Origin: an uncultured virus (IMG/VR IMGVR_UViG_3300023174_009220)
Lineage: Duplodnaviria > Heunggongvirae > Uroviricota > Caudoviricetes
IMG/VR virus record: IMGVR_UViG_3300023174_009220
Direction: 5' to 3' (one strand)
Length of the DNA stretch: 64,000 nucleotides
Shown here: one piece after another, positions 1 to 64,000 of the stretch
Numbering within the stretch: position 1 is the stretch's first letter
How the letters are laid out: each line of letters starts with the position of its first letter
The notes under the pieces: model-generated
The model's database searches: none
What the model saw: the letters and a program-made list of their open reading frames with translations, nothing else
What the model was told of the DNA's origin: nothing
Translations under genes and position numbers: made by a program

Positions 1-333
1 GCAACCAGTTTTGTTAGTGGAGCATCAAACACTTTAAAGGCCGGTCAAAACTTATCAAATATTGTTAATCAAACCAGCACTAATTTCTTTAACACTATGG
101 GTCAAAAAATCCAAAATGGATCAGATAACTTTAAGGAAAAATCAAAAGAAGTTTTTACCAATATTTCAGGAGCGGCGACTTCTCTAAAAGATATAAATAG
201 TCAAAATCTGCGTGAAAATTTATTAAACAAAACTTTAGATAAGGCTTACGGTTCAAAAAAAACCATCGAGAAAATTGATCTACAATCTCAACTTAAAGAT
301 TTTCTTGGTAGTTCATTAGGAGGTCAACTATAA
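1..333 (+). CDS. 3' part of a hypothetical (probably tail/baseplate) protein that begins before the window
   Basis: Frame 1 is open from base 1 to the TAA at 331-333; it lies 1 nt upstream of the gp5-like gene. Confidence 0.6.
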   Translation, partial: ATSFVSGASNTLKAGQNLSNIVNQTSTNFFNTMGQKIQNGSDNFKEKSKEVFTNISGAATSLKDINSQNLRENLLNKTLDKAYGSKKTIEKIDLQSQLKDFLGSSLGGQL

Positions 334-334
334 A

Positions 335-2419
335 ATGAAAGGGATTAAAGTTGTTTCTGGGAAAACTTATATTGGAATTGTTGAGGACAACGTAGATCCA
401 GATAAATTAGGTCGCATAAAAATTAGAGTTTTAGATGTCTTCGATGAGGCAAAGATAGAGGAGATTCCCTTTGCGACACCTTGGAAAGACTTAGGAGGTA
501 GCCAAATATCAATACCAGAAAAAGGTAAAGTTGTTATGGTAGTGTTTGAACAAGGCGATGCCTACAAACCAGAATATATATCCACAGAGCACTGGAACGT
601 TAATTTAGAGAACAAGTTAAAGAGTCTTTCGGATTCAGACTACTTATCAATGAAGTCTTTGATTTTTGACCACAAAACACAAATCTATAGCAATGATACC
701 GAAGGACTTAAATTAGACCACAAATGGAACAATATCAACATCAAATCAAACGGAATTAATCTTAATCTTAAAGATAATAATATGATGCTTAATATTGGAG
801 ATGAGGCCGCAAATCAACAAGCAATATTGGGAAATCATTTTTTAGACTGGTTTGACGAGTTTGTAACAACCTTATTAAGTAACACAGCATTTCTTGGTAA
901 TTTAGGTGGTCCAATATTGACCAACCCCGCTCTAATAAGGGTATTGACAAAATACCAATCATTAAAAGATCCGATGTTTCTTTCACACCATGTCAATATT
1001 GTTGATAACAATAAAGTAACTTCTGTTAAGTCAGAACCTAGACAGGAGACGGCTCAAAACGGTGATGTCTGGACATCAACGAAAACACAAAATACGGTAA
1101 CTACCACAACAAACGAAACGAATAAACCAACTACCGGTGACAAGCAACAATATGATGAAAAACACACAGAACCAAGCACTGAAATCCCTGGAGTAAGACC
1201 AGAAGTGGTCGTGACTCCAAAAAATTTACCCAAGCCAACGGGTGATTCTATGGGAACAAACAAAAAAGTTGAAAAAATAATATGGTTCTTAAAGTCTAAA
1301 AATTATAAGATTTTTGAAAAAACTATGGAGTTAAACCTGGTTGCTTTTAGAAACAAAAAAAATGTTAAGGATGAAGAATTATCAAATGTGACTAATAAAT
1401 TTGATGAAAGCTTGGCGGTTTTTTACAAAGATGACAAAAACGAATGGCAACTAATCGAATACTCAATAACAACAGTTCCAGGATTAGTACCACAGAGTAA
1501 AAACCTTCCAAGTAAAGTTGCTATATTAAGATCTGGTCAATATTATGAGGTAATCAGGTTGGGTAATTATTTAGGAAATGAAAACTATAAATGTTTAATC
1601 TTTGATTCTTGTGAGATACACAGAAATGATAAGATAGACCGATATAATTTTGATTCTCCAAGTGAACGTGGAAATTTTGCAATTACAATTCATGCTTCAT
1701 CAGAAATTAGCAGCAGTGAATATATTTTTAATTACTCTGAAGGAGCCCAAGTATTTAAAAATAAAAACCAATATGACCAATTTATAAAACTTTGCCAGAG
1801 GCAAATTGAAACATCAAAGAAAACAACTTTTACATATACACTCTGTGATAAATCAGAATTTGACCAATATCCTGAGCCAGATAAACAAAGAGAGGAACTT
1901 AGTAAAATAACACAACCTAATCCAGTTGTTTCTAATCAAGAAGAGACACCACAAACCGTGACCGCAGAGGTTGTCAAAATACCAATATCTCCAGGTCTTT
2001 CAAAGTTAGGAACAAAGAAAGATGATTTAGAATTAGGTGTTAAACTATATAAAGGTCTAAATGGTCAAGAAGTATCCAAACTTCAACAAATACTTAATCG
2101 AATTAATTCTGATTATTATTTAGGCAAATATGTTTCTGTTAAAGAGACAGGTCTTTTCGATGAATCGACATTGAAACTGCTTATGTCAATCACAAATGCC
2201 AAATCTATTGATTTATTTACAGCTTATACAATTCTTTATGGATACAGCAAAGAGCTTTGGGACAAAGGACAGGGTCTGGATTTTTCAAACACTCTCAAAA
2301 AAGAATTGATACTCCTAAAACCTCCATACAACATTGCTTCAAATGTAAAGTATTTACGTGAGAATCCAGAAGAAAGAGCAGCTATTAAAAAGAGATATCA
2401 ATCATCTAGACCGATATAA
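335..2419 (+). CDS. Baseplate hub/spike protein, T4 gp5/VgrG OB-fold N-terminus, C-terminal peptidoglycan-binding-like domain
   Basis: N-terminal YIGIVEDNVDPDKLGRIKIRV...IPEKGKVVMVVFEQGD is the typical Gp5_OB pattern; LYKGLNGQEVSKLQQILN resembles PG_binding_1. Confidence 0.8.
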   Translation: MKGIKVVSGKTYIGIVEDNVDPDKLGRIKIRVLDVFDEAKIEEIPFATPWKDLGGSQISIPEKGKVVMVVFEQGDAYKPEYISTEHWNVNLENKLKSLSDSDYLSMKSLIFDHKTQIYSNDTEGLKLDHKWNNINIKSNGINLNLKDNNMMLNIGDEAANQQAILGNHFLDWFDEFVTTLLSNTAFLGNLGGPILTNPALIRVLTKYQSLKDPMFLSHHVNIVDNNKVTSVKSEPRQETAQNGDVWTSTKTQNTVTTTTNETNKPTTGDKQQYDEKHTEPSTEIPGVRPEVVVTPKNLPKPTGDSMGTNKKVEKIIWFLKSKNYKIFEKTMELNLVAFRNKKNVKDEELSNVTNKFDESLAVFYKDDKNEWQLIEYSITTVPGLVPQSKNLPSKVAILRSGQYYEVIRLGNYLGNENYKCLIFDSCEIHRNDKIDRYNFDSPSERGNFAITIHASSEISSSEYIFNYSEGAQVFKNKNQYDQFIKLCQRQIETSKKTTFTYTLCDKSEFDQYPEPDKQREELSKITQPNPVVSNQEETPQTVTAEVVKIPISPGLSKLGTKKDDLELGVKLYKGLNGQEVSKLQQILNRINSDYYLGKYVSVKETGLFDESTLKLLMSITNAKSIDLFTAYTILYGYSKELWDKGQGLDFSNTLKKELILLKPPYNIASNVKYLRENPEERAAIKKRYQSSRPI

Positions 2420-2475
2420 GAAAATTTTTTTAATTTATTTTTTAATATATAAGTTAAAATTATAAATAAACTACT

Positions 2476-2736
2476 ATGGATAATCCAAAATACTTTGTCA
2501 CGATTTCAAATGTTCCATCAAGAACTAATGGTCAACAAAATGTAAACATCGCAGGTGTTACACAATCTATGAACACGTATTCTGGAGAATATTTTGTAGC
2601 AAGTATGCCAGAGTTAAGAATCACCGCTACTGGTTCTTCTTATACAGATGCATTGGATAATTTATTGATTATCGCCACAGCTTCATCAACACTTAATAAT
2701 GGATTTGCCCCTTTGACAAATACTAAATTTTTCTAA
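2476..2736 (+). CDS. Hypothetical protein (late gene)
   Basis: 86-aa ORF preceded by TAATATATA at ~2444. Confidence 0.65.
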   Translation: MDNPKYFVTISNVPSRTNGQQNVNIAGVTQSMNTYSGEYFVASMPELRITATGSSYTDALDNLLIIATASSTLNNGFAPLTNTKFF

Positions 2737-2750
2737 AAAAGAGATTTGGT

Positions 2751-4967
2751 CTAGAACTCATTCTTACCAAAAGGCAATTTTGACCCCTTCCAACGCCAAC
2801 AAAATGTTCTTGTGGGGTTTCTATCTGCGACTTTACTCCATTTTTTTACACTATAGTTCTTTTTTCCACAACCTCTCGGATCTGACGAGTTTCCGAACCC
2901 TGCCGAACTATTAGAAGCAACGACCCAGCTACCATCTTTATGTTTCTCATCAATCACAACACCAATATGACCGGCTTTATTTGTAGCGAAGTTTCTTTCG
3001 GTGTTAATTATATCCCCTGGTTGACCTTCTAGATATGGTATTTGCTGCCATAAGCTGGGATTTTTAGGAAAAACCTGACCTAAATCAGCAGTTCCTTTGC
3101 TTCCAAAGTCTTCAATCTTTTTAGGTATTTTCTTTACTGGTTTACCGTCTATCATACTTAGCCCAAATGCTCTATAAAACACCATAGAAACCCATGAAGC
3201 ACAACCTAGGTTACCGCTTTCCGTTCCCTCTATATCAAAAGTAGGATGTTCTATATGTGCTTTCGCAGAGACTAGTAAATTACCATACCATTGAGAGTTT
3301 GTCAAGTTATATCCCTGTTCCGCGGTGTGAGAGTATGCTTTTGAACCAATTGGAACCTTTACAACTTTAGGATCCGCATATCCTGTTGTGGTTTCTGGAC
3401 TCGGTGATGCCTGAGGGTCGACTGTTCCGGGGTCATATGATTGAACCGAGGATTTGCTGTCTTGTAGGTCTGAAACAACTTCCTGTAAAAATTCGGGGGT
3501 TTCTTCTTCTAGTCCTGCAAAACTTTCTTCTAAATATTCCGGTGAAATATTCGACATTTCGTCTGTCTCCTCTGAGTAAATGTAGCCTTCAGGTGCAACA
3601 TCTGATTGAATTTCACCAATCCATAGACTGAACGGAGGTGCCTTTTCATCGGCTTTTATTATCCAATTGTCTGGAAATTGAGTTAGTAATTTTAATTTAC
3701 TTATCTGACTTGCCGTAGCCGAATCGCTCACTGATGATGCGCTCGAAGAGAGAAGTGGTAAATTTGAAGAAGTTCCAACTTGTTGAAATTTGAATTTCGT
3801 TCCATCTGGGTAAATATCAACACCCCCTAATAAGCCCCAACCATTTAAAGGGGAATAGTCAGGTATCAAACCAGTTGTCGGTGGAACATAGTCGGGTGTA
3901 GCTAACTTTAGTCCATAGTCTTTGGCGATTGGGTAGGCTAATGACAACTCTTTAACCCAAGTTTCAATCGTTTTTGAAATTATGACATCATCGTTAACTC
4001 CTTCGAATTTATAAAATTGTGAAAAAGGAGAACCCGGTTGTGATTGTAGATTGTGTGTATAATCAGGCTTTAAATTTTCGTCAAATGACCATCTCCTTTT
4101 TTCTTCGATAAATTCACCAGTTTCATCAATAGCCGAAATTCTTTTAGGAATAATAATGACTTGCTTAATGATATCTTTTGGTGTATTTATTTCTTTAAGA
4201 TTAGAATCTGAGTATTCATAACCAGAAACATCTTGAAATATTTCAGTTGGCCCGACCGGTGGAAAAACCACCACATTCTGTTGTAATGTTGGAGTATCAT
4301 TTTCTATTTCTAAACTAAGCACGTAATTTTTGTTTGCGAAGCCACTCGAAAATCCCATTGTTGTTGATTCTAAATTTGCATCTACCACAGAAGATGTTAA
4401 TGAAAAAGAAGCTGGATTGTAAAACAATCTAAACTGATTTGGAAAGTCTACCTCTATATCAGATGGTTTTTTACCATCAAAAAAGACATCACCAATTACA
4501 AGTATATGTGTTGGAGTAGAATTTGTGCCGTTATTGTAGAGGTATTCAGAATTAAATGAATATGAAATTGGTAGTTTCTTTTTCCACTCTATTTTAATTG
4601 CAGAACCGTTGTTCAGGTAGTATGGGTCATCGCCATAATTCCTCAATATTGGATTTTTTTCTTCCCACGGGTCTTGTAATATTTTAAACAAAGTTTTACT
4701 CTCTGGAAGACCCAGTCTGGTTTTTTCTCTTGATGAATTAGCTGATATGAATTCTGATATAATCTCGTCATTGGTTTTAGCGTCATACCTGGGTCCTGAA
4801 AATTCAGTTTCTTGCCAATAAGACTGACCTGAACTCGGGATTACAGCCGTGACTTTTCTCTGAGTATTTGACGAGGTAAGACCATAAACAGTCAATTTTA
4901 AATCCAACAACCCACTGTTCGATCCGTTTGTAAGCTTTCTAACTCGAACACTTTTTAACTCAATCAT
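2751..4967 (-). CDS. Virion-associated protein with C-terminal CHAP/NlpC-P60-like cysteine peptidase/amidase domain
   Basis: GCASWVSMVF ... PGDIINT ... GHIGVV catalytic Cys/His pattern; lies in the baseplate cluster. Confidence 0.65.
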   Translation of the reverse strand: MIELKSVRVRKLTNGSNSGLLDLKLTVYGLTSSNTQRKVTAVIPSSGQSYWQETEFSGPRYDAKTNDEIISEFISANSSREKTRLGLPESKTLFKILQDPWEEKNPILRNYGDDPYYLNNGSAIKIEWKKKLPISYSFNSEYLYNNGTNSTPTHILVIGDVFFDGKKPSDIEVDFPNQFRLFYNPASFSLTSSVVDANLESTTMGFSSGFANKNYVLSLEIENDTPTLQQNVVVFPPVGPTEIFQDVSGYEYSDSNLKEINTPKDIIKQVIIIPKRISAIDETGEFIEEKRRWSFDENLKPDYTHNLQSQPGSPFSQFYKFEGVNDDVIISKTIETWVKELSLAYPIAKDYGLKLATPDYVPPTTGLIPDYSPLNGWGLLGGVDIYPDGTKFKFQQVGTSSNLPLLSSSASSVSDSATASQISKLKLLTQFPDNWIIKADEKAPPFSLWIGEIQSDVAPEGYIYSEETDEMSNISPEYLEESFAGLEEETPEFLQEVVSDLQDSKSSVQSYDPGTVDPQASPSPETTTGYADPKVVKVPIGSKAYSHTAEQGYNLTNSQWYGNLLVSAKAHIEHPTFDIEGTESGNLGCASWVSMVFYRAFGLSMIDGKPVKKIPKKIEDFGSKGTADLGQVFPKNPSLWQQIPYLEGQPGDIINTERNFATNKAGHIGVVIDEKHKDGSWVVASNSSAGFGNSSDPRGCGKKNYSVKKWSKVADRNPTRTFCWRWKGSKLPFGKNEF

Positions 4968-4968
4968 A

Positions 4969-5541
4969 TCAGATTCCTCCTACAATATAATTTCCATTTT
5001 TTATCTGAGCACCCTCTTTTGGTTCTTTATTCACAGTTGGCGGCAAAGCAACACCGTCTTGAAGATATCTTTGTCTGGTGGAATCGGTTCTTGTGGTTTT
5101 ATCAGGTACTCCTAATTTTGAAATAGTATCTTTTGAACCTGTTTGTATATCTGCTTCTTTAGCTATTCTAAACCTATCGAAATCGGCTAATGGTGGGTAA
5201 AATATCACTTGACCAGTTTTGATATTTAGGGGATTATCTATGTTATTAATTGTAAATAATATATCTATTTCTTGATAAAATCTACTTAGTTCGAAGTCTG
5301 AAATGTCATAAATATTTTTTAAAATTAGGTCTATTCTCATTTCTTCTTCTGGTTTTACAATATAGGAATTTAAATTGACACCTTCGACAAAATTTTTTAT
5401 AGTTGCTCTAAAAAGGTCATAAATGGAGTTATTATCCGCTGCCAATTCTACGTCTTTGACATCATTGCTAATTGATGTAACTGAAGGTTTTTTATCAATT
5501 GTTGATAAAATTACTTGTTGATTTAGTGACTTAATATCCAT
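4969..5541 (-). CDS. Baseplate wedge protein (gp53/LysM-like)
   Basis: YIVKPEEEMRIDLI..IY..LFTINNIDNPLNIKTGQVIFYP pattern. Confidence 0.65.
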   Translation of the reverse strand: MDIKSLNQQVILSTIDKKPSVTSISNDVKDVELAADNNSIYDLFRATIKNFVEGVNLNSYIVKPEEEMRIDLILKNIYDISDFELSRFYQEIDILFTINNIDNPLNIKTGQVIFYPPLADFDRFRIAKEADIQTGSKDTISKLGVPDKTTRTDSTRQRYLQDGVALPPTVNKEPKEGAQIKNGNYIVGGI

Positions 5542-5560
5542 ATCTTTCTTATTTTATTTA

Positions 5561-7633
5561 TCAAAATTCGTCTATCAAAATGTCTTTTGCACCTTTTATA
5601 GCAGATAATTTAGCTGCTGCTAAGTCTGAAGTAATGGTCGATGTGACTTTTGTTCCAGAATTATTACTACCACTTATTGGTGTATAGAATCCTGCAGATT
5701 GACTTTTCTCAACTGACCAGAATGCGGTTGGAGGTGGTCCTGTTCCAGAGAACGGTGTGCCGACGGCGTCTATGTAATTTATGGTGCCCTGCTCAACTAC
5801 CTCTCCGGACTTCCACTCTGTGCTTTGAGTTTGTGATTCTTTTTTAGCCGCTGGTTGACCCGAATTAGGGTCTGAATTAATTGTCTCTTTGGTGTTTCCT
5901 ACTTTTGACTCCGGTGTCTTTGATCCTTCTTGACCAAGTGCTGCATTGGGATTAGAACCCGGTTTTGTATCTGTTGGAGTTTGAGGAGAAGTAGATCCGT
6001 TTTGTTGAGTGTTTGAAAACGTTGCTGTAATCTGCTGACTATCTTCTTTAGCAAATGCATATAAATCGTCGTTTATTAACTCACTCGGCGATGTCATATT
6101 TGAATCCTTTCTGATATTAACACTTCTAATGTTGCCTGTGTTAAATTTTGCCATAATTTCTTGCAAACCCCAAGGTCTGGCATTTGACAAAGAAAAACTA
6201 ACTTTGATATTTGCAGGTAAATCGTTAAACATTAATGTAGAACCCATTGTCAAATTAACGTCTGTTGTGTACATATCACCAGCTGAAAAAATTGGTCTTA
6301 GTGGATTTCCAATAGTGACATGCCATGGGGTTGACGGAAGACCACTTAGCGCAGAAACAACACCTTTAATTTTTTGTTCATACTTTTGTATAACTTTAGA
6401 TAGAGATTCCAACACTTTGTCAAAAGCTTTTGTCGCAAAGTCCATTAATTGAGTTGCTATATTTAGAGTCTCTGCTGAGCTCTCCTCCTTTGGCTTTTCA
6501 CCACCTCCCGCCTCGTCGATAACAGTTTGTATAAATTTTTTGACTTCATCAACCACCGTAGTCAAAGCATCCTTAAAAGCCTGTACAACATCTTTAATCA
6601 AAAGGCTCGGGTTTTTAGCCCAGCCTTTTATTTTTTGACCAAACTCTGGATCTAACCCAAAATCGGTTTTATTTGAGGTCGCAAATCTTAAGACATTTTG
6701 TATTATATCCTGATAGACTATGGTGGGATCTAATCCCGAAATAAATTTTTGTTCATACTCTACATCAACTTTAATTTCACATTTACAACTTAGACCAGAA
6801 CCAGCTTCGCCGTTAGCAACAGTTTTTCTTTTTTTGGCTTCCTTTATCAAGTTCGGATCACCAGCCGGTAACCTTCTTCCACTTGAACCAGCTGAATAAA
6901 CTCCAATTTTCTCCAAAACATACCTCTGTAGATTTTCAGTCCATCCTGGGAGCGGTATCGCGTTAAATAACTGAGCCGCTTGACCCCCTAATCCAGAAAC
7001 TCTAAATAAATCTTCGCCTATAGAATTGATGATGCCCTCAAAACTTGCTTCTGCTTCCTCCCAAACTTCTCCAAATGATATATCTAAAAAATCCGTTCCT
7101 GGTGGTCGAAATCCTATCAAAACAGAAATTGGACTAACACCCAATCGATAAACATCATCTCCAACAGGACCCGGAAATCTTCTACAAATAATTAGTCTAT
7201 TGTTTGGATAATTCCCTATGTCTTTTAAATAAGCAAAATCAGATGGTCGCAGTGTAGCACTTTTACTTGACGATAACTTATCTACAATATTTAATATCGA
7301 AGTATCGTAGACATCATTGTTGTGTAGTGTATTTTTTGAAACACCCGGATAGTCATCAACTAACCCAGTATTATCAGAGTCGGCTTTGCCGGTTGTTCCT
7401 ATTCCAGGCCAAGGCTTTACAAGTGTTGAACCTGTAAAAACCGAAAAGGCGCCACTTTTAGATGACTTTTGACCTGATTTTTTCAACTTAGCTTTATCAG
7501 CTTCGCGGCCTGCGTTGTAAAAATTAACATTGATATTTCTTGATTTACCACCACCAAATGTTGACATACCGTCCTTAGTTGGACCACTAAGGACATTGAT
7601 TAAGTTCAATGGTGAACCACCTAAAATTGGCAT
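5561..7633 (-). CDS. Putative baseplate/tail-tube initiator (gp48/gp54-like) structural protein
   Basis: 690-aa ORF heading the operon with the gp53-like gene; upstream TATATA; PWHVTIGNPLRPIF..GDM segment; function inferred from context. Confidence 0.5.
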   Translation of the reverse strand: MPILGGSPLNLINVLSGPTKDGMSTFGGGKSRNINVNFYNAGREADKAKLKKSGQKSSKSGAFSVFTGSTLVKPWPGIGTTGKADSDNTGLVDDYPGVSKNTLHNNDVYDTSILNIVDKLSSSKSATLRPSDFAYLKDIGNYPNNRLIICRRFPGPVGDDVYRLGVSPISVLIGFRPPGTDFLDISFGEVWEEAEASFEGIINSIGEDLFRVSGLGGQAAQLFNAIPLPGWTENLQRYVLEKIGVYSAGSSGRRLPAGDPNLIKEAKKRKTVANGEAGSGLSCKCEIKVDVEYEQKFISGLDPTIVYQDIIQNVLRFATSNKTDFGLDPEFGQKIKGWAKNPSLLIKDVVQAFKDALTTVVDEVKKFIQTVIDEAGGGEKPKEESSAETLNIATQLMDFATKAFDKVLESLSKVIQKYEQKIKGVVSALSGLPSTPWHVTIGNPLRPIFSAGDMYTTDVNLTMGSTLMFNDLPANIKVSFSLSNARPWGLQEIMAKFNTGNIRSVNIRKDSNMTSPSELINDDLYAFAKEDSQQITATFSNTQQNGSTSPQTPTDTKPGSNPNAALGQEGSKTPESKVGNTKETINSDPNSGQPAAKKESQTQSTEWKSGEVVEQGTINYIDAVGTPFSGTGPPPTAFWSVEKSQSAGFYTPISGSNNSGTKVTSTITSDLAAAKLSAIKGAKDILIDEF

Positions 7634-7664
7634 AAATTAATTTAATTTTGATTTATATATTAAA

Positions 7665-8054
7665 TCAATAGTCTCTGATGATTTGCGAATTAGAAAATTT
7701 TGAAAGGTTTCCAAATACATCATCTATGATGTCCGGGTTTCTTCTAAACTCGTTATAAAAAACCAACACATTAAAATTATTTTCACCAAGCATTTTTTTT
7801 AGATTTAAAAGTTTTTCTATTGAAAAATCTTGTTCAAAGTCCGGAATATAATAAATATCCTTCTTTTTTTCGACAGCCTGTTGTATTTTATTAAATACTA
7901 AAATTTTTAGATACGTTTTATCATTGATAAAATCGACTTCCTCTTCATCGATTATCTTTTTAATATCTATAATGTACTTATTTTTAATTCGATTAGTTTT
8001 AACATACTTATCGAATTTTTTACGAGTTTTACAATAGACACAAAAGAACTCCAT
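7665..8054 (-). CDS. Hypothetical protein
   Basis: 129-aa ORF with upstream TATATA. Confidence 0.65.
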   Translation of the reverse strand: MEFFCVYCKTRKKFDKYVKTNRIKNKYIIDIKKIIDEEEVDFINDKTYLKILVFNKIQQAVEKKKDIYYIPDFEQDFSIEKLLNLKKMLGENNFNVLVFYNEFRRNPDIIDDVFGNLSKFSNSQIIRDY

Positions 8055-8144
8055 TATCTTTAATAATTTGATGTGTTATATATAAGTCCAAATAAAGTCC
8101 CTACCCCTTTTAGTAAATAGTTATGAAATTTAATATATACTTTT

Positions 8145-9518
8145 ATGAGAACATACTCTGATAAATTTTTGAACCACTCTAAAAAGTTAAAATCTGCCGT
8201 GGTTGGTTTTGAATTTGAATTTTACCTGAAAGATTTATCGTATTATAAAACTTTAGAGATGTTAAATGCTGAATTGAACCCGGTTAAAGTCTGGGGATTT
8301 AGACAATATCACTCCGACTTTCAACCCGATGCGCTCAACTTCAAAATTGAACCAGACCTATCAGGAGGGGCTAATATGGTGGAGCTCGTTACTGGTCCGA
8401 TGAGTTTTTATGATGCTAAATACTTTTTAATTAAAATTATTAATTTTATTCAAAGACACGGTTATACAAACGATAAATCATCGGTTCACTTTAATATAAG
8501 CTTTTCAGACCAAAACCTAAATCATTTAAATGCCTTAAAACTTATCTTAAATTTAGACGAAGAAGAAATTTATAAAAACTATCCATCAAGAAAGTCCAAT
8601 GTCTATTCTAAAAGTGTTAAAAAAATCATACCATACAAAGAATACGACTTTTTCAATATTCCTATATCGGTGGTTAAAAATAATTTGAGACTTCCTAATG
8701 ATAAATATTATGGTATAAACTTTTTAAACATCAATAATAACAAAGAATCGCAGAGACTTGAGTTCAGATATATCGGCGGAAAAGACTACGAATCTAACTT
8801 GGGTCAATTAATTTATTTTTTAGAAAAGTTTATCATTTTAACTTGGGATTGTATCAATCAAGATTTTGACACAGAAGACGCCTCTAAATTAGAGGATTAT
8901 TTAGATTTGAATATAAAAACCTATAATAACTTTTCACATTACGATAATTTTATTACAAATTTTCCAAGCGTCCAGTTACAAATCGATCAAGATTACTCGT
9001 ATGAGGTTGTCTCGGCATATTATCAAAAAGTTTATCCAAAGATTTTCTCAATCGTTGATTCTTGTGAAAAGTTAGAAAACTGTATCATAAATTACGTTAC
9101 ACAAACACAAACATTTGAAGTAGTAGATGTGACATTAAAAACCACACAAACTATGAAAGATGTTGACTTTGTAAATTCTAAACTTGAAGGTTTGTTTGAT
9201 AATTGCCTTTTTTTGGGATGTGAAATAAAAAACTCACAATGCCTTAAGTCTAAGTTAATACAGACTGATTGCGATGAATCAAAAGTATTAAGTTGTAAAG
9301 TTGACCAGTCACAATTGAAAAACTGCTATTTTGTTGGTGGATACTTGAATGGTGATATGATAGGAGGAGTCTATCGTTCTGGGAAATTAGGTCCATTTGC
9401 AACTATGGATGCTGACGTTAAAATCGTCAGAGATAGTGATAACTTCTTTGATACTAAATATGAAGATGAGGCTAAGGGTGATAAGAAAGGAGTTATCTCG
9501 GGCTATGACAAGAAATAA
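8145..9518 (+). CDS. Putative amidoligase (COOH-NH2 ligase) family protein with C-terminal beta-helix-like repeats
   Basis: GFEFE ... IEPDLS ... ELVT ... SSVHFNIS ... KYYGIN ... LEFR motifs. Confidence 0.7.
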   Translation: MRTYSDKFLNHSKKLKSAVVGFEFEFYLKDLSYYKTLEMLNAELNPVKVWGFRQYHSDFQPDALNFKIEPDLSGGANMVELVTGPMSFYDAKYFLIKIINFIQRHGYTNDKSSVHFNISFSDQNLNHLNALKLILNLDEEEIYKNYPSRKSNVYSKSVKKIIPYKEYDFFNIPISVVKNNLRLPNDKYYGINFLNINNNKESQRLEFRYIGGKDYESNLGQLIYFLEKFIILTWDCINQDFDTEDASKLEDYLDLNIKTYNNFSHYDNFITNFPSVQLQIDQDYSYEVVSAYYQKVYPKIFSIVDSCEKLENCIINYVTQTQTFEVVDVTLKTTQTMKDVDFVNSKLEGLFDNCLFLGCEIKNSQCLKSKLIQTDCDESKVLSCKVDQSQLKNCYFVGGYLNGDMIGGVYRSGKLGPFATMDADVKIVRDSDNFFDTKYEDEAKGDKKGVISGYDKK

Positions 9519-9570
9519 TACCTCTATTCAAATTTAATATATAACTAATATACTAAAAATAATTAATGAT

Positions 9571-11061
9571 ATGTTAAAAAAATTCGGACAGTTTATTACA
9601 GAAGAAGCATCACCAAGACTGCCAAAAAGTGAAGAATATTGGTTAAAAAAGGGCAAAGAGGGTAAAAAAGTTGCCATTTATACACACGATGACATGGATG
9701 GTATTTTTTCAGCGATTGAAGTAAAAAAATACTTACTTAATTCCGGATTTCAAATAGTTAAATATGGCATCATTAATTATTCAGAGGGTTGGAAATATAC
9801 CACTGTTGACCCTAAGTTAATAAATGTGGTCGTGGATTTTGCGAATATGCCAGGGGACAAGAGAGACCAATATATTGACTATTATTTAGACCACCACGGT
9901 TCATTTACAGAGTTTGAATTAGATAAATATAAATCTTCTCCAATTCAAAAGAAAAAAACAGCCTCTGCCTATGAAGCTATCTGTCAGAATCTCGGAGTTC
10001 CACAAGATGAACTAACAGTTTCGGTAATTGATATGATTGATGCTGCTAAATATACCGATTATGAGGTAGATTGGTCAAGACTACTTGACTTTAATCTATC
10101 TGATATAAAGAAGTCTGATAAAGTAAGATTGGAGTTTGCTGCAGCATTTAACCAATTTTTGAAAAGGTCAGACCATAAAACACTGATATCTGTTATACAC
10201 AACTGTCCAGATGCTTCTATTTACTCTGTTTTCAACGTCATGAAAAAAGTTTATCCAGAACATAATGTCTTTCCAAAAACAGGACAGAAAAAGGATTTTT
10301 TATCAGACTCACAATGGAGAATGACACAAATGGCTAAAAGGACTAGAGGTCAAAATTCTTATAAAAAGAAATATACAACTCAGACTGAATTTCTAACAGA
10401 TTTTTCATATGGAGCTGGTATAAAATTAGATGGTTATCAAATTATAGGTAACTTAGCCTTTATACCAACTGGCACTTGGGCAAATGCTTTAAGAGCTAGA
10501 ACTATCATCTCTGATGATTTCAAATCAGGTTTAATAGAAGAAGAGCCTAACTTTATATTGTTACAATATGGCGGAACTCTACAAGTCTGTTCATATTCTA
10601 AAATTGATGAAATCCAAAATTTACCACAATATAAAGACGGATCAACAATCAATGATTTAGGAATTTATATGACCAGTTTATTAAAAAATTTCCAACAACA
10701 TTTGGGTTATTATAATCCAGATACTTCCCTTGGACAAGACGAAATAACAGTGTCAGGAGGACACGGTGGCATTGGTTCCATTTCTAATATATTTGGCGAT
10801 TGCCAGGTAAGTCCTTACGAGGGCTGTAGATTTGTAGATATGTTTAAAAATAAAATAATAAGTGATCTATCAGGAGTCCAATTCAACATCAAAACTAAAT
10901 GGAATGAACCGGTTGAGAGTAAATCCAAAGAACCAGCTATGGATAACAAAGTGTTAAATATAGAAGACGTAACCAAATTAGACACAAAAGGAGATATTAT
11001 TAAAGAAAACAATAGGGTAATTGCTAAATTTAAAAAATTTAATTTAGGAGGTTTAAGGTAA
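9571..11061 (+). CDS. DHH-family phosphoesterase-like protein with N-terminal capsid-targeting-like peptide
   Basis: HDDMDG, VVDF, LDHH and SGGHGG motifs; N-terminus MLKKFGQFITE. Confidence 0.7.
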   Translation: MLKKFGQFITEEASPRLPKSEEYWLKKGKEGKKVAIYTHDDMDGIFSAIEVKKYLLNSGFQIVKYGIINYSEGWKYTTVDPKLINVVVDFANMPGDKRDQYIDYYLDHHGSFTEFELDKYKSSPIQKKKTASAYEAICQNLGVPQDELTVSVIDMIDAAKYTDYEVDWSRLLDFNLSDIKKSDKVRLEFAAAFNQFLKRSDHKTLISVIHNCPDASIYSVFNVMKKVYPEHNVFPKTGQKKDFLSDSQWRMTQMAKRTRGQNSYKKKYTTQTEFLTDFSYGAGIKLDGYQIIGNLAFIPTGTWANALRARTIISDDFKSGLIEEEPNFILLQYGGTLQVCSYSKIDEIQNLPQYKDGSTINDLGIYMTSLLKNFQQHLGYYNPDTSLGQDEITVSGGHGGIGSISNIFGDCQVSPYEGCRFVDMFKNKIISDLSGVQFNIKTKWNEPVESKSKEPAMDNKVLNIEDVTKLDTKGDIIKENNRVIAKFKKFNLGGLR

Positions 11062-11706
11062 TATTTGATTTATTTTTTGTTGTCTTAAATACTGTCTATC
11101 TGAAATCACTGCTCTATAAGCCAAATAATCACATTGATAAACTGGATAGCTTACGGTGTGTTTATATTCACCTTGATTAAAAGAAATATCATAATTCATA
11201 TTCTGTGATATCCAAACAAAGCTTTGAATTGGTTTATCGGTAAAGTAGACAACTAATTGTTTTGGTGAATCTTTTATAAGTGGTGATTGAAATGCCGATA
11301 TTTCACGACCTAGTAGATTCAACTTAAATGTTTTTGAAAATTGGTCAAAGACACAGTCAATTTCGGATTGTAAATGACCGCTGTATTGTTCTAAAAACTC
11401 AAAAATAAAATTATTTGAAAAAAACATGAAATTGCAATGATTTGGAATCTTAGATATAACATCATCAATTGTGATTTCGAATGTCTTTTCAATCTTTATG
11501 TCGACAGATTTTATTTGCATTTGCGAAAATGACCAGTTGTGGATATTTTCAATTTGCAGGTTAACTAATTTCTGCTGGTATGAATCGGTATCTGTTATTA
11601 AGTGTTTATTGAACTGATGTGATTTTATCACGTCGCCAGAATAAAGAAAAGGTGTTTCTATTAATTGGGATTCTAAAACTCTTTTATGGCTTTGAAAGTC
11701 GTTCAC
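11053..11706 (-). CDS. Hypothetical protein with C-terminal RxxKIxxIL motif
   Basis: 217-aa ORF (GTG start) ending LRQQKINQILP. Confidence 0.65.
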   Translation of the reverse strand: MNDFQSHKRVLESQLIETPFLYSGDVIKSHQFNKHLITDTDSYQQKLVNLQIENIHNWSFSQMQIKSVDIKIEKTFEITIDDVISKIPNHCNFMFFSNNFIFEFLEQYSGHLQSEIDCVFDQFSKTFKLNLLGREISAFQSPLIKDSPKQLVVYFTDKPIQSFVWISQNMNYDISFNQGEYKHTVSYPVYQCDYLAYRAVISDRQYLRQQKINQILP

Positions 11707-11766
11707 GATAAGTGATATAATAAAACTTTATTTTAGTTTGTTATATAAATTAAAAAAAATTATTTT

Positions 11767-12183
11767 ATGATACAAAATGGAACTATTGTGAATGTTCATT
11801 ACATTGGTAAATTCACAGACGGGACAGTTTTTGATTCTTCTGAAGAAAGAGGAACACTAAGATTTAGAGTTGGTGATAGTCAAGTTATCCCAGGATTTGA
11901 AAAAGCCGTAATTGGCAAAGCCGTAGGTGATGTTATTGAAGTTCAAATCTCACCAGAAGAGGGTTATGGTAATGTCAACCCTGAATTGATTGTCAATATT
12001 TCAAAAGATAGATTACCGCAGCAATTAGAAGTTGGTCAGATGCTAGAAGCCAATTTTCAAAATGGCGAATCAACTAGTGTCATGGTCTCTGAAATCGGCA
12101 CAGACTATGCAACTTTAGATGCCAATCATCCGTTAGCTGGAAAAGATTTAATTTTTGAAATTCAGATTGTGTCAATTGGTTAA
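11767..12183 (+). CDS. slyD: FKBP-type peptidyl-prolyl cis-trans isomerase (SlyD/SlpA-like, no His tail)
   Basis: VHYIGKFTDGTVFDSS, VIPGFEKA, PEEGYG, LDANHPLAGKDLIF. Confidence 0.9.
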   Translation: MIQNGTIVNVHYIGKFTDGTVFDSSEERGTLRFRVGDSQVIPGFEKAVIGKAVGDVIEVQISPEEGYGNVNPELIVNISKDRLPQQLEVGQMLEANFQNGESTSVMVSEIGTDYATLDANHPLAGKDLIFEIQIVSIG

Positions 12184-12327
12184 TCAACGACCTTGTCCCC
12201 TATATAGTTTCTTATAATTTCTAGATTTTTTTGAACTAGATGTGTTTTTTTTAGAGTGAATCCCAGGTCTTTTTTTTCGGACTTTACCTTTAGATTTAGA
12301 TGAGGACGTAGTGGTTACCTTTGCCAT
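12184..12327 (-). CDS. 47-aa highly basic protein ending YRGQGR (not in the ORF track)
   Basis: Translated by hand: MAKVTTTSSSKSKGKVRKKRPGIHSKKNTSSSKKSRNYKKLYRGQGR; minus-strand TATATA at ~12348-12353 upstream. Confidence 0.75.
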   Translation of the reverse strand: MAKVTTTSSSKSKGKVRKKRPGIHSKKNTSSSKKSRNYKKLYRGQGR

Positions 12328-12372
12328 TGTGTAATATAATTTTCATTATATATAAAAGATAAAAATAAAAAA

Positions 12373-13083
12373 ATGAAGTCGACATTATCACTGATATTTA
12401 TCATACTTAACACTGTTGTGGTATCTCAAACTAAACTAAAGTTAGACAATAATCTGACAGGTATAGTTTCAAATTCTAAAACTAATTCTTTTGGTCTAAA
12501 TTTTACATCAAACAACGGGGTAGAAATAAAAAAGTTTGGACTTAATTTAACAACTTCTTATTCAAACCGATTCAATACTAAATTATATGAAAATGAATTG
12601 CTGAACAGGACTAATGTTGAATATGACAATATTAAGTGGAATCTATTCCTATCGCACCAATTTAGTTATTCTCTTTTAAGGAAAATAAATTCCGATAATT
12701 TAGTCGGGGCTGGTTTTGGCTTTAAGATAAATAGCATAGATTATTCTAAAATTTCAATTTCGTATGCCCTAATGTATCAAAATACAAATAACCTAATCAA
12801 CGAGGATAAGTATTATTGGAGACATTCGCTTAGAACTAAATTTAAATTTGAAAGAGAAACTTTTAATTTTTCATTTGAATATTTTTATCAACCAAGCATA
12901 ACAAACTTTCAAGATTTTATAATCTTAGGTCAAACTAAATTAAGCCTGTTTTCCAATAAACCATTTTCATTAATTATCCAAGATGTTTTAAATTATAGAA
13001 GCATAAGTGATGTTAAAATGGTTCATAATCTAACAATTGGAGCCGGCTACAAAAAAACTAAAGAAATAAAAAAACCTCACTAA
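12373..13083 (+). CDS. Putative outer-membrane beta-barrel protein (DUF481-like)
   Basis: Signal peptide; alternating aromatic beta-strands; VGAGFG, RHSLRTK, YFYQPS. Confidence 0.6.
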   Translation: MKSTLSLIFIILNTVVVSQTKLKLDNNLTGIVSNSKTNSFGLNFTSNNGVEIKKFGLNLTTSYSNRFNTKLYENELLNRTNVEYDNIKWNLFLSHQFSYSLLRKINSDNLVGAGFGFKINSIDYSKISISYALMYQNTNNLINEDKYYWRHSLRTKFKFERETFNFSFEYFYQPSITNFQDFIILGQTKLSLFSNKPFSLIIQDVLNYRSISDVKMVHNLTIGAGYKKTKEIKKPH

Positions 13084-13094
13084 AAGTGAGGTTT
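13072..13094. terminator. Intrinsic terminator between convergent genes
   Basis: AAACCTCACT-AAA-AGTGAGGTTT inverted repeat. Confidence 0.7.
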
Positions 13095-13097
13095 ATC

Positions 13098-13445
13098 TTA
13101 GTAGGATCTATCAGTTGTGTGGAGAGTTTCAAACCTACCATTTTTTGTCCAGGTTTCATCTACTGAACCTAATTCATGCCAACTATCTTCAAACCTATAA
13201 GCTGAGTTATAATATTCAGTCCAACTCGGGTCCCATAATTTATTAAGCTCAGAAAGGGTTTCTTCATCCAACTCCTCATAGATTTCTTCAAGTTCCCATC
13301 TATTTGATTCGATATAAGATAAAAAGTCTTCTTCAGATTCACCCTCAAACGGAACGGATAGATCTCTAAACTTTTCTGGGTCTAGATTAGCAACTTCTGT
13401 CGATTGGCAACAAGTATATCTTTCACATTTTCTAATTTGATACAT
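13098..13445 (-). CDS. Acidic hypothetical protein
   Basis: 115-aa Glu/Asp-rich ORF. Confidence 0.7.
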   Translation of the reverse strand: MYQIRKCERYTCCQSTEVANLDPEKFRDLSVPFEGESEEDFLSYIESNRWELEEIYEELDEETLSELNKLWDPSWTEYYNSAYRFEDSWHELGSVDETWTKNGRFETLHTTDRSY

Positions 13446-13461
13446 ATTCTGATTCTATTGG

Positions 13462-13662
13462 TTAATCTTCTTCGATTTCAAAATCATACATATCTTCATC
13501 TTGGATTTTATCCCACTCAAGTTCTTGATTTCCTTGATAATCAACCTGTTCGAAAAACTTATCTTCATCCTCTTCGAAAAGTGCTGCTTCTTCATCTGTC
13601 AACTCGGCTGAATACTTACAAATTGTTGTAAAGGATTCAAACCATACTAATTTTTTTGCCAT
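13462..13662 (-). CDS. Small acidic hypothetical protein
   Basis: 66-aa very acidic ORF. Confidence 0.7.
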   Translation of the reverse strand: MAKKLVWFESFTTICKYSAELTDEEAALFEEDEDKFFEQVDYQGNQELEWDKIQDEDMYDFEIEED

Positions 13663-13714
13663 AATTTTAAATATTTGATTGTTATAAAGAATATATGATT
13701 AGGTTATAAAAAGT

Positions 13715-14281
13715 TTACTTTTTTTTAACAAACTTCATTAGATAATCGTGATAAACATCACCTTTGCTAATTTTTAGGAGTTTTGACTGTAGTAGTTTTC
13801 TTCTTAGAGGTGATGCTCTATCAATCCACATAATACCTTCTAAGTGGTCATATTCATGTTGTATTATTCTGGCTTTAAGTCCTGAAAACTCCTCCTGGTG
13901 TAAATTCCAATCCATATCATAATAGGATAAAATAATTTTTGATTTTCTGGTTATCTCCTCTGATATTCTTGGAAGAGATAAACAACCCTCTCTAAAAGTA
14001 AAATCATCACCAAATTCCTGTTCAATAATTGGATTGATAAAAACCTTTCTAAATTCGTCTAATCCAGGCTCGTCAAAGTCTTCAGACAATTTTTTTGAAT
14101 CAACAACGATTATCCTTATGTTTTTTCCTATTTGAGGAGCTGCTAACCCAATACCCTTAGCGGTATCCATAGTCTCAAACATATCTTCAATTAGTTGGCT
14201 AAGATTAGGATATTCTTTGTCTATTTCTTCAGATTCCTTTCTTAAAATTGGTTGACCATAAGCATAAATCGGTAAAATCAT
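13715..14281 (-). CDS. def: Peptide deformylase
   Basis: GIGLAAPQIG, EGCLS and QHEYDH motifs; Bacteroidetes-like MILPIYAYGQPILRK start. Confidence 0.97.
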   Translation of the reverse strand: MILPIYAYGQPILRKESEEIDKEYPNLSQLIEDMFETMDTAKGIGLAAPQIGKNIRIIVVDSKKLSEDFDEPGLDEFRKVFINPIIEQEFGDDFTFREGCLSLPRISEEITRKSKIILSYYDMDWNLHQEEFSGLKARIIQHEYDHLEGIMWIDRASPLRRKLLQSKLLKISKGDVYHDYLMKFVKKK

Positions 14282-14333
14282 ATCAATTATAGAAATATTT
14301 TACAAAGAAGTTATAAAATCCCATAAGCAAATT

Positions 14334-14672
14334 TTACATATTTTGTTCTAGATACTTTATCAAAGAAGAAAACGTGTTAGCCATGTGAACCTTTTTAATC
14401 AAGTAAGCTCCAATGCAAATTGATATAAGAGAATAGAAAGATATCACTAAAGTAGTCGGAAGCAGTATACTAAAAGATAGTCCAACAATAATTGAAGTGA
14501 TAAAGGTGAATAATGCATTTTTAACCTTTAAATCAGTCATTGCTTTTACAATTGTAATTTCACCTATTAGATTTCTTTTATCAAAAACATCCAACGAGCT
14601 AAAATAATCTAACATTGAGACATCTTTTGGTTTTTTTGCTATTAGTAATTCTGTTTTCATATTTGATTTCAT
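14334..14672 (-). CDS. Hypothetical membrane protein
   Basis: Two hydrophobic segments; minus-strand TATATTTG promoter just upstream. Confidence 0.65.
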   Translation of the reverse strand: MKSNMKTELLIAKKPKDVSMLDYFSSLDVFDKRNLIGEITIVKAMTDLKVKNALFTFITSIIVGLSFSILLPTTLVISFYSLISICIGAYLIKKVHMANTFSSLIKYLEQNM

Positions 14673-14738
14673 TTCTACAAATATAATACTTTTTGCAGAA
14701 CTAGCAAATTTTTTTTGAAATTAATTTTAGAAGACCAC

Positions 14739-14933
14739 TTATTTGACTTGACTTTTTATTATTTGACAAGTTTCGTTCTCAAATCCATCAAATAAATTTT
14801 TTCTATCTAATGTGAATCTACTGACTCCTAAAGTCTGAGCCGAGTGATAGTAATAAAGTTTACCTAAATTGACGTAGTGTTCAATTCTACCAGTTAGTTT
14901 CCATCTTACACATATAACAGTTTGACTTCTCAT
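14739..14933 (-). CDS. Hypothetical protein
   Basis: 64-aa ORF in a minus-strand run. Confidence 0.55.
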   Translation of the reverse strand: MRSQTVICVRWKLTGRIEHYVNLGKLYYYHSAQTLGVSRFTLDRKNLFDGFENETCQIIKSQVK

Positions 14934-14944
14934 TTTTAATTTTT

Positions 14945-15718
14945 TTAAGAAAAGTATTTGTAATCATTATCCTCCCATAATTCATCAACATTTAATAGTC
15001 TATGATTGATGCCATAAAGACGGCTATTCCAACTTTTATGAAAATGACCATAAATATGCAATTCGATAGCGTTATTTAACTTTAATATTTCTAAAGCGTC
15101 TGTTAACTGTTGCCTTTCAAAAAGTAAATCAGTTTTTAATTTATCATCACCGGTTTGTCTAACGATATCCTCTACAAAAGACCCAAACCCAAAACTGTTA
15201 TCTGGTTCACAGTAATGTGGCGCGGTGTGTGTAACTAAGATATCGATATTTCTCATATCGGTTAATTTACCAGTATCTAATTGAAAGGCCTCATTTGGCC
15301 ACCAACTTTCAACCCCTAAAACTTCATTATCGAAAATTCCCATTCGTTGTTTTTTAGTCAACCTCCAAGTTCTATCGACACTAACGGCTCCACCGATACA
15401 CAGTATATTCTTACCAGCTAACTCTAACACTTCATAATCAGCGACAAGGTGAATATTACTTAAGCCAAATGGGTCATTATCAAAGTGTGGTTTGTAGTCA
15501 TGATTTCCCCGAATAGCCCAGACGTGAATTTCATTTTTTTTCAAAATTAGATTCAGGCTTTCAAGCATTCTTTGTTCTTTTTCCAATCTCTGAAATCCTA
15601 CTCCAAAATCCCCAACTTGAATTATATGCAAATTCTTTAATTCGTATTTTTTAATATACTGAGATATCACGCTAAAATTTCCGTGAATATCACCCAAGAA
15701 AAGAAGACGCTGTTTCAT
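14945..15718 (-). CDS. Calcineurin-like metallophosphoesterase
   Basis: GDIHG, VGDFG, RGNHD, THTAP, GHFH. Confidence 0.92.
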   Translation of the reverse strand: MKQRLLFLGDIHGNFSVISQYIKKYELKNLHIIQVGDFGVGFQRLEKEQRMLESLNLILKKNEIHVWAIRGNHDYKPHFDNDPFGLSNIHLVADYEVLELAGKNILCIGGAVSVDRTWRLTKKQRMGIFDNEVLGVESWWPNEAFQLDTGKLTDMRNIDILVTHTAPHYCEPDNSFGFGSFVEDIVRQTGDDKLKTDLLFERQQLTDALEILKLNNAIELHIYGHFHKSWNSRLYGINHRLLNVDELWEDNDYKYFS

Positions 15719-15836
15719 TTTACAAATATAAGAAAAAAATTAAAAAAATGTATTATATTATCATGATATTGCATGAATTTTATCTCACTAACCTAAAACG
15801 AATCGTTTTGTAGTAGTAATTTAATATATATGTTAT

Positions 15837-16403
15837 ATGAAAAAAATAAAAAGTTTTAGTGCTTATAATGAAGGGTTTGGAAAAATAACTACCTATTTAG
15901 ATAGTTTAATTAAAAAGGGTGGAAAATTAGCTGCTGATGTTTGGAATGTCGCAAAACGTGAGAGTGAAGAGACAAAAATAGCTATTGGTATCTTAAAAAG
16001 ATTAGTTATCGGAGAGACCGTCAGTGATGCTGAAAAAATATTTTTGAAAGCTCAATCTAAAGATTTAATAAAAATACTACCACTAATTGCTATTCAAGGA
16101 ATTCCTATTCCTGTCCCAATAACCCCATTACTTGTTATTCTTGGAAAAAAATATGGATTTGATTTTCTACCAAAAGATAATAGGTGGATATTAGAACTAA
16201 CAATTGAACTAACAGATGAAATTAAAAATCAACTAGTTGATATTCCAGAGACAGGACCTGGTTTTCATATACTAGATTTAGAATTAAAAGATGGTACAAT
16301 ATTAAAAAATAGAACAATCTTAAATCGAACTAATCTAGTATTAAATTTTGAAAACGAGATTCAAACAGGGGAAATAGAAAATATTTTTGCAATGGTTGAT
16401 TAA
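15837..16403 (+). CDS. Hypothetical protein with CTS-like N-terminus
   Basis: MKKIKSFSAYNE; TAATATATA upstream. Confidence 0.7.
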   Translation: MKKIKSFSAYNEGFGKITTYLDSLIKKGGKLAADVWNVAKRESEETKIAIGILKRLVIGETVSDAEKIFLKAQSKDLIKILPLIAIQGIPIPVPITPLLVILGKKYGFDFLPKDNRWILELTIELTDEIKNQLVDIPETGPGFHILDLELKDGTILKNRTILNRTNLVLNFENEIQTGEIENIFAMVD

Positions 16404-16435
16404 TCTAATTCTATTTTCAAATCTATCTAAGTATT

Positions 16436-17044
16436 CTAAACCGGCTTTTCATCTTTTAAAAAATTAATAACTTTTTCTTTGATTCCACTTTGTTTAATGC
16501 CTTCACTTGATTTTGGTGTTAAAACAAAATTAGTTAAACCATAATTTTTATCTTGATTATCAGAGAAGTATTTTGATAAAAACTCAAGGCTCATATTAAG
16601 GTCATCAATCGCAACCCAATGTGTAACTTCAGGATGATTCTTTAACCAATGTCCAATCTCCATACTTCGTTCTAATTCCAAATCGGCACGAAATCTAAAT
16701 GCGTTCCATTCTTTTGGGAATATCTCATTAAATATGTCAGTCATCGCAATTGGTCTTTTGATAATCCCTTGACTAATATAATAATCTCCAAGTTCTTCTA
16801 AATTTGCATGAAGTCTCCAATCAGAACTCACAACAATCTCACATCCTGTCTCTTCAATAATCTCATTAAGGATTTTAATTGCCTTTTTATCAAAGTCGTC
16901 AAATCGAACAAATACAGGGGCGTCTTTCTTTTCCCTACTACTGTCAGGATTTGCTGAACGGTATTTTGCCCATTTCTTACTTCGTCCACCCCAGTTATTA
17001 GAGAGACAAATTACACCATCATGGTCCAACACTAATATCTTCAT
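16436..17044 (-). CDS. HAD-superfamily protein (Swiss-army-knife RNA-repair-like HAD)
   Basis: LDHDGV, VVSSDWR, WVAIDDL. Confidence 0.85.
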   Translation of the reverse strand: MKILVLDHDGVICLSNNWGGRSKKWAKYRSANPDSSREKKDAPVFVRFDDFDKKAIKILNEIIEETGCEIVVSSDWRLHANLEELGDYYISQGIIKRPIAMTDIFNEIFPKEWNAFRFRADLELERSMEIGHWLKNHPEVTHWVAIDDLNMSLEFLSKYFSDNQDKNYGLTNFVLTPKSSEGIKQSGIKEKVINFLKDEKPV

Positions 17045-17271
17045 TGTTTAAAATTACAATCATCTAACCTAAATCTATCCATCTGGTCACCATTAACTTT
17101 AACCTTTTCAACCCAACTACTCAGAGGTCTTGAATAATAAGTTCCAAAGTGTATAGATTTATAATTTACTAAAACTTCATCAGTTTCGGTGTGTTTGGAC
17201 AAAAAGAGGACTTCGTAAAGTCCCCCTTTGTAATGTCTATACTTTCTACTCGGCTCTGGATAATTCATCAT
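17041..17271 (-). CDS. DUF1653 family protein
   Basis: YRHYKGGLYEV..HTET..V.Y..RP..RF. Confidence 0.85.
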   Translation of the reverse strand: MMNYPEPSRKYRHYKGGLYEVLFLSKHTETDEVLVNYKSIHFGTYYSRPLSSWVEKVKVNGDQMDRFRLDDCNFKQ

Positions 17272-17480
17272 AGTTCAACGTTTTCTTCGATGAAATCCCA
17301 AACCTCATTGTTTAGACTTTCATACATATCACCATCTTCATCATCAGAAAGGTCAACATGACCTTCATCAATTAAAAAATCAAGAACATCTTCAGTTACT
17401 TCCGAGATATCCATACCAATTACATTCGACTCTTTACAATAAGTCAAGATAGTTTCTTTAAGTGTTTCTGTTAGTTTCAT
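17268..17480 (-). CDS. Acidic hypothetical protein
   Basis: 70-aa ORF overlapping the next gene's start. Confidence 0.65.
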   Translation of the reverse strand: MKLTETLKETILTYCKESNVIGMDISEVTEDVLDFLIDEGHVDLSDDEDGDMYESLNNEVWDFIEENVEL

Positions 17481-17494
17481 ATTATTTAATTTAA

Positions 17495-17926
17495 TTATTT
17501 ACTCATTAAGTATTGGACAACTTGTGACCAATTTTTAAATTTTTCATCTTTTCCAAAGTGAATATGTTCTCCTTCAAATTCAGTCTGCCCGTGACGGTGA
17601 TCATCATCAATTAGAAAATCACCTTTAACCAATGATTTATCAGGACAAAGAATCATTTTATTTAACATATCTTCACCAAGATATTTTTTAATCCATTCTG
17701 CTTTTTCGGTATAACAGTGTGTATTTTTGATAGATGGTATAGTTAATATCCAAACATCGTATTTAGTTTGTAGAGTCCTAACTCCTTCAATTGCACCTTC
17801 AATCGGTTCTAAATCTAAAAAGAATCCTACTTTTGAATGTGGATATTTTAATTTGAATTCACCTGTTTTGAATGGTGTGATAAAATCACAAAGGGTGTCA
17901 TCCATATCTACATATACCTTTTTCAT
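17495..17926 (-). CDS. 5'(3')-deoxyribonucleotidase (NT5C, HAD family)
   Basis: VYVDMDDTLCDF ... EKAEWI ... DKSLVKGDFLIDD; start moved to MKKVYV downstream of the TATATTTG promoter. Confidence 0.9.
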   Translation of the reverse strand: MKKVYVDMDDTLCDFITPFKTGEFKLKYPHSKVGFFLDLEPIEGAIEGVRTLQTKYDVWILTIPSIKNTHCYTEKAEWIKKYLGEDMLNKMILCPDKSLVKGDFLIDDDHRHGQTEFEGEHIHFGKDEKFKNWSQVVQYLMSK

Positions 17927-17942
17927 AAGACAAATATACAAA

Positions 17943-18136
17943 TTATTTTAATATTTCATCTAATTTCCCACCTCTTTTGTTAGAAAGCCAATCATAATAT
18001 TCTCCAATTTCTATGACTTCTCCGAATCCATCTCCAAATTTAACCTCAATCATTTTACCAATTAAACAATACGACTTGATAGTTGGTCTGTGAGACCACC
18101 TACCTTGTATAAATTCATTAAGCGAGTCCAATTCCA

Positions 18137-18137
<1 letters not shown>
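17943..18137 (-). CDS. Hypothetical protein with C-terminal RxxKLxxIL motif
   Basis: Ends KRGGKLDEILK; start overlaps the purA stop. Confidence 0.7.
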
Positions 18138-19834
<1,697 letters not shown>

Positions 19835-19842
<8 letters not shown>

Positions 19843-20341
19843 CTAAGAGGGTTTCTAAGTTGTTATCACGCATTATACCAGAGTCTTTCATCAAAGTTTC
19901 CCAAATTTCAGAGAAGTTCTCAGCATTTATTTCTTTAAGCCTTTGTTTAATTACCGGACTAAGTTCAGAAAACATAGATTTATCTAAAAAATTAGACCTT
20001 TTTGAATAGCCATAGTTAAGAGTAAAACCTTCATCCTGCTGAACCGATATTTCAAAATAATAGTCTTCTGAAATTTTATAAGGATTGACTTTGATACCCT
20101 GGTTATTTTTAATTTTAGTCGCGTCATTTGTCGATACTGTGAAGTAATCATCACCGATAGTAATATGAATATTATCTTTATACTTAATTATATTTAGAAT
20201 TAAGTTTTTTACTTTCTGAGAAACCTCCACGTCATAGTCATTATAATTGATATTTTCTCTGGTAGTGATTTGGTTTTTTTCATAATTTCTGACCTGTTCG
20301 TAGAGCATAGTAGCAATTTTTTTTACTTTACTTTTTTTCAT
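19835..20341 (-). CDS. Hypothetical protein with C-terminal RDxxLxxLL motif
   Basis: Ends MRDNNLETLLDD. Confidence 0.7.
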
Positions 20342-20449
20342 ATAACAATTCTATTGTGACTATCTTAATTTGTTTAATCAAGTTAATACCTAGATATCAT
20401 AGGTAATACATATGTATGGTTTATGTTTAATTTTTTAATATATAGTGAT

Positions 20450-21781
20450 ATGACAGTAAGTTTTAATGAATTCTTTGCACAACAGTTAATAGAAAGTATT
20501 ATCAACGATACTTATAGAATTGTTGAATCTCAAGAAATAGAAAACGATGAGAATGTTTATGAGTGGGATTTTGAGCCTAAAAATCCAAACAAAGAAGTAC
20601 AAAGCAGAATTACTGATAAATTAAAAAAACTGGTAAATTATCTACCAAAAGAAAAGTTAAAAAAATATTACACCATTCTGATCAACAAGTTAGAAGGTCT
20701 TCCAACAAAGATCAGAAGATTCTTTATCTTACATTATACAAGTATATTTTTAACAGTTGTATCACTCAGTTTTTTATTATCAGGACAAAGTGAAAGTGAC
20801 CATAAAAACTCCCAATATATAAAACCTAAATTACTCAAGGAGGTTGAAACTTTAACACAAAGGTCAAGTTTTAGAGAAGCTCAAATCGGGGTTAAACAAG
20901 TAGAGTCTGGATATTCAGATGATAGAGGTGATAGTGGAAATTATGTCTATATACCTGGTTATGGAAGGAGATTTGTAGGAACCAATCACGGAATTTCAGC
21001 TCCGGTTTTAGCCGAATATTTAGGAAGGCCACCTAAAAGAGAAGATATGGAAAACCTCGACTATGAAACGGCTCTTTTGATATTCAAAACTCGATTTTGG
21101 GATGCCAATAATTTAGATCAATTGTGTAATCAATCAGTTGCCAATATAATTTACGATGGCTGTGTTAATCAGGGAGTATCAAGGCTTAAAAATATAGTTC
21201 AAAATGCCTGTATAAAATTAGATCAACCGCTACAGGGTGAAACCTTTAGTTCTGAAAATATGAAAAAAATAAACTCGCTAGACCAAAAACAACTTTTCGA
21301 TACAATCAAAAGTGAAAGAGCAGATGCTTATAGAAACGCGGCTACTTGGAAAAGACACGGTAGGGGCTGGATGAAAAGACTAGATTCAATTACTTATCAA
21401 CCACCAATTGGTCAAAGTACACCAGTGTTGGAAAATTATAATTATGATTTAGAATATTTCTTTGATCACTTAAAAGGAGATGGTTTTGAAGTTGGTTATG
21501 AATTGGGTGATTCTGCTTGGGTCAGACTATTTAAACCAACTCAATTTTCTGGACCACGAGGTATTTATTCATACGTTAGCTGTGATACTTTCAAATGGTC
21601 TGATGTATCATCAGAGGTTGACAGATTTATTAATGAAATTGGTCAAGAAGAAATAACCTGGATAAGCGCCGTAGTAAGAAACGGTTATAAACACGACCGT
21701 ATACAAATATCATTTGAGCAAACTGCGGATTTAAACTTTGACCCGGGTCTTTTAATTTCAGTGACAATAGGGTTCAAATAA
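20450..21781 (+). CDS. Multidomain protein with GH108-type lysozyme domain
   Basis: ESGYSDDRGDSGNY..GTNHGIS..IYDGCVNQG..GWMKRL; start placed at MTVSFNEFF just after TAATATATA. Confidence 0.75.
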   Translation: MTVSFNEFFAQQLIESIINDTYRIVESQEIENDENVYEWDFEPKNPNKEVQSRITDKLKKLVNYLPKEKLKKYYTILINKLEGLPTKIRRFFILHYTSIFLTVVSLSFLLSGQSESDHKNSQYIKPKLLKEVETLTQRSSFREAQIGVKQVESGYSDDRGDSGNYVYIPGYGRRFVGTNHGISAPVLAEYLGRPPKREDMENLDYETALLIFKTRFWDANNLDQLCNQSVANIIYDGCVNQGVSRLKNIVQNACIKLDQPLQGETFSSENMKKINSLDQKQLFDTIKSERADAYRNAATWKRHGRGWMKRLDSITYQPPIGQSTPVLENYNYDLEYFFDHLKGDGFEVGYELGDSAWVRLFKPTQFSGPRGIYSYVSCDTFKWSDVSSEVDRFINEIGQEEITWISAVVRNGYKHDRIQISFEQTADLNFDPGLLISVTIGFK

Positions 21782-21822
21782 ACTTTTTATCCACTACTAT
21801 CTATAAATAAATAAAAACTGAC

Positions 21823-22194
21823 ATGGGTTGTAAAAGAATTTTAATCGCCGATCTTTCACAAAATGCAGATTTAAAGCAGGAGATTAAAAATTCAATTAAT
21901 CAAAAGACAAATCGGACATTGATTCACGACCACCACGATGTAACAAAATCCAAAACAATTTCTTTTATTAAACAAGAACTGGAATCACAAAAGATAGACT
22001 ATGCAATAGTTCTAACAAATAAAGTTATGGATATTCAAAAAATTCAAAGCCATACCACAAGAGTAAGACCGTCTCTTTGTTGGAATCTTAAAGTTGCAAA
22101 AGAAATTAAGTGGGATTGTAATTTTATTTTTGTTCCTGTCGAGCAAATAGACAAGTCTGACATTATTGAATTTCTACACGAGATAATCTTTTGA
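21823..22194 (+). CDS. Hypothetical protein
   Basis: 123-aa ORF. Confidence 0.6.
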   Translation: MGCKRILIADLSQNADLKQEIKNSINQKTNRTLIHDHHDVTKSKTISFIKQELESQKIDYAIVLTNKVMDIQKIQSHTTRVRPSLCWNLKVAKEIKWDCNFIFVPVEQIDKSDIIEFLHEIIF

Positions 22195-22208
22195 TTGTTT
22201 CTGACGGT

Positions 22209-22362
22209 CACTTTTTTTAAAAATTTTTTTTACCCGCTCCGCCGTTCTGTTTTTTGATACGCACTTTTTAAAATTTTTTCCCACCAAAATCGACTCTTTT
22301 TAAAATTTTTTTTTCTACGTTTTTTTTTTCAAAAAACCGTGACGCAGTTTAAAATTTTTTTC
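22209..22362. repeat. Four imperfect copies of TTTAAAA(A)TTTTTT in a convergent intergenic gap
   Basis: Copies at ~22216, ~22267, ~22299 and ~22348, each preceded by a short GAC/CAC-containing word. Confidence 0.55.
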
Positions 22363-22404
22363 TGCAGGAATTTCTCGACATCAGATCACAAAAGATTTTT
22401 AGTT

Positions 22405-22992
22405 CTAATACTTAAATTGAATCTGAAAAAGATAGAAAGGAATATCACAATAATCACCAGTATTATTAAATCTGGTATTTTGCAAAAAAGAAAGACTTGT
22501 GACCCGAAATCCCATACTGGCATCATATCTCCACCCTCGAGTAAGAAAACTACACCTTATCTTGTCAAAAATGAAATTCTCAGAAATAAGATAATCAGTA
22601 ATTGTAAGAACAGAATTAGATATATCACTCCACCGAAAATCGTAATTTCCATGAATATTATATGGATCCCAATCAAATTTAAATATCCTTATAGAAATTA
22701 AATGGGTTTGTAAAGAATCTTCTAAAGAATGCCTTTCAATTTGGACTACAAAATCCCTATCTCTAAGTTCATAGACCATATCATTCAAAGTTTCTGTTAT
22801 TTCTTGAATATGGTCCAAATTTATGCTTTCAGTTTTATAATGACCTCCTCGTCTTTTTCTCTTACAATATTGTTTTTGTGAAAATCCTTTTGGATTACTA
22901 CAATCTATACCCCTTTTATAACTAACAGACCACCTCTTTTTTCCACCAGAACGTGGTTTATTATAGGATTCAAATGTCAATAAATGCATCAT
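22405..22992 (-). CDS. Modular hypothetical protein (CTS-like N-terminus, IDCSNPKGFSQKQYC module, paralogous C-terminal domain)
   Basis: MMHLLTFES; TATATA upstream. Confidence 0.7.
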   Translation of the reverse strand: MMHLLTFESYNKPRSGGKKRWSVSYKRGIDCSNPKGFSQKQYCKRKRRGGHYKTESINLDHIQEITETLNDMVYELRDRDFVVQIERHSLEDSLQTHLISIRIFKFDWDPYNIHGNYDFRWSDISNSVLTITDYLISENFIFDKIRCSFLTRGWRYDASMGFRVTSLSFLQNTRFNNTGDYCDIPFYLFQIQFKY

Positions 22993-23050
22993 ATCTTATA
23001 TATTAAAAAAAATTAAACTTTATAAACTGGTGTAGTATATAATAGATAAA

Positions 23051-23302
23051 ATGGAAAATTCAAATAGTAGTAGCGGACTTGGTGTTGTATCCATAGTTCA
23101 AATAATCTTTATTGTTCTTAAACTAACAGGGAATATTTCTTGGTCCTGGTGGTGGGTTCTATCACCGATTTGGATTCCAGCCGCTTTATTCTTTGCCGTT
23201 TTTTTACTTGTATTTATTGTCATCACTTTTTTGTTGCTTTTTGGATTCAAGTCAGAAGAATTAGTGGAGTATTTTGATAATTTTAAATCAAAAAATTTGT
23301 AA
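23051..23302 (+). CDS. Small phage membrane protein (WSWWWVLSPIW type)
   Basis: IIFIVLKLTGNISWSWWWVLSPIWIP hydrophobic motif. Confidence 0.8.
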   Translation: MENSNSSSGLGVVSIVQIIFIVLKLTGNISWSWWWVLSPIWIPAALFFAVFLLVFIVITFLLLFGFKSEELVEYFDNFKSKNL

Positions 23303-23326
23303 TATCTAAAAAATTGTTTATCTTTG
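23296..23326 (+). promoter_or_regulatory. Bacteroidetes sigmaA-type promoter (-33 TTTG / -7 TATCTTTG)
   Basis: TTTG at 23296-23299 and TATCTTTG at 23319-23326. Confidence 0.75.
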
Positions 23327-23331
23327 TCCTA

Positions 23332-23590
23332 AGGTATTTAAGTTATACCGAAACAAAAATAACAAATATCCCCCAATAAATCATTGACGGCAATCTTTGA
23401 TGAATAGGGGGCTAACTTTTGCCGAAGTTAGGGGATGATAAATCTGTTTGTCCCGCAGTAGGTGTCAGTATCAGTCATATCGATACGGCTGAATTAGAAG
23501 GTGTATGACATAGGTGGATGAAATGTGAATTCTGAAACCGAAAATGAACCGATGGGTGTTTGATTCACACAGACACAATCGGTTTTTTTT
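23332..23590 (+). ncRNA. Candidate structured ncRNA (~260 nt) with kissing loop and intrinsic terminator
   Basis: Own promoter; no ORF of 60 aa or more; elevated GC; stacked hairpins; loop CGGCAA complementary to loop TTGCCG; terminal AACCGAT...ATCGGTT hairpin plus T-run. Confidence 0.7.
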
Positions 23591-23592
23591 AT

Positions 23593-24324
23593 TTAGTTTT
23601 CTAATTCATTTAGTAAAACAAAGTGTATATTAATGCTCACTTCTCTTTTAGTATTCCACGGCATAGCAGAACCTTCGACTCTCCAAGAAATATCAAATGT
23701 TCCCCTTTGGTAATCTAAATTTCTAATAAGTTTGATTGCTGCATCTTCACCTAAATCAAGAAGTTGTTGCTCTTCAAAATTCAATTCCTTTGCATGTCTA
23801 AGTGTTGAAACCGTTGTATTCTTTACTCCGTCTTGGTCAAAATTACATCGGATGTGGTAATTTCCAGTCCAATTTGCCAAAATAGGTTTATAAAAAGAAA
23901 TTCTCAGTTCTTCATAGTCAATCCAATCATTTCCGGTTTTTTCGTTTGAGCCATCTAAGAAATGTCTGTCTACGTCATAAATTAGTAATTCTAAATCAAA
24001 ATCTTGGTCGGTGATTTCAAAGGTGCAATTTTTAATAATTTGCTGAATTTCACCGTTGAGCTTTGGGTCTCTTGAAACCGATTCAGTTAATTTAGTAATT
24101 TCACGAGTTGGGGCCAAATCTCTTAAATCAGTGACTTGTGATGGGTTTCCCTTTTTTCTTTTCTTTTTATCTAACATATAAAACGAGACATCACCACTTC
24201 CACTAAGAGTTGCTGTTCCAGGTGCCCCACCAACTGTGGCGTTTGCAACTGCTCCCATTCCTGCTGATGATGATGCTGAGGTGGTGGCGTTTTCTAAGAA
24301 ATCCTTAAAACGTTTTATCTTCAT
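23593..24324 (-). CDS. Hypothetical protein with CTS-like N-terminus
   Basis: MKIKRFKDFLEN; TATATA upstream. Confidence 0.7.
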   Translation of the reverse strand: MKIKRFKDFLENATTSASSSAGMGAVANATVGGAPGTATLSGSGDVSFYMLDKKKRKKGNPSQVTDLRDLAPTREITKLTESVSRDPKLNGEIQQIIKNCTFEITDQDFDLELLIYDVDRHFLDGSNEKTGNDWIDYEELRISFYKPILANWTGNYHIRCNFDQDGVKNTTVSTLRHAKELNFEEQQLLDLGEDAAIKLIRNLDYQRGTFDISWRVEGSAMPWNTKREVSINIHFVLLNELEN

Positions 24325-24401
24325 TTAGTATATATAAAATGTGTAAAATTTTTTTTGGTTTTAGTCCAAACTTTTCTTATATTTGAACAAAAAAAAAGAG
24401 T

Positions 24402-25118
24402 ATGCCAAACTGGTCCTATAATAGACTTAAAATTGAAGGTAGTCAAAAAGATATGAAACACTTTTTAGACCAATCACTCAAGCCAAATCCTAACGGTGAA
24501 AAAACTTTTAAATTTTCTAATTTGATTCCAGTGCCTGAAAAAATTCAAAGGACTATTTCTCCCGCTTCTTCGGCCCTTGGAAGGAAATGGGTAAATGAAC
24601 ACCAAGTCTCAAAAATTAGAGATGAAAAAATTGACTCCATTTTTAGTGATTCTGGAGTCGAAAATCAGTTAATTCCACTTGAAAATAACACGCCAGAAAA
24701 ATGCCAGGCTCTAATCAAAGAATTTGGGGCTGATAATTGGTATGATTGGAATTTACAAAATTGGGGAACAAAATGGGATATCGAAGTAGACGATTATTTT
24801 GTATCCGATACTGAGTTTGAATGCCAATTCGATACCGCCTGGTCTGCTCCAACAGAATTTTTACACCAACTCCAGAAGAAATTTCCAAATTTAGACCTTA
24901 GATTGACTTATCTTCTAGAAGGTAGTGAAGATTGTGGCGTTATTTATACCCATAGAACTCCAGAGGGGGCGCAAATTGTCGAACAGGGGGACCAAATTAG
25001 GTATCAATCTATTTGTGGCAAAGAAGTGGTCTTTGACTACGATAGTGGTGAATACCACTTCGTCGATTCTGGATTAGTTTGTGAAGACGTAATTGAAATA
25101 AATCCATTTGATGAATAA
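24402..25118 (+). CDS. DUF1281/YubB ferredoxin-like family phage protein
   Basis: MPNWSYN ... NWYDWNLQNWGTKWD ... FDTAWSAP; TATATTTG promoter at 24378. Confidence 0.75.
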   Translation: MPNWSYNRLKIEGSQKDMKHFLDQSLKPNPNGEKTFKFSNLIPVPEKIQRTISPASSALGRKWVNEHQVSKIRDEKIDSIFSDSGVENQLIPLENNTPEKCQALIKEFGADNWYDWNLQNWGTKWDIEVDDYFVSDTEFECQFDTAWSAPTEFLHQLQKKFPNLDLRLTYLLEGSEDCGVIYTHRTPEGAQIVEQGDQIRYQSICGKEVVFDYDSGEYHFVDSGLVCEDVIEINPFDE

Positions 25119-25332
25119 AATTGATCTACACGGTGTTAGGCACGCCCAAGTCCAAAGGACTTTGGATATTTTCTTTTGGGAAATGATAAATAAAAATGCC
25201 AGTCGTGTAGAGGTGATTACAGGATTGAGTCAGGTGATGAAAGAACTGGTTTATAAGGTTTCTAGTGACTATAAATTTAAAGTTTCTGAAAATCCCCTAA
25301 ACTCCGGTTCTGTTTTTATCGATTTAGAGTGA
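25108..25332 (+). CDS. Small Smr/MutS2-like domain protein
   Basis: IDLHGVRH ... VITG ... NSG. Confidence 0.7.
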   Translation: MMNKIDLHGVRHAQVQRTLDIFFWEMINKNASRVEVITGLSQVMKELVYKVSSDYKFKVSENPLNSGSVFIDLE

Positions 25333-25614
25333 CTATAAATACTTAGTTTTATCTCCCCATTGTCTAATGACAGGAACTTGCATATATCCTTCTTTTCCCC
25401 TCGACTCCAAGTCTAAATCTATCACCAGTTGGTTAAAGACTCCTAGTGGAGTCTCTCCCTGGTCAATTAGTGATTCTATATCTAAGTTAGAAATAAGTTC
25501 TCTTATATAAATTGTGGTTAAATTCCACTGACCAAGTAGTCTGGCTAATTCTTGACAAAATTCTTCTTTGCTCCAAAATGATTCAAAAAGTGGATATGAC
25601 TTTAGGTGTTTCAC
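25333..25614 (-). CDS. Hypothetical protein with CTS-like N-terminus
   Basis: GTG start MKHLKSYPLFES; TATATA upstream. Confidence 0.7.
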   Translation of the reverse strand: MKHLKSYPLFESFWSKEEFCQELARLLGQWNLTTIYIRELISNLDIESLIDQGETPLGVFNQLVIDLDLESRGKEGYMQVPVIRQWGDKTKYL

Positions 25615-25629
25615 AGGGTATATATTAAA

Positions 25630-25659
25630 AAAGGGGAGACTAAAATAAATCTCCCCTTT
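25630..25659 (-). terminator. Intrinsic terminator
   Basis: AAAGGGGAGA...TCTCCCCTTT inverted repeat after the 25667..25909 gene. Confidence 0.65.
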
Positions 25660-25666
25660 CTTTGTT

Positions 25667-25909
25667 TTAGAAGTTCTCTCTTTTTGTCATAATTTGACTA
25701 AAGTTTTCGATATTTTTTTCTACCGATTCCCATAAAAAGATGCAGAACCATAAGACCATTCCAAAAGGTGGAACAGCAAATGTGGCCCTAATTGACCTAG
25801 TCCAAAAGGGCTTTGAAAGCCAACCTCGTGAAATTAAATCAGTGATAGCATGGAGGTTTATAGTCCAGATAAGATAACCGACTAAGAGTAAGAAAAGTGA
25901 TTGTAACAT
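25667..25909 (-). CDS. Small membrane protein
   Basis: 80-aa ORF with two hydrophobic segments. Confidence 0.55.
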   Translation of the reverse strand: MLQSLFLLLVGYLIWTINLHAITDLISRGWLSKPFWTRSIRATFAVPPFGMVLWFCIFLWESVEKNIENFSQIMTKRENF

Positions 25910-26045
25910 AGTGTGATATTTTTTTTAATTCTTACGAAAATTAGTGGCACTGGTTGTCTAAAATACTAATAAGTTGTAGAATTTGTTGATAAAGGGCCTA
26001 AAATTTGCAGAAAAATTTAATATATAAAAAAAATAGTGTTAATGT

Positions 26046-27506
26046 ATGATAAAAAGATACTTAGAATTTATATCCGAATCTTTAGAAGCGATATTTGAGT
26101 CAAATGTAGTCTATTCAAAAAAATTCAAAAAAATAGTTTCTAAAATTGAACACCCGCTTTCAGATGTAATTTTATCAATTGAAAATAATGACCTCCCGGT
26201 AAGAAATAACTATTTAGATATCAATCTTAAAGAAAATGATAAATTAAATTTTATACCTGATAGAAAAGCCCAGGAAATCCTAGCCGATACACGTAAATAT
26301 GTTACATTTGTTGGAAGCGGTGCAGGCTGGTTAAAACACAAAGAAACTAACGATTCTATTTTTCAAAAATTGGGTTATAGCTATGAAGAATCAACAGCTC
26401 CGTATGATGCTCCACAAACTGAAATTGGTGAAGTGATTTCGGAAGTCACATCAGACACTTCAGGAAAAAAATATGCTTGGGTTAAATTTCCAAATGGACA
26501 AGGTGTCTACAATTGTGAAAAGTTAAGGCCAGTAGACCAGAAAGAAGCAACTCTTTGGCAAAGAGGTCGACAGGAAATTTCTGTTGGTCGAGGAATCAGA
26601 GCCCTCCTGACAACTGCTGGGGTAAAATTTAGCGATAAAGACTTAGAAGATTTTGTTAATTTATGGAAATCTCAAATTGATAAAGCAAATGACCGTTTTC
26701 AATACTTTGAAGTAGTCAGTGGTCAAGATATAGGGCACTGGTATTCAAGAGACAACTACTTTGAAAAACGCGGAAATTTAGGTTCTTCTTGTATGTCAGG
26801 AGTTGAAAAAAGATATTTTGATATTTATATGTCAAATCCCGAGGTGTGTAGTTTAGTAATTTATAAATCAGAACAAGATGAAACAAAAATTTTAGGAAGA
26901 GCACTGCTTTGGACACTTAGGGGTGGCAAAAAATTTATGGATAGAATCTATACTATAGTAGATTCTGATGTTCAACTTTTTAGAGATTGGGCAAAAGATA
27001 ATGACATTTTTGTAAAATATTACAACAGCTCAACTGATTCTGGTATTACAATTGATCCAAATACCGGAAGTCAAGTTGATTTAAGTCCTATGGTAGTAGA
27101 TATAAAATCTGGCCAGTATGATGGATATCCTTACTTAGATACCTTAAAATATTTCAGACCAGATAGGGGCACACTTTCAAATCAAAAATCTGCCGATAGT
27201 TATTCACTTGAATCAACTGATGGAGATTTATGGAGATGTGATTCGTGTCGCGGAGAAGGAACGGTTACTTGCGGTAATTGCGATGGTAATGGACATTGGG
27301 AATGTGACCGTTGCGGCGGATCGGGAGAGAGAGATTGTGACGAGTGTAGAGGCACGGGTAAAATTGATGGCGACGACGGATTAGAAGAATGCCCGTCTTG
27401 TGGCGGAGGGGGAACAGAGGAGTGTTCGCGATGTGGGGGATCCGGTAGAGAGGAATGTGATGATTGCTCAGGAAGTGGAGAACAAAGTTGCTACGACTGT
27501 CAGTAA
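26046..27506 (+). CDS. Hypothetical phage protein (SSCM/GRALLW/MDRIY core) fused to DnaJ-type CxxCxGxG zinc-finger repeats
   Basis: N-terminus MIKRYLEFISES; eight CxxC motifs at the C-terminus. Confidence 0.75.
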   Translation: MIKRYLEFISESLEAIFESNVVYSKKFKKIVSKIEHPLSDVILSIENNDLPVRNNYLDINLKENDKLNFIPDRKAQEILADTRKYVTFVGSGAGWLKHKETNDSIFQKLGYSYEESTAPYDAPQTEIGEVISEVTSDTSGKKYAWVKFPNGQGVYNCEKLRPVDQKEATLWQRGRQEISVGRGIRALLTTAGVKFSDKDLEDFVNLWKSQIDKANDRFQYFEVVSGQDIGHWYSRDNYFEKRGNLGSSCMSGVEKRYFDIYMSNPEVCSLVIYKSEQDETKILGRALLWTLRGGKKFMDRIYTIVDSDVQLFRDWAKDNDIFVKYYNSSTDSGITIDPNTGSQVDLSPMVVDIKSGQYDGYPYLDTLKYFRPDRGTLSNQKSADSYSLESTDGDLWRCDSCRGEGTVTCGNCDGNGHWECDRCGGSGERDCDECRGTGKIDGDDGLEECPSCGGGGTEECSRCGGSGREECDDCSGSGEQSCYDCQ

Positions 27507-27536
27507 AAAAAATATATATCAAAAAAATAAAAAATT

Positions 27537-28262
27537 ATGCTATTAAAAGTCGGAAGTCAAGGAGACGATGTAAAAAAACTACAAACAAAATTAGGGTTAA
27601 CAGTTGATGGTTCATTTGGTCCAAACACTGAGAAAAAAGTTAAAGAGTGGCAAACAGCAAATGGACTCCTATCAGATGGGGTTGTAGGTGACTCAACTTG
27701 GAATAAGATGTTTAGTGATGAAGTCAGCCACACCGAAGTGAGTGATAGTGGAGTGTTAAAATTATCTAAACTCCAGGGACAAGTTCCCGATAACGTGATT
27801 TCGCAAATTCCCGAAACAGCAAAAAAGTTTAATATCACTACAAATCTTAGACTTGCTCACTTTTTGTCACAGTGCGCCCACGAGAGTGGTGAATTTAAGT
27901 GGGTTGTTGAATTTGCCTCGGGAAAAGCATACGAAGGTCGAAAGGACTTAGGAAATACTGAACCAGGAGATGGTCCAAAATTCAAAGGTCGAGGTTATAT
28001 ACAACTTACCGGTAGGGCAAATTACCAAAAGTTTTCACAGTTTTGTGGCGAGGACTGTGTAAAAAATCCTGACTTAGTGTCTACAAAATATCCTATGATG
28101 TCAGCCGCTTACTTTTTTGATTCAAATAAACTTTGGGCAATTTGTGATAAGGGCTCTTCAGAAGCCGATGTTAAAGCTGTTACAAAAAGAGTTAACGGTG
28201 GATACAACGGACTTGAAGATAGGCAAAAGCATTTTACTAAATATTGGAATCTCCTTAGCTAA
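27537..28262 (+). CDS. Endolysin: peptidoglycan-binding domain plus GH19 (chitinase-like) domain
   Basis: LKVGSQGDDVKKLQ..DGSFGPNT; HFLSQCAHESG, FKGRGYIQLTGRANY, VTKRVNGG. Confidence 0.92.
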   Translation: MLLKVGSQGDDVKKLQTKLGLTVDGSFGPNTEKKVKEWQTANGLLSDGVVGDSTWNKMFSDEVSHTEVSDSGVLKLSKLQGQVPDNVISQIPETAKKFNITTNLRLAHFLSQCAHESGEFKWVVEFASGKAYEGRKDLGNTEPGDGPKFKGRGYIQLTGRANYQKFSQFCGEDCVKNPDLVSTKYPMMSAAYFFDSNKLWAICDKGSSEADVKAVTKRVNGGYNGLEDRQKHFTKYWNLLS

Positions 28263-28272
28263 TTGAAGGACT

Positions 28273-29211
28273 ATGGCGATGCAACAGAACTTACAGATGT
28301 TAGAATCTGACTTTCAGAAAAAAATCGATAGCGATATCAAAATTGAACCAAGAGACTGGATGCCAGATGACTATCGAAAAAGTTTAATCAGACAGATATC
28401 TCAACATGCCCACAGTGAATATGTTGGGATGTTACCAGAGGCCAATTGGATTACAAGGGCTCCAAGTTTAAGAAGAAAGTCTGTATTGTTAGCAAAAGTC
28501 CAAGATGAAGCCGGCCATGGACTTTATCTTTATTCGGCAGCTGAAACCTTAGGTGTCTCAAGAGAAGATTTAGTTTCAGACCTTGTTTTAGGAAAGTCAA
28601 AATACTCCTCTATTTTTAACTATCCAACACTTAGTTGGGCTGATATGGGAGCTATCGGTTGGTTAGTAGACGGGGCTGCTATTATGAATCAAGTTGCCTT
28701 ATGCAAAACCTCATACGGGCCGTATGCTAGGGCTATGGTAAAAATATGTAAAGAGGAATCATTTCACCAAAGACAGGGATATGAAATTATGACCAAGCTA
28801 ATGGCGGGCTCAAACGAACAAAAAGAAATGGCCCAAGATGCCGTAAATCGTTTTTGGCAACCGGCTTTAATGATGTTTGGTCCCCAAGATAGCGATTCAA
28901 AACACACAGAGCAATCTATAAAGTGGAAGATTAAAAGGTTTACAAATGACGAATTAAGAAGGCAATTTGTTGACTCAACAGTTCCGCAAGCAAAGTTGAT
29001 TGGATTAGAAATACCTGATGAAAAACTAAATTGGAATGAAAAAACCGGACACTTTGACTTTAGTCAACCCGACTGGGATGAATTCTGGCAGGTGTTGTCA
29101 GGAAACGGACCGTGTAATAAAGAACGCCTGGAGTCAAGAAAAAAATCAAAACTGGATGGTCAGTGGGTTGTAGATGCAGCTACCGCTTTTTCAAAGAAAA
29201 GGCGAGTTTAA
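28273..29211 (+). CDS. paaA: 1,2-phenylacetyl-CoA epoxidase subunit A
   Basis: [57 protein letters not shown]; diiron ExxH motifs intact. Confidence 0.95.
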
Positions 29212-29242
29212 TTTTTAGACAGTAGATTTAATATATATTTTT

Positions 29243-29857
29243 ATGAAAAGGATTAAAAATTGGTCTGTTTTTGAGTCAGTGAATTCAGATGATTTTAAAA
29301 AAATCTGGGAAATTTTACAAAGAGACTGCAGTAAGTTTTTAGAGTTACTATCTCAACGCGGAGTTAAAGGTATTTATAGGGGTAAACTGATTCAACAGGA
29401 TCCAATCTTACCAGGGCTTTGGAAATTCGAATCTAATCTAAAAAGAAAACCAAAAGACACAAGTAAAAAAATGCACGACTTAATTGATGGGGAGTTAGAA
29501 TATAAGTTTGGTATACCACTTAGGAGCAGGGGAGTTTTTGCAACTAAATATCTATCGATTGCTTCTGATTATCCTGGAGAAGCTTATTTGTTTTTTCCAA
29601 TTGGGGAATTTAGATATTTTTGGAATCCCTATATAGATGACCTTTTTACTGAATTAAGAGACAACACGACTTGGTATTATAAAGATCCCTACTTCTGGAC
29701 TGAAGATGAACAATTAGATTTTGACGAGATAATTTCGGGATATAAAGAGGGCGGAATAGAGTTTATTAGACTTCAAGAAATAACATTTATTTGTCAAAGC
29801 TATTATCTAATTGATGTCGAATATTACGACTATTGGCTTGATTATATGAACTTCTAA
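29243..29857 (+). CDS. Hypothetical protein with CTS-like N-terminus
   Basis: MKRIKNWSVFES; IYRG..RSRGVFAT..YLFFPIG; TAATATATA upstream. Confidence 0.7.
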   Translation: MKRIKNWSVFESVNSDDFKKIWEILQRDCSKFLELLSQRGVKGIYRGKLIQQDPILPGLWKFESNLKRKPKDTSKKMHDLIDGELEYKFGIPLRSRGVFATKYLSIASDYPGEAYLFFPIGEFRYFWNPYIDDLFTELRDNTTWYYKDPYFWTEDEQLDFDEIISGYKEGGIEFIRLQEITFICQSYYLIDVEYYDYWLDYMNF

Positions 29858-30231
29858 ACCAATTTGTCAAGATTGTTATTTCTTCTATATATCTTTTTAG
29901 AACGTTCTATTCTCCTGGACTCATCATCTCCAAATGTCTGTGATAAAAAAAGTAAGCCACCGTCTTCTAATTTTGATTTTATACAACTATCACAGATTGC
30001 TAATAGAAACCTATCACCGTCATGAATTGAACCATATGGGGCAGTTATTTTTTGAATGACTCCTCCTGTAATTAGTAAAAATCCCTCATCTATTTTGACC
30101 GATCTATCTCTTTGTAATAGGTGTTCTTCTGTGAAAGGTCCGTTATAGATTATGTCTTCTTCTGTAGATGGCCCCTCAATTTGATAACTCTCTATTTTAA
30201 TGTTATTTTCACTACAACAAATGCACCTCAT
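29854..30231 (-). CDS. Hypothetical Zn-binding protein (CxxC pairs) with C-terminal RNxxLxxL motif
   Basis: CICC...ICDSC; ends RRNNNLDKLV. Confidence 0.65.
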   Translation of the reverse strand: MRCICCSENNIKIESYQIEGPSTEEDIIYNGPFTEEHLLQRDRSVKIDEGFLLITGGVIQKITAPYGSIHDGDRFLLAICDSCIKSKLEDGGLLFLSQTFGDDESRRIERSKKIYRRNNNLDKLV

Positions 30232-30895
30232 TTTTTTGATTAATTTTTTGATTTATGGTATTTATAAAATTATCTAAAATATCCTTTCTCAACTTACCAA
30301 ATTCTGATTCTAATTCTAAAAAAGTGGATTGCTTATATGAATTAGGACCGGGTAAATCAGAATAATCGCACCAATCACCATCAACTCTCGTCAACTTATC
30401 CCAAATAAAATTTGCAGATGTAAAATCAATTTGACCAGTATTTATCAACTGAGTTGAGAAAAGGGGAATTCTAAGCGAATGAAATAAAGATTTTATCCCG
30501 GTGTGATAATCTCCTATTTCTAATTTCTTTTTTGACTTTACCCAACTACTAGAACTAACATGAGAAGTTGCATGTCTTAACTTTTTGATATCCGGAGTAA
30601 AATTAAATTTTATATTCTCTTGGAGTTTAGACCAACTCGGTGCAAAAAGGCACTCAATATTTTTTGGTGTATGCCAATCTAAGTCTTGTTGGAATTTTTT
30701 AGGAGTGTAAATATGAATGTCAAAGTCACCAGATTTGATTTCAATTGCTTCTACCGAGTTATTTGCAACAACAATGATGTCCCAATCAGAATCATCAAAA
30801 TGCGTTTCATAGACGCGAGATCCAAAGACATAAATGTTATGAACCCTGGACTTGTGAAGACCAGATGCCGCTATTATATTATCAATTGTTATCAT
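30212..30895 (-). CDS. Pol-beta-superfamily nucleotidyltransferase
   Basis: YVFGSRVYETHFDDSDWDIIVV (GS...DxD); KSLFHSLRI. Confidence 0.8.
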   Translation of the reverse strand: MITIDNIIAASGLHKSRVHNIYVFGSRVYETHFDDSDWDIIVVANNSVEAIEIKSGDFDIHIYTPKKFQQDLDWHTPKNIECLFAPSWSKLQENIKFNFTPDIKKLRHATSHVSSSSWVKSKKKLEIGDYHTGIKSLFHSLRIPLFSTQLINTGQIDFTSANFIWDKLTRVDGDWCDYSDLPGPNSYKQSTFLELESEFGKLRKDILDNFINTINQKINQKNEVHLL

Positions 30896-31425
30896 TCGGT
30901 TAGTCCTAAATCATTCAACTTACTATTTCTTTTAAATTCAACAATAAGGGATTGTAAATTGTAAGTTCCATTTTCAAGATCTCTTTCTAAAATATGTTTT
31001 GGTTTAATTACCATTGTGTCAGTTCTGTCGTAAATTGACAGATTTATTTCTCTATCCACTCGTTTCGTATTTGATTTAAGTTCACATAATTCAAAAGTCA
31101 TGATTCTTAATTTAGTTATTTTTTTAGATGATTTATAACTTTGTGTTGATTTGATATCTTTGTAATTTAATTTCTTAAAACTGACCTCAACTAGTAAATC
31201 AAATTTTTTAGAATTTTCTCGAAATGATACAATTCTATCTTTTTTCCAGGAAACTGATTCCATAATAGTCTCTGATTGATAAGTGATTACCTCACCTTCG
31301 TTAATTATCTCAAAGTCTTCTAAGCTAATAAAATCTTCATCTGTTGTCATACTAAAAAACTCCTTATTTGAGTTAATAAAGATTAAAGATTTTTTATCCT
31401 TAAATATATTTAATTTTATTTTCAT
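30892..31425 (-). CDS. Hypothetical protein with C-terminal RNxKLxxLG motif
   Basis: Ends KRNSKLNDLGLTE; TATATTTG promoter upstream (~31487-31494, minus strand). Confidence 0.65.
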   Translation of the reverse strand: MKIKLNIFKDKKSLIFINSNKEFFSMTTDEDFISLEDFEIINEGEVITYQSETIMESVSWKKDRIVSFRENSKKFDLLVEVSFKKLNYKDIKSTQSYKSSKKITKLRIMTFELCELKSNTKRVDREINLSIYDRTDTMVIKPKHILERDLENGTYNLQSLIVEFKRNSKLNDLGLTE

Positions 31426-31565
31426 TTTAATTTTTCAATAACTGGATAAAAAACTTTTTTCAATAAAAACAGCCAATTAATAATACAAATATAAAAATAT
31501 AATTTAGATTTTTCAAATTAAACTTTTTTATTAATTTTATATACTAAATCTATAAACTATTAATT

Positions 31566-32294
31566 ATGGATTACACAAAAGACTTTAAAAAATTTGCACT
31601 GAGTGAGGGTTTATCATCAATGGACCTGCACTACCACCAACAACAAATTGAGGCGTCTATGACACCTTATATTCTTGAGGAAAGAGAGATGAGAGTTACA
31701 CAAATGGACATCTTTTCACGATTGATGCGTGATAGAATTCTTTGGATATCAGGAGTTGTGGATCAGAGAATGTGTGATGTGACACAAGCACAACTTATGT
31801 ATTTGGACTCGGTTGAAAAGAGAGATATCACACTTCATATAAATTCACCAGGTGGTTCCGTTTTACATGGTTTAGGTATTATTGATGTGATGAATTATAT
31901 CAACTCGGATATTCAAACTATTAATACCGGAATGGCGGCATCTATGGGTTCTGTTCTTCTTTCATCGGGAACAAAAGGAAAACGATCTTCACTTCTACAT
32001 TCCAGAGTAATGACACACCAAGTCAGTCACGGAATGCAGGGAAACATTCAAGATACAACTATCTCACACTTAGAAGGACACAAATACAACTATATTCTTT
32101 TTAAGATTTTAGCTGATAATTGTGGAAAAACTTTTGATCAAATGATTGAATCTTCCAGAAGAGATAAATGGTTTAACTCACATGAAGCTTTAGAATTCGG
32201 ACTCATTGATGAGGTTATCGGTGAAAGTTCAATGAAAAATCTACTAGAGGGTTTTGATATATACTATAATAAGGAAGTTCTTGCAGAAAAATAA
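31566..32294 (+). CDS. clpP: ATP-dependent Clp protease proteolytic subunit
   Basis: MDIFSRLMRDRI, INSPGGSV, GMAASMG (Ser), MTHQ (His), RRDKW (Asp). Confidence 0.95.
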   Translation: MDYTKDFKKFALSEGLSSMDLHYHQQQIEASMTPYILEEREMRVTQMDIFSRLMRDRILWISGVVDQRMCDVTQAQLMYLDSVEKRDITLHINSPGGSVLHGLGIIDVMNYINSDIQTINTGMAASMGSVLLSSGTKGKRSSLLHSRVMTHQVSHGMQGNIQDTTISHLEGHKYNYILFKILADNCGKTFDQMIESSRRDKWFNSHEALEFGLIDEVIGESSMKNLLEGFDIYYNKEVLAEK

Positions 32295-32303
32295 TACGAC
32301 GCT

Positions 32304-32678
32304 ATGAAAAAATTACTCACAATTGCCATCATTCTTTTGTCTCAATTTATGGGATTGGCTCAAAAGGAAGTCCATTTTGGTCCAACGATTGAATTCGAAA
32401 AAGAAACATTTATTGTAAAACCAATAAACTCTGATACTTTACAAGTTAGATTTATTGTCAAAAATACCGGTGGACAAAATCTTGAGATATACTCAGTAAA
32501 ACCAAGTTGTGGTTGCACAGTTGTAGATTTTAATTCCGTAATTGAGCCTGGAAAACAGGATATTATCTGGGTTAAAATTGCAAATCCCAGCCCACCATTT
32601 TCTAAATCAGTTTTGGTTAATTCAAATGATGTCAAAAGACCAGATATTATTCTTTATGTCAAAAGTGAAATTGAATAA
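32304..32678 (+). CDS. DUF1573 domain secreted protein
   Basis: Signal peptide; F.VKNTG..L.I..VKPSCGCT..IEPG. Confidence 0.85.
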   Translation: MKKLLTIAIILLSQFMGLAQKEVHFGPTIEFEKETFIVKPINSDTLQVRFIVKNTGGQNLEIYSVKPSCGCTVVDFNSVIEPGKQDIIWVKIANPSPPFSKSVLVNSNDVKRPDIILYVKSEIE

Positions 32679-32697
32679 CTCCCTAAACAAACTCTAA

Positions 32698-34494
32698 ATG
32701 TCAAACTACAAATTAATTTCTAAAATTTGGCAATTTGCCAAACCGTTTAGAAAAACACTTCTTCTTATATTTCTTTGTATTTTAGCAATTTGGTCAATTG
32801 AGGCTCTTAGCACTATTTTTTTAAGTTCAATCTTTGATATAATACAACTACACTCAAACAATATCAATTATTTACCTCAAGCCATGTTTTTTTCAGGACT
32901 AGCGGTGGTTGGAGTAGTAGTCAAAATTTTAATTTCAAGATATCAAGGTTACGTCGAGATAAAAAAATTAGATATTGTAGTTTCCAACCAATTAAATCAT
33001 AACTCCATCAGTCGTTATTTTAATTTTTCGAATGGTCAACATATCAACGAGCATTCTGGTGTTAAACAGAGTATTATTACATCTGGGTTTACTTCGATTC
33101 AAAGTCAGATACATATGTTTGTTTATGTATTTTTTCCAGCAATTGCCAATTTCTTTACCTCCATCTTTATGCTTTTTCTAGTTAGTAAACTTATTGGAAT
33201 AGCTTATATTTTTTTTAGTGTGATAATGGTTTTTGTGTTAATAAAATTCAACAAATACTTACAACCAAAAATCAGAGAAGTTAGAGATGCTCGAAATGAA
33301 ACTTCTAGAACTGTTTCTGAATTATATCGTTTTGTTTTTTTAATCAAAAATGAAGTGGCTGAAAAAAAATCACTAAGTGACTTAGATGACATTCAAAACA
33401 CACACCAACACACTTATGAAAGGGCTTGGATTCCTGGAAACAATTGGATTACAATCATCAAATTATCGATGTCTATTTTTAGATATGCTTCTATAATAGT
33501 TGGTGTTTGGTTTTTATTTTTAGGCTGGACTACAGCTGGTTCTATTTTTCTTCTTTTTACCTGGTCACAAAATTTCATTACCAGCCTTTGGATGATTACA
33601 GATATGCAAAAGCAATTCATTGGAGACAAAGTAAACATTGAAAAATACTTTGAAATGATAGATGTTGAGTCTGATATTAAAGAATCAGAAAATCCAATTA
33701 CAACAAATTTAATTGGCGACATTGAGTTTAGAAACGTCAATTTTAGATATCCAATTAGAAAAAAATCACACAGTATAAAAGAAACTTGTGATTCTGAGCT
33801 AGTAATTAAGAATTTAAGTTTTACTATTTCGTTAGGTCAGAAAGTTGCTTTCGTTGGAGAAAGTGGTTCGGGAAAATCAACCATTGCAAATTTAATCAGA
33901 AGAGCCTTTGATCCCCAAAGTGGTCAAATATTGTTTAATGGTAAAAATCTAAAAGACATTAAGTTATCGACTTTACTTAAAATGATTGGATCGGTCGATC
34001 AAGAAGTTCAACTATTTGACAGAAGTATTAGACATAATATTTCATTTGGAACAGATGAACTACTGACCGATAGTGAATTAAATAAAATTGCTAAGCTTTC
34101 AAGAATAGATTCTTTTTATAAAAAATTAGAACATGGTTGGGACACTATTGTTGGTGAACGCGGATCTAAAATTTCTGGTGGCGAAAAACAAAGAATTGGA
34201 ATAGCAAGAGCTCTGGCTAAAAATCCAGAAATATTAATTTTTGACGAAGCTACTTCGGCCCTTGATACCGTAAGTGAAAGAGTAGTTCAAAGGTCGATAG
34301 ATGTTGCTTGTAAAGGTAAAACCTCTATAATAATAGCACACCGACTTTCAACTGTAAAAAACTGTGATAAGATTTTTGTATTAAAAAACGGCAATCTAAT
34401 TGCAGAAGGCACTCACGAAGAGTTATTATTAAGTTCAGACTACTATCAAGAGTTAGTGAAACATCAATTGGGTGGTAAACAAAACACAATTTAA
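32698..34494 (+). CDS. ABC exporter, fused permease and ATPase (MsbA/ABCB-like)
   Basis: N-terminal TM helices; GESGSGKS, ISGGEKQR, IFDEATSALD, IAHRLST. Confidence 0.92.
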   Translation: MSNYKLISKIWQFAKPFRKTLLLIFLCILAIWSIEALSTIFLSSIFDIIQLHSNNINYLPQAMFFSGLAVVGVVVKILISRYQGYVEIKKLDIVVSNQLNHNSISRYFNFSNGQHINEHSGVKQSIITSGFTSIQSQIHMFVYVFFPAIANFFTSIFMLFLVSKLIGIAYIFFSVIMVFVLIKFNKYLQPKIREVRDARNETSRTVSELYRFVFLIKNEVAEKKSLSDLDDIQNTHQHTYERAWIPGNNWITIIKLSMSIFRYASIIVGVWFLFLGWTTAGSIFLLFTWSQNFITSLWMITDMQKQFIGDKVNIEKYFEMIDVESDIKESENPITTNLIGDIEFRNVNFRYPIRKKSHSIKETCDSELVIKNLSFTISLGQKVAFVGESGSGKSTIANLIRRAFDPQSGQILFNGKNLKDIKLSTLLKMIGSVDQEVQLFDRSIRHNISFGTDELLTDSELNKIAKLSRIDSFYKKLEHGWDTIVGERGSKISGGEKQRIGIARALAKNPEILIFDEATSALDTVSERVVQRSIDVACKGKTSIIIAHRLSTVKNCDKIFVLKNGNLIAEGTHEELLLSSDYYQELVKHQLGGKQNTI

Positions 34495-34535
34495 TTTTTT
34501 TATTTTAATATATAATTAAATAAAAAAAATTATTT

Positions 34536-34778
34536 ATGCCAGATAGTTATAACACAAATAGTAGAGTAAATAATTTCATGGATTTTTGTAACAACTTAGA
34601 ATCAGAAAAACAGAAATTAAAAAAACTTCAAAGAAGCTACACTAGAAACTCCGATAGGCAAAATTTTGTTAGAAATTCAAGAACTGAATATGATACAATT
34701 ACACATAAATTGCGTGATTATACAGAGCAAGAAATAGGAGATATTTTAGATACTCTAGATAATAAAGAAAACGACTAA
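34536..34778 (+). CDS. Hypothetical protein
   Basis: 80-aa ORF with TAATATATA upstream. Confidence 0.6.
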   Translation: MPDSYNTNSRVNNFMDFCNNLESEKQKLKKLQRSYTRNSDRQNFVRNSRTEYDTITHKLRDYTEQEIGDILDTLDNKEND

Positions 34779-34876
34779 CCTCAATAAACTTTTTTTCTAA
34801 ATAAACAAATAGTAATTGATTTACTATAAATCTTTGTGAATTCTGGATATTTTTTAAAAATGATAATTCTATCTCT

Positions 34877-35032
34877 ATGTTAGCTTTAACTATTTATCTA
34901 ATAATTGCCTTTTTTTCAATATCTGTGCCTTTTATTTCAATTTGGATAATAGATAATAAAAAGTGCTCAAAGTTATCTGATTTCCTAACTAAGCACGTAA
35001 TTCACAGAGAAAAGGATTTGACTAAAAAATAA
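34877..35032 (+). CDS. 51-aa membrane protein (not in the ORF track)
   Basis: MLALTIYLIIAFFSISVPFISIWIIDNKKCSK...; fills the gap before 35046. Confidence 0.5.
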   Translation: MLALTIYLIIAFFSISVPFISIWIIDNKKCSKLSDFLTKHVIHREKDLTKK

Positions 35033-35045
35033 AAAAACCGGTGAT

Positions 35046-35339
35046 ATGGAAATGATTAAATTTGAACTACCTGAGAAATTGTGGAGAGTTACAAAAACTT
35101 ACCTAACACACGAATTTGATTCTGAAACAGCTGCTATCATATTAGATAAAGAAGAACACTGGTACTTTAAAGATCAAAATTTAGCCATTGAATTATTAAA
35201 TAAGTTCAACGGTGAAATCTGGGAAGAGTTAGAAATATTTAGATATGATGAATCTAATCATACCGAGAGATTAAGGGTCATTGGTTATATTGAAGAAATT
35301 AATTCAGTAAATTTAATACCACATATTGTAGATTTATAA
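35046..35339 (+). CDS. Hypothetical protein
   Basis: 97-aa ORF. Confidence 0.6.
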   Translation: MEMIKFELPEKLWRVTKTYLTHEFDSETAAIILDKEEHWYFKDQNLAIELLNKFNGEIWEELEIFRYDESNHTERLRVIGYIEEINSVNLIPHIVDL

Positions 35340-35371
35340 AACTTTTATTATATTTGTAATCTAAATACTAA

Positions 35372-35605
35372 ATGAATATGGATATCCCTAAACTAAAAAA
35401 TCACCTCAAATTAACTGGAATTTTAGCTGTTATTGCTTTTATTATTTCAAGTTACGTCTTTGGGACTTTTAATCACAGTGAAGTTGCTGAAGATGACAGA
35501 TCACTTGCTATGATTATATTCATACTTTTTGCTATAATTATCAATCTGTTCTACTATGACTCTTATACTAAGGGTAAAAAATTCTTTGATAACTTTAATG
35601 ACTAA
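35372..35605 (+). CDS. Small two-TM membrane protein
   Basis: Two hydrophobic helices; TATATTTG promoter upstream. Confidence 0.6.
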   Translation: MNMDIPKLKNHLKLTGILAVIAFIISSYVFGTFNHSEVAEDDRSLAMIIFILFAIIINLFYYDSYTKGKKFFDNFND

Positions 35606-35810
35606 AAATAAAAAAATGGAAAACTTAGAAATTGGCAAAATGACAATCAGTCAGGTATTGCCACACTTAAAGCAAATTGCTGATTTATACAATCTAAAAT
35701 TAAACCGCATTGGTGAATTTAAATTGACTAGATTGATACTTATAAATTTATATACAACAGAATTAACTTATGAATACTTTTATGACCAAAGTCTGGAGAT
35801 TACGAACTAA
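35556..35810 (+). CDS. Hypothetical protein (true start probably a downstream ATG)
   Basis: ORF in a tightly packed plus-strand run. Confidence 0.5.
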   Translation: MTLILRVKNSLITLMTKNKKMENLEIGKMTISQVLPHLKQIADLYNLKLNRIGEFKLTRLILINLYTTELTYEYFYDQSLEITN

Positions 35811-36129
35811 TCTCACTGATGAACAAAACAAACAGTTACTAAAAAATATCTCACAGGAAGATAGTAATCTCCTTAGCAGTTTAGATATCTCTCTTTCGGT
35901 TGACTTATTAGATGAAATGGGTATGCTTCACACCGTTATGGTGGCAAATATCATTACGGTAGAAAAGTTAAAATCATATCTCAATAAACTAGATATAGAA
36001 TACGATTTTGAAGATATAACTGAACTATTTGTAGAAGGTTTAGATACTGAAAAAATTGAAGAGGTTTTATCTGAGCTAACAACAGAATTAGTTCTTCAAA
36101 AATTTGGAATAGAAACAGAGGGAATTTAG
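35770..36129 (+). CDS. Hypothetical protein
   Basis: 119-aa ORF. Confidence 0.6.
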   Translation: MNTFMTKVWRLRTNLTDEQNKQLLKNISQEDSNLLSSLDISLSVDLLDEMGMLHTVMVANIITVEKLKSYLNKLDIEYDFEDITELFVEGLDTEKIEEVLSELTTELVLQKFGIETEGI

Positions 36130-36177
36130 CACCCAGATAGCTAAAAAATATATTATTAACAATTTAAAAAATTAAAA

Positions 36178-36390
36178 ATGGCAGTTAAAAAAAATTTAGG
36201 AAAAGTTATTGGTCAAGTCAATGGATTTAGAATTCGTCAAACAAACCAGACAACAGTAAATCGTGGTAAAGAAGTTACTAAATCAACTCAAATTGGATTA
36301 TGGGCCGGAAAAAAATTAGTGGAGTCTGGATTTAAAAATTTAAACTCAGCTGTGACAAGGGCTATTGAAATTTCAAAAATTAAAAACTAA
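36178..36390 (+). CDS. Small basic hypothetical protein
   Basis: 70-aa ORF with A-rich leader. Confidence 0.65.
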   Translation: MAVKKNLGKVIGQVNGFRIRQTNQTTVNRGKEVTKSTQIGLWAGKKLVESGFKNLNSAVTRAIEISKIKN

Positions 36391-36454
36391 CCCACAAGAT
36401 TTTTAATATATACTCTATATCAAAATCCTAAAAAACAAATAATCTTAAAGAAGT

Positions 36455-36679
36455 ATGGGACCAATCACAAAAAAACTTAAAAGTTTAACAAAATCTCAAG
36501 AAATTTCACCAGAAGTTATCAAATTTATTGAATCTATAACTGATGATGTATCTAACTTAGAATCTATTTCAATCAATCAGGCATACGACTCTGGTCACTT
36601 TGACTGCGAAAGGGGCAAAAGATCTGCTAATTATTTCAATCATAAGTATTTTGATTTTTCTAAGATTATCAAAAATTAA
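36455..36679 (+). CDS. Hypothetical protein
   Basis: 74-aa ORF with TAATATATA upstream. Confidence 0.6.
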   Translation: MGPITKKLKSLTKSQEISPEVIKFIESITDDVSNLESISINQAYDSGHFDCERGKRSANYFNHKYFDFSKIIKN

Positions 36680-36688
36680 TTCTTAATT

Positions 36689-36898
36689 TTGACCAAAGAG
36701 GAACTCAATTGGAGATTGACTGTAATTATGGAACAATTAACTCATCAACAGATTATCCACGCTAGAAGAAACCGAAACTGGTATAAATTTGATAGACTTA
36801 ACGAACTACAAAAATTACAATACAGATTTGAAGAGTTTGAAATTTATTCTGATATAATTGATATTAACTATAAGCCGGTCATTAAAAGTTTGTTATGA
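36689..36898 (+). CDS. Hypothetical protein
   Basis: 69-aa ORF, TTG start. Confidence 0.45.
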   Translation: MTKEELNWRLTVIMEQLTHQQIIHARRNRNWYKFDRLNELQKLQYRFEEFEIYSDIIDINYKPVIKSLL

Positions 36899-39592
36899 AA
36901 TGAATGTGTAAGATGAGCCGCCAGAAGAAGATTGTGCCGGTGAATAATCTGGTTCAGTATATTGACCAACTATGCCACTGGTGATAAAGTCACCTCGTGT
37001 ATCATTACTTGATGTTGTACTCCAGTCGTCAATATTTATCCAACCAGAACTTGCGTCACATACTACAATAAACTCCAAAACCGTATCGTAACTGGCAGTT
37101 GATGTGGTGTAACTTAGTTGCTCCCAATTTCCAACAGCTGCTGATCCGGTAGCAACGATGGTGTTATCTAAAATGTTCATTGCTAAATTGGGTCTTATTA
37201 ATAGTGTAGGTTGAGATCCATTATAAGCACTACCGTCGCTAAGTGAAGACTTTCTGACCCATACACTGGCTGTTGAAAACTGACCACTTTTGACTGGGAT
37301 TCTTACTGTGCTGGAAGGAGTTAGAACACCTAAAGTTACAGGAGTTATTCTTGTTGAAGGAGTTGATGTTTTGTAAATAGTAGAGTCCAATGATATGGTG
37401 GAGGTGTTACTGTAGATAAAATCACTCCCAGTCGTTCCGTTAAGTTTTTGTATGACTATGCCTGGTGAATACCCTCCAGAGTTACTCAAGGCTGTATTTC
37501 TTGAAACCAGAGTCCCGGTGGTGGTAGGATTGTATAATTGTAGGTTAGCTGCTCCTCTAAAGTTTGCCAAGGTTATTACTGCTGTCGTAAATGAAGAGGT
37601 ATTGGCTAAATGGTCTTTTCCAAAGGTACAGTCTTTGAACAGCACCGTCTCTACCGGGTTTGAAGGAGAGGTAACCAAACCAGTAATGCCGTTTGGTGTG
37701 ACACTGGTAGACCCTGCCCAAAAAGTAGAATTCTTAAAGATGACGGATGTGTTACTGACGGAGTTGATTAAAACCGCTGAATTGGAATTTCCAAAGCTTC
37801 TTGCGTTGTCTAAAACAAAGCTGCTCAGTGGGTTGATGTAATCAATTGCGTTACCAGAAAATCCTAATGAAAAGCCGTTTGCATTTCTCCAGGAGGTGAT
37901 GTTATTGGCATTGATGACGACCTTTCCGGTTGCTGAGGACGGTGTTTGCGTCGATATACAAAAGCCTTGAACTCCACTTCCATAGGTCTCAAGGTTGGTA
38001 AAGACGTTAATTGATCCTGTTGGATAAGGTGCACTGTTGGTATTAAGAGTTAACTGAACCGCATTTGTACCCGATGCCGAGTTTGCCACTATCATATTGT
38101 CCATATTAGCGGTCAGGTCATTCGGAATCACTGTTCCGGATCTTACTATTAAATTTCCACTTAGGTTTTTGGTGGTGAGTGCAGAGGAATTTATATTAGC
38201 CATGCCTATAGTTTGCAACCCCCAAATAATGTTATTTGTAAACGTATAAGAAACCGGTGAGGTGAGTGATGTGTTGCCTTGTGAAAACCCGTAAGACCCT
38301 GAAGCGGGTATTGATTGATACACCACGCTGTTATCCATGGTAAATGAAGAGTTTCTTGTCACGCCAGTATTGAATAATGAAATTGCGGCGGTGCTGGCTA
38401 ATGTGGAACCCATCATGGAAAAAAGAACATTGGAAATTTCAACCGTAGTGTTGGTTCCAGAGTAGGATGAGTAGGAAGGAAGAGTGGTACTGGTTGAACG
38501 TATAATTACGTTTCGGGTAAGATTAGTGACGTGTGCTTGTACCAAAGTGGTGGAGTTTCCTCCGTGAGTAACGGATAAACCAATTGTTATTGTAGCAGAG
38601 GTCCCGTTTACATTAGATGCTAAAGTTCCCACTTCAGCCTGTGTAGCAGTAGTGGTTGTTCCGGTTATTCCAATTGTATTTCCGGAGAGCCAACCAGTTG
38701 GTGTAGCGCTAAGAGTAAGTGTAGTTGCACTTGCTGATGCATCAGCGGCAAGACGAAGATATTGAGTCTTAGACTGTCCGTAGGCATAAAAGTTGCCACC
38801 AGCAACGGTAAGCCCATACTGCCCGTTGGAAAGTATGTCAAATTCCAAAACTGCGGTAGAAGTAGAAACAATCGGTGACACCGCAGTTCCAATCGTTAGC
38901 GTTCCTCCACCAGTAACAAATAGATTACCCGCTAAACGTAAAACATAGGCAGTAGACGCTGAATTGCCGTAAGTGAGTGAGCCTTTTGTGCTGACGTAGG
39001 TTTGTCCAAATGAAGTGGTAGCAGTATTGTTCATTGTCACGGTGCGACTTGTAGATGTTCCCTGGCCCGTATACTCTCCAGTAATGATAAGGACGTCGCT
39101 GGAAGCTGGAGCCGCGGTGGTAGAGGTGACCAGGGCCCGACTCCAGTTACCACCCGTTGCATCACGATAAACAGTAACCGAAAGGGCAACAGAAGAGGTC
39201 ACTCGAACTGCGTAATTGGTAGCCGCCAATAGAGTTACTGGGGATGAAAATTTGAAATACACCCAGCCAATCCCGGCAGAATTACTCAGTCCATAAACAT
39301 CTGGTAAGTCGTTGACATCAATTGTGACTGCTGTTCCAGAGACTTGTGATCCGGCTGTTACGTTCCAGAGAGAAACCGTAAGGGTCCCGCCCAGTGAAGA
39401 ACTGCGTGTAAGTATCTGAATTGCCACGCCTTCAACAGTGATTGCACCAGGTGTGAATGAAGATGAATTTTGTCCTGAAGTACCAGAGGAAGCTGAACCG
39501 ACTCGGCTATCTAGAAATGATGTTGCGTTGACCACTTTCCAGGTGCTGGTAGTTGTGAAATTTCCAGTTGATGCTGATAAGAGTGTTGCCAT
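36893..39592 (-). CDS. Putative tail fibre/spike protein (G8-like and beta-helix regions)
   Basis: 899 aa, Ser/Thr/Gly/Asn-rich; LRLAGNLFVTGGGTLTIGT; higher GC than flanks. Confidence 0.6.
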   Translation of the reverse strand: MATLLSASTGNFTTTSTWKVVNATSFLDSRVGSASSGTSGQNSSSFTPGAITVEGVAIQILTRSSSLGGTLTVSLWNVTAGSQVSGTAVTIDVNDLPDVYGLSNSAGIGWVYFKFSSPVTLLAATNYAVRVTSSVALSVTVYRDATGGNWSRALVTSTTAAPASSDVLIITGEYTGQGTSTSRTVTMNNTATTSFGQTYVSTKGSLTYGNSASTAYVLRLAGNLFVTGGGTLTIGTAVSPIVSTSTAVLEFDILSNGQYGLTVAGGNFYAYGQSKTQYLRLAADASASATTLTLSATPTGWLSGNTIGITGTTTTATQAEVGTLASNVNGTSATITIGLSVTHGGNSTTLVQAHVTNLTRNVIIRSTSTTLPSYSSYSGTNTTVEISNVLFSMMGSTLASTAAISLFNTGVTRNSSFTMDNSVVYQSIPASGSYGFSQGNTSLTSPVSYTFTNNIIWGLQTIGMANINSSALTTKNLSGNLIVRSGTVIPNDLTANMDNMIVANSASGTNAVQLTLNTNSAPYPTGSINVFTNLETYGSGVQGFCISTQTPSSATGKVVINANNITSWRNANGFSLGFSGNAIDYINPLSSFVLDNARSFGNSNSAVLINSVSNTSVIFKNSTFWAGSTSVTPNGITGLVTSPSNPVETVLFKDCTFGKDHLANTSSFTTAVITLANFRGAANLQLYNPTTTGTLVSRNTALSNSGGYSPGIVIQKLNGTTGSDFIYSNTSTISLDSTIYKTSTPSTRITPVTLGVLTPSSTVRIPVKSGQFSTASVWVRKSSLSDGSAYNGSQPTLLIRPNLAMNILDNTIVATGSAAVGNWEQLSYTTSTASYDTVLEFIVVCDASSGWINIDDWSTTSSNDTRGDFITSGIVGQYTEPDYSPAQSSSGGSSYTFIS

Positions 39593-39813
39593 TATTCTAT
39601 TATAATTTGATTTATGTCTTTATCACTAAACCAATTGGTCCAAGACGTTCTGATAAAATTTTCTATTTCTTGATTAGAAACATTTATATTGAATGTTATT
39701 CCACCTAACGATAATTCTTCTTGAACTTCCACACCATCAACCAGGGTAAAAAAAGAAGCGTCAAAGTAAGCATTTTGACCGACAACTATTTTGTTTTTTA
39801 TTCTAACTATCAT
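39592..39813 (-). CDS. Hypothetical protein (possible fibre chaperone)
   Basis: Translationally coupled between two structural-like genes. Confidence 0.55.
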   Translation of the reverse strand: MIVRIKNKIVVGQNAYFDASFFTLVDGVEVQEELSLGGITFNINVSNQEIENFIRTSWTNWFSDKDINQIIIE

Positions 39814-40472
39814 AAGACTAAATTTCCTTCAATTACCAAATTTACTCTGGTTATTCCACTACACGAGTCTACATTAAATCTAATAATGTCACCCGACGAT
39901 ATTGAAGAAGTCCATGAAGTTAAATTTGTATTTTTGTTTTTCTGAACTGATGTCAAAGTCGGCTTTTGTGAACCAGAAATGCTATTTACTGCAGTTGGAG
40001 GAAAATTCTGATAGTTTGATTTCCAAACATCAATAACAATGCTACCAGCTTGACCACTTACAATAGTCCAACTGGTGATAGTTAAGTTGTAAGGGATAAC
40101 GATATCTCCTTTAACACCGGTAGTGATATCAGATGAACCACCATCTATAGTGATTCCAAATGTTTTTTTCGAATAACCAGGTCCAGTGGCTCCAATTGCT
40201 ATTTCTATTGAGTCTATAGCGGACTCCAGTGAGTAATCAGTAACGTCATTTTCAGATATTTCTTGAGAAATCTTTGAGGCAAGTGACTGATCAATTGAAT
40301 CATTTTCAGATATTTCTTGAGAAATCTTTGAGGCAAGTGACTGATCAATTGAATCGTTTTCAGATATTTCTTGAGATATTAAAGACTCCAATGAATCGTC
40401 AATCGATTCAATTGTTGATAAATCTGTATCAAGGTTTTGTATTTGATCTTGTCTTATTTTAGTTCCAGCCAT
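39810..40472 (-). CDS. Putative virion structural protein with an internal 18-aa repeat
   Basis: ISQEISENDSIDQSLASK x2.4; C-terminal GITIDGG..TGVKGD..SIVIDVWK domain; TATATA upstream. Confidence 0.65.
   Translation of the reverse strand: MAGTKIRQDQIQNLDTDLSTIESIDDSLESLISQEISENDSIDQSLASKISQEISENDSIDQSLASKISQEISENDVTDYSLESAIDSIEIAIGATGPGYSKKTFGITIDGGSSDITTGVKGDIVIPYNLTITSWTIVSGQAGSIVIDVWKSNYQNFPPTAVNSISGSQKPTLTSVQKNKNTNLTSWTSSISSGDIIRFNVDSCSGITRVNLVIEGNLVL
40246..40376. repeat. 54-bp tandem repeat (~2.4 copies, near-identical)
   Basis: Units start at 40246, 40300 and 40354. Confidence 0.9.
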
Positions 40473-40515
40473 TAACTTAAAAAAATTTAAGTTATATATT
40501 AAATTTTTTTTCTTT

Positions 40516-41724
40516 TTAATTATTTTTAATTGAATTTAAAATATAAGTAGCAGAAATTTTATGACCTTCGCTATTAGGATGAATTCCATCTTGTGTATTA
40601 CTCTCTAAGTCATAAACCGGTATAAAATTACAACCTGAAATTTGTAACGGGAGGAGTCTTTGAAAATCTTTTCTTTTTTCAATGTAAGGAAGCCACTGCC
40701 ATTTATTCTGCAGTAAGTTTGCCGGTCTACCCACTGGTAAGATATCAATATTTCCAAAACGACCTTCTATTTTGTATCCTAGATTGATAAAAACATCAGA
40801 CCCAGATTCCAGTGATAAATCTACTATTTTTTGTATATTTTTAAATGTGACTTCAAGTGGTATGGAGGAATTAGAACAATCATTACCTCCTCCGTGGATA
40901 ATAACTCTATCATAATGCCGTTGTTTTAGTTTATCTGGAAGATTTTGTAGCATCCAAGAGGTTGTCTTTCCACCAAGTGCTAATACATCAATTGTTATAC
41001 TATCATGTAGTGTTTTTTTAAGAATATTGGGGTATGTATAGGTCACGCTTTGACCAGAAGCGTTTTTTATAGCACATTGACTATCTCCAATAATTAAAAT
41101 TGATTTGGGATTTTTATTAATTATAGGAACCTGTGGTAGTTCAATCTGTTGACTAACTAAACTATCTAAATTGTGTCCAATTTTTTTATAAATTGGCTTC
41201 TTACCGTGTGGTTCAATCTTACCAATCGGCGGTTCAACCACAACAACGCCAAGTTTAGAAAACTCTAAATAGTAGTCTCTAACTTGTTGTTCTGTCTTAT
41301 TAGAAACTCCGCCCCAACCCCAAGACCCCTGTATTACATATAATTTTGCAAGTGGAAACTTAATTTTAATAACACTAACCAAAGTCGAAATGCTGTCTCT
41401 TTTATTAAACGCGCCGTTAGTTCCAATACAAATTGCAACATTAGAAACACAACTGTCGACTTTTGAAAGCCTAACAGCACTTACTAACCACGATAATGAC
41501 TTTCCACCCTGCCAAAGTGACTTAGTTCCAGCAGTCTCTGAAATGGTTTTAAAACTTTGGCTTCCCCAGTCTACATACGGTGTTTGCGAGTCACCAATTA
41601 CGATATTCTTAAATGGTTTAAGCCCAGGTTTATTTTCGGGTTTTTGATAAAATGTTTGTAGAGTTTTATCCGTAAATGCATTGGGTAAAATTAAGAGAGT
41701 TAAAAAAAAGATTAATTTTGACAT
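40516..41724 (-). CDS. Secreted tandem SGNH/GDSL hydrolase
   Basis: Signal peptide; two IGDSQ blocks, GTNG/GGND, DGIHP. Confidence 0.8.
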   Translation of the reverse strand: MSKLIFFLTLLILPNAFTDKTLQTFYQKPENKPGLKPFKNIVIGDSQTPYVDWGSQSFKTISETAGTKSLWQGGKSLSWLVSAVRLSKVDSCVSNVAICIGTNGAFNKRDSISTLVSVIKIKFPLAKLYVIQGSWGWGGVSNKTEQQVRDYYLEFSKLGVVVVEPPIGKIEPHGKKPIYKKIGHNLDSLVSQQIELPQVPIINKNPKSILIIGDSQCAIKNASGQSVTYTYPNILKKTLHDSITIDVLALGGKTTSWMLQNLPDKLKQRHYDRVIIHGGGNDCSNSSIPLEVTFKNIQKIVDLSLESGSDVFINLGYKIEGRFGNIDILPVGRPANLLQNKWQWLPYIEKRKDFQRLLPLQISGCNFIPVYDLESNTQDGIHPNSEGHKISATYILNSIKNN

Positions 41725-41754
41725 AAGTTTTTATTTTTACAAATATATGCCTTT

Positions 41755-41976
41755 TTATTTTGATTGCCAAAAGTAGCCAGTTCGTTCTATCACATTTTTG
41801 AAGTTTGATAGAAATTGAATACCACTAGATATGGCAATTAAAATTATTAAAATAAGAGCAAAAATCACTAAACCCCTGACTTTCTTTGCAATAATTAATT
41901 CAAACAGGTCCTGGAAAAAAAGAACTAAAATCACCACTGCGGCTGCTATAATAAACACTAAAAGACCAGCATCCAT
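41755..41976 (-). CDS. Small two-TM membrane protein
   Basis: Hydrophobic 73-aa ORF. Confidence 0.6.
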   Translation of the reverse strand: MDAGLLVFIIAAAVVILVLFFQDLFELIIAKKVRGLVIFALILIILIAISSGIQFLSNFKNVIERTGYFWQSK

Positions 41977-44900
41977 CTATCTGATTATTTCTCTTAAGAC
42001 TTCACTTGTTTTACTTTCGGATTCGATGTTTACAAAGTAGAGACCTGGCATCAACTTTTCATCAATAACAAATAAATTAATCCCTGATGTGATTTTTACA
42101 GAAACGATATTAACAAGCGATCCTTTACTATCTTTGATTACTATTTTAGCATCTCCCAATAACGATTTATCATTTACCACAACTGAGAATTTACCAGTGC
42201 TTGGATTAGGGAAAGCAGATAGATAAGCAGAAGAGGATTTACCACACTTGGCTAAAATTGGTCCCCACTCTGAGTAGTTTCCGTCTATGTCATACTGTAA
42301 TAATTTATAATAATTATCGCCTGATTCTTTATCTATAAAATTATACGTTAGTTCTGATGTTGAATTAAGTGCGGATTCTATTTTTGCTATTGACTGCCAA
42401 ATAACCCCATCTGTTGACTTTTGAATCTCGAAATAATCTGAATTATGCTCAGTTGCTGTTTTCCACTCAATTTTAGTGGCCTCTGTTTCACAGTTAGTAG
42501 TAAAACTAAATAACTGGACTGGAAGCGCTTGTGAGTTTGGAGTTCCAATATTAAACCAACTAAACCCTTGTGTGTTATTACTTGATATTAAAAATGATTG
42601 TGGGTTTGCGTTTTGAGGAATTGTTACATGTGTTCCACAGGATTGCCAAGAAGTATGTGATGAACCTGGTGATTTTATAATTCTACAAATCTGTGGTGTT
42701 GTCATACCATTTAAGTTATTTGCAAAAAGTGTGACATTATAAGGTGTTGAATTGATTGTAGCGTTATAATTTGAACCTGTTGGTATCACTTCCCAATAAC
42801 CATCTGCAGAATAGTTTTGAATAAGTGAATTTGAAATTGTTAGTGGAAGCCCATTGTATAAAGGCTGATTGTTTACTAAAGGTGCTCCGGTTTTATATTG
42901 AACAGTCAATGTCTGATTAGTTCCCGGACTAGAAGTAAAGTTAATTTGTGTATATCGGTTAAAGTTAGAAGTTCCAACTGGGAAAAGTCCCGCTAATCCA
43001 TTAGTTGCTTGAGAAGAAAAATATCTACGAAAAGGTCCAACGATTGTTCCAGTATTATAATTTAGAGTTCCAGGTTGTGAACTACTAACGCCCAAAGTCA
43101 GTAAATTATTCAAAGTTGTAAAGACATTACCCTGTATCATAGTAAGAATATTATTAACAACTACTGGTTGTCCAAGTGTCAGAGTGGCTCCTCCGCTTTT
43201 ATTTACTCGCATATTAAATAGTTGAGTAGAGCCGTTTCCGCTAACAGTGGAGTTGGTGTTTCCAATAAAATTGACTGTTCCAATAGAAGCAGTTAAGGTT
43301 CCGGAATTTACAAGATCGTGTGTTATATTTAAACTATCATTACTTAGGTCTAAGGTAACACCGGGGTTGATAAAGACATCGTATGCATTTCCGTTAACCG
43401 AAAGAGTAGGAGTCACATTTCCAATACACAGACCCCCGTTAGCCTGGCTTAGTGTGAAGACTTGCGTATTTGAATTTGGCTGAGCAGCACCGGATAATCT
43501 AATATAATGTCCAGCTGGTTGTTTTTCATACCAGTTAGTGGAGGTTGCCCAATCTGTAGATGTTAAACCTCCCCATAAGAGATCATTTGTGCCAATAGCA
43601 CCCGCTAAGGAAGCGTCGTTTGGTTGATTAAAAGTAACCAACTTTTGATATGAAGTTGAGCATTGTCCATTACTGACAGTCCATTGTAATGTATAGGCTT
43701 GGCCGTAATTTCCGGTAAATGTTGATGTAGGTGAGTTAGGATTGGAGAATGAACCACCCGATCCGCTAAAGACGGTCCAAGTTCCAGTCTGACCAGCAGA
43801 TGGTGTGTTTGCTCCTAATGTGACCTGATTTAGACCACATGTTAAACTACCCGTTTGTGAAGACCCAGCATTTGCCACTGGGTTAGAAAGCACAGTGACA
43901 GTAGTGGAAGCAGTATTAGAACATCCATTTGAATTTGTTCCTGTTACAGTATAGGTTTGTGTTCCGTTTGGATAAAAAGTAACTCCATTTGTTACTCCGT
44001 TATTCCAAGAATAGGAATTGGCACCCGATCCGGTCAAGGTTACCGCTGTTCCTGCACAAACTGTATTCGCGCTGGCGCTGATGGAAAGCGTTGGTGCAGC
44101 ATTTACATTAACTGTAGTTTGGGCTGTTCCTGTACATCCGTTCGCTGCGGTACCTGTTACCGTGTAAGTCTGAGTAGTATTGGGCGTAAAGGCCACGCCG
44201 TTGGAAATGCCGTTATTCCATGAGTAAGAATTGGCACCTGATGCCGTCAATGTCACGGGCGTTCCCCCACAAACCGTATTCGTGCTGGCATTGATGGAAA
44301 GGATTGGTGCAGCATTGACCGTAACCGTGGTTTGCGCCGTGCCCGTGCATCCGTTCGCTGCGGTACCTGTCACGGTGTAGGTTTGGGTAGAGGCCGGGGT
44401 AAAGGCCACACCGTTGGTTACACCGTTGTTCCATGCGTAGGTGCTTGCTCCTGAACCGTTCAAAGATACTCCTGATCCTGAACAAATTGTTTGATTTGGT
44501 CCGGCACTAACTGATGGTAATGGGTTTACTGTAATTGTTCTACTTGAAGAACTTGAACATCCATTTGAAGTAGCGGTAACTGTGTAAGTGGTAGTACTGC
44601 TGGGCGTGGCAATCGGGTTTGAAATTGAAGAATTATTAAGTGATGCTGATGGTGACCACATGTAAGTTGCGTTAGATCCAGTATTATAATGAACAATTCC
44701 GTTAAAAGTTCGAGGTGAGTTTGCTCCGCTAAAAGCACCACATAGACCAACTCCAGCGTTGAGGGTTAAAGTTCCATTAGAATAAGAACTACTTGCGGTT
44801 GTGTAAATTGCGTCATATTGAACATAGATTCCATAAGTAGAACCTGGAGGTATTATCAAACTACCTACTGCCATATATGTAGGCGTAGCTGCCACACCGT

Positions 44901-46611
44901 TTAGTGTATAGGTTCCAAGCAAAGTCCAAGCTCCGGGATTGAGTTCGTTTCCTGCATAGCTTCCAACTCGATAGTAAACATTAACAGACTGAACACTAGT
45001 AGTCGTAGGGTTTAGAGTAAAACCAGTGACCGTTACTTGATTTCCACCCGTAGTCAGGTCAAACATATTTCCACCGTAGCATCCATTTCCACCCGCAAAA
45101 GTTGTAGTTAAAGAACCAGATGCTTGTGTAGAAACGTTAAGTTGTGTTGAAGAACCCGCACATATTGTGTTACTTGAAGCAGAAGTTGTCAAAGTTGGTG
45201 GGTAATTAACAGTTACAGTTGCAGAAACACAGTTGGTACTAAATTGACTTCCATTCCAGTTTCTTGCATAGTAAGTGGTAGTGGTAGTGGGTGAAACGGT
45301 AATGGAATTTCCCGTTCCAATTTGTGATGTACCACAACCGCCAGTGTACCAGTAGACAGTGCCAACCGCGCCGTTTGCTGTAAGCGTGGTAGATCCGCCA
45401 TTGCATATTGACCAAGAGCTGGCAGAGACTGACGTTGGATCTGCGGGTGGTGGTGCTGAGCAAAGGAGACCAATCTGGAAAGCGCTGTTAGTGCTATATC
45501 CATGCACCAAGATATAATAAGTAAGACCTGGAACTGATGTCCATTGATATGAAGCAGAGGTTGAAAGGCAGCTTGGCCCGTTATCATCATTTCCTCCAAC
45601 ACACGTAAGTGATGAACAGTTAGGTCCACTAAAAACGGAGATTTTGCTATCCCAAGCGGTATTGCAAAGATAAGCCGTCATAACTTGTCCTGTTCCTGCG
45701 ACTTGGAACCAAACACCTGGCATAGTTTGGCTTACACCACAAGCATTATTCTCACCAGTTCCGCTATTAGTAGCATTAACAGTAGTTGCTGAAAGTAATT
45801 GACCACATGATATTGCATACGCATTACAAACCAAGTCGTTTGCTGGAGCCGAAGGAGCCGAACAAGTTAAACAACTAACGGTGGATGTTCCGCATAAAGA
45901 TGCAGTTCCACAACTAGAGTTTGTATTGTAGTGAACGTATACGGTTCCTGTATAAGAAGAAGCCCAATTAAGAGGTGCATTTCCACTAGCAACAACTGGA
46001 CCGTTGTAAGTGCCAGAACGAACAGTGATATAACCACCGTAGCTATATCCAAATTGATAGGTTTGTCCAGAAGAAATGCCTGAGACTACAGAATAATCTC
46101 CTTGAAAGTTACAAGTAGAGATAGTAACCGTTGTGGGTGTTGTTGGCGCAACGGCTGATCCAAATTGAAATGTATTAACACAACCACCACCACCTCCTCC
46201 TCCACAGCCGGTTCTACAAACCGAGCGAGTTCTAATAGTTGTGCTTGATCCGCAAGCAGCGGTTGTGTGTGTATAAAATCTAACAGTTCCGGTAAACGTC
46301 GCTGTCCAAGTAATTCCGCCGGTGCCACTTGTTCCAGTCACTCCTACGAGAGGAGCCGCACCATTGTCATCTACCGTGATGCGGTCGGTGGTTATCGAGC
46401 TACGAAATGTATAGGTATTTCCTGAAGTAACATTGACTAATGAATACTCCCCAGCATATCCGGCAGAGGTAATGGTTTCAAATAAGCAACTTGAGTTACA
46501 TGTTGGGGTATATGATGTGGTTGGCCATTGACCATACGGTGCAGTATAACATTGCGAACTAACATAAAAACTTGTGAAAAATACAAAAATTGATAATAAT
46601 AAATTCTTCAT
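41977..46611 (-). CDS. Large secreted protein with Ig-like/PKD-like repeats and T9SS type A C-terminal sorting domain
   Basis: Signal peptide MKNLLLSIFVFF..SSQ; 71-aa repeats; ALPVQLFSF..WKTATEHNSDYFEIQKS and AFPNPSTGKF..PGLYFV C-terminus. Confidence 0.85.
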   Translation of the reverse strand: MKNLLLSIFVFFTSFYVSSQCYTAPYGQWPTTSYTPTCNSSCLFETITSAGYAGEYSLVNVTSGNTYTFRSSITTDRITVDDNGAAPLVGVTGTSGTGGITWTATFTGTVRFYTHTTAACGSSTTIRTRSVCRTGCGGGGGGGCVNTFQFGSAVAPTTPTTVTISTCNFQGDYSVVSGISSGQTYQFGYSYGGYITVRSGTYNGPVVASGNAPLNWASSYTGTVYVHYNTNSSCGTASLCGTSTVSCLTCSAPSAPANDLVCNAYAISCGQLLSATTVNATNSGTGENNACGVSQTMPGVWFQVAGTGQVMTAYLCNTAWDSKISVFSGPNCSSLTCVGGNDDNGPSCLSTSASYQWTSVPGLTYYILVHGYSTNSAFQIGLLCSAPPPADPTSVSASSWSICNGGSTTLTANGAVGTVYWYTGGCGTSQIGTGNSITVSPTTTTTYYARNWNGSQFSTNCVSATVTVNYPPTLTTSASSNTICAGSSTQLNVSTQASGSLTTTFAGGNGCYGGNMFDLTTGGNQVTVTGFTLNPTTTSVQSVNVYYRVGSYAGNELNPGAWTLLGTYTLNGVAATPTYMAVGSLIIPPGSTYGIYVQYDAIYTTASSSYSNGTLTLNAGVGLCGAFSGANSPRTFNGIVHYNTGSNATYMWSPSASLNNSSISNPIATPSSTTTYTVTATSNGCSSSSSRTITVNPLPSVSAGPNQTICSGSGVSLNGSGASTYAWNNGVTNGVAFTPASTQTYTVTGTAANGCTGTAQTTVTVNAAPILSINASTNTVCGGTPVTLTASGANSYSWNNGISNGVAFTPNTTQTYTVTGTAANGCTGTAQTTVNVNAAPTLSISASANTVCAGTAVTLTGSGANSYSWNNGVTNGVTFYPNGTQTYTVTGTNSNGCSNTASTTVTVLSNPVANAGSSQTGSLTCGLNQVTLGANTPSAGQTGTWTVFSGSGGSFSNPNSPTSTFTGNYGQAYTLQWTVSNGQCSTSYQKLVTFNQPNDASLAGAIGTNDLLWGGLTSTDWATSTNWYEKQPAGHYIRLSGAAQPNSNTQVFTLSQANGGLCIGNVTPTLSVNGNAYDVFINPGVTLDLSNDSLNITHDLVNSGTLTASIGTVNFIGNTNSTVSGNGSTQLFNMRVNKSGGATLTLGQPVVVNNILTMIQGNVFTTLNNLLTLGVSSSQPGTLNYNTGTIVGPFRRYFSSQATNGLAGLFPVGTSNFNRYTQINFTSSPGTNQTLTVQYKTGAPLVNNQPLYNGLPLTISNSLIQNYSADGYWEVIPTGSNYNATINSTPYNVTLFANNLNGMTTPQICRIIKSPGSSHTSWQSCGTHVTIPQNANPQSFLISSNNTQGFSWFNIGTPNSQALPVQLFSFTTNCETEATKIEWKTATEHNSDYFEIQKSTDGVIWQSIAKIESALNSTSELTYNFIDKESGDNYYKLLQYDIDGNYSEWGPILAKCGKSSSAYLSAFPNPSTGKFSVVVNDKSLLGDAKIVIKDSKGSLVNIVSVKITSGINLFVIDEKLMPGLYFVNIESESKTSEVLREIIR

Positions 46612-46883
46612 TGCGTATAAAATTTTTTTTAATAAATTAATTTTACACTCACTTGAAGAATCCTTACTGGAAACCCCCATCTACCATGGGCCGGTCGAGT
46701 TATTTTAAATTCAGTATATATATTACAATCTAAATACAGAGATTTAACTTTTAAGTAATAATTATTTAAAACCTATTTATAATGAATATTTGTAAGTATT
46801 GGTTGATAATTTTAAAATTATCACTTTCTAAAAAAAAATCATTTTTATAGATTATATATAATAGAGAAAAAAAACGGAGTGAT

Positions 46884-47066
46884 TTGAAAAAAACTGTTAA
46901 AATAGAAGAGACTAAAATTACCATTAAACACGGTGGTATAGAGGAGATTTATGTAAAAACACAAAAAATCGACTTTAACAGTTGGATATCATTTAGGGGT
47001 GAAATCTGGGTTTTACAGGATGTTTCTTTTGAAGAAGATGAAGATGAAGAAGATGTAAATAATTGA
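46884..47066 (+). CDS. Hypothetical protein
   Basis: 60-aa ORF, TTG start, acidic tail. Confidence 0.45.
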   Translation: MKKTVKIEETKITIKHGGIEEIYVKTQKIDFNSWISFRGEIWVLQDVSFEEDEDEEDVNN

Positions 47067-47122
47067 TTAAAAATTTGGTAGTCTATTTAATTTGGAGTAT
47101 ATTTGTCTAAAATTACTCCTAC

Positions 47123-47395
47123 ATGAAAACATTTGAAACAAGCCGCTTAGTATCAGGAAATAGAGTTTTTCCAACAAAAATTGAAATTTTGACCAATAAA
47201 CTAGTTATCACAAAACCAGGCGTGTTTTCTAAAACTGAAAAAACCATACCTTTTTCTAAAATTGTTTCAGTTATGGTAAAAACACCACTGTTAAATTTCT
47301 CATCAGTCAGTATTACAACTGAGACCGAAACTATCAAAATTGAAGGTCTATCTAAAAACGAAGCCATTGAAATTAGAGACTCTATCACCAACTAA
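47123..47395 (+). CDS. Bacterial PH-domain-like protein
   Basis: GVFSKTEKTIPFSKIVSV; TATATTTG promoter at ~47098. Confidence 0.65.
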   Translation: MKTFETSRLVSGNRVFPTKIEILTNKLVITKPGVFSKTEKTIPFSKIVSVMVKTPLLNFSSVSITTETETIKIEGLSKNEAIEIRDSITN

Positions 47396-47486
47396 TTATT
47401 ATTTGCCCCAAATAGATTAGCATCCTGGTAGTTATTATAAGCAATAACTTTTTTTAATTTTACTATATAAACAAAAAAGTAAACCT

Positions 47487-49922
47487 ATGAAAATTGCCTT
47501 AACTCTTCTGACATTAATTTTCTCAATCAGTCTATTTTCACAGTATTGTCCATATTTAGGGCCTGATTTAACCCTACCTTGTGGTGTAAATCAAACAACA
47601 TTAACCGCTGATTTATCTCAGTGTGGACCTGGATCTCAACCAAAACAAACTACATCTTACGGAGTAACAAATATCCCTTATGTTGCTCAAAATAATACAG
47701 GAACAAACGTTTTTTTAACCGATGATTCGCAAACAGGTCCATTTAACATTGGTTTTAATTTTTGTTTTTATGGTCAGACTTATAATCAATTTTATATCGG
47801 GTCTAATGGGTGGATTTCATTTAGTTCAAATCAACCAACAACTTTTACATCAACGTCTATTCCTAATGCCGGATTTTCAATACCAAAAAATTGTATTATG
47901 GGACCTTGGCAAGATTGGAATCCTGGCATCGGAGGTCAAATTAAATATCAAGTTTTAGGAACAGCTCCTTGTAGAAAATTAGTTGTTAGTTGGGTCGGAG
48001 TCCCAATGTTTTCATGCACCAATCTACAAGGAACATTTCATATTGTAATATATGAATCAACAAACATTATTGAAAATCATATCGCAAATAAACCAAATTG
48101 TCCGCAGTGGGCAGGAGGAACCGCAGTTCAAGGTATTCACGATTTATTAGGAACGTCAGCAGTTACAGTTCCAGGAAGAAATTCGACACAATGGTCGACA
48201 ATTAATAACTCTTATCGTTATACACCACAAGGACCAACTGTAACTCCGACTTATACGTGGTTTCAAGTTGGAAATGTTAATTCAATTGGAACGGGTTTAT
48301 CAATAGTTGTAAATCCTCCACCACAAGGGGCGTATTATACTTGTATTCCTGTATATCCAACTTGTAATGCTGGGTGGTCCGTTTGTAATAGTGGTGTAGG
48401 ATTAGGTCCTGATACAATTCATGTTACTTTAACCCCTAATTTACCAACACCTACAATTACACCAATTGATCCTTTGTGTAATAATGGTTGCAACGGATCT
48501 GTTGTTGTTACTCCTATTGGGGGGACTCAACCATTTAATATTATTTGGAATAATGGTGGAAACACATTAACTTTAAATAACCTTTGTTCGGGAAACTATA
48601 CATTTACATTAACTGATGGATCCGGCTGTGTTTATAATGGAGCAACAACTTTAAATAATCCACCACCATTACAACAACCAACAATTACGCCAACAGATCC
48701 TGTTTGTTTTAATGATTGTAATGGATCTGCAACAGTTAACCCTATAAGTGGTCTTGCTCCTTATACTTATTTATGGAGTAATGGTCAAACAACACAAACA
48801 GCGACTAATTTATGTTTTGGAAACTATTCTGTTGTTGTTACTGACCTAAATGGGTGTGTTTCTAATCAAACAACAACATTAAATAACCCACCACAAGTTA
48901 CAATCAACCCAATAACAGGATTTGATACAGTGTGTTTCAATTCTACAAGTAATTTATACAACGTTACAAGTAATTTTTTAAATTTAACATATAATTGGAC
49001 TTCACAAATTGGGACTATAACTTTAGGTCAAACATCAAATTCAGTTAATTTAAATGTTTCAGGTGTAAATAGCGGACTTTACGCAAATACTTTATCAGTT
49101 ATCGGTGTTAATCAGTTGGGTTGTCAATCTCAACCACAAACTTTTACAATTTATGACTTAAATGTTATACCACAGATTTCGCAAATAGACTCTTTATGTG
49201 AATATGATAACTGTCAAATATTAGTTGCTAATCCACCAGGTGGTCAGTTTACTGGACAAAACGTTTCTCAAAACCAATACTGCCCTAATTTGGGATTTAT
49301 TGGAATTGATAATATCACATATCAATATCAACAATCTGGATGTAGTTTTTTTGCAAACTCACAGATTCAGGTTTTTGGAAGACCACAAATATCAGTTACT
49401 CCTCAAAACCAATTTTTTGAAATTTGTGATGGAGATAGTGTTCACTCGGTCTATACTGTCAATTCACCAAGTGTTGGTTGGAATCAATGGATTATTTTAT
49501 CAGACACAATAGTTTCTTCTCAATTAAATTGGTCCTGGACTGGTGAAGGAATCTTTACTTTTGAAGTGACTCGTTGGAGTAACGGCTGCCAGTCTAATCC
49601 AGAAATAGTCGCAGTTACTTTGCAGTTGTGCCCCAATGAATTAATTTGGATTCCAAACACCTTTACCCCTGATGGTGACGAGTATAATCAATATTTCACA
49701 CCAGTGATAACTTCTGGAGTTGATATCTATCAATATCAAATGCAAATCTTTAATCGATGGGGCGAAATAGTGTGGGAATCATTTGATGTCAGTTCAAAAT
49801 GGGATGGGACTTATAATGGGTCAAAGTGTGCTGATGGGGTTTATAGTTGGCAAATCAGATTTGGAGTTCCTAAAACTGATGAGGTCAAAGAAATGAGAGG
49901 TCATTTGACAATTTTAAAATAA
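47487..49922 (+). CDS. Secreted protein with SprB-like repeats and T9SS type B (gliding-motility-associated, CHU_C) C-terminal domain
   Basis: Signal peptide; DPLCNNGCNGS..GGTQPF / GLAPYTYLWSNG repeats; IPNTFTPDGDEYNQYF..IFNRWGE..WDGTYNG..DGVY. Confidence 0.88.
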   Translation: MKIALTLLTLIFSISLFSQYCPYLGPDLTLPCGVNQTTLTADLSQCGPGSQPKQTTSYGVTNIPYVAQNNTGTNVFLTDDSQTGPFNIGFNFCFYGQTYNQFYIGSNGWISFSSNQPTTFTSTSIPNAGFSIPKNCIMGPWQDWNPGIGGQIKYQVLGTAPCRKLVVSWVGVPMFSCTNLQGTFHIVIYESTNIIENHIANKPNCPQWAGGTAVQGIHDLLGTSAVTVPGRNSTQWSTINNSYRYTPQGPTVTPTYTWFQVGNVNSIGTGLSIVVNPPPQGAYYTCIPVYPTCNAGWSVCNSGVGLGPDTIHVTLTPNLPTPTITPIDPLCNNGCNGSVVVTPIGGTQPFNIIWNNGGNTLTLNNLCSGNYTFTLTDGSGCVYNGATTLNNPPPLQQPTITPTDPVCFNDCNGSATVNPISGLAPYTYLWSNGQTTQTATNLCFGNYSVVVTDLNGCVSNQTTTLNNPPQVTINPITGFDTVCFNSTSNLYNVTSNFLNLTYNWTSQIGTITLGQTSNSVNLNVSGVNSGLYANTLSVIGVNQLGCQSQPQTFTIYDLNVIPQISQIDSLCEYDNCQILVANPPGGQFTGQNVSQNQYCPNLGFIGIDNITYQYQQSGCSFFANSQIQVFGRPQISVTPQNQFFEICDGDSVHSVYTVNSPSVGWNQWIILSDTIVSSQLNWSWTGEGIFTFEVTRWSNGCQSNPEIVAVTLQLCPNELIWIPNTFTPDGDEYNQYFTPVITSGVDIYQYQMQIFNRWGEIVWESFDVSSKWDGTYNGSKCADGVYSWQIRFGVPKTDEVKEMRGHLTILK

Positions 49923-49954
49923 AAACTCTAATTAGATAGCCAGATATGGTCATT

Positions 49955-50539
49955 TCAAACACCAATTTGCTTTTTAAGTAAGTCAAAGAAATCAACTGGG
50001 TTCAATCTTTGAATGTCTGTAGACATCATTTGATAAACCATCTCACCTGCCAATTCATTTGATCTAAGCATTCGTTCTTCAAAATTCATTTGTCTATCAA
50101 ATCCACAAGCTCTCATTGATTGAATCGCAAAGTCATTAGCATCTTTTTCTAGTTCCACATAATGTCTCATAAATGATTGTTTATCATTTCTTACAACAGA
50201 ATCAAAATACTGTGTTATAGAATTCTCCATTCGGTGTTGGTCGCAATGTCTACTTTCATGAAGTGCTAAAAATAATTTAACATGGGGAGGCATTGGTCTT
50301 ATATGTAAATCATCGTTCAAAACTATAGTATTTCCGTCTATTATGACACCACCTATTGCTTCTGTAGTGTTAAATCTAAAAAAATGAATTCTAATTTCAC
50401 TTCTATTTTGATTCCACCAGCTTACTATAGTTGGTCTCAATTGATTTGGAATTTGAATTCTTTCTAAAAATTGTTCAATAGTAACTAATGTAGAGTTATC
50501 CAATGCCTCAAATAGTCTAAACGTAGATAAATGTTTCAT
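49955..50539 (-). CDS. HExxH metallopeptidase-like protein with CTS-like N-terminus
   Basis: MKHLSTFRLFEA; ALHESRHCDQ ... LEKDANDFA. Confidence 0.7.
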   Translation of the reverse strand: MKHLSTFRLFEALDNSTLVTIEQFLERIQIPNQLRPTIVSWWNQNRSEIRIHFFRFNTTEAIGGVIIDGNTIVLNDDLHIRPMPPHVKLFLALHESRHCDQHRMENSITQYFDSVVRNDKQSFMRHYVELEKDANDFAIQSMRACGFDRQMNFEERMLRSNELAGEMVYQMMSTDIQRLNPVDFFDLLKKQIGV

Positions 50540-50576
50540 AGGATTATATATTGCCCATTTCGATCCAAAAAAAGTG

Positions 50577-51206
50577 CTATTTTTTTTGAGTATGTCTGAA
50601 CGGAATTGGTCTATCCATCCAGCTTACTGCTAATTCTAAATGGTTTATAAGTCCCAGACCGTTTTCTTCAAAAGAAATGATATGGCATCCGTTTGGTATT
50701 TTTTCTGTAATCTGGTCGACTAAATTTCTATCAAAGACTACATCGTTTGAAATAATCAAATCAGCCTTTGATATATCAATATCTCTAATATCGGCTCTTA
50801 TGAATTCTAAATTTCCAACACCTATTGATTGTTGTAGGTGCTTACTCCAAAGATGCCTGAGTTTATCTATTTCAACACCAATCACTTGACATTCAACTAA
50901 TAGAGCTAAATGGATAGACAATCTTCCTATTCCACTCCCAATATCATAAATAGTCTTTATTGAGCCACAGTTTTTTGATATGTATTCGAAAATCTGATAA
51001 ACTCCGCTTCTGCAAATTTCACCGTATACATGGGAGGTATCTTTTGGTATTACTGCTGAACTTTGATATTGTTGATAAAATCCTATTTCATTCTGAGTTA
51101 ATTGGATATTTAATTTTTTTGCAATCTGAAGCGGGTCAGGCGCAATCCCCTGCCACAAAAGGTCTAAATGTGGCGAAACCATTACTTTTTTCAAAAAATC
51201 ATTCAC
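50577..51206 (-). CDS. Class I SAM-dependent methyltransferase (DOT1-like)
   Basis: HVYGEI, YDIGSGIGR, IGVEID, ADLIISND. Confidence 0.75.
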   Translation of the reverse strand: MNDFLKKVMVSPHLDLLWQGIAPDPLQIAKKLNIQLTQNEIGFYQQYQSSAVIPKDTSHVYGEICRSGVYQIFEYISKNCGSIKTIYDIGSGIGRLSIHLALLVECQVIGVEIDKLRHLWSKHLQQSIGVGNLEFIRADIRDIDISKADLIISNDVVFDRNLVDQITEKIPNGCHIISFEENGLGLINHLELAVSWMDRPIPFRHTQKK

Positions 51207-51283
51207 TATGTTTTATATTATCATCTGACTAAAAGTTAAGCCGTTTGGTGGTTTAGAAAATTATTACTATATTTGTTCTAATT

Positions 51284-51595
51284 ATGAGCGTGTATAAAAA
51301 ATTCTTACCTAAAGTAGATAAAAAAAGAAGACTTATCTTGACCAGATTTTACTCCGGCGTAGCAGGTCAAAATGTTTGGTGTTATCAAATCCACCGTGTT
51401 ACTAAACTGGGTCAAATTGACCGTAAGTGGAAACCGCTCTATGCCTTTGGGTCTGATGATTTTTCTGCAGTTGGTGAATTTAAACACTCTACAACTGGTC
51501 AAATCGTTAAAGTCCCGAAATCCCAGTTTAGGGCGGTTTCTGGTGTAGTCAATAAAAAAGACGTTTTAGAAATTGCAAACAGGGCTTTTGGTTAA
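51284..51595 (+). CDS. Basic hypothetical protein (early)
   Basis: 103 aa; TTTG...TATATTTG promoter upstream. Confidence 0.65.
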   Translation: MSVYKKFLPKVDKKRRLILTRFYSGVAGQNVWCYQIHRVTKLGQIDRKWKPLYAFGSDDFSAVGEFKHSTTGQIVKVPKSQFRAVSGVVNKKDVLEIANRAFG

Positions 51596-51597
51596 AC

Positions 51598-53742
51598 CTA
51601 CTGAATAACAGCTAATTTAACCACCACACCGTTTATACTCACTTCGACGTATTGATCTGAAGACATAGTGGCCGAACCACCAGTAGATTGAGTTGAACCT
51701 AACATCCAAAGTGCTAAATTAGTATTTGATAGAGTTCCACCACCAATCGATTGAGTTGATGTAGTTATTCTTGGAACTAAAACTGTTTCGATTTCAGTAT
51801 TTGTTAGAGTGAGGTTAGATCCTCCAATAATAACACTTCGGTTAGATGACGATTGTAAACAGTTACCCGATCCACCTATGATTGCTGAGTTTGCAGATTC
51901 GCTGATAGTTGAACCTTCACCACCCATAATAATCGATTTACCATTGTAGTTTTGATAAATTTTTGATGAAACTGAGTTAATTATAGCAGAACCAAAACCG
52001 GCTGAGAATTGAGCACTTCCATAAATATTACTAAAATATCCACCAACCACTGTGCTAAAAGAAGCTCCTTGAATACTATTGCATTTACCCCCAATAATTT
52101 GACTTTGAGAAGAACCCAAAATACAAGAATTATTTGCTGATAAAAAGACTCTAGTAGAGTCGATTATACAAGAACCTACAGCATTTTCAATAAACCCGTA
52201 ACATGAGTTATTTATTGGCCCATAAGATCCGATTATAGTGGAAGATTTCGAGTTATTCATTGATCCACCACCATTGATAATGGCCGTTCGATTTGAATTT
52301 GCAACATAACTAAAAAACGAATTTAAGACCAAAGTTTGGTCATTGTTACAATTACAAATGGAGTTGCAACTATTGATTATAGCAGATTGAGTTGATGATT
52401 GTATACAGGAATAAAAACTGTTTAGTATGGCATTTCTACTTCCTGTGTTAATGCAACTTCCGTATGAACTTAAAATAGAAGCAAAATTTGAATCATATAC
52501 TTTTGAACTATATGAATTAGAAATAAGTCCGTTAAATGAGTTTCTTATTTGATTATAGAAAGATCCCCCTAAAATTTGAGATCTAGTTGAATTAGACATT
52601 GATGCTCCAGCGGCTCCTAAGATTAGATTATCACACGAATATGCCCCACCACAAGCATAGATTAAATTACCATATCCTGAAATTATTGAATTTCTTGCCC
52701 CACCACAAGTTGCAAATCCAGGTTTAATTTGGTTTTGAACACCTCCAATAATAGTGGTGTCTTTAGACTTTTGAATTTGAGAACTAGTAGATGAAATAAT
52801 TGATGAGTTACAAGAAGTGTTAATTTGATTATTAAATCCACCAATAATTACTGATTCAACCCCTGCCAACTGACCAGGAGTTACTGGTGTAATGCTATTA
52901 CGGTCACCAGCAATAATAGCGCTGGAGTTAGTCGTGTCATAAGTTCCACCATAGAGACCTAAGATATTACATTGTCCACCAACAATAACACTATCACAAC
53001 TTTTGTAATTAGTGTTTTTAGAGCCTGATAAAATAGAGGAGTTTTGACCATCTATCATCATATTACAAGCCCCGCCACTTATTACTGAATTGTTTCTGCT
53101 ATATGACGTTACTACTTGATTACAATAACCACTAATAACAGATGAGTTCCAAGCCAAACAAACTTTGTTATTCTGACCAGAGATAATGGAGTTTTGACGA
53201 CCATCACATATTTGGTTATGATTTCCTGACAATATGGAATTGTTAAACATTTGACCATTGAATGGTGTTGTAATAGAGTTGCTTAAACCGGCTATGATTG
53301 CTGAGTTTTCATCGGTATTGATTGTGTTTAACTTACCTCCTAAATTAGTTGAATTTTTAGAGTTTATGATTTGATTACTCTCACCACCACATGAGTTTGA
53401 AAAAGTAGACCCAGTTACCAAATTAAGTGATTGTGTAAATCCAGTGCCAGCACCTGAAACTCCGGAAGTTCCAGAAGTTCCACTAACACCGGAAGTTCCA
53501 TTAATTCCGGAAGTTCCATTAATTCCGGAAGTTCCACTAGTCCCAGAAGTTCCATTAATTCCGGAAGTTCCACTAGTCCCGGAAGTTCCTGAACCAGTTC
53601 CACCACCAGATCCTATAATTGTAACATTACCATTTGAATCAACTTTACTGAAAGTTAGACCGTCAAATCCAATCATTTGATAACCACTTGGTGGATTTGC
53701 GCCAGTAAGACCACCTTCTTTAAATATTATCCTTTTTGCCAT
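51598..53742 (-). CDS. Putative tail fibre protein with G-T-S repeats and NSxIIGGxxN beta-roll repeats
   Basis: (GTS)n tract at ~53455-53592; many SAIIGG/NSSIISG repeats; TATATA upstream. Confidence 0.7.
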
Positions 53743-53795
53743 TAGAATTTTTAATTTTATCTATATATAAAAATTTAATATGGAGAAACTAAAAA

Positions 53796-54128
53796 TTACC
53801 TTAGTTGCCAATCACCAGTTTTGATTTCAGAAAATCCAACAATTGGTTTATTCCACTGATAAATCCAACATTCTAGATCAGTAGATGTTTTTATTCTAAC
53901 TCGGGTGTATTCATCTCCTTCATAACTATCCATAGAATCTAAATTCTTTTCATCAAACAGATAGATTTCACCCCAGACTTTACCCCTACCAGGCACATAA
54001 CCTGGATAAAAATCATCGACTTTATAAATTTTACCTTCTACCCAAGCACGACCACAAAATTTGGCATCCGGTCCCATTAGTTTTTTTCCCGAATCTCTAA
54101 ACTGACCATAAACAAATATCCAATCCAT
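53796..54128 (-). CDS. Gamma-glutamylcyclotransferase (AIG2-like) family protein
   Basis: IFVYGQ..YPG..VWGEIY..MDSYEG.EYTR..WIY. Confidence 0.85.
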   Translation of the reverse strand: MDWIFVYGQFRDSGKKLMGPDAKFCGRAWVEGKIYKVDDFYPGYVPGRGKVWGEIYLFDEKNLDSMDSYEGDEYTRVRIKTSTDLECWIYQWNKPIVGFSEIKTGDWQLR

Positions 54129-54158
54129 AAGTTATATATAAATATATTAGAGGGTAAA

Positions 54159-54653
54159 TTAGCCCTTTGAATAGCCGATATCAACCAACTTAAATGTTTT
54201 CCACTCGTTTTGGTCATGGCTATCGTTCCAGGCTTTGACTTCATTAATCTTATCTAAAAATTGACTAAAACTTCGAGCCGAAATAGGCCTTGTTTGTGTC
54301 ACGGTTTCACTTATTGGATTTATCCAACAGGCAATACTTATTATATTCCAACCCAAATCTGTCAAATACGAGTCAATCTCCACTAAATTTTCTATATAGA
54401 GGTGCAGAGAAATATTTGAAGATATCGGATTAAATTCATCTCCAATTAAAATTAAACACCTCTTTTTTGTTAGAGACAGATCATCGACTAAAGTAAAATC
54501 TTCTTCATGTCGTGGTATTGGAGTTGTGAATATATCAACACTTACTGGAATGTCTAAATCTGAGATATCAAATAATTGTGATTTAATAAACTGCTTCAGC
54601 TCATCATCACTTTGCCAATTTTCAAACAATAAAAATGATTTAATATTTTTCAC
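54159..54653 (-). CDS. Hypothetical protein with CTS-like N-terminus
   Basis: GTG start MKNIKSFLLFEN; TATATA upstream. Confidence 0.7.
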   Translation of the reverse strand: MKNIKSFLLFENWQSDDELKQFIKSQLFDISDLDIPVSVDIFTTPIPRHEEDFTLVDDLSLTKKRCLILIGDEFNPISSNISLHLYIENLVEIDSYLTDLGWNIISIACWINPISETVTQTRPISARSFSQFLDKINEVKAWNDSHDQNEWKTFKLVDIGYSKG

Positions 54654-54695
54654 TTACTTATATATCAAAAGTCTAATTTAGATATATAACACTAT

Positions 54696-55349
54696 ATGTG
54701 GAGTTTTTTAATTATAGTAATAAATATTATATTTCTTGAAATAATTTTAAGTATAGATAATGCTGCTGTGCTATCCACTATGGTTAATGAATTACCTAAA
54801 AATCAACATAAAAAGGCACTAACTTGGGGAATCTTGGGAGCTTACCTCTTTAGAGGAGTGGCTCTATTTTTTACTTCAATTTTAGTCTCACTTTGGTGGT
54901 TAAAACTACTTGGTGGTCTTTACTTAATTTACCTTTTTATTTCATCTTTTTCCAATACAGAGCAAGATAAGTCAGCTAGCACATTTAAGATACCCTTTTT
55001 AAACAAGTTTTGGTCAACAGTGGTTATGATTGAACTAATTGATATTGTTTTTAGCATCGATAACATATTTTCCGCAGTTGCTTTCACTGATAACTTTTGG
55101 ACTATTTGTTTTGGAGTCTTTATTGGAATTTTAGCTATCCGGTTTGCCACCACTAAACTCTTAGGCCTTCTTCATAAAATACGGGGTTTAGAAAAGATGG
55201 CCTTCTTAGTTATTGGTATATTGGGAATTAAACTATCACTTTCTGTCTTTATACCCCAATTGCAAAATGAGTGGGTAGATTTGGTCTTTTCTCTCTTAAC
55301 TCTTGTGTTATTTTCTATTCCTGTAATGCTCTCAAGGGCTAAAAAATAG
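54696..55349 (+). CDS. terC: TerC/Alx family membrane protein
   Basis: LEIILSIDNAAVL, GILGAYLFRG, DIVFSIDNIFSAVA. Confidence 0.9.
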   Translation: MWSFLIIVINIIFLEIILSIDNAAVLSTMVNELPKNQHKKALTWGILGAYLFRGVALFFTSILVSLWWLKLLGGLYLIYLFISSFSNTEQDKSASTFKIPFLNKFWSTVVMIELIDIVFSIDNIFSAVAFTDNFWTICFGVFIGILAIRFATTKLLGLLHKIRGLEKMAFLVIGILGIKLSLSVFIPQLQNEWVDLVFSLLTLVLFSIPVMLSRAKK

Positions 55350-55416
55350 TTTCCCTCTTTTAATATATAGTTAGAAGTGTTTTAGAAAAAAAACACCTTC
55401 ACAAAAAACAACCTGG

Positions 55417-55728
55417 ATGAAAGAAATTAGTGACAGTAACTTTGACCAAGTTATCAAACAATCAACTGGGTTAATCATTATTGACTTTTGGGCCAAGTGG
55501 TGTGTTCCGTGTCAAGTAGTTCAAAAGTCGTTAGCAGAAGCCACCGTACTTTTTACCAATTTAGAAGTTTGGACTATGAGTGTAGACACTAACCCCATCA
55601 CTGTAGAAAAATTTCAAATTCGAACAATTCCCCATATTTTGTTCTATAAAGGTGGAGTCTTAATAGAGGGGGTTTCTAAAAACATTTCAAAAAAGTATTT
55701 ATTTCAAAAAATTGGCGAATTAATTTAA
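55417..55728 (+). CDS. Thioredoxin
   Basis: IDFWAKWCVPC ... IRTIP. Confidence 0.85.
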   Translation: MKEISDSNFDQVIKQSTGLIIIDFWAKWCVPCQVVQKSLAEATVLFTNLEVWTMSVDTNPITVEKFQIRTIPHILFYKGGVLIEGVSKNISKKYLFQKIGELI

Positions 55729-55777
55729 GGATTTTATTGACTGGAGGCGTTACTTTTTTTAAGTTTTTTCGTCTATA

Positions 55778-56602
55778 ATGTATATGAAATCTATAAAAAT
55801 TACCCAAAAAATTACTGAAAGAAATTGCCAATCTATCGATAAGTATTTTAAGGAAGTATCAGATATTTCACTTATTTCAAAATTAGATGAAGAAAGATTA
55901 TTTGAAAGAATCAAATCAGGTGATATGCAAGCCAGAAATGAGTTAATCTCGGCTAATTTAAGATTTGTAATTTCTATTTCAAAGCAATATCTCGGTCGTG
56001 GTTTAAGCCTTGAAGATCTGATATCAGAAGGAAATATCGGCTTAGTTAAAGCCTGTGATAAATTTCAACCAGAAAGAGGCCTTAAATTCATTACCTATGC
56101 TGTGTGGTGGATTCGACAATCAATCTTAGAAGCCATTTCACAAACCGGAAGAGACATTAGATTACCACATAACGTCAATAACTTATTAAACCAGATTAGA
56201 AGTTGTGAAGATAAGTTGACAGGTCAGTTATCAAGAACTCCCCATTTATCTGAAGTGGCCGATGAAATGGGAATCGACATCTCAAAGTTAGAGTCTATTT
56301 TGGTCTTAAAATGGGGTTCAAAATCCTTAGATGTTTCGCTTTCAGACGATGGTGACTTTTCACTAATCGATACCTTACAGTCAGAAGACGAATTTGATAT
56401 GGGTTTTGATTTAGACCATAACAAACAACAAATAGCGTCACTTTTTTTCAAACTAAGCGATAAAGAAAGGTTTGTTATTACGCGTCTATTTGGATTAGGA
56501 GTTGAAGCCGCCTCTACAACAGAAGTGGCAATGGAGTTAAATCTAAGTGGAGAAAGAGTTCGACAGATTAAAAATTCGGCTCTTAAAAAGATGAGGGGCT
56601 AG
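55778..56602 (+). CDS. RNA polymerase sigma-70 factor, Bacteroidetes primary-sigma-like
   Basis: SIKITQKITER..SIDKY; ANLRFVISISKQY; DLISEGNIGL; KFITYAVWWIRQSI; region 4 LSGERVRQI. Confidence 0.93.
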   Translation: MYMKSIKITQKITERNCQSIDKYFKEVSDISLISKLDEERLFERIKSGDMQARNELISANLRFVISISKQYLGRGLSLEDLISEGNIGLVKACDKFQPERGLKFITYAVWWIRQSILEAISQTGRDIRLPHNVNNLLNQIRSCEDKLTGQLSRTPHLSEVADEMGIDISKLESILVLKWGSKSLDVSLSDDGDFSLIDTLQSEDEFDMGFDLDHNKQQIASLFFKLSDKERFVITRLFGLGVEAASTTEVAMELNLSGERVRQIKNSALKKMRG

Positions 56603-56722
56603 TTTACTATCCCAATTTTTTGGATTCCTGTTCAAAAATAGATCTTCTTAAATTGTTACCGCATTTCTTTATTAATTTTATTAAAAAAATCAAAAAAGAT
56701 TTGGCACAATAAAACTAAATAA

Positions 56723-56743
56723 TTATCTTTGTTTAAGTTATTT
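56723..56743 (+). promoter_or_regulatory. TATCTTTG promoter within a 21-bp sequence duplicated at 57914-57934
   Basis: TTATCTTTGTTTAAGTTATTT occurs at both sites, each upstream of tRNA-like sequences. Confidence 0.7.
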
Positions 56744-56765
56744 GAGTGGTGAGAGTTAATTATTT

Positions 56766-56800
56766 GGTCCCATCGTCTATCGGTTAGGACGCCAGGTTTT
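56766..56800 (+). pseudogene. 5' half of a tRNA-Glu gene truncated in the anticodon loop
   Basis: GGTCCCA-TC-GTCT-ATCGGTT-AGGAC-G-CCAGG-TTTT followed by unrelated sequence. Confidence 0.7.
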
Positions 56801-56829
56801 AAGCTAAGCTCGTGTCTAACCTCATTTAC

Positions 56830-56901
56830 GGCCCGGTCTTCTAATGGCTAGGAAATCCGGTTTTCATCCGGGCAATCGGAGTTCGATTCTCCGTCGGGCT
56901 A
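56830..56901 (+). tRNA. tRNA-Glu (TTC)
   Basis: Acceptor GGCCCGG/TCGGGCT; anticodon arm TCCGG-TT-TTC-AT-CCGGG; T-loop GTTCGATTC; CCA not encoded. Confidence 0.9.
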
Positions 56902-57804
56902 CTAACCTAATCCTTTGTGATAGGCTTTTATCCACTTTCTAATTGTATTTTCAGATACATTATAAAGTTTTCCAGTTTTAGGAAACCCCATTTGTTTAGT
57001 TTGTTCTAATAAAACTGGTAATGGGGGTCTTTCTACTTTTCTTTGTTTAAATTTAGATTGAATTTCTAACTCTGTAAAACCAAATTCATTTCTTTCTTTT
57101 TTTTGGTATTTTTTTGGTTTAACGACTAAACCAATTCTGTGATTATTAATCTTTGGTTTGTCCTTCAATATTAATAATATTTGTTTGAATACCTCATCGA
57201 TGTTGGTTTTTATCTCTTTTTCTGAGACTCTAATAACTAACCAACCTAAGTCATTTAATAGTTTATCTTTTTTATCATCTCTTTCTTTTCTTTCGGGTAA
57301 TAAGTGTTGTGACCCATCAATCTCAACCGCAACCGTTTCATTTACAAAAGCAAAATCAATAAAATATGGAAAAACAGAATATTCCCTAACTATTGAATAT
57401 TTTTTATCTAAACTATTTTTTTCAATATATTCAATACACAATTTTTCAGGGTAAGAAACATTGGATAATCTCCAAGCGGTTTTTTCTGGATTATTTTTCA
57501 TAAACTCCAACCTTTTTTCTCGCATTATTTTTTTACTTTCTTCGGTGTGTTTGTAGTTTTCGGGATATTTTTTATGTGCTAATTTAATAGCTTCGGAAGA
57601 AGACCTAACTTTATTTCCCAATATGTCTTTTATATCTTCGGATTGGATTTTAAATTTTTTTCTTAAATCTTTAACACTATAAGATTCATCAACATATAAT
57701 CTAACAATCTCATCTTTAATTACAGACAACTTTTCGCATTTTTTAATGTGTTGTTTTAGATTAACTTTATCTAAATTGCGACCACAAATTTTACATTCAA
57801 ACAT
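56902..57804 (-). CDS. Vsr/DUF559-type (PD-(D/E)xK) endonuclease with Zn-finger, NUMOD3-like and HTH motifs; homing-endonuclease-like
   Basis: CKICG..H, KHTEESKKIM, YFIDFAF..AVEIDGSQH..RDDKKDKLL..GWLVIRV, VSENTIRKW; start placed at MFECK after TATATA. Confidence 0.8.
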   Translation of the reverse strand: MFECKICGRNLDKVNLKQHIKKCEKLSVIKDEIVRLYVDESYSVKDLRKKFKIQSEDIKDILGNKVRSSSEAIKLAHKKYPENYKHTEESKKIMREKRLEFMKNNPEKTAWRLSNVSYPEKLCIEYIEKNSLDKKYSIVREYSVFPYFIDFAFVNETVAVEIDGSQHLLPERKERDDKKDKLLNDLGWLVIRVSEKEIKTNIDEVFKQILLILKDKPKINNHRIGLVVKPKKYQKKERNEFGFTELEIQSKFKQRKVERPPLPVLLEQTKQMGFPKTGKLYNVSENTIRKWIKAYHKGLG

Positions 57805-57950
57805 AATACCTACTTTATATATAAATATCACGAACCCACAAAAAAATCATACAAACTAACCTTAAATTGTAAATTTTTTTTGTAAAAAAATTTGATAGTA
57901 TAAAAGGTTCTACTTATCTTTGTTTAAGTTATTTAAGAAATAAATTATAT

Positions 57951-58069
57951 AGTCAGCTGGCGGAATTGGTAACGCACAAGTATAATGCTTGGTGTTGTGG
58001 TATGAAAAAATTTGAAGATTTAGAATTTGAAATATCCTGGGAAGCGGGGTTCGATTCTCCGTCGGGCTA
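57951..58069 (+). pseudogene. Chimeric pseudo-tRNA: Leu-like 5' fragment, AT-rich spacer, Glu 3' half
   Basis: AGTCAGCTGGCGGAATTGGTAACGC, then ATCCTGG-GAAG-CGGGGTTCGATTCTCCG-TCGGGCTA at 58034-58069. Confidence 0.6.
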
Positions 58070-58083
58070 CAAAAAATAACAAA

Positions 58084-58157
58084 GGACCGGTAGTTCAGTT
58101 GGTTAGAATACCTGCCTGTCACGCAGGGGGTCGCGGGTTCGAGTCCCGTCCAGTCCG
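58084..58157 (+). tRNA. tRNA-Asp (GTC)
   Basis: GGACCGG/CCAGTCC acceptor (one C-A mismatch); CCTGC-CT-GTC-AC-GCAGG; GGTTCGAGTCC. Confidence 0.92.
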
Positions 58158-58187
58158 CAAAAAAAAAGACAATTTTTTTGAAAATTG

Positions 58188-58219
58188 TTTGGTAGAGATA
58201 AAAAAAAGAGTTATCTTTG
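58188..58219 (+). promoter_or_regulatory. Bacteroidetes-type promoter upstream of the large RNA
   Basis: TTTG at 58188-58191; TATCTTTG at 58212-58219. Confidence 0.7.
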
Positions 58220-58224
58220 TTAAA

Positions 58225-59133
58225 CAAAATCAAAAAAGTGAATATAAAAAGAGAGTTGCAAACGAGCAACCTCATAAATTGAAATATTGTTCTTTAGCAG
58301 TTAGCTTCGGCTGGCTGTGAAAAGAGGGGCGGCTTATAGTCCCTAAAATAAACCGTGAAAGCGGGATAAAGTGAACACAATTGCTAAATGTGTTTGCGTC
58401 TCATACCCCTCGGGGTGTGAGGTCGAGTAAGCAAGTGGGACACCACAACTCCTTATTAGTCGAGGGTAACACTGTAGATGAAATGGATTTGTGACCGGGC
58501 AATTGTAGATTGTCTGGTTGACTTTGGAAGAAGAATAGGATTAACCCATAGGATTGTTGCAAGAAGTAGTGACTCACCGGTCTTTATCATTGCGGAATCC
58601 AACTCAAAAGGTGTCTTAAAGTCGAAAGGCAATCAGATGTACAGGTGGTGCTGTTATTTGACACTCTTCTCTCTACCAGGAGAGTCGTAGTGAAGAGATC
58701 TTAAAGAGTTGTGATGGAGGCATCACACCGAGTTGTTCAGTATTGCTGGAGTCAAAAGCTTTGGGAACTGAGAGGTGACCACAACTTGGAAAAATCTACA
58801 AGCACTAAATTTCTAACTATTATTAAATACTAAGAAATCAAAAGTGTTACCTAGTTACTGATGAAAGATACCTACTTAGTCGTGAGCGTTCACGGCCACT
58901 GAAGCCCGAAAAGCTGATGTGATTTCATCGAAAAACTTATAGAGGGTCGAACCTCAAATCAGCTCGCAAGGTTGAGTAAGCAGAGTAAATGGAGAGTAAT
59001 TAGTAACTTAAGTGGTGGTTGGTCTAACCAACCGGTATTGACAGAATACTTCTCAAAAGGAAGTGGATAAGAAGGGAAACCATAATCTGACCAAAGTTCT
59101 GTTGTCAAAGGTGTAATCTCAGCCTTTTTTTTT
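58225..59133 (+). ncRNA. Large (~900 nt) ornate structured ncRNA, GOLLD-like candidate
   Basis: No credible ORF; elevated GC; many UUCG/GNRA hairpins; long-range helices; adjacent to tRNAs; ends in a hairpin plus T9. Confidence 0.7.
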
Positions 59134-59149
59134 ATAAACCAAATTCAAT

Positions 59150-59257
59150 GGCTCGTTGGTCTGGGGTCTCTTAAAAGAGAAACTAAAACGAAAGTAGAAG
59201 TTTAAGACGGTCAACACACTTGTTGAGAAAAAAGATGTTCGAATCTCTTACGGGCTA
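59150..59257 (+). ncRNA. tRNA-like RNA with an expanded, structured D-loop
   Basis: Acceptor GGCTCGT/ACGGGCT, D-stem GTCT/AGAC enclosing two hairpins, TCAACA/TGTTGA arm, GTTCGAATC T-loop. Confidence 0.55.
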
Positions 59258-59263
59258 TTCAAA

Positions 59264-59291
59264 AAAAACCCATCAACTTTGATGGGTTTTT
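59264..59291. terminator. Bidirectional intrinsic terminator
   Basis: AAAAACCCATCAA-CT-TTGATGGGTTTTT. Confidence 0.85.
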
Positions 59292-59301
59292 CTTTTTTAT
59301 A

Positions 59302-60717
59302 TCATTCAAAACTTAAACCCCAGTTGTGGTAAACATCTTGCATAGTAGCAATTGCCTCCTTGTTTTTGATATCACCATGACCATTATCTTGAAAAAGAAA
59401 TTTACATAATACCTCCTGTGAATAGTTACCATCTTGATCAACTAAGGTCCAGTGGTTAAAAGTAATGCCTCTATAAGCTCTACCCCAGTGAAATATATCA
59501 TATGAGTCATAAGCCCAATCTTGGCAACTATCATTTCCCATGAGTGTCCAAACCCTTCTATCATTGATTATTTCTACCCCTTCGTTCTTTCTCTTTGTCT
59601 TATACCACATATAATAAGAAGGTGTTTTAGGAAGACAATTTTTAGTATCTTGTTCCCAACCGCTGTAATATCCAGATAAAATATCGCTAACACAATCAGT
59701 AAATGATGTACCACTTTTTAGATTTGTATTATTTTCTATCTCAAACTTACTATCTCCGGAAATACCCATCCAACGAGTTCCTTCCCATTGTCTTGAATCT
59801 CTAAGTTCTTGGTCCGTTGACCACGGATAATCCTTAAACTGTTCAAACCAACCAAAGATTCTTTGTTTATCAGAGTGGTCCCCTTTTTCGGTATATTCAT
59901 ATGGTCCTTCAATATCTGCTTTAAGACTATCAGGAATTTCGGGAAATTGAGAACTTCCCTTCCACTTATCCCAAGTAGAATGGTCTCTGACTTTATAAAA
60001 GGCAACAGTCCAACCCTTAACGAAATTAGAGACTCCGTCGCCAGGAAACCCCCTATGAACCCTGATTTTCCACCTTACAGGAAGTAATATTTGAGCGGAT
60101 TCATATTTAGAACATAAGCTCAATTTATGTCTGATAGTGATATAATCAGAAGAAGCTGGTTTTGGAAAATAATCTGTTGTATCGGCAAAATCAGCCAGCT
60201 TTACTTTTCCCTTAAACTGGGGATATTTATTTCCGTCACAATCCATCTCAATTAACCAGTTTGATTGCATATCATCTAACCACTTGCCTAGTTGTAATTG
60301 AACGCCAAAACAAACTTCTTCTAAGGCATCTCTAAGGTCATTTGATGCTTGTAGTATTTTATTCCAAACATCAGTAGATTTATCACTAGTTAGAGTTGTT
60401 ATAATTCCACTTATGATTTTGCAGGTGATAGTGGTGATAATTGCAGCTGCTGTGCCACTGGGAAAAATTACTCCTAAACCCTCAATGATTTTTGAAACAA
60501 ACATTCCAATAACCGAAGGAGTTGGGTCTTTGAAAGTTTTAGAGTTTACATTATCTTGCACAATAGTTATTGCATATCTTGCATCGTCTCTAAAATCGTC
60601 TATAAATTTTGATATAGTGATGAGGTTTTCTTGAACAATATTTAAGGTGGGGTCTTGATAAACTCTTTGACCTTGGCTATTTAGTGTCCAGTTCCAAGTT
60701 TGGGGCTGGTATGACAT
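59302..60717 (-). CDS. Hypothetical protein (N-terminal helical/hydrophobic region, Trp-rich C-terminal half)
   Basis: 471-aa ORF with TATATA upstream. Confidence 0.75.
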   Translation of the reverse strand: MSYQPQTWNWTLNSQGQRVYQDPTLNIVQENLITISKFIDDFRDDARYAITIVQDNVNSKTFKDPTPSVIGMFVSKIIEGLGVIFPSGTAAAIITTITCKIISGIITTLTSDKSTDVWNKILQASNDLRDALEEVCFGVQLQLGKWLDDMQSNWLIEMDCDGNKYPQFKGKVKLADFADTTDYFPKPASSDYITIRHKLSLCSKYESAQILLPVRWKIRVHRGFPGDGVSNFVKGWTVAFYKVRDHSTWDKWKGSSQFPEIPDSLKADIEGPYEYTEKGDHSDKQRIFGWFEQFKDYPWSTDQELRDSRQWEGTRWMGISGDSKFEIENNTNLKSGTSFTDCVSDILSGYYSGWEQDTKNCLPKTPSYYMWYKTKRKNEGVEIINDRRVWTLMGNDSCQDWAYDSYDIFHWGRAYRGITFNHWTLVDQDGNYSQEVLCKFLFQDNGHGDIKNKEAIATMQDVYHNWGLSFE

Positions 60718-60786
60718 CGGGTTAAATTTTATTTTTATATATAAAAAACCCGTTTTTTTGTAAAAAAATTTCGGTATTTCAAAAAA

Positions 60787-62220
60787 CTAAATAATTGGAA
60801 TATTATTTTCGTAAGATTTTATTTTATCTGCATAGAACTTACCAAAAAGAGTATAGAAGGAGTAAACCAATCCCGTGGGCCAACCATCGTTTTGGGTAGA
60901 TTCGTGTTCTACTATACCGTGTCGACCTTTTTTTTCAATCCACTCCAATATTGATTGACTATAAGCAATAGGCCCTGTAGTTTTTAGAATTTGAAATTTG
61001 ATATCTTCAACTGGATCAAATTGATAGTTTTTCAAATTTTGAATAACCCTTTCAATGCAATGTTGTAAAATCCCATGGCCTTTTGGAAAAATAAGAAACC
61101 AGTTTTGAAATTCACCAAATTGATATTTTAAGATTTTGTGGTGGTATTTTTCTTTCCAGTGTTGAAACACAATCTCTGTTTGGTCTCGTAAGATGTAATC
61201 TAGTGGATAAACGATTGAACTTTTGATATCAAGATAAACTCCTCCTTCTTTATAGATTAGGAGGTATCTAAACAAATCAGACTTAGCGACTCCTATTTTT
61301 ATTCGACTCCAGATATCATAGACCTCACCTGGATAGTTTTGACTAACCCATTTATCACAATCTAAATCAGAAAAATATCGATAGTTCCAATCTGGATTAA
61401 GTCGTTTAATCACATCTATATTTTCTAAAATCTCATCATCTAATTCTTCTAGTTCACCTTTATAGGTTTGGAATATATTTTTCTGGACTAGCAAATTTTG
61501 TTGCTCCAATTCGACAAATGGCCAAAAGTTTAAATCAATTTCGTCTCGGTGGTGTCTGTTTTTATAATCTAATCCTAGAATCGGAAGTGGAGTTTTATTT
61601 AACTGCTTGGTTTTAAGTTCATTATTTCTGATAAAGGTGCATTCAATAACAGAAGGAAACCTATCACCCCAGAAGTTTTTTTCATATGTATTTCCCCAAT
61701 TATTTGCATGGCAATGTATTAGAGTATGTGTTTTTAAGAGTTTTGTCAGAGCCATATTTTTCTCACTACGAGTACTTCCCCAATCTTCACCACAAGTCCC
61801 ATGTAACTCAATAACTATTTGCTTAATTGTGCTTAAATCTACTTCAGAGGAGTTTAGCCATTTCCACTCCCAGCCTTCAATATCCATTTTTAAAAAGATA
61901 TCTGCATACTTATCTAAAAGAGGTTTTAAGTTGGTTTGATCACCAGATTGTAGAGGTCCAATATTCTTTTTTATAAAGAAGATATCACTACCATAAGTGT
62001 GTGGATAAGAATCTATTGTAGCATCAAAAGCAAATGCTGATAGAGCAGGCACTGATATCTTTGTTAAAAAATCTCTACTAAAAGACTCTTCATCATTGAC
62101 TCCACAACTTAAATAGCAATCGTAACCGCCTTCTAAGTCTGCTATTACATATCCACCATCAGAATTTTGACCTAATCTAATTTTTTTATCAAAATGATAG
62201 GTCTGATAAAAGTATTCCAC
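60787..62220 (-). CDS. Fusion of FkbM-like methyltransferase and DxD (GT32-like) glycosyltransferase
   Basis: RLGQNSDGGYV..LKMDIEGWEW..HANN; KSDLFRYLLIYKEGGVYLDIKS..TTGP. Confidence 0.8.
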   Translation of the reverse strand: MEYFYQTYHFDKKIRLGQNSDGGYVIADLEGGYDCYLSCGVNDEESFSRDFLTKISVPALSAFAFDATIDSYPHTYGSDIFFIKKNIGPLQSGDQTNLKPLLDKYADIFLKMDIEGWEWKWLNSSEVDLSTIKQIVIELHGTCGEDWGSTRSEKNMALTKLLKTHTLIHCHANNWGNTYEKNFWGDRFPSVIECTFIRNNELKTKQLNKTPLPILGLDYKNRHHRDEIDLNFWPFVELEQQNLLVQKNIFQTYKGELEELDDEILENIDVIKRLNPDWNYRYFSDLDCDKWVSQNYPGEVYDIWSRIKIGVAKSDLFRYLLIYKEGGVYLDIKSSIVYPLDYILRDQTEIVFQHWKEKYHHKILKYQFGEFQNWFLIFPKGHGILQHCIERVIQNLKNYQFDPVEDIKFQILKTTGPIAYSQSILEWIEKKGRHGIVEHESTQNDGWPTGLVYSFYTLFGKFYADKIKSYENNIPII

Positions 62221-62256
62221 AAATATTATATGAGCATATAATAAATTTGATTAAAT

Positions 62257-62700
62257 CTATTCAGGAAATGTTAGACGATTTTCTAAAGAATCAAGTGAGT
62301 GAACCACTTTAGACTCGGCTAGACGTTTAAACTTTTTTCTACGCTTAGAGACTTCTCTTGTAAAAACCGAAGAACACCATTGTTCAACTTTTTGAGACAA
62401 TCTAATGTCATATCCGACCACTGTATTAATGACTCGTAGATTAGAACTTTCTAAAAATAAATACACGGTGCCACTTGGTGAGTCCCACTCGGCATAAGCC
62501 TCATGAGATTGTGGATTATACATCAAATTAGATTCTGGTTGATGCACAACTTTAGTCCAGATTCGAACTGCTTGTTCTTCACTTAAAGACATTTTTTTAG
62601 GCCGTTTAGCTCGATAGTCCTGGTTAGAAAAGAATTTTGACGAGAAAACAAAAAGTCTTCTTCTAATGTTTGTGTAAGTTTGTTGTAGATTCACTGTCAT
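62257..62700 (-). CDS. Hypothetical protein
   Basis: 147-aa ORF. Confidence 0.65.
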   Translation of the reverse strand: MTVNLQQTYTNIRRRLFVFSSKFFSNQDYRAKRPKKMSLSEEQAVRIWTKVVHQPESNLMYNPQSHEAYAEWDSPSGTVYLFLESSNLRVINTVVGYDIRLSQKVEQWCSSVFTREVSKRRKKFKRLAESKVVHSLDSLENRLTFPE

Positions 62701-62762
62701 GTTTTTTAATTAAGACAAATTTAAGAACTTTTTTTCTAATATAAAAATTATAATGGACTTTT

Positions 62763-62999
62763 TTACCCAAAAAGGTCATCTAGTTTGTGGTCTCTTAGCT
62801 TAGTTACCACAAAACTGTAATCGACCATATATGTAGAGGTTTTATACTCTAAACCCGGCTTTTGTGTTTTATGGGAGTACATAATCTTAATCTTTTTTTC
62901 TCTCTTAACAAATCCCACATACTTCCAACCTGAAGAAATCTTACCCTCCGCCTTTAAAAGGTCAAAATATAATTCTACATCTGCATGACTTACATCCAT
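62763..62999 (-). CDS. Hypothetical protein with C-terminal RDxKLxxLF motif
   Basis: Ends LRDHKLDDLFG; TATATTTG promoter just upstream (minus strand). Confidence 0.7.
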   Translation of the reverse strand: MDVSHADVELYFDLLKAEGKISSGWKYVGFVKREKKIKIMYSHKTQKPGLEYKTSTYMVDYSFVVTKLRDHKLDDLFG

Positions 63000-63140
63000 A
63001 TCAATGCAAATATATTAAAAATTAGGTTTATAAAAAAACGATGTTAAATATCTCCTCTTATTTGCTAATTAGAACAACCTAAATGCTAATAAATATAGGC
63101 ACTTAGGGCAACTTCGCAATTTATTTATAATAAATAAAGT

Positions 63141-63227
63141 ATGAAAAAACTTGAAAATTATTTACCGATAGTAATAGCCTTAGCTTGGGTTGCACTTATC
63201 ACAATTTTAGCAATCACTGTTGCTTAA
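63141..63227 (+). CDS. 28-aa single-TM peptide (not in the ORF track)
   Basis: MKKLENYLPIVIALAWVALITILAITVA; A-rich leader. Confidence 0.45.
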   Translation: MKKLENYLPIVIALAWVALITILAITVA

Positions 63228-63315
63228 GCAAACTTTAGCTGTTTGTTTTTAAGAACCAAAATATAGAAATATAAAAACGAATTCTTAAAGCAGACAATCT
63301 TAAATAGTAAATAAA

Positions 63316-63732
63316 ATGAAATTAATTATTCTACTCTTTTTCACGTCTTTTTCTCCAGTCACTTTTTCTCAAAATTTGATTATACAAGTAGATGAAACAC
63401 AACCCTTCTTTGGTGATAGTTCACAGACAATAGTTGAAATTCTTAATGGCACTTTTTTTGACAATTATTTACCTACAAATTGTAGATATTTTATAAACAC
63501 AACATTAAATTATTTAGACTTTTATAAAAACGACACCTTACAAGCAACTTATCCGATAAAAACTTCCAAAAACCAATCCTTTATTGAAATTGATATTATA
63601 AAACCCCCATTCAATGTAGGTCTCATCTTAAACTTAGAACCTCTTAACCAAATGTGTCTTTATTTTAATATACAACAGTCGTATGTTATTTATTATAAAT
63701 TTACCAAATACGAAATTGTAAAAACACAATAA
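63316..63732 (+). CDS. Secreted hypothetical protein
   Basis: Bacteroidetes-style signal peptide ending TFS/Q. Confidence 0.6.
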   Translation: MKLIILLFFTSFSPVTFSQNLIIQVDETQPFFGDSSQTIVEILNGTFFDNYLPTNCRYFINTTLNYLDFYKNDTLQATYPIKTSKNQSFIEIDIIKPPFNVGLILNLEPLNQMCLYFNIQQSYVIYYKFTKYEIVKTQ

Positions 63733-63873
63733 GTGATTTTTCACATTAAATACAAAATTCCGTTCATTTTTTTGTAAATGTTGACTTTTTTTCTTATCTT
63801 TGTTTCAGAGTTCGAAAATCAAATTGACTAACATTTCTAAAGAGTGGGAGCAAGTAGACTCCACTCTGATCCT

Positions 63874-64000
63874 TTAATTAGACTTGTGGATAATATAATC
63901 TAATAAAGTAGGAAATTTTTGTATTTCTGATGTTCTTACCGAAATACTTCCACACTTCTCTACTAAGTCATCAACTTTTTTGTCATCAGGGGCTTTATTG
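63874..64000 (-). CDS. 3' end of a CDS running off the window
   Basis: Open frame ...NKAPDDKKVDDLVEKCGS...IIHKSN*. Confidence 0.45.
   Translation of the reverse strand, partial: NKAPDDKKVDDLVEKCGSISVRTSEIQKFPTLLDYIIHKSN

What the first reader, a model, noticed from the sequence alone, without database searches (positions are those of the whole stretch)
23332..23590. Stand-alone ~260-nt structured RNA with a perfect 6-nt kissing loop
Seen: between a Bacteroidetes promoter (23296-23326) and a terminator-like hairpin plus T-run (23547-23590), with no ORF of 60 aa or more. Helices: GGTAT/ATACC; CCCCC 23370-74 / GGGGG 23407-11 capped by loop CGGCAA (23388-93); CTAACTT/AAGTTAG capped by loop TTGCCG (23419-24), the exact reverse complement of the first loop; GGGATGA/TTGTCCC; GTGTCA/TGACAT enclosing TCAGTC/GGCTGA. 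AGTA...GAA words resemble loop-E motifs. The downstream gene is convergent, so this is not a riboswitch leader. I cannot match it to tmRNA, SRP, RNase P, 6S or a riboswitch. Inference: a trans-acting, tertiary-structured phage RNA, possibly undescribed.
Basis: partly seen in the sequence, partly recalled or inferred. Interest (0 to 1): 0.78.

Follow-up and report, generated by a model that had tools for sequence, protein, structure and literature searches.

The report
New folded RNA gene of megaphages

Summary
The finding holds. Window 23331-23596 (+) is a single-copy gene for a ~266-nt non-coding RNA. It has a Bacteroidetes-type promoter (TTTG 23296-99, TATCTTTG 23319-26) and a hairpin plus T-run terminator.

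- **No known family.** It matches no Rfam 15 family.
- **Homologues.** A covariance model found 83 copies (72 distinct): 2 uncultured phage genomes of 634-642 kb, 7 IMG/VR contigs and 72 of 77 metagenome loci.
- **Structure.** 95.8% of pair cells are paired, against 83.0% in shuffles and 32-42% in slid controls. 52 of 65 pairs show changes on both sides.
CGGCAA/TTGCCG is paired in every sequence and covaries, with at least 4 independent C-G to U-A switches.
- **New features.** There are two more long-range pairings: P6 loop with a downstream strand, and P8 loop with the terminator loop. There is also an invariant AGUA/GAA loop-E module.

Function is unknown. I infer a trans-acting shape RNA. 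Its complementary loops could instead join copies, as in phi29 pRNA, ROOL and GOLLD.

The scan noted this family before on other DNA (e1-6079200).

The parts
23296..23326 (+). Bacteroidetes-type promoter: TTTG (23296-99), a 19-nt spacer, then TATCTTTG (23319-26)
   Evidence: TAnnTTTG ends exactly 4 nt before RNA position 1 in 58 of 59 distinct upstream sequences. TTTG lies 19-20 nt further upstream in 44 of 59. The motif is enriched in the window: 15 matches against 4.1 expected. The consensus itself is recalled from the literature.
23331..23596 (+). The RNA gene (~266 nt); the only copy in the window
   Evidence: Covariance model R1 scores 286.6 bits, E = 1.1e-77, with no other hit in the window. 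Family lengths are 246-274 nt, median 266.
23333..23349 (+). P1, the 5'-terminal hairpin GGTAT/ATACC
   Evidence: 100% paired; all 5 pairs change on both sides (helix 1).
23350..23369 (+). J1/2, an A-rich single-stranded linker with the conserved stretch AACAAATAT
   Evidence: Alignments. No pairing partner was found.
23370..23411 (+). P2 arm: P2a CCCCC/GGGGG, an A-rich internal loop, P2b ATCA (23380-83)/TGAT (23398-401), GA/TC, and loop L2 CGGCAA (23388-93)
   Evidence: helices 2 and 3: 88% and 86% paired, with 8 of 9 pairs changing on both sides.
23412..23431 (+). P3 hairpin CTAACTT/AAGTTAG with loop L3 TTGCCG (23419-24). K1 is the pairing of L2 with L3.
   Evidence: P3 is 97.8% paired and all 7 pairs covary. 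K1 is 100% paired and 3 of 6 pairs covary. The K1 pair at alignment columns 65-98 switches C-G to U-A at least 4 times on the tree, and no sequence of the 65 shows a mismatch there.
23432..23454 (+). P4 hairpin GGGAT/GTCCC with the conserved 13-nt loop L4
   Evidence: 100% paired but nearly invariant, so covariation says nothing for or against it (helix 6).
23457..23462 (+). Loop-E / bulged-G module, 5' strand: AGTA (23457-60) plus P5 5' strand GG (23461-62)
   Evidence: A, G, U, A are invariant in 71 of 71 sequences. The P5 pairs at columns 141-173 and 142-172 are 100% paired, and A-U becomes G-C in 3 sequences.
23468..23486 (+). P6 hairpin GTATC/GATAC. Its loop carries GTCATA (23474-79), the 5' strand of K2.
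   Evidence: 99.7% paired; all 5 pairs covary.
23489..23493 (+). P5 3' strand CT (23489-90) and the invariant GAA (23491-93) of the loop-E module
23504..23509 (+). K2 3' strand TATGAC, which forms a pseudoknot with the P6 loop
   Evidence: 98.3% paired; 5 of 6 pairs change on both sides (helix 8). The pair at columns 161-190 changes at least 7 times on the tree.
23513..23539 (+). P7 GGT/ACC, a GGAT/TGAA internal loop, P8 GAA/TTC, and loop L8 carrying TGTGA (23524-28), the 5' strand of K3
   Evidence: helices 9 and 10: 87% and 96% paired, with 5 of 6 pairs covarying.
23549..23590 (+). Terminator: T1 CCGAT/ATCGG, T2 GTGTTT/AGACAC, a loop carrying TCACA (23565-69, the 3' strand of K3), and a T-run at 23583-90
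   Evidence: T1 is 85.9% and T2 98.4% paired, and all 11 pairs covary. K3 is 98.2% paired and 3 of 5 pairs covary. K3 switches U-A to C-G at least 3 times on the tree. A T-rich tail follows the stem in 66 of 66 complete distinct sequences.
23051..23302 (+). Upstream neighbour: an 83-aa hydrophobic protein that looks like a two-pass membrane protein (phrog_1374, unknown function)
   Evidence: A relative lies upstream in 51 of 83 loci. It is 41% identical to the LR745206 copy.
23593..24324 (-). Convergent downstream gene, 243 aa, with no family match; its 3' end abuts the terminator
   Evidence: A relative lies downstream in 64 of 83 loci.

Best explanation
**Shown.** This is an independently conserved gene for a ~266-nt non-coding RNA of huge freshwater phages with Bacteroidetes-type promoters. 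The RNA has:
- a 5'-terminal hairpin (P1);
- two adjacent hairpins (P2, P3) whose 6-nt loops are fully complementary (K1);
- an invariant hairpin (P4);
- an AGUA/GAA loop-E module closed by P5;
- a hairpin (P6) whose loop pairs with a downstream strand (K2);
- a P7-P8 arm whose loop pairs with the loop of the terminator hairpin (K3).

**Inferred.** The host RNA polymerase transcribes the gene from its own promoter and stops at the hairpin plus T-run. The product acts in trans through its shape, not by coding, not as a leader and not mainly by antisense pairing. The three long-range pairings lock a compact particle. That particle displays the invariant elements (loop-E module, L4, the AACAAAUAU linker) to a partner, most likely a protein or the translation machinery. 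The partner is unknown.
For: - **Homologues.** 83 copies, 72 distinct, all with E of 7e-28 or lower.
- **Pairing.** 95.8% of cells paired against 83.0% in shuffles (0 of 500 reach it) and 32-42% in slid controls. 52 of 65 pairs change on both sides.
- **Long-range pairings.** K1, K2 and K3 were not part of the model that made the alignment, yet they are 100%, 98.3% and 98.2% paired. Each shows repeated independent double changes.
- **Promoter.** The promoter box sits at a fixed 4-nt distance in 58 of 59 distinct upstream sequences.
- **Terminator.** A T-rich tail follows the stem in 66 of 66 complete distinct sequences.
- **Not coding.** No conserved ORF; the median longest stop-free stretch is 44 aa. 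Frame-shifting 1-2-nt indels lie inside the only candidate frame.
- **Not a 3' UTR.** The RNA keeps its promoter where an opposite-strand gene separates it from the upstream same-strand gene. This holds in 26 loci with an AdoMet decarboxylase gene about 83 nt upstream.
- **Selection.** The RNA is 61-89% identical to the window across the family. The neighbouring protein is 41% identical to its LR745206 copy. BLAST to the two GenBank phages covers only the RNA.
- **Copy number.** One copy per genome in 4 of 4 phage records that hold it.
Against: - **No expression data with ends or strand.** The four RNA-library runs hold the whole 5 kb as uniform contigs, which DNA carry-over would also give.
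- **No partner known.** The neighbours are uncharacterised.
- **Narrow family.** Identity to the window is 61% or more, so some covariation counts reflect shared ancestry. I offset this with tree-based event counts.
- **P4 never varies**, so it is not tested.
- **Cis or trans loops.** Sequence cannot tell whether K1 and K3 form within one molecule or between molecules.
Confidence: 0.55

Rival explanations
1. Self-assembling RNA. The complementary loop pairs (L2/L3, and perhaps L8/terminator loop) pair between copies, hand in hand. The result would be a dimer, ring or larger RNA-only assembly, and that assembly would be the functional form.
For: - Both K1 loops are 6 nt and fully paired, and P2a joins P3 with no linker.
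- P3 (7 bp), K1 (6 bp) and distal P2 (7-8 layers) would stack into a rod of about 21 bp. Only a 5-bp P2a and a 5-6-nt internal loop are available to close that rod within one molecule. This is my own geometric inference and was not computed.
- Arm lengths are conserved across the family.
- In ROOL and GOLLD, kissing loops first read from covariation as tertiary contacts proved to be intermolecular bridges (passages of bioRxiv 10.1101/2024.12.08.627333).
- RNAs under 200 nt can form cages, trimers and filaments (abstract of bioRxiv 10.64898/2026.07.01.735769).
- GOLLD lies in the same window.
Against: - Covariation cannot separate cis from trans pairing.
- Many natural kissing loops are intramolecular; the lysine and cobalamin riboswitches are examples I recall.
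- The A-rich internal loop of P2 could be a sharp turn that allows K1 within one molecule.
- The loops are not palindromic, so the adjacent-nucleotide test used for OLE and GOLLD does not apply.
Confidence: 0.3
2. Catalytic or ligand-binding RNA. The pseudoknotted core would be a ribozyme, or an aptamer that sequesters a small molecule, for example a host signalling nucleotide.
For: - The core is compact and multiply pseudoknotted, with invariant unpaired nucleotides: the loop-E module, L4 and J1/2.
- Its size is in the range of known ribozymes and large aptamers (recalled).
Against: - No match to any ribozyme or riboswitch model of Rfam 15, even at E up to 10.
- No expression platform and no same-strand downstream gene.
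- No conserved cleavage-site signature was recognised.
- The ends are set by a promoter and a terminator, not by processing.
Confidence: 0.1
3. Base-pairing regulator. The conserved single strands (J1/2, L4, or the GAAYUAAAAG linker) would pair with a phage or host mRNA.
For: - Conserved unpaired stretches exist.
- The string ATCGAAYTAAAAGR equals codons of Bacteroidetes rpsE, (D)IELKD, and a MAG contig joins the RNA's 5' 175 nt to rpsE at that string.
Against: - The rpsE identity is same-sense, not antisense.
- It lies in the structurally constrained loop-E strand.
- A 14-mer shared with a 3.7-Mb genome is expected by chance (my estimate).
- The contig lacks the rpsE start codon and the upstream L18 gene that 11 relatives have, so it looks like an assembly chimera.
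- An antisense RNA would not need ten covarying helices.
Confidence: 0.05

Closest known systems
phi29-type packaging RNA (pRNA, Rfam RF00044); its properties are recalled, not read here
   Same: A phage-encoded, free-standing structured RNA. Two of its own loops are complementary to each other, and that complementarity is kept by covariation among related phages.
   Different: No sequence or structure match. This RNA is about 266 nt, against roughly 120-174 nt for pRNA. Its loop pairing is 6 bp, against 4 bp. It lies in a megaphage among lysis-related and unknown genes rather than by a phi29-type packaging module. Ring formation is untested here.
GOLLD and ROOL, the large ornate phage RNAs
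   Same: Orphan, free-standing, highly structured RNAs of phages with unknown function and covarying kissing loops. GOLLD lies in this same window at 58728-59125. Their kissing loops proved to be intermolecular.
   Different: This RNA is two to three times smaller. It has no model match at this locus and an unrelated architecture. It is not beside tRNA genes; the nearest tRNA is about 33 kb away.
Riboswitch aptamers locked by intramolecular kissing loops (lysine L2-L3, cobalamin L5-L13); recalled
   Same: A 5-6-bp loop-loop helix between neighbouring arms stabilises a compact fold.
   Different: There is no expression platform and no downstream gene on the same strand. The RNA has its own promoter and terminator. 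No Rfam riboswitch matches.
Sarcin-ricin / loop-E (bulged-G) motif of rRNA; the consensus is recalled
   Same: The invariant AGUA lies opposite the invariant GAA, closed by covarying Watson-Crick pairs.
   Different: This is a local module, not a family relationship. No rRNA model matches. The 3D geometry is untested.
   Same: It describes the same family on another genome: a ~260-nt free-standing RNA of large freshwater Bacteroidota phages with no catalogued family.
   Different: It concerns a different genome. This report adds the loop-E module, tree-based event counts, the intermolecular reading and the rpsE chimera.

Membership tests
Any Rfam 15 family (including tmRNA, SRP, RNase P, 6S, riboswitches, pRNA, GOLLD, ROOL) | Match to the family's covariance model at or near its gathering score | tested here: not met
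   No gathering-level match in 23000-23900. At E up to 10 there are only 7 matches of 13.7-17.6 bits, all far below their cut-offs. Nothing falls on the RNA in 5 homologous loci. ARAGORN finds no tmRNA.
phi29-type pRNA | Two loops of the same RNA are mutually complementary and covary | tested here: met
   K1 is 100% paired and 3 of 6 pairs change on both sides. One pair switches at least 4 times on the tree.
phi29-type pRNA | The loops pair between molecules to form a ring on the portal | not testable with these tools
   This needs native gels, trans-complementation of loop mutants, or cryo-EM.
phi29-type pRNA | Homology to the pRNA model and a phi29-like genome context | tested here: not met
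   No RF00044 match. The context is an endolysin, a small hydrophobic protein and unknown genes in a megaphage.
GOLLD / ROOL | Model match, a length of several hundred nt or more, and frequent tRNA neighbours | tested here: not met
   GOLLD matches elsewhere in the window (58728-59125) but not here. This RNA is 246-274 nt long. The window's tRNAs are at 56.8 and 58.1 kb.
Riboswitch / cis leader | Lies in the 5' UTR of a gene on the same strand, with an expression platform | tested here: not met
   The next gene is convergent (23593-24324, minus strand). The RNA ends in its own terminator.
Loop-E / sarcin-ricin motif (module, not family) | AGUA opposite GAA, flanked by Watson-Crick pairs | tested here: met
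   A, G, U, A and G, A, A are invariant in 71 of 71 sequences. The flanking pairs are 100% paired, and A-U becomes G-C in 3 sequences.
Small protein-coding gene | A conserved open frame with codon-like substitution | tested here: not met
   No ORF of 60 aa or more. The median longest stop-free stretch is 44 aa. Indels of 1-2 nt lie in the candidate frame.

The most novel reading that the evidence does not exclude
The RNA is a small, RNA-only self-assembling unit. Its two pairs of mutually complementary loops join copies hand in hand into a closed dimer or ring. It would be a 266-nt megaphage counterpart of phi29 pRNA rings and the ROOL/GOLLD cages, encoded in the same genome as a GOLLD RNA.
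Probability: 0.3. Interest if true: 0.85.

Novelty: new variant of a known kind. Interest (0 to 1): 0.72.

Why it matters
Orphan, highly structured RNAs of phages are few, and none has a known function. The recent finding that ROOL and GOLLD build RNA-only cages has made each new class valuable.

This one is short enough for direct synthesis, chemical probing and cryo-EM. Its secondary structure is unusually well determined: 52 of 65 pairs covary. It carries three long-range pairings and sits in megaphages that also encode GOLLD.

It offers a tractable test of whether loop-loop complementarity in phage RNAs generally means assembly between molecules. It could also lead to a new host-takeover function in the largest known phages.

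Tried and rejected
- **Known RNA families.** Rfam at gathering level and at E up to 10, plus ARAGORN, gave nothing at the locus.
- **5S rRNA.** A resemblance of CGAACTAAAAGGTG to 5S rRNA, recalled from memory, has no 5S model match. Dropped.
- **Link to ribosomal protein S5.**
  - MAG contig L107 joins the RNA's first ~175 nt to rpsE.
  - Eleven relatives have a normal rpsE start (M/V SNANIKRVKSSDIELKD) with L18 upstream.
  - The shared string is about 21 nt, and the MAG has no other copy.
  - I read this as an assembly chimera.
- **Host homologue.** The model found none in the 150 other genomes searched of that MAG's class. This means not found in those searched, not absent.
- **Further tertiary pairs.** A mutual-information scan gave only the known pairs and their neighbours. 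A J1/2 AACA with L4 UGUU pairing is broken in sequences that have AAAA in place of AACA, such as L001 and L030.
- **Expression.** Four RNA-library runs of one study hold the whole 5 kb as contigs of uniform depth. This gives no ends, strand or ranking, and DNA carry-over is not excluded.
- **More distant relatives in IMG/VR.**
  - The 5' module pattern found only 2 known contigs.
  - A 3' domain pattern gave 98 stretches. Of the 80 loci listed, all 80 were searched with the model, and only 2 are family members, both already known.
- **Neighbour annotation.** Pfam and PHROGs gave no functional lead.
- **Literature.** Searches for a published description found none. The 11-mer hits are unrelated papers on mice, dogs and human disease.

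Full report
**Observation**

These are TTTG 23296-99 and TATCTTTG 23319-26, the hairpins, the two loops CGGCAA (23388-93) and TTGCCG (23419-24), and a hairpin plus T-run ending at 23590. The consensus scan also lists a terminator-like site at 23556-76. No ORF of 60 aa or more overlaps the region; the largest is 35 aa on the minus strand.

The plus strand folds only modestly better than shuffles (-67.3 kcal/mol, z = -2.20, 2 of 200 shuffles as good). The minus strand folds less well (z = -1.28). A single sequence therefore does not decide the matter.

**Not a known family**

- Rfam 15 at gathering level gives three matches in the window: GOLLD at 58728-59125 and two tRNAs. None is near the locus.
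- At E up to 10 on 23000-23900 there are 7 matches of 13.7-17.6 bits, all far below their cut-offs.
- Five homologous loci give nothing on the RNA.
- ARAGORN finds only tRNA-Glu and tRNA-Asp.

**Homologues**

- BLAST against 50,697 phage records finds two: LR745206.1 (634,780 bp; 73.2% identity) and LR756502.1 (642,428 bp; 76.7%). In both, only the RNA aligns.
- A core pattern finds 9 IMG/VR loci. Seven are homologues and two (L017, L019) are chance matches.
- A second pattern finds 77 metagenome loci and 6 genome-collection loci.
- A covariance model built from 10 sequences (R1; 270 positions, 48 pairs) then scored 95 sources and found 83 matches, 72 of them distinct, all at E of 7e-28 or lower. 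They comprise the window (one copy, 286.6 bits), the 2 GenBank phages, 7 IMG/VR contigs, 72 of 77 metagenome loci and 1 of 6 genome loci.
- Family length is 246-274 nt. Identity to the window is 61-89%.
- There is one copy in each of the 4 phage records that hold it. The fifth record searched is a chance-match contig.
- Contigs reach 436 kb. The huge-phage paper places its genomes above 634 kb in the Mahaphage clade with predicted Bacteroidetes hosts (passages of PMC7162821). That LR745206 and LR756502 are those genomes is my inference from their sizes.

**Structure**

I counted on alignment A3 with three added long-range pairings.

| Measure | Result |
|---|---|
| Cells forming a standard pair | 95.8% |
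| Same, in shuffles | 83.0% (0 of 500 reach the observed value) |
| Same, in slid controls | 32-42% |
| Pairs with changes on both sides | 52 of 65 |

| Element | Window words | Cells paired |
|---|---|---|
| P1 | GGTAT/ATACC | 100% |
| P2a | CCCCC/GGGGG | 88% |
| P2b | ATCA/TGAT | 86% |
| P3 | CTAACTT/AAGTTAG | 97.8% |
| P4 | GGGAT/GTCCC | 100%, nearly invariant, so untested |
| P6 | GTATC/GATAC | 99.7% |
| P7 | GGT/ACC | 87% |
| P8 | GAA/TTC | 96% |
| T1 | CCGAT/ATCGG | 86% |
| T2 | GTGTTT/AGACAC | 98% |

The alignment was fitted to these nested helices, which favours them. The three long-range pairings were not in the model, so they carry no such bias.

| Pairing | Partners | Cells paired | Pairs with double changes | Most frequent switch on the tree |
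|---|---|---|---|---|
| K1 | L2 with L3 | 100% | 3 of 6 | C-G to U-A, at least 4 times, no mismatch in 65 sequences |
| K2 | P6 loop GTCATA with TATGAC at 23504-09 | 98.3% | 5 of 6 | columns 161-190, at least 7 times |
| K3 | P8 loop TGTGA with terminator loop TCACA | 98.2% | 3 of 5 | U-A to C-G, at least 3 times |

The tree was built without the tested columns. RNAalifold found K3 on its own from 10 sequences.

**Loop-E module**

- AGUA (23457-60) and GAA (23491-93) are invariant in 71 of 71 sequences.
- They are closed by two pairs that are always paired: G-C or G-U, and A-U with G-C in 3 sequences.
- That this is the bulged-G motif rests on the recalled consensus.

GTGTCA/TGACAT is paired in 69.7% of cells and TCAGTC/GGCTGA in 78.4%, with no compensation. 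They clash with P6 and K2. GGGATGA/TTGTCCC is conserved over five pairs only.

**A gene of its own**

- TAnnTTTG ends exactly 4 nt before position 1 in 58 of 59 distinct upstream sequences. TTTG lies 19-20 nt further upstream in 44 of 59.
- The same two-box motif occurs 15 times in the window against 4.1 expected. It lies upstream of other genes and of the GOLLD region.
- All 66 complete distinct sequences have a T-rich tail after the terminator stem.
- No frame is conserved, and 1-2-nt indels lie in the only candidate frame.
- In 26 loci an opposite-strand AdoMet decarboxylase gene sits about 83 nt upstream, yet the promoter and RNA are unchanged. The RNA is therefore not the 3' UTR of the small hydrophobic-protein gene.

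**Context**

The local order is largely shared across loci:
1. GH108 endolysin
2. 123-aa protein
3. 195-aa protein (minus strand)
4. 83-aa hydrophobic protein (phrog_1374)
5. the RNA
6. convergent gene of 243-392 aa with no family
7. DUF1281_C protein

As all these loci come from related phages, the shared order says little about function.

**Expression**

Four RNA-library runs of one study hold the whole 5-kb stretch as contigs of uniform depth. This shows neither ends nor strand, and DNA carry-over would look the same.

**Mechanism**

- *Shown:* a conserved, independently delimited, non-coding and highly structured RNA.
- *Inferred:* it acts in trans through its shape.
- *Best reading (0.55):* a compact particle locked by K1-K3 that presents its invariant unpaired elements to a partner.
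- *Main rival, and the most novel reading (0.3):* the complementary loops pair between copies.

My geometric argument for the rival is as follows. Both K1 loops are 6 nt and fully paired. P3 (7 bp), K1 (6 bp) and distal P2 (7-8 layers) would therefore stack into a rod of about 21 bp. Only a 5-bp P2a, a 5-6-nt internal loop and no linker at all are available to close that rod within one molecule. A reciprocal dimer or a ring avoids the strain. This is inference and was not computed.

Precedent exists. Kissing loops of ROOL and GOLLD, first read from covariation as tertiary contacts, are intermolecular bridges (passages of bioRxiv 10.1101/2024.12.08.627333). RNAs under 200 nt form cages, trimers and filaments (abstract of bioRxiv 10.64898/2026.07.01.735769).

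**The rpsE contig**

L107, a MAG contig, starts with the promoter and the RNA's first ~175 nt. It then runs into ribosomal protein S5 coding sequence with no start codon.

Eleven relatives have a normal S5 start and L18 upstream. The shared string is about 21 nt. I read the contig as an assembly chimera. The model found no host copy in the 150 other genomes searched of that class.

**Novelty**

- No Rfam family matches.
- No description was found in four text searches.
- The scan itself noted the same family earlier on another genome (e1-6079200).
- I class it as a new variant of a known kind: an orphan, free-standing structured phage RNA with its own architecture.

Noticed in passing
window 58188-59125 (+), with tRNAs at 56830-56902 and 58084-58158: GOLLD RNA (RF02032, 276 bits) lies at 58728-59125. 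A Bacteroidetes-type promoter match at 58188-58219 sits just after tRNA-Asp, so the full GOLLD transcript may start near 58224 and span about 900 nt.
   Followed up: partly
L107 1-720 (MAG contig CAIRRW010000057.1): The promoter and the first ~175 nt of the RNA are joined to rpsE, which here lacks its start codon and the upstream L18 gene. The shared string is about 21 nt (AGTGA[A/T]ATCGAATTAAAAGAT). This is probably an assembly chimera. The RNA's conserved ATCGAAYTAAAAGR equals the rpsE codons (D)IELKD in the same sense, which I take as coincidence.
   Followed up: yes
L005 about 1150-1560, minus strand (LR756502.1 near 11.05 kb): A second locus in that phage carries the same promoter and the P1 hairpin (36 nt, 94% identical). 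It then diverges into a different leader and an ORF starting MKHLKKYNESEF. The 5' hairpin may be a reusable module.
   Followed up: partly
window 18137-19420 (-), with 16436-17044 (-) and 17495-17941 (-): Adenylosuccinate synthetase (Pfam 557.7 bits; the best PHROG, phrog_1211, is labelled '2-aminooxy adenylosuccinate synthetase'). It sits beside an NT5C-type nucleotidase and a HAD_SAK_2 domain protein. I did not resolve whether it is an ordinary PurA or a PurZ-type enzyme.
   Followed up: partly
whole window: The two-box motif TTTG-N17-21-TAnnTTTG occurs 15 times against 4.1 expected, mostly just upstream of genes. This fits a Bacteroidota host polymerase.
   Followed up: partly
window 32698-34494 (+): An ABC-transporter-like protein (phrog_2392, E = 1e-123) is encoded by the phage.
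   Followed up: no
L011 2426-2803 (-), L016 1634-2161 (+): Relatives carry an AdoMet decarboxylase and an RpiB-type sugar isomerase next to the RNA. The window's 123-aa ORF at 21823-22194 clusters with the RpiB group.
   Followed up: no
window 21000-26000: One RNA-library run holds all sampled words of this stretch, and its contigs lie on it with no differing letters in the two long pieces. That sample may be the window's source.
   Followed up: partly

Follow-up and report, generated by a model that had tools for sequence, protein, structure and literature searches.

What kind of gene occupies positions 58225-59133 of the window, the 64,000-nt stretch of DNA from an uncultured virus that was analysed here? 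The initial annotation, made from the sequence alone, described this region as about 900 nt without a credible ORF and richer in GC than the genome. It proposed an ornate non-coding RNA, either a member of the GOLLD family or a new relative of it. The sequence features listed there were all found in place. The longest ORF lying wholly inside the region is 70 aa long (58478-58690), and the G+C content of the region (0.407) exceeds that of the window (0.338). The fold calculated for the single sequence (-273.5 kcal/mol) is more stable than those of its shuffled versions (-231.6 ± 6.5 kcal/mol; z = -6.4), with 0 of 20 shuffles being as good.

GOLLD RNAs have been known since 2009, and the family is characterized by a discrete RNA, the level of which rises in lytic growth. 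Comparison with the Rfam models of GOLLD, ROOL, and OLE, as suggested in the initial annotation, produced a match to the first of these. Three matches were obtained for the whole window at gathering thresholds: two tRNAs and GOLLD (RF02032). The latter, on the plus strand at 58728-59125, scores 276.2 bits (E 9.9e-78) against a curated gathering cut-off of 150 bits, covers model positions 1-416 of 416, and is not truncated; the RF02032 model represents the conserved 3' domain of GOLLD only. No match to ROOL (presumably Rfam RF03087), OLE, group I/II introns, or any other large RNA family was detected by Rfam models in positions 56600-59400 at E ≤ 1, nor was ROOL matched in the whole window at the gathering score. 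The RNA is a full-length, ordinary member of the known GOLLD family and not a new kind of RNA; nor is it a new relative of the family. Nothing that we found contradicts this assignment, and its weak points are confined to the mechanism. It is highly probable that the locus as a whole encodes a full-length GOLLD RNA of about 880-910 nt in a Mahaphage-related freshwater huge phage of Bacteroidota. The elements of the locus are as follows.

58084-58158, plus strand: tRNA-Asp (GTC), directly upstream of the RNA in the tRNA cluster (Rfam, 65.2 bits; ARAGORN).
58188-58219, plus strand: Bacteroidota-type promoter motif TTTG-N20-TATCTTTG (pattern scan).
58251-58273, plus strand: leader hairpin with the core GTTGC-AAACGA-GCAAC at the 5' edge of the RNA (covariation).
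58290-58727, plus strand: variable 5' domain of GOLLD, about 430 nt with about 20 helices (covariation in 24 sequences).
58503-58511, plus strand: loop TTGTAGATT of a covarying hairpin; its pairing partner is the 5' linker flank (58793-58801).
58728-59125, plus strand: conserved 3' domain of GOLLD, 398 nt (whole RF02032 model; helices covary in 24 sequences).
58793-58842, plus strand: linker between the first hairpin of the 3' domain and the core, composed of the pairing flank AATCTACAA and an A+T-rich variable stretch.
59107-59133, plus strand: last stem-loop AAGG-TGTAATCTCAG-CCTT followed by a run of 9 T (RF02032 model, alignment).
59150-59257, plus strand: decayed tRNA look-alike, 108 nt, which aligns with the tRNA-like genes following GOLLD in relatives.
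59264-59300 (59264-59291 in the scan), plus strand: intrinsic terminator that ends the RNA operon, with a 12-pair stem, a 4-nt loop, and a T-rich tail.

The blastn-based search of 50,697 phage records revealed two relatives of the RNA, in LR756502.1 (642,428 bp) and LR745206.1 (634,780 bp), with 73% identity over 86% of the query. Both of these closest records contain full matches to RF02032 (275.3 and 287.3 bits). The 16-mer at 58327-58342, which is invariant in the 5' domain, was used as a search seed and was located in 15 viral contigs, 12 of which carry GOLLD at 265-294 bits; the remaining three loci (L012, L014, and L017) are chance matches. Most of the 118 metagenome loci and 76 of the 79 genome loci retrieved with this seed were also discarded as chance matches. 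Among bacterial and archaeal genomes, the only true relative obtained with the 16-mer was a 501-bp contig (L330), and no cultured host or prophage was found. An 18-mer from the 3' end of the RNA had no match in viral contigs, while the 14-mer CAGGTGGTGCTGTT retrieved 120 loci and was too unspecific for any of them to be used. Further relatives were collected with the 16-mer from metagenome contigs and with a second seed from viral contigs. After removal of duplicates, 23 distinct full-length relatives were retained and aligned with the RNA of the window (alignment A2: 24 rows, 1099 columns, mean column identity 69%). The first batch of relatives shares 58-88% identity with the window over positions 58320-59125. 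Many of the GOLLD relatives are located on very large contigs of 152-492 kb.

The initial annotation had named covariation among homologues as a means of checking the proposed structure, and such support was found across the 24 distinct full-length sequences. RNAalifold analysis of A2 predicted 203 consensus pairs, 138 of them with compensatory double changes. The 5' half alone accounts for 126 pairs in 20 helices; 88 of these pairs are changed on both sides (51.4 ± 3.9 in shuffles), and 95.4% of cells are paired, as compared to 81.1 ± 0.4% in shuffles and 40-42% when the partners are slid. On any of these measures, 0 of 500 shuffles reach the observed value. Since covariation beats every control, the 430 nt upstream of the Rfam match constitute a genuine conserved structured domain. 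The contiguous, structured, and less conserved 5' domain of about 400 nt that belongs to a GOLLD RNA is thus present, as judged from covariation and size. All five capped hairpins described previously occur in the covariation-supported consensus. Three of them (58299-58318, 58354-58365, and 58403-58420) correspond to helices 2, 4/5, and 7 of the 5' structure, while the two 3' hairpins are helices of the RF02032 model. In the leader hairpin (helix 1), 5 of 6 pairs are changed on both sides, with only 73.8% of cells paired in this poorly aligned region; in relatives, it is located directly after the promoter or after a tRNA-Met.

The four long-range helices proposed in the initial annotation fared differently when examined for covariation: one was supported, one had been assigned the wrong partner, and two were unsupported. 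AGTTACT/AGTAACT (helix 769-775/939-945) is the core-closing helix of the family; it is included in the RF02032 model, 98.2% of its cells are paired, and 6 of 7 pairs are changed on both sides. For the segment ATCTACA (58794-58800), pairing was confirmed, but its partner is the second TGTAGAT (58504-58510) and not the first one (58473-79), for which only 66% of cells pair. The strands of GGTAACACT/AGTGTTACC are complementary in 87.5% of cells, but their variants mostly break the pairing, in 3 of 9 pairs the only departures are unpaired cells, and the 5' strand falls inside a local covarying hairpin. The remaining helix, GATGAAA/TTTCATC, is in competition with the family helix TTCAT 58924-28 / ATGGA 58989-93.

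The pairing between the 5'-domain loop and the linker comprises at least six contiguous pairs in all 24 sequences, with a mean of 8.2 pairs as compared to 5.0 ± 0.23 for shuffled flanks. Because A2 is out of register at this site in about 10 rows, we relied on an alignment-free count. Compensatory variants include TAGTGAAT/ATTCACTA in L174 and TGTGGGT/ATCCACA in L004, L009, and L010. A loop of the 5' domain thus pairs with the start of the linker, which ties the two halves into one RNA. This pairing may well be a helix of the published GOLLD structure. The variable part of the linker is 35-52 nt long, has an A+T content of 70-86%, and is poorly conserved in the 24 sequences; in the window, it is 41 nt long with 80% A+T.

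The helices of the 3' domain characteristic of the family, including the core-closing long-range helix and the terminal stem-loop, are conserved. Both adjacent hairpins, which form self-kissing loops in the GOLLD RNA env-38 (PMC12990946), are present; the palindrome TCGA is found on one of them in 22 of 24 sequences, and the last loop, GTAATCTCA, is kept in 18 of 24. The env-38 RNA, as reported by Kretsch et al. (2025; PMC12286853), is 833 nt long and forms a 14-mer cage (PDB 9MEE), with residues 1-420 representing the 5' region, residues 421-833 the 3' region, and an internal linker that is unresolved in the structure. The RNA of the window shares with it the two-domain layout (5' domain of about 420-430 nt, 3' domain of about 400 nt), the variable A+T-rich linker after the first 3' hairpin, in the same position as the internal linker of env-38, and the phage setting beside tRNAs. 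The 5' domains of the two RNAs are likened by size and layout. The window RNA differs in being about 50-70 nt longer when the leader hairpin is counted and in being carried by a Mahaphage-type huge phage of Bacteroidota.

The second solved GOLLD RNA, that of Streptococcus agalactiae (700 nt; PDB 9L0R), forms a 12-mer cage, and the difference in copy number between the two, 12 versus 14, is reported to be set by the 5' domain (PMC12990946). It belongs to the same family and has the same 3' domain as the window RNA but is described as devoid of several 5' helices and of the paired hairpin P21b (PMC12990946). With both hairpins and a larger 5' domain, the RNA examined here is therefore closer to env-38 than to the S. 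agalactiae GOLLD. Mycobacterium GOLLD RNAs occur in tRNA clusters of mobile elements (Morgado et al., 2020, cited in PMC12990946). These contain a tRNA inside the linker, whereas the linker of the window RNA is short, A+T-rich, and tRNA-free, with a tRNA-like gene located after the RNA. ROOL is likewise a large phage-associated RNA encoded near tRNAs, which also assembles into RNA-only cages (PMC12286853), but it is unrelated in sequence and fold.

The RNA is preceded by its own promoter motif, as the initial annotation had claimed. The TTTG...TATCTTTG type of motif is what we take to be the Bacteroidota promoter consensus. The pattern TTTG-N17-23-TAnnTTTG occurs 15 times in the window versus 5.4 ± 2.2 expected occurrences, and 0 of 100 shuffles reach 15. 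The sigma-70 consensus is not enriched in the window (14 versus 9.5 ± 3.2). Motifs with the same TTATCTTTG box precede three RNA genes, at 56700, 57891, and 58188, and TATCTTTG is found at the same place in the relatives L004, L005, L006, L009, and L010. Judging from the position of the motif, transcription would start a few bases past it, at about 58225-58230. The hairpin and T-run said to end the RNA are indeed present, but they do not form a canonical terminator and are absent from the list of the terminator scan. Being part of the conserved family fold, they represent a structural element of GOLLD, namely its last stem-loop. The T-run after this hairpin could itself stop the polymerase.

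The claimed location in a phage tRNA cluster holds true: ARAGORN identified tRNA-Glu (56830-56902) and tRNA-Asp (58084-58158) just upstream of GOLLD. In 13 of the 24 sequences, GOLLD is located, as in env-38, downstream of a tRNA-Met, which lies at a distance of ≤250 nt. Downstream of GOLLD, 18 of 24 sequences, including the window, have one to three tRNA look-alikes, while in L004, L009, L010, and L257 a terminator comes directly after GOLLD and no tRNA-like gene follows. GOLLD is therefore usually part of a tRNA-type operon but can also stand alone. Its flanking by tRNA or tRNA-like genes on both sides gives the impression that tRNA-processing enzymes cut its ends. In the look-alike of the window (59150-59257), the acceptor and D stems are intact, about 33 nt are inserted in the D loop, the T stem is poor, and the anticodon loop is odd; it was detected neither by ARAGORN nor by the Rfam tRNA model at E ≤ 1. 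With its poor T stem and no tRNA match, this degenerate copy is perhaps not a good substrate for RNase P.

Several further tRNA-like elements were observed. Relatives of the look-alike are found, for example, in L001 (3838-3911), L005 (2830-2906), L155, and L260. The anticodon loop of many look-alikes comprises 8 nt (CTTTTCAG or CTATTCAG), and their D loop is enlarged by 0, about 20, or about 33 nt. Only 8 of 23 look-alikes are called by ARAGORN, seven of them with a 2- or 4-base 'anticodon', and the copy of the window is the most degenerate one. A second tRNA-like element of the window (57951-58072, plus strand) is located behind the promoter motif at 57891-57922. Its D and T arms resemble those of a long-arm tRNA (Leu-like, TAA), 5 of 7 acceptor positions are paired, and the variable region is about 50 nt long. 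Neither ARAGORN nor Rfam at E ≤ 1 detected this element, and no relative of it was found among the retrieved loci. The tRNA at 3099-3202 of L008 has an anticodon-loop insertion of about 30 nt and appears as plain tRNA-Met (CAT) in relatives; it scores 61.8 bits with the Rfam tRNA model over 104 nt and is not called by ARAGORN.

A conserved element of about 80 nt, which starts with AAGTTTTCGTAGTGGTTAACTT and continues with three hairpins, is present at approximately 2855-2935 of L008 and also in L002, L003, L005-L007, L015, L016, L155, L164, L170, L178, and L260. It separates GOLLD, or the first tRNA look-alike, from the look-alike that comes next, and is absent from the window. None of the loci scanned gave an Rfam match to it at the gathering score.

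The stretch was found in freshwater and lake metagenomes and in six runs recorded as RNA. Contigs from RNA libraries of two further studies (X17 and X19) cover parts of 58311-59132. One of them (X17 record 6; 618 nt, 58458-59075, 8 differences) crosses the boundary of the 5' and 3' domains, and another one (X17 record 8) ends at 59132. These contigs show presence in RNA libraries and nothing more. Since ends, strand, and level are not readable from them, we infer the start and the end of the RNA, as well as its cutting by RNase P. X3 and X7 cover the whole region with its flanks and may hold DNA. Differential expression was not deduced from X17 and X19: word depths for the RNA are in the hundreds and the flanking protein genes are uncovered, but missing contig cover proves nothing. 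The contig ends at 59075/59076, which recur in two studies, were rejected as ends of the RNA; they lie inside the 3' domain, beside loose ends, and were read as strain variation.

Pfam analysis of the window revealed a baseplate-type protein, a sigma-70 factor, ClpP, adenylosuccinate synthetase, TerC, and an ABC ATPase, as well as two large proteins with type IX secretion sorting domains, a hallmark of Bacteroidota. The best matches of the baseplate-type protein are in uncultured phages of 642, 635, 735, and 636 kb, with identities of 56-38%. These genomes belong to the Mahaphage clade, for which Bacteroidetes hosts were predicted (Al-Shayeb et al., 2020; PMC7162821). The protein matches to Mahaphages, the type IX sorting domains, and the enriched Bacteroidota-type promoter motifs agree with the earlier suggestion of a Bacteroidetes jumbo phage. 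They point to a huge phage from freshwater, a relative of the Bacteroidota Mahaphages with genomes of 635-642 kb, as the carrier. GOLLD is present in one copy each in the 642 kb genome, the 635 kb genome, and a 483 kb contig of 98% completeness; the 735 kb and 636 kb genomes, screened with stricter filters, yielded no GOLLD. The host-like genes of the window encode adenylosuccinate synthetase, a PaaA-family protein, ClpP, TerC, and the phage's own sigma-70 factor, and two surface-type proteins carry the type IX domains; these genes occupy positions 18137-19420, 28273-29211, 31566-32294, 54696-55349, 55778-56602, 41977-46680, and 47487-49922.

The occurrence of GOLLD in Mahaphage-type genomes makes such phages a likely carrier for a subset of freshwater GOLLD RNAs. 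In this way, GOLLD is assigned to the phage clade with the largest known genomes and to hosts among the Bacteroidota. The word 'GOLLD' is absent from the main text of Al-Shayeb et al. (2020), and our full-text literature search retrieved no paper on GOLLD in huge, jumbo, or mega-phages or in Bacteroidetes. The 24-sequence alignment supplies covariation support for the complete 5' domain and its pairing with the linker, which is useful for comparison with the solved cages. The copy of the window is a well-formed example and adds no new mechanism.

The assignment was weighed against other readings of the region. Some huge phages recode stop codons, and under translation table 4 frames of 174 and 185 aa are opened, so that one could think of a protein-coding region with a changed genetic code or, otherwise, of a decayed, non-functional remnant. 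However, these frames need 4-5 reread TGA codons and run over the tRNA-Asp gene, and reading TAG as Q gains no longer ORF within 58225-59133 (none above 71 aa). The rest of the window consists of long ORFs under table 11. Substitutions in the region track base-pairing and not codons, and the RNA is kept at 58-88% identity over contigs of 150-640 kb. The chance that this reading is correct is negligible. Another reading restricts GOLLD to 58728-59125 and regards the 430 nt upstream as a separate structured RNA that merely adjoins it. This would agree with the span of the Rfam model, which covers the 3' part only, and with a contig (L325) in which a segment similar to the 5' domain of GOLLD (nhmmer E 4.9e-9) is not accompanied by any 3' domain scoring above the cut-off. 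Yet both halves occur together in all 24 full-length sequences, the loop-linker pairing recurs in 24 of 24 with compensatory changes, and one RNA-library contig bridges the halves. The scans revealed no terminator-like site or Bacteroidota-type promoter motif near 58727, and a variable 5' domain of similar size is reported for the published family (residues 1-420 of 833 in env-38; PMC12286853). We consider two separate RNAs very unlikely.

More weight, although still little, can be given to the view that GOLLD acts as a monomer or in a protein complex (as a scaffold, decoy, or ribozyme) and not as an RNA-only cage. The cages described in the two structural reports are those of two GOLLD RNAs only and were seen in vitro (PMC12286853; PMC12990946), ribosome pull-downs with GOLLD are cited by Kretsch et al. 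(PMC12286853), and the copy number is set by the 5' domain, the part of the RNA that varies. On the other hand, all helices of the 3' domain and the reported inter-chain contact loops are conserved in the window RNA, and the solved cages are reported to persist at nanomolar RNA (PMC12286853). An action outside a cage is thus regarded as improbable, and the cage-forming GOLLD RNA remains our preferred reading.

By analogy with the solved structures, the RNA of the window should self-assemble into a closed cage. Transcription would begin from its own Bacteroidota-type promoter (58188-58219), pass the T-run and the tRNA look-alike, and stop at the terminator (59264-59300), and a cut by RNase P at the look-alike would release the 3' end. 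In relatives, the upstream tRNA-Met would set the 5' end, both ends being cut as in tRNA operons. The RNA copies would join via loop-loop and minor-groove contacts, as in the two GOLLD RNAs solved by cryo-EM, and the product would be a closed cage, free of protein, that consists of 12-14 copies and encloses the floppy linker. The location of GOLLD inside tRNA operons leads us to guess at a tRNA-related role of the cage, which, late in infection, might keep or protect tRNA-related RNAs or components of translation. Such a role in tRNA biology or translation at this stage is nevertheless doubtful, and the four of 24 sequences that have no tRNA-like gene after GOLLD speak against it.

A broader and rather improbable proposal is that huge Bacteroidota phages possess GOLLD in a conserved non-coding operon, in which the cage acts on, stores, or presents odd tRNA-like RNAs, or in which these RNAs are four-base or shifty decoders for late recoding. 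Such an operon may consist of tRNA-Met, GOLLD, one to three non-standard look-alikes and, in some relatives, the element of about 80 nt. Many look-alikes combine the 8-nt anticodon loop (CUUUUCAG or similar) with a structured D-loop insertion. If this proposal were true, the 'lake-derived' GOLLD RNAs of the original discovery would come largely from huge phages.

Two minor observations concern the surroundings of GOLLD-like sequences. The Flavobacteriaceae-binned contig L325 mentioned above contains a dense tRNA array, with the elements of interest at 1081-1546, 1809-1935, and 2286-2410 on the minus strand. Two tRNA genes of this contig, 125-127 nt long, have a common conserved anticodon-loop insertion of about 52 nt; inspection by eye suggests TTA as a possible anticodon, in which case they would decode the stop codon TAA. 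In the window, a 309-aa ORF with DUF559 and restriction-endonuclease-like domains (56902-57831, minus strand) is located between the tRNA genes and may be a selfish nuclease that has invaded the RNA cluster.
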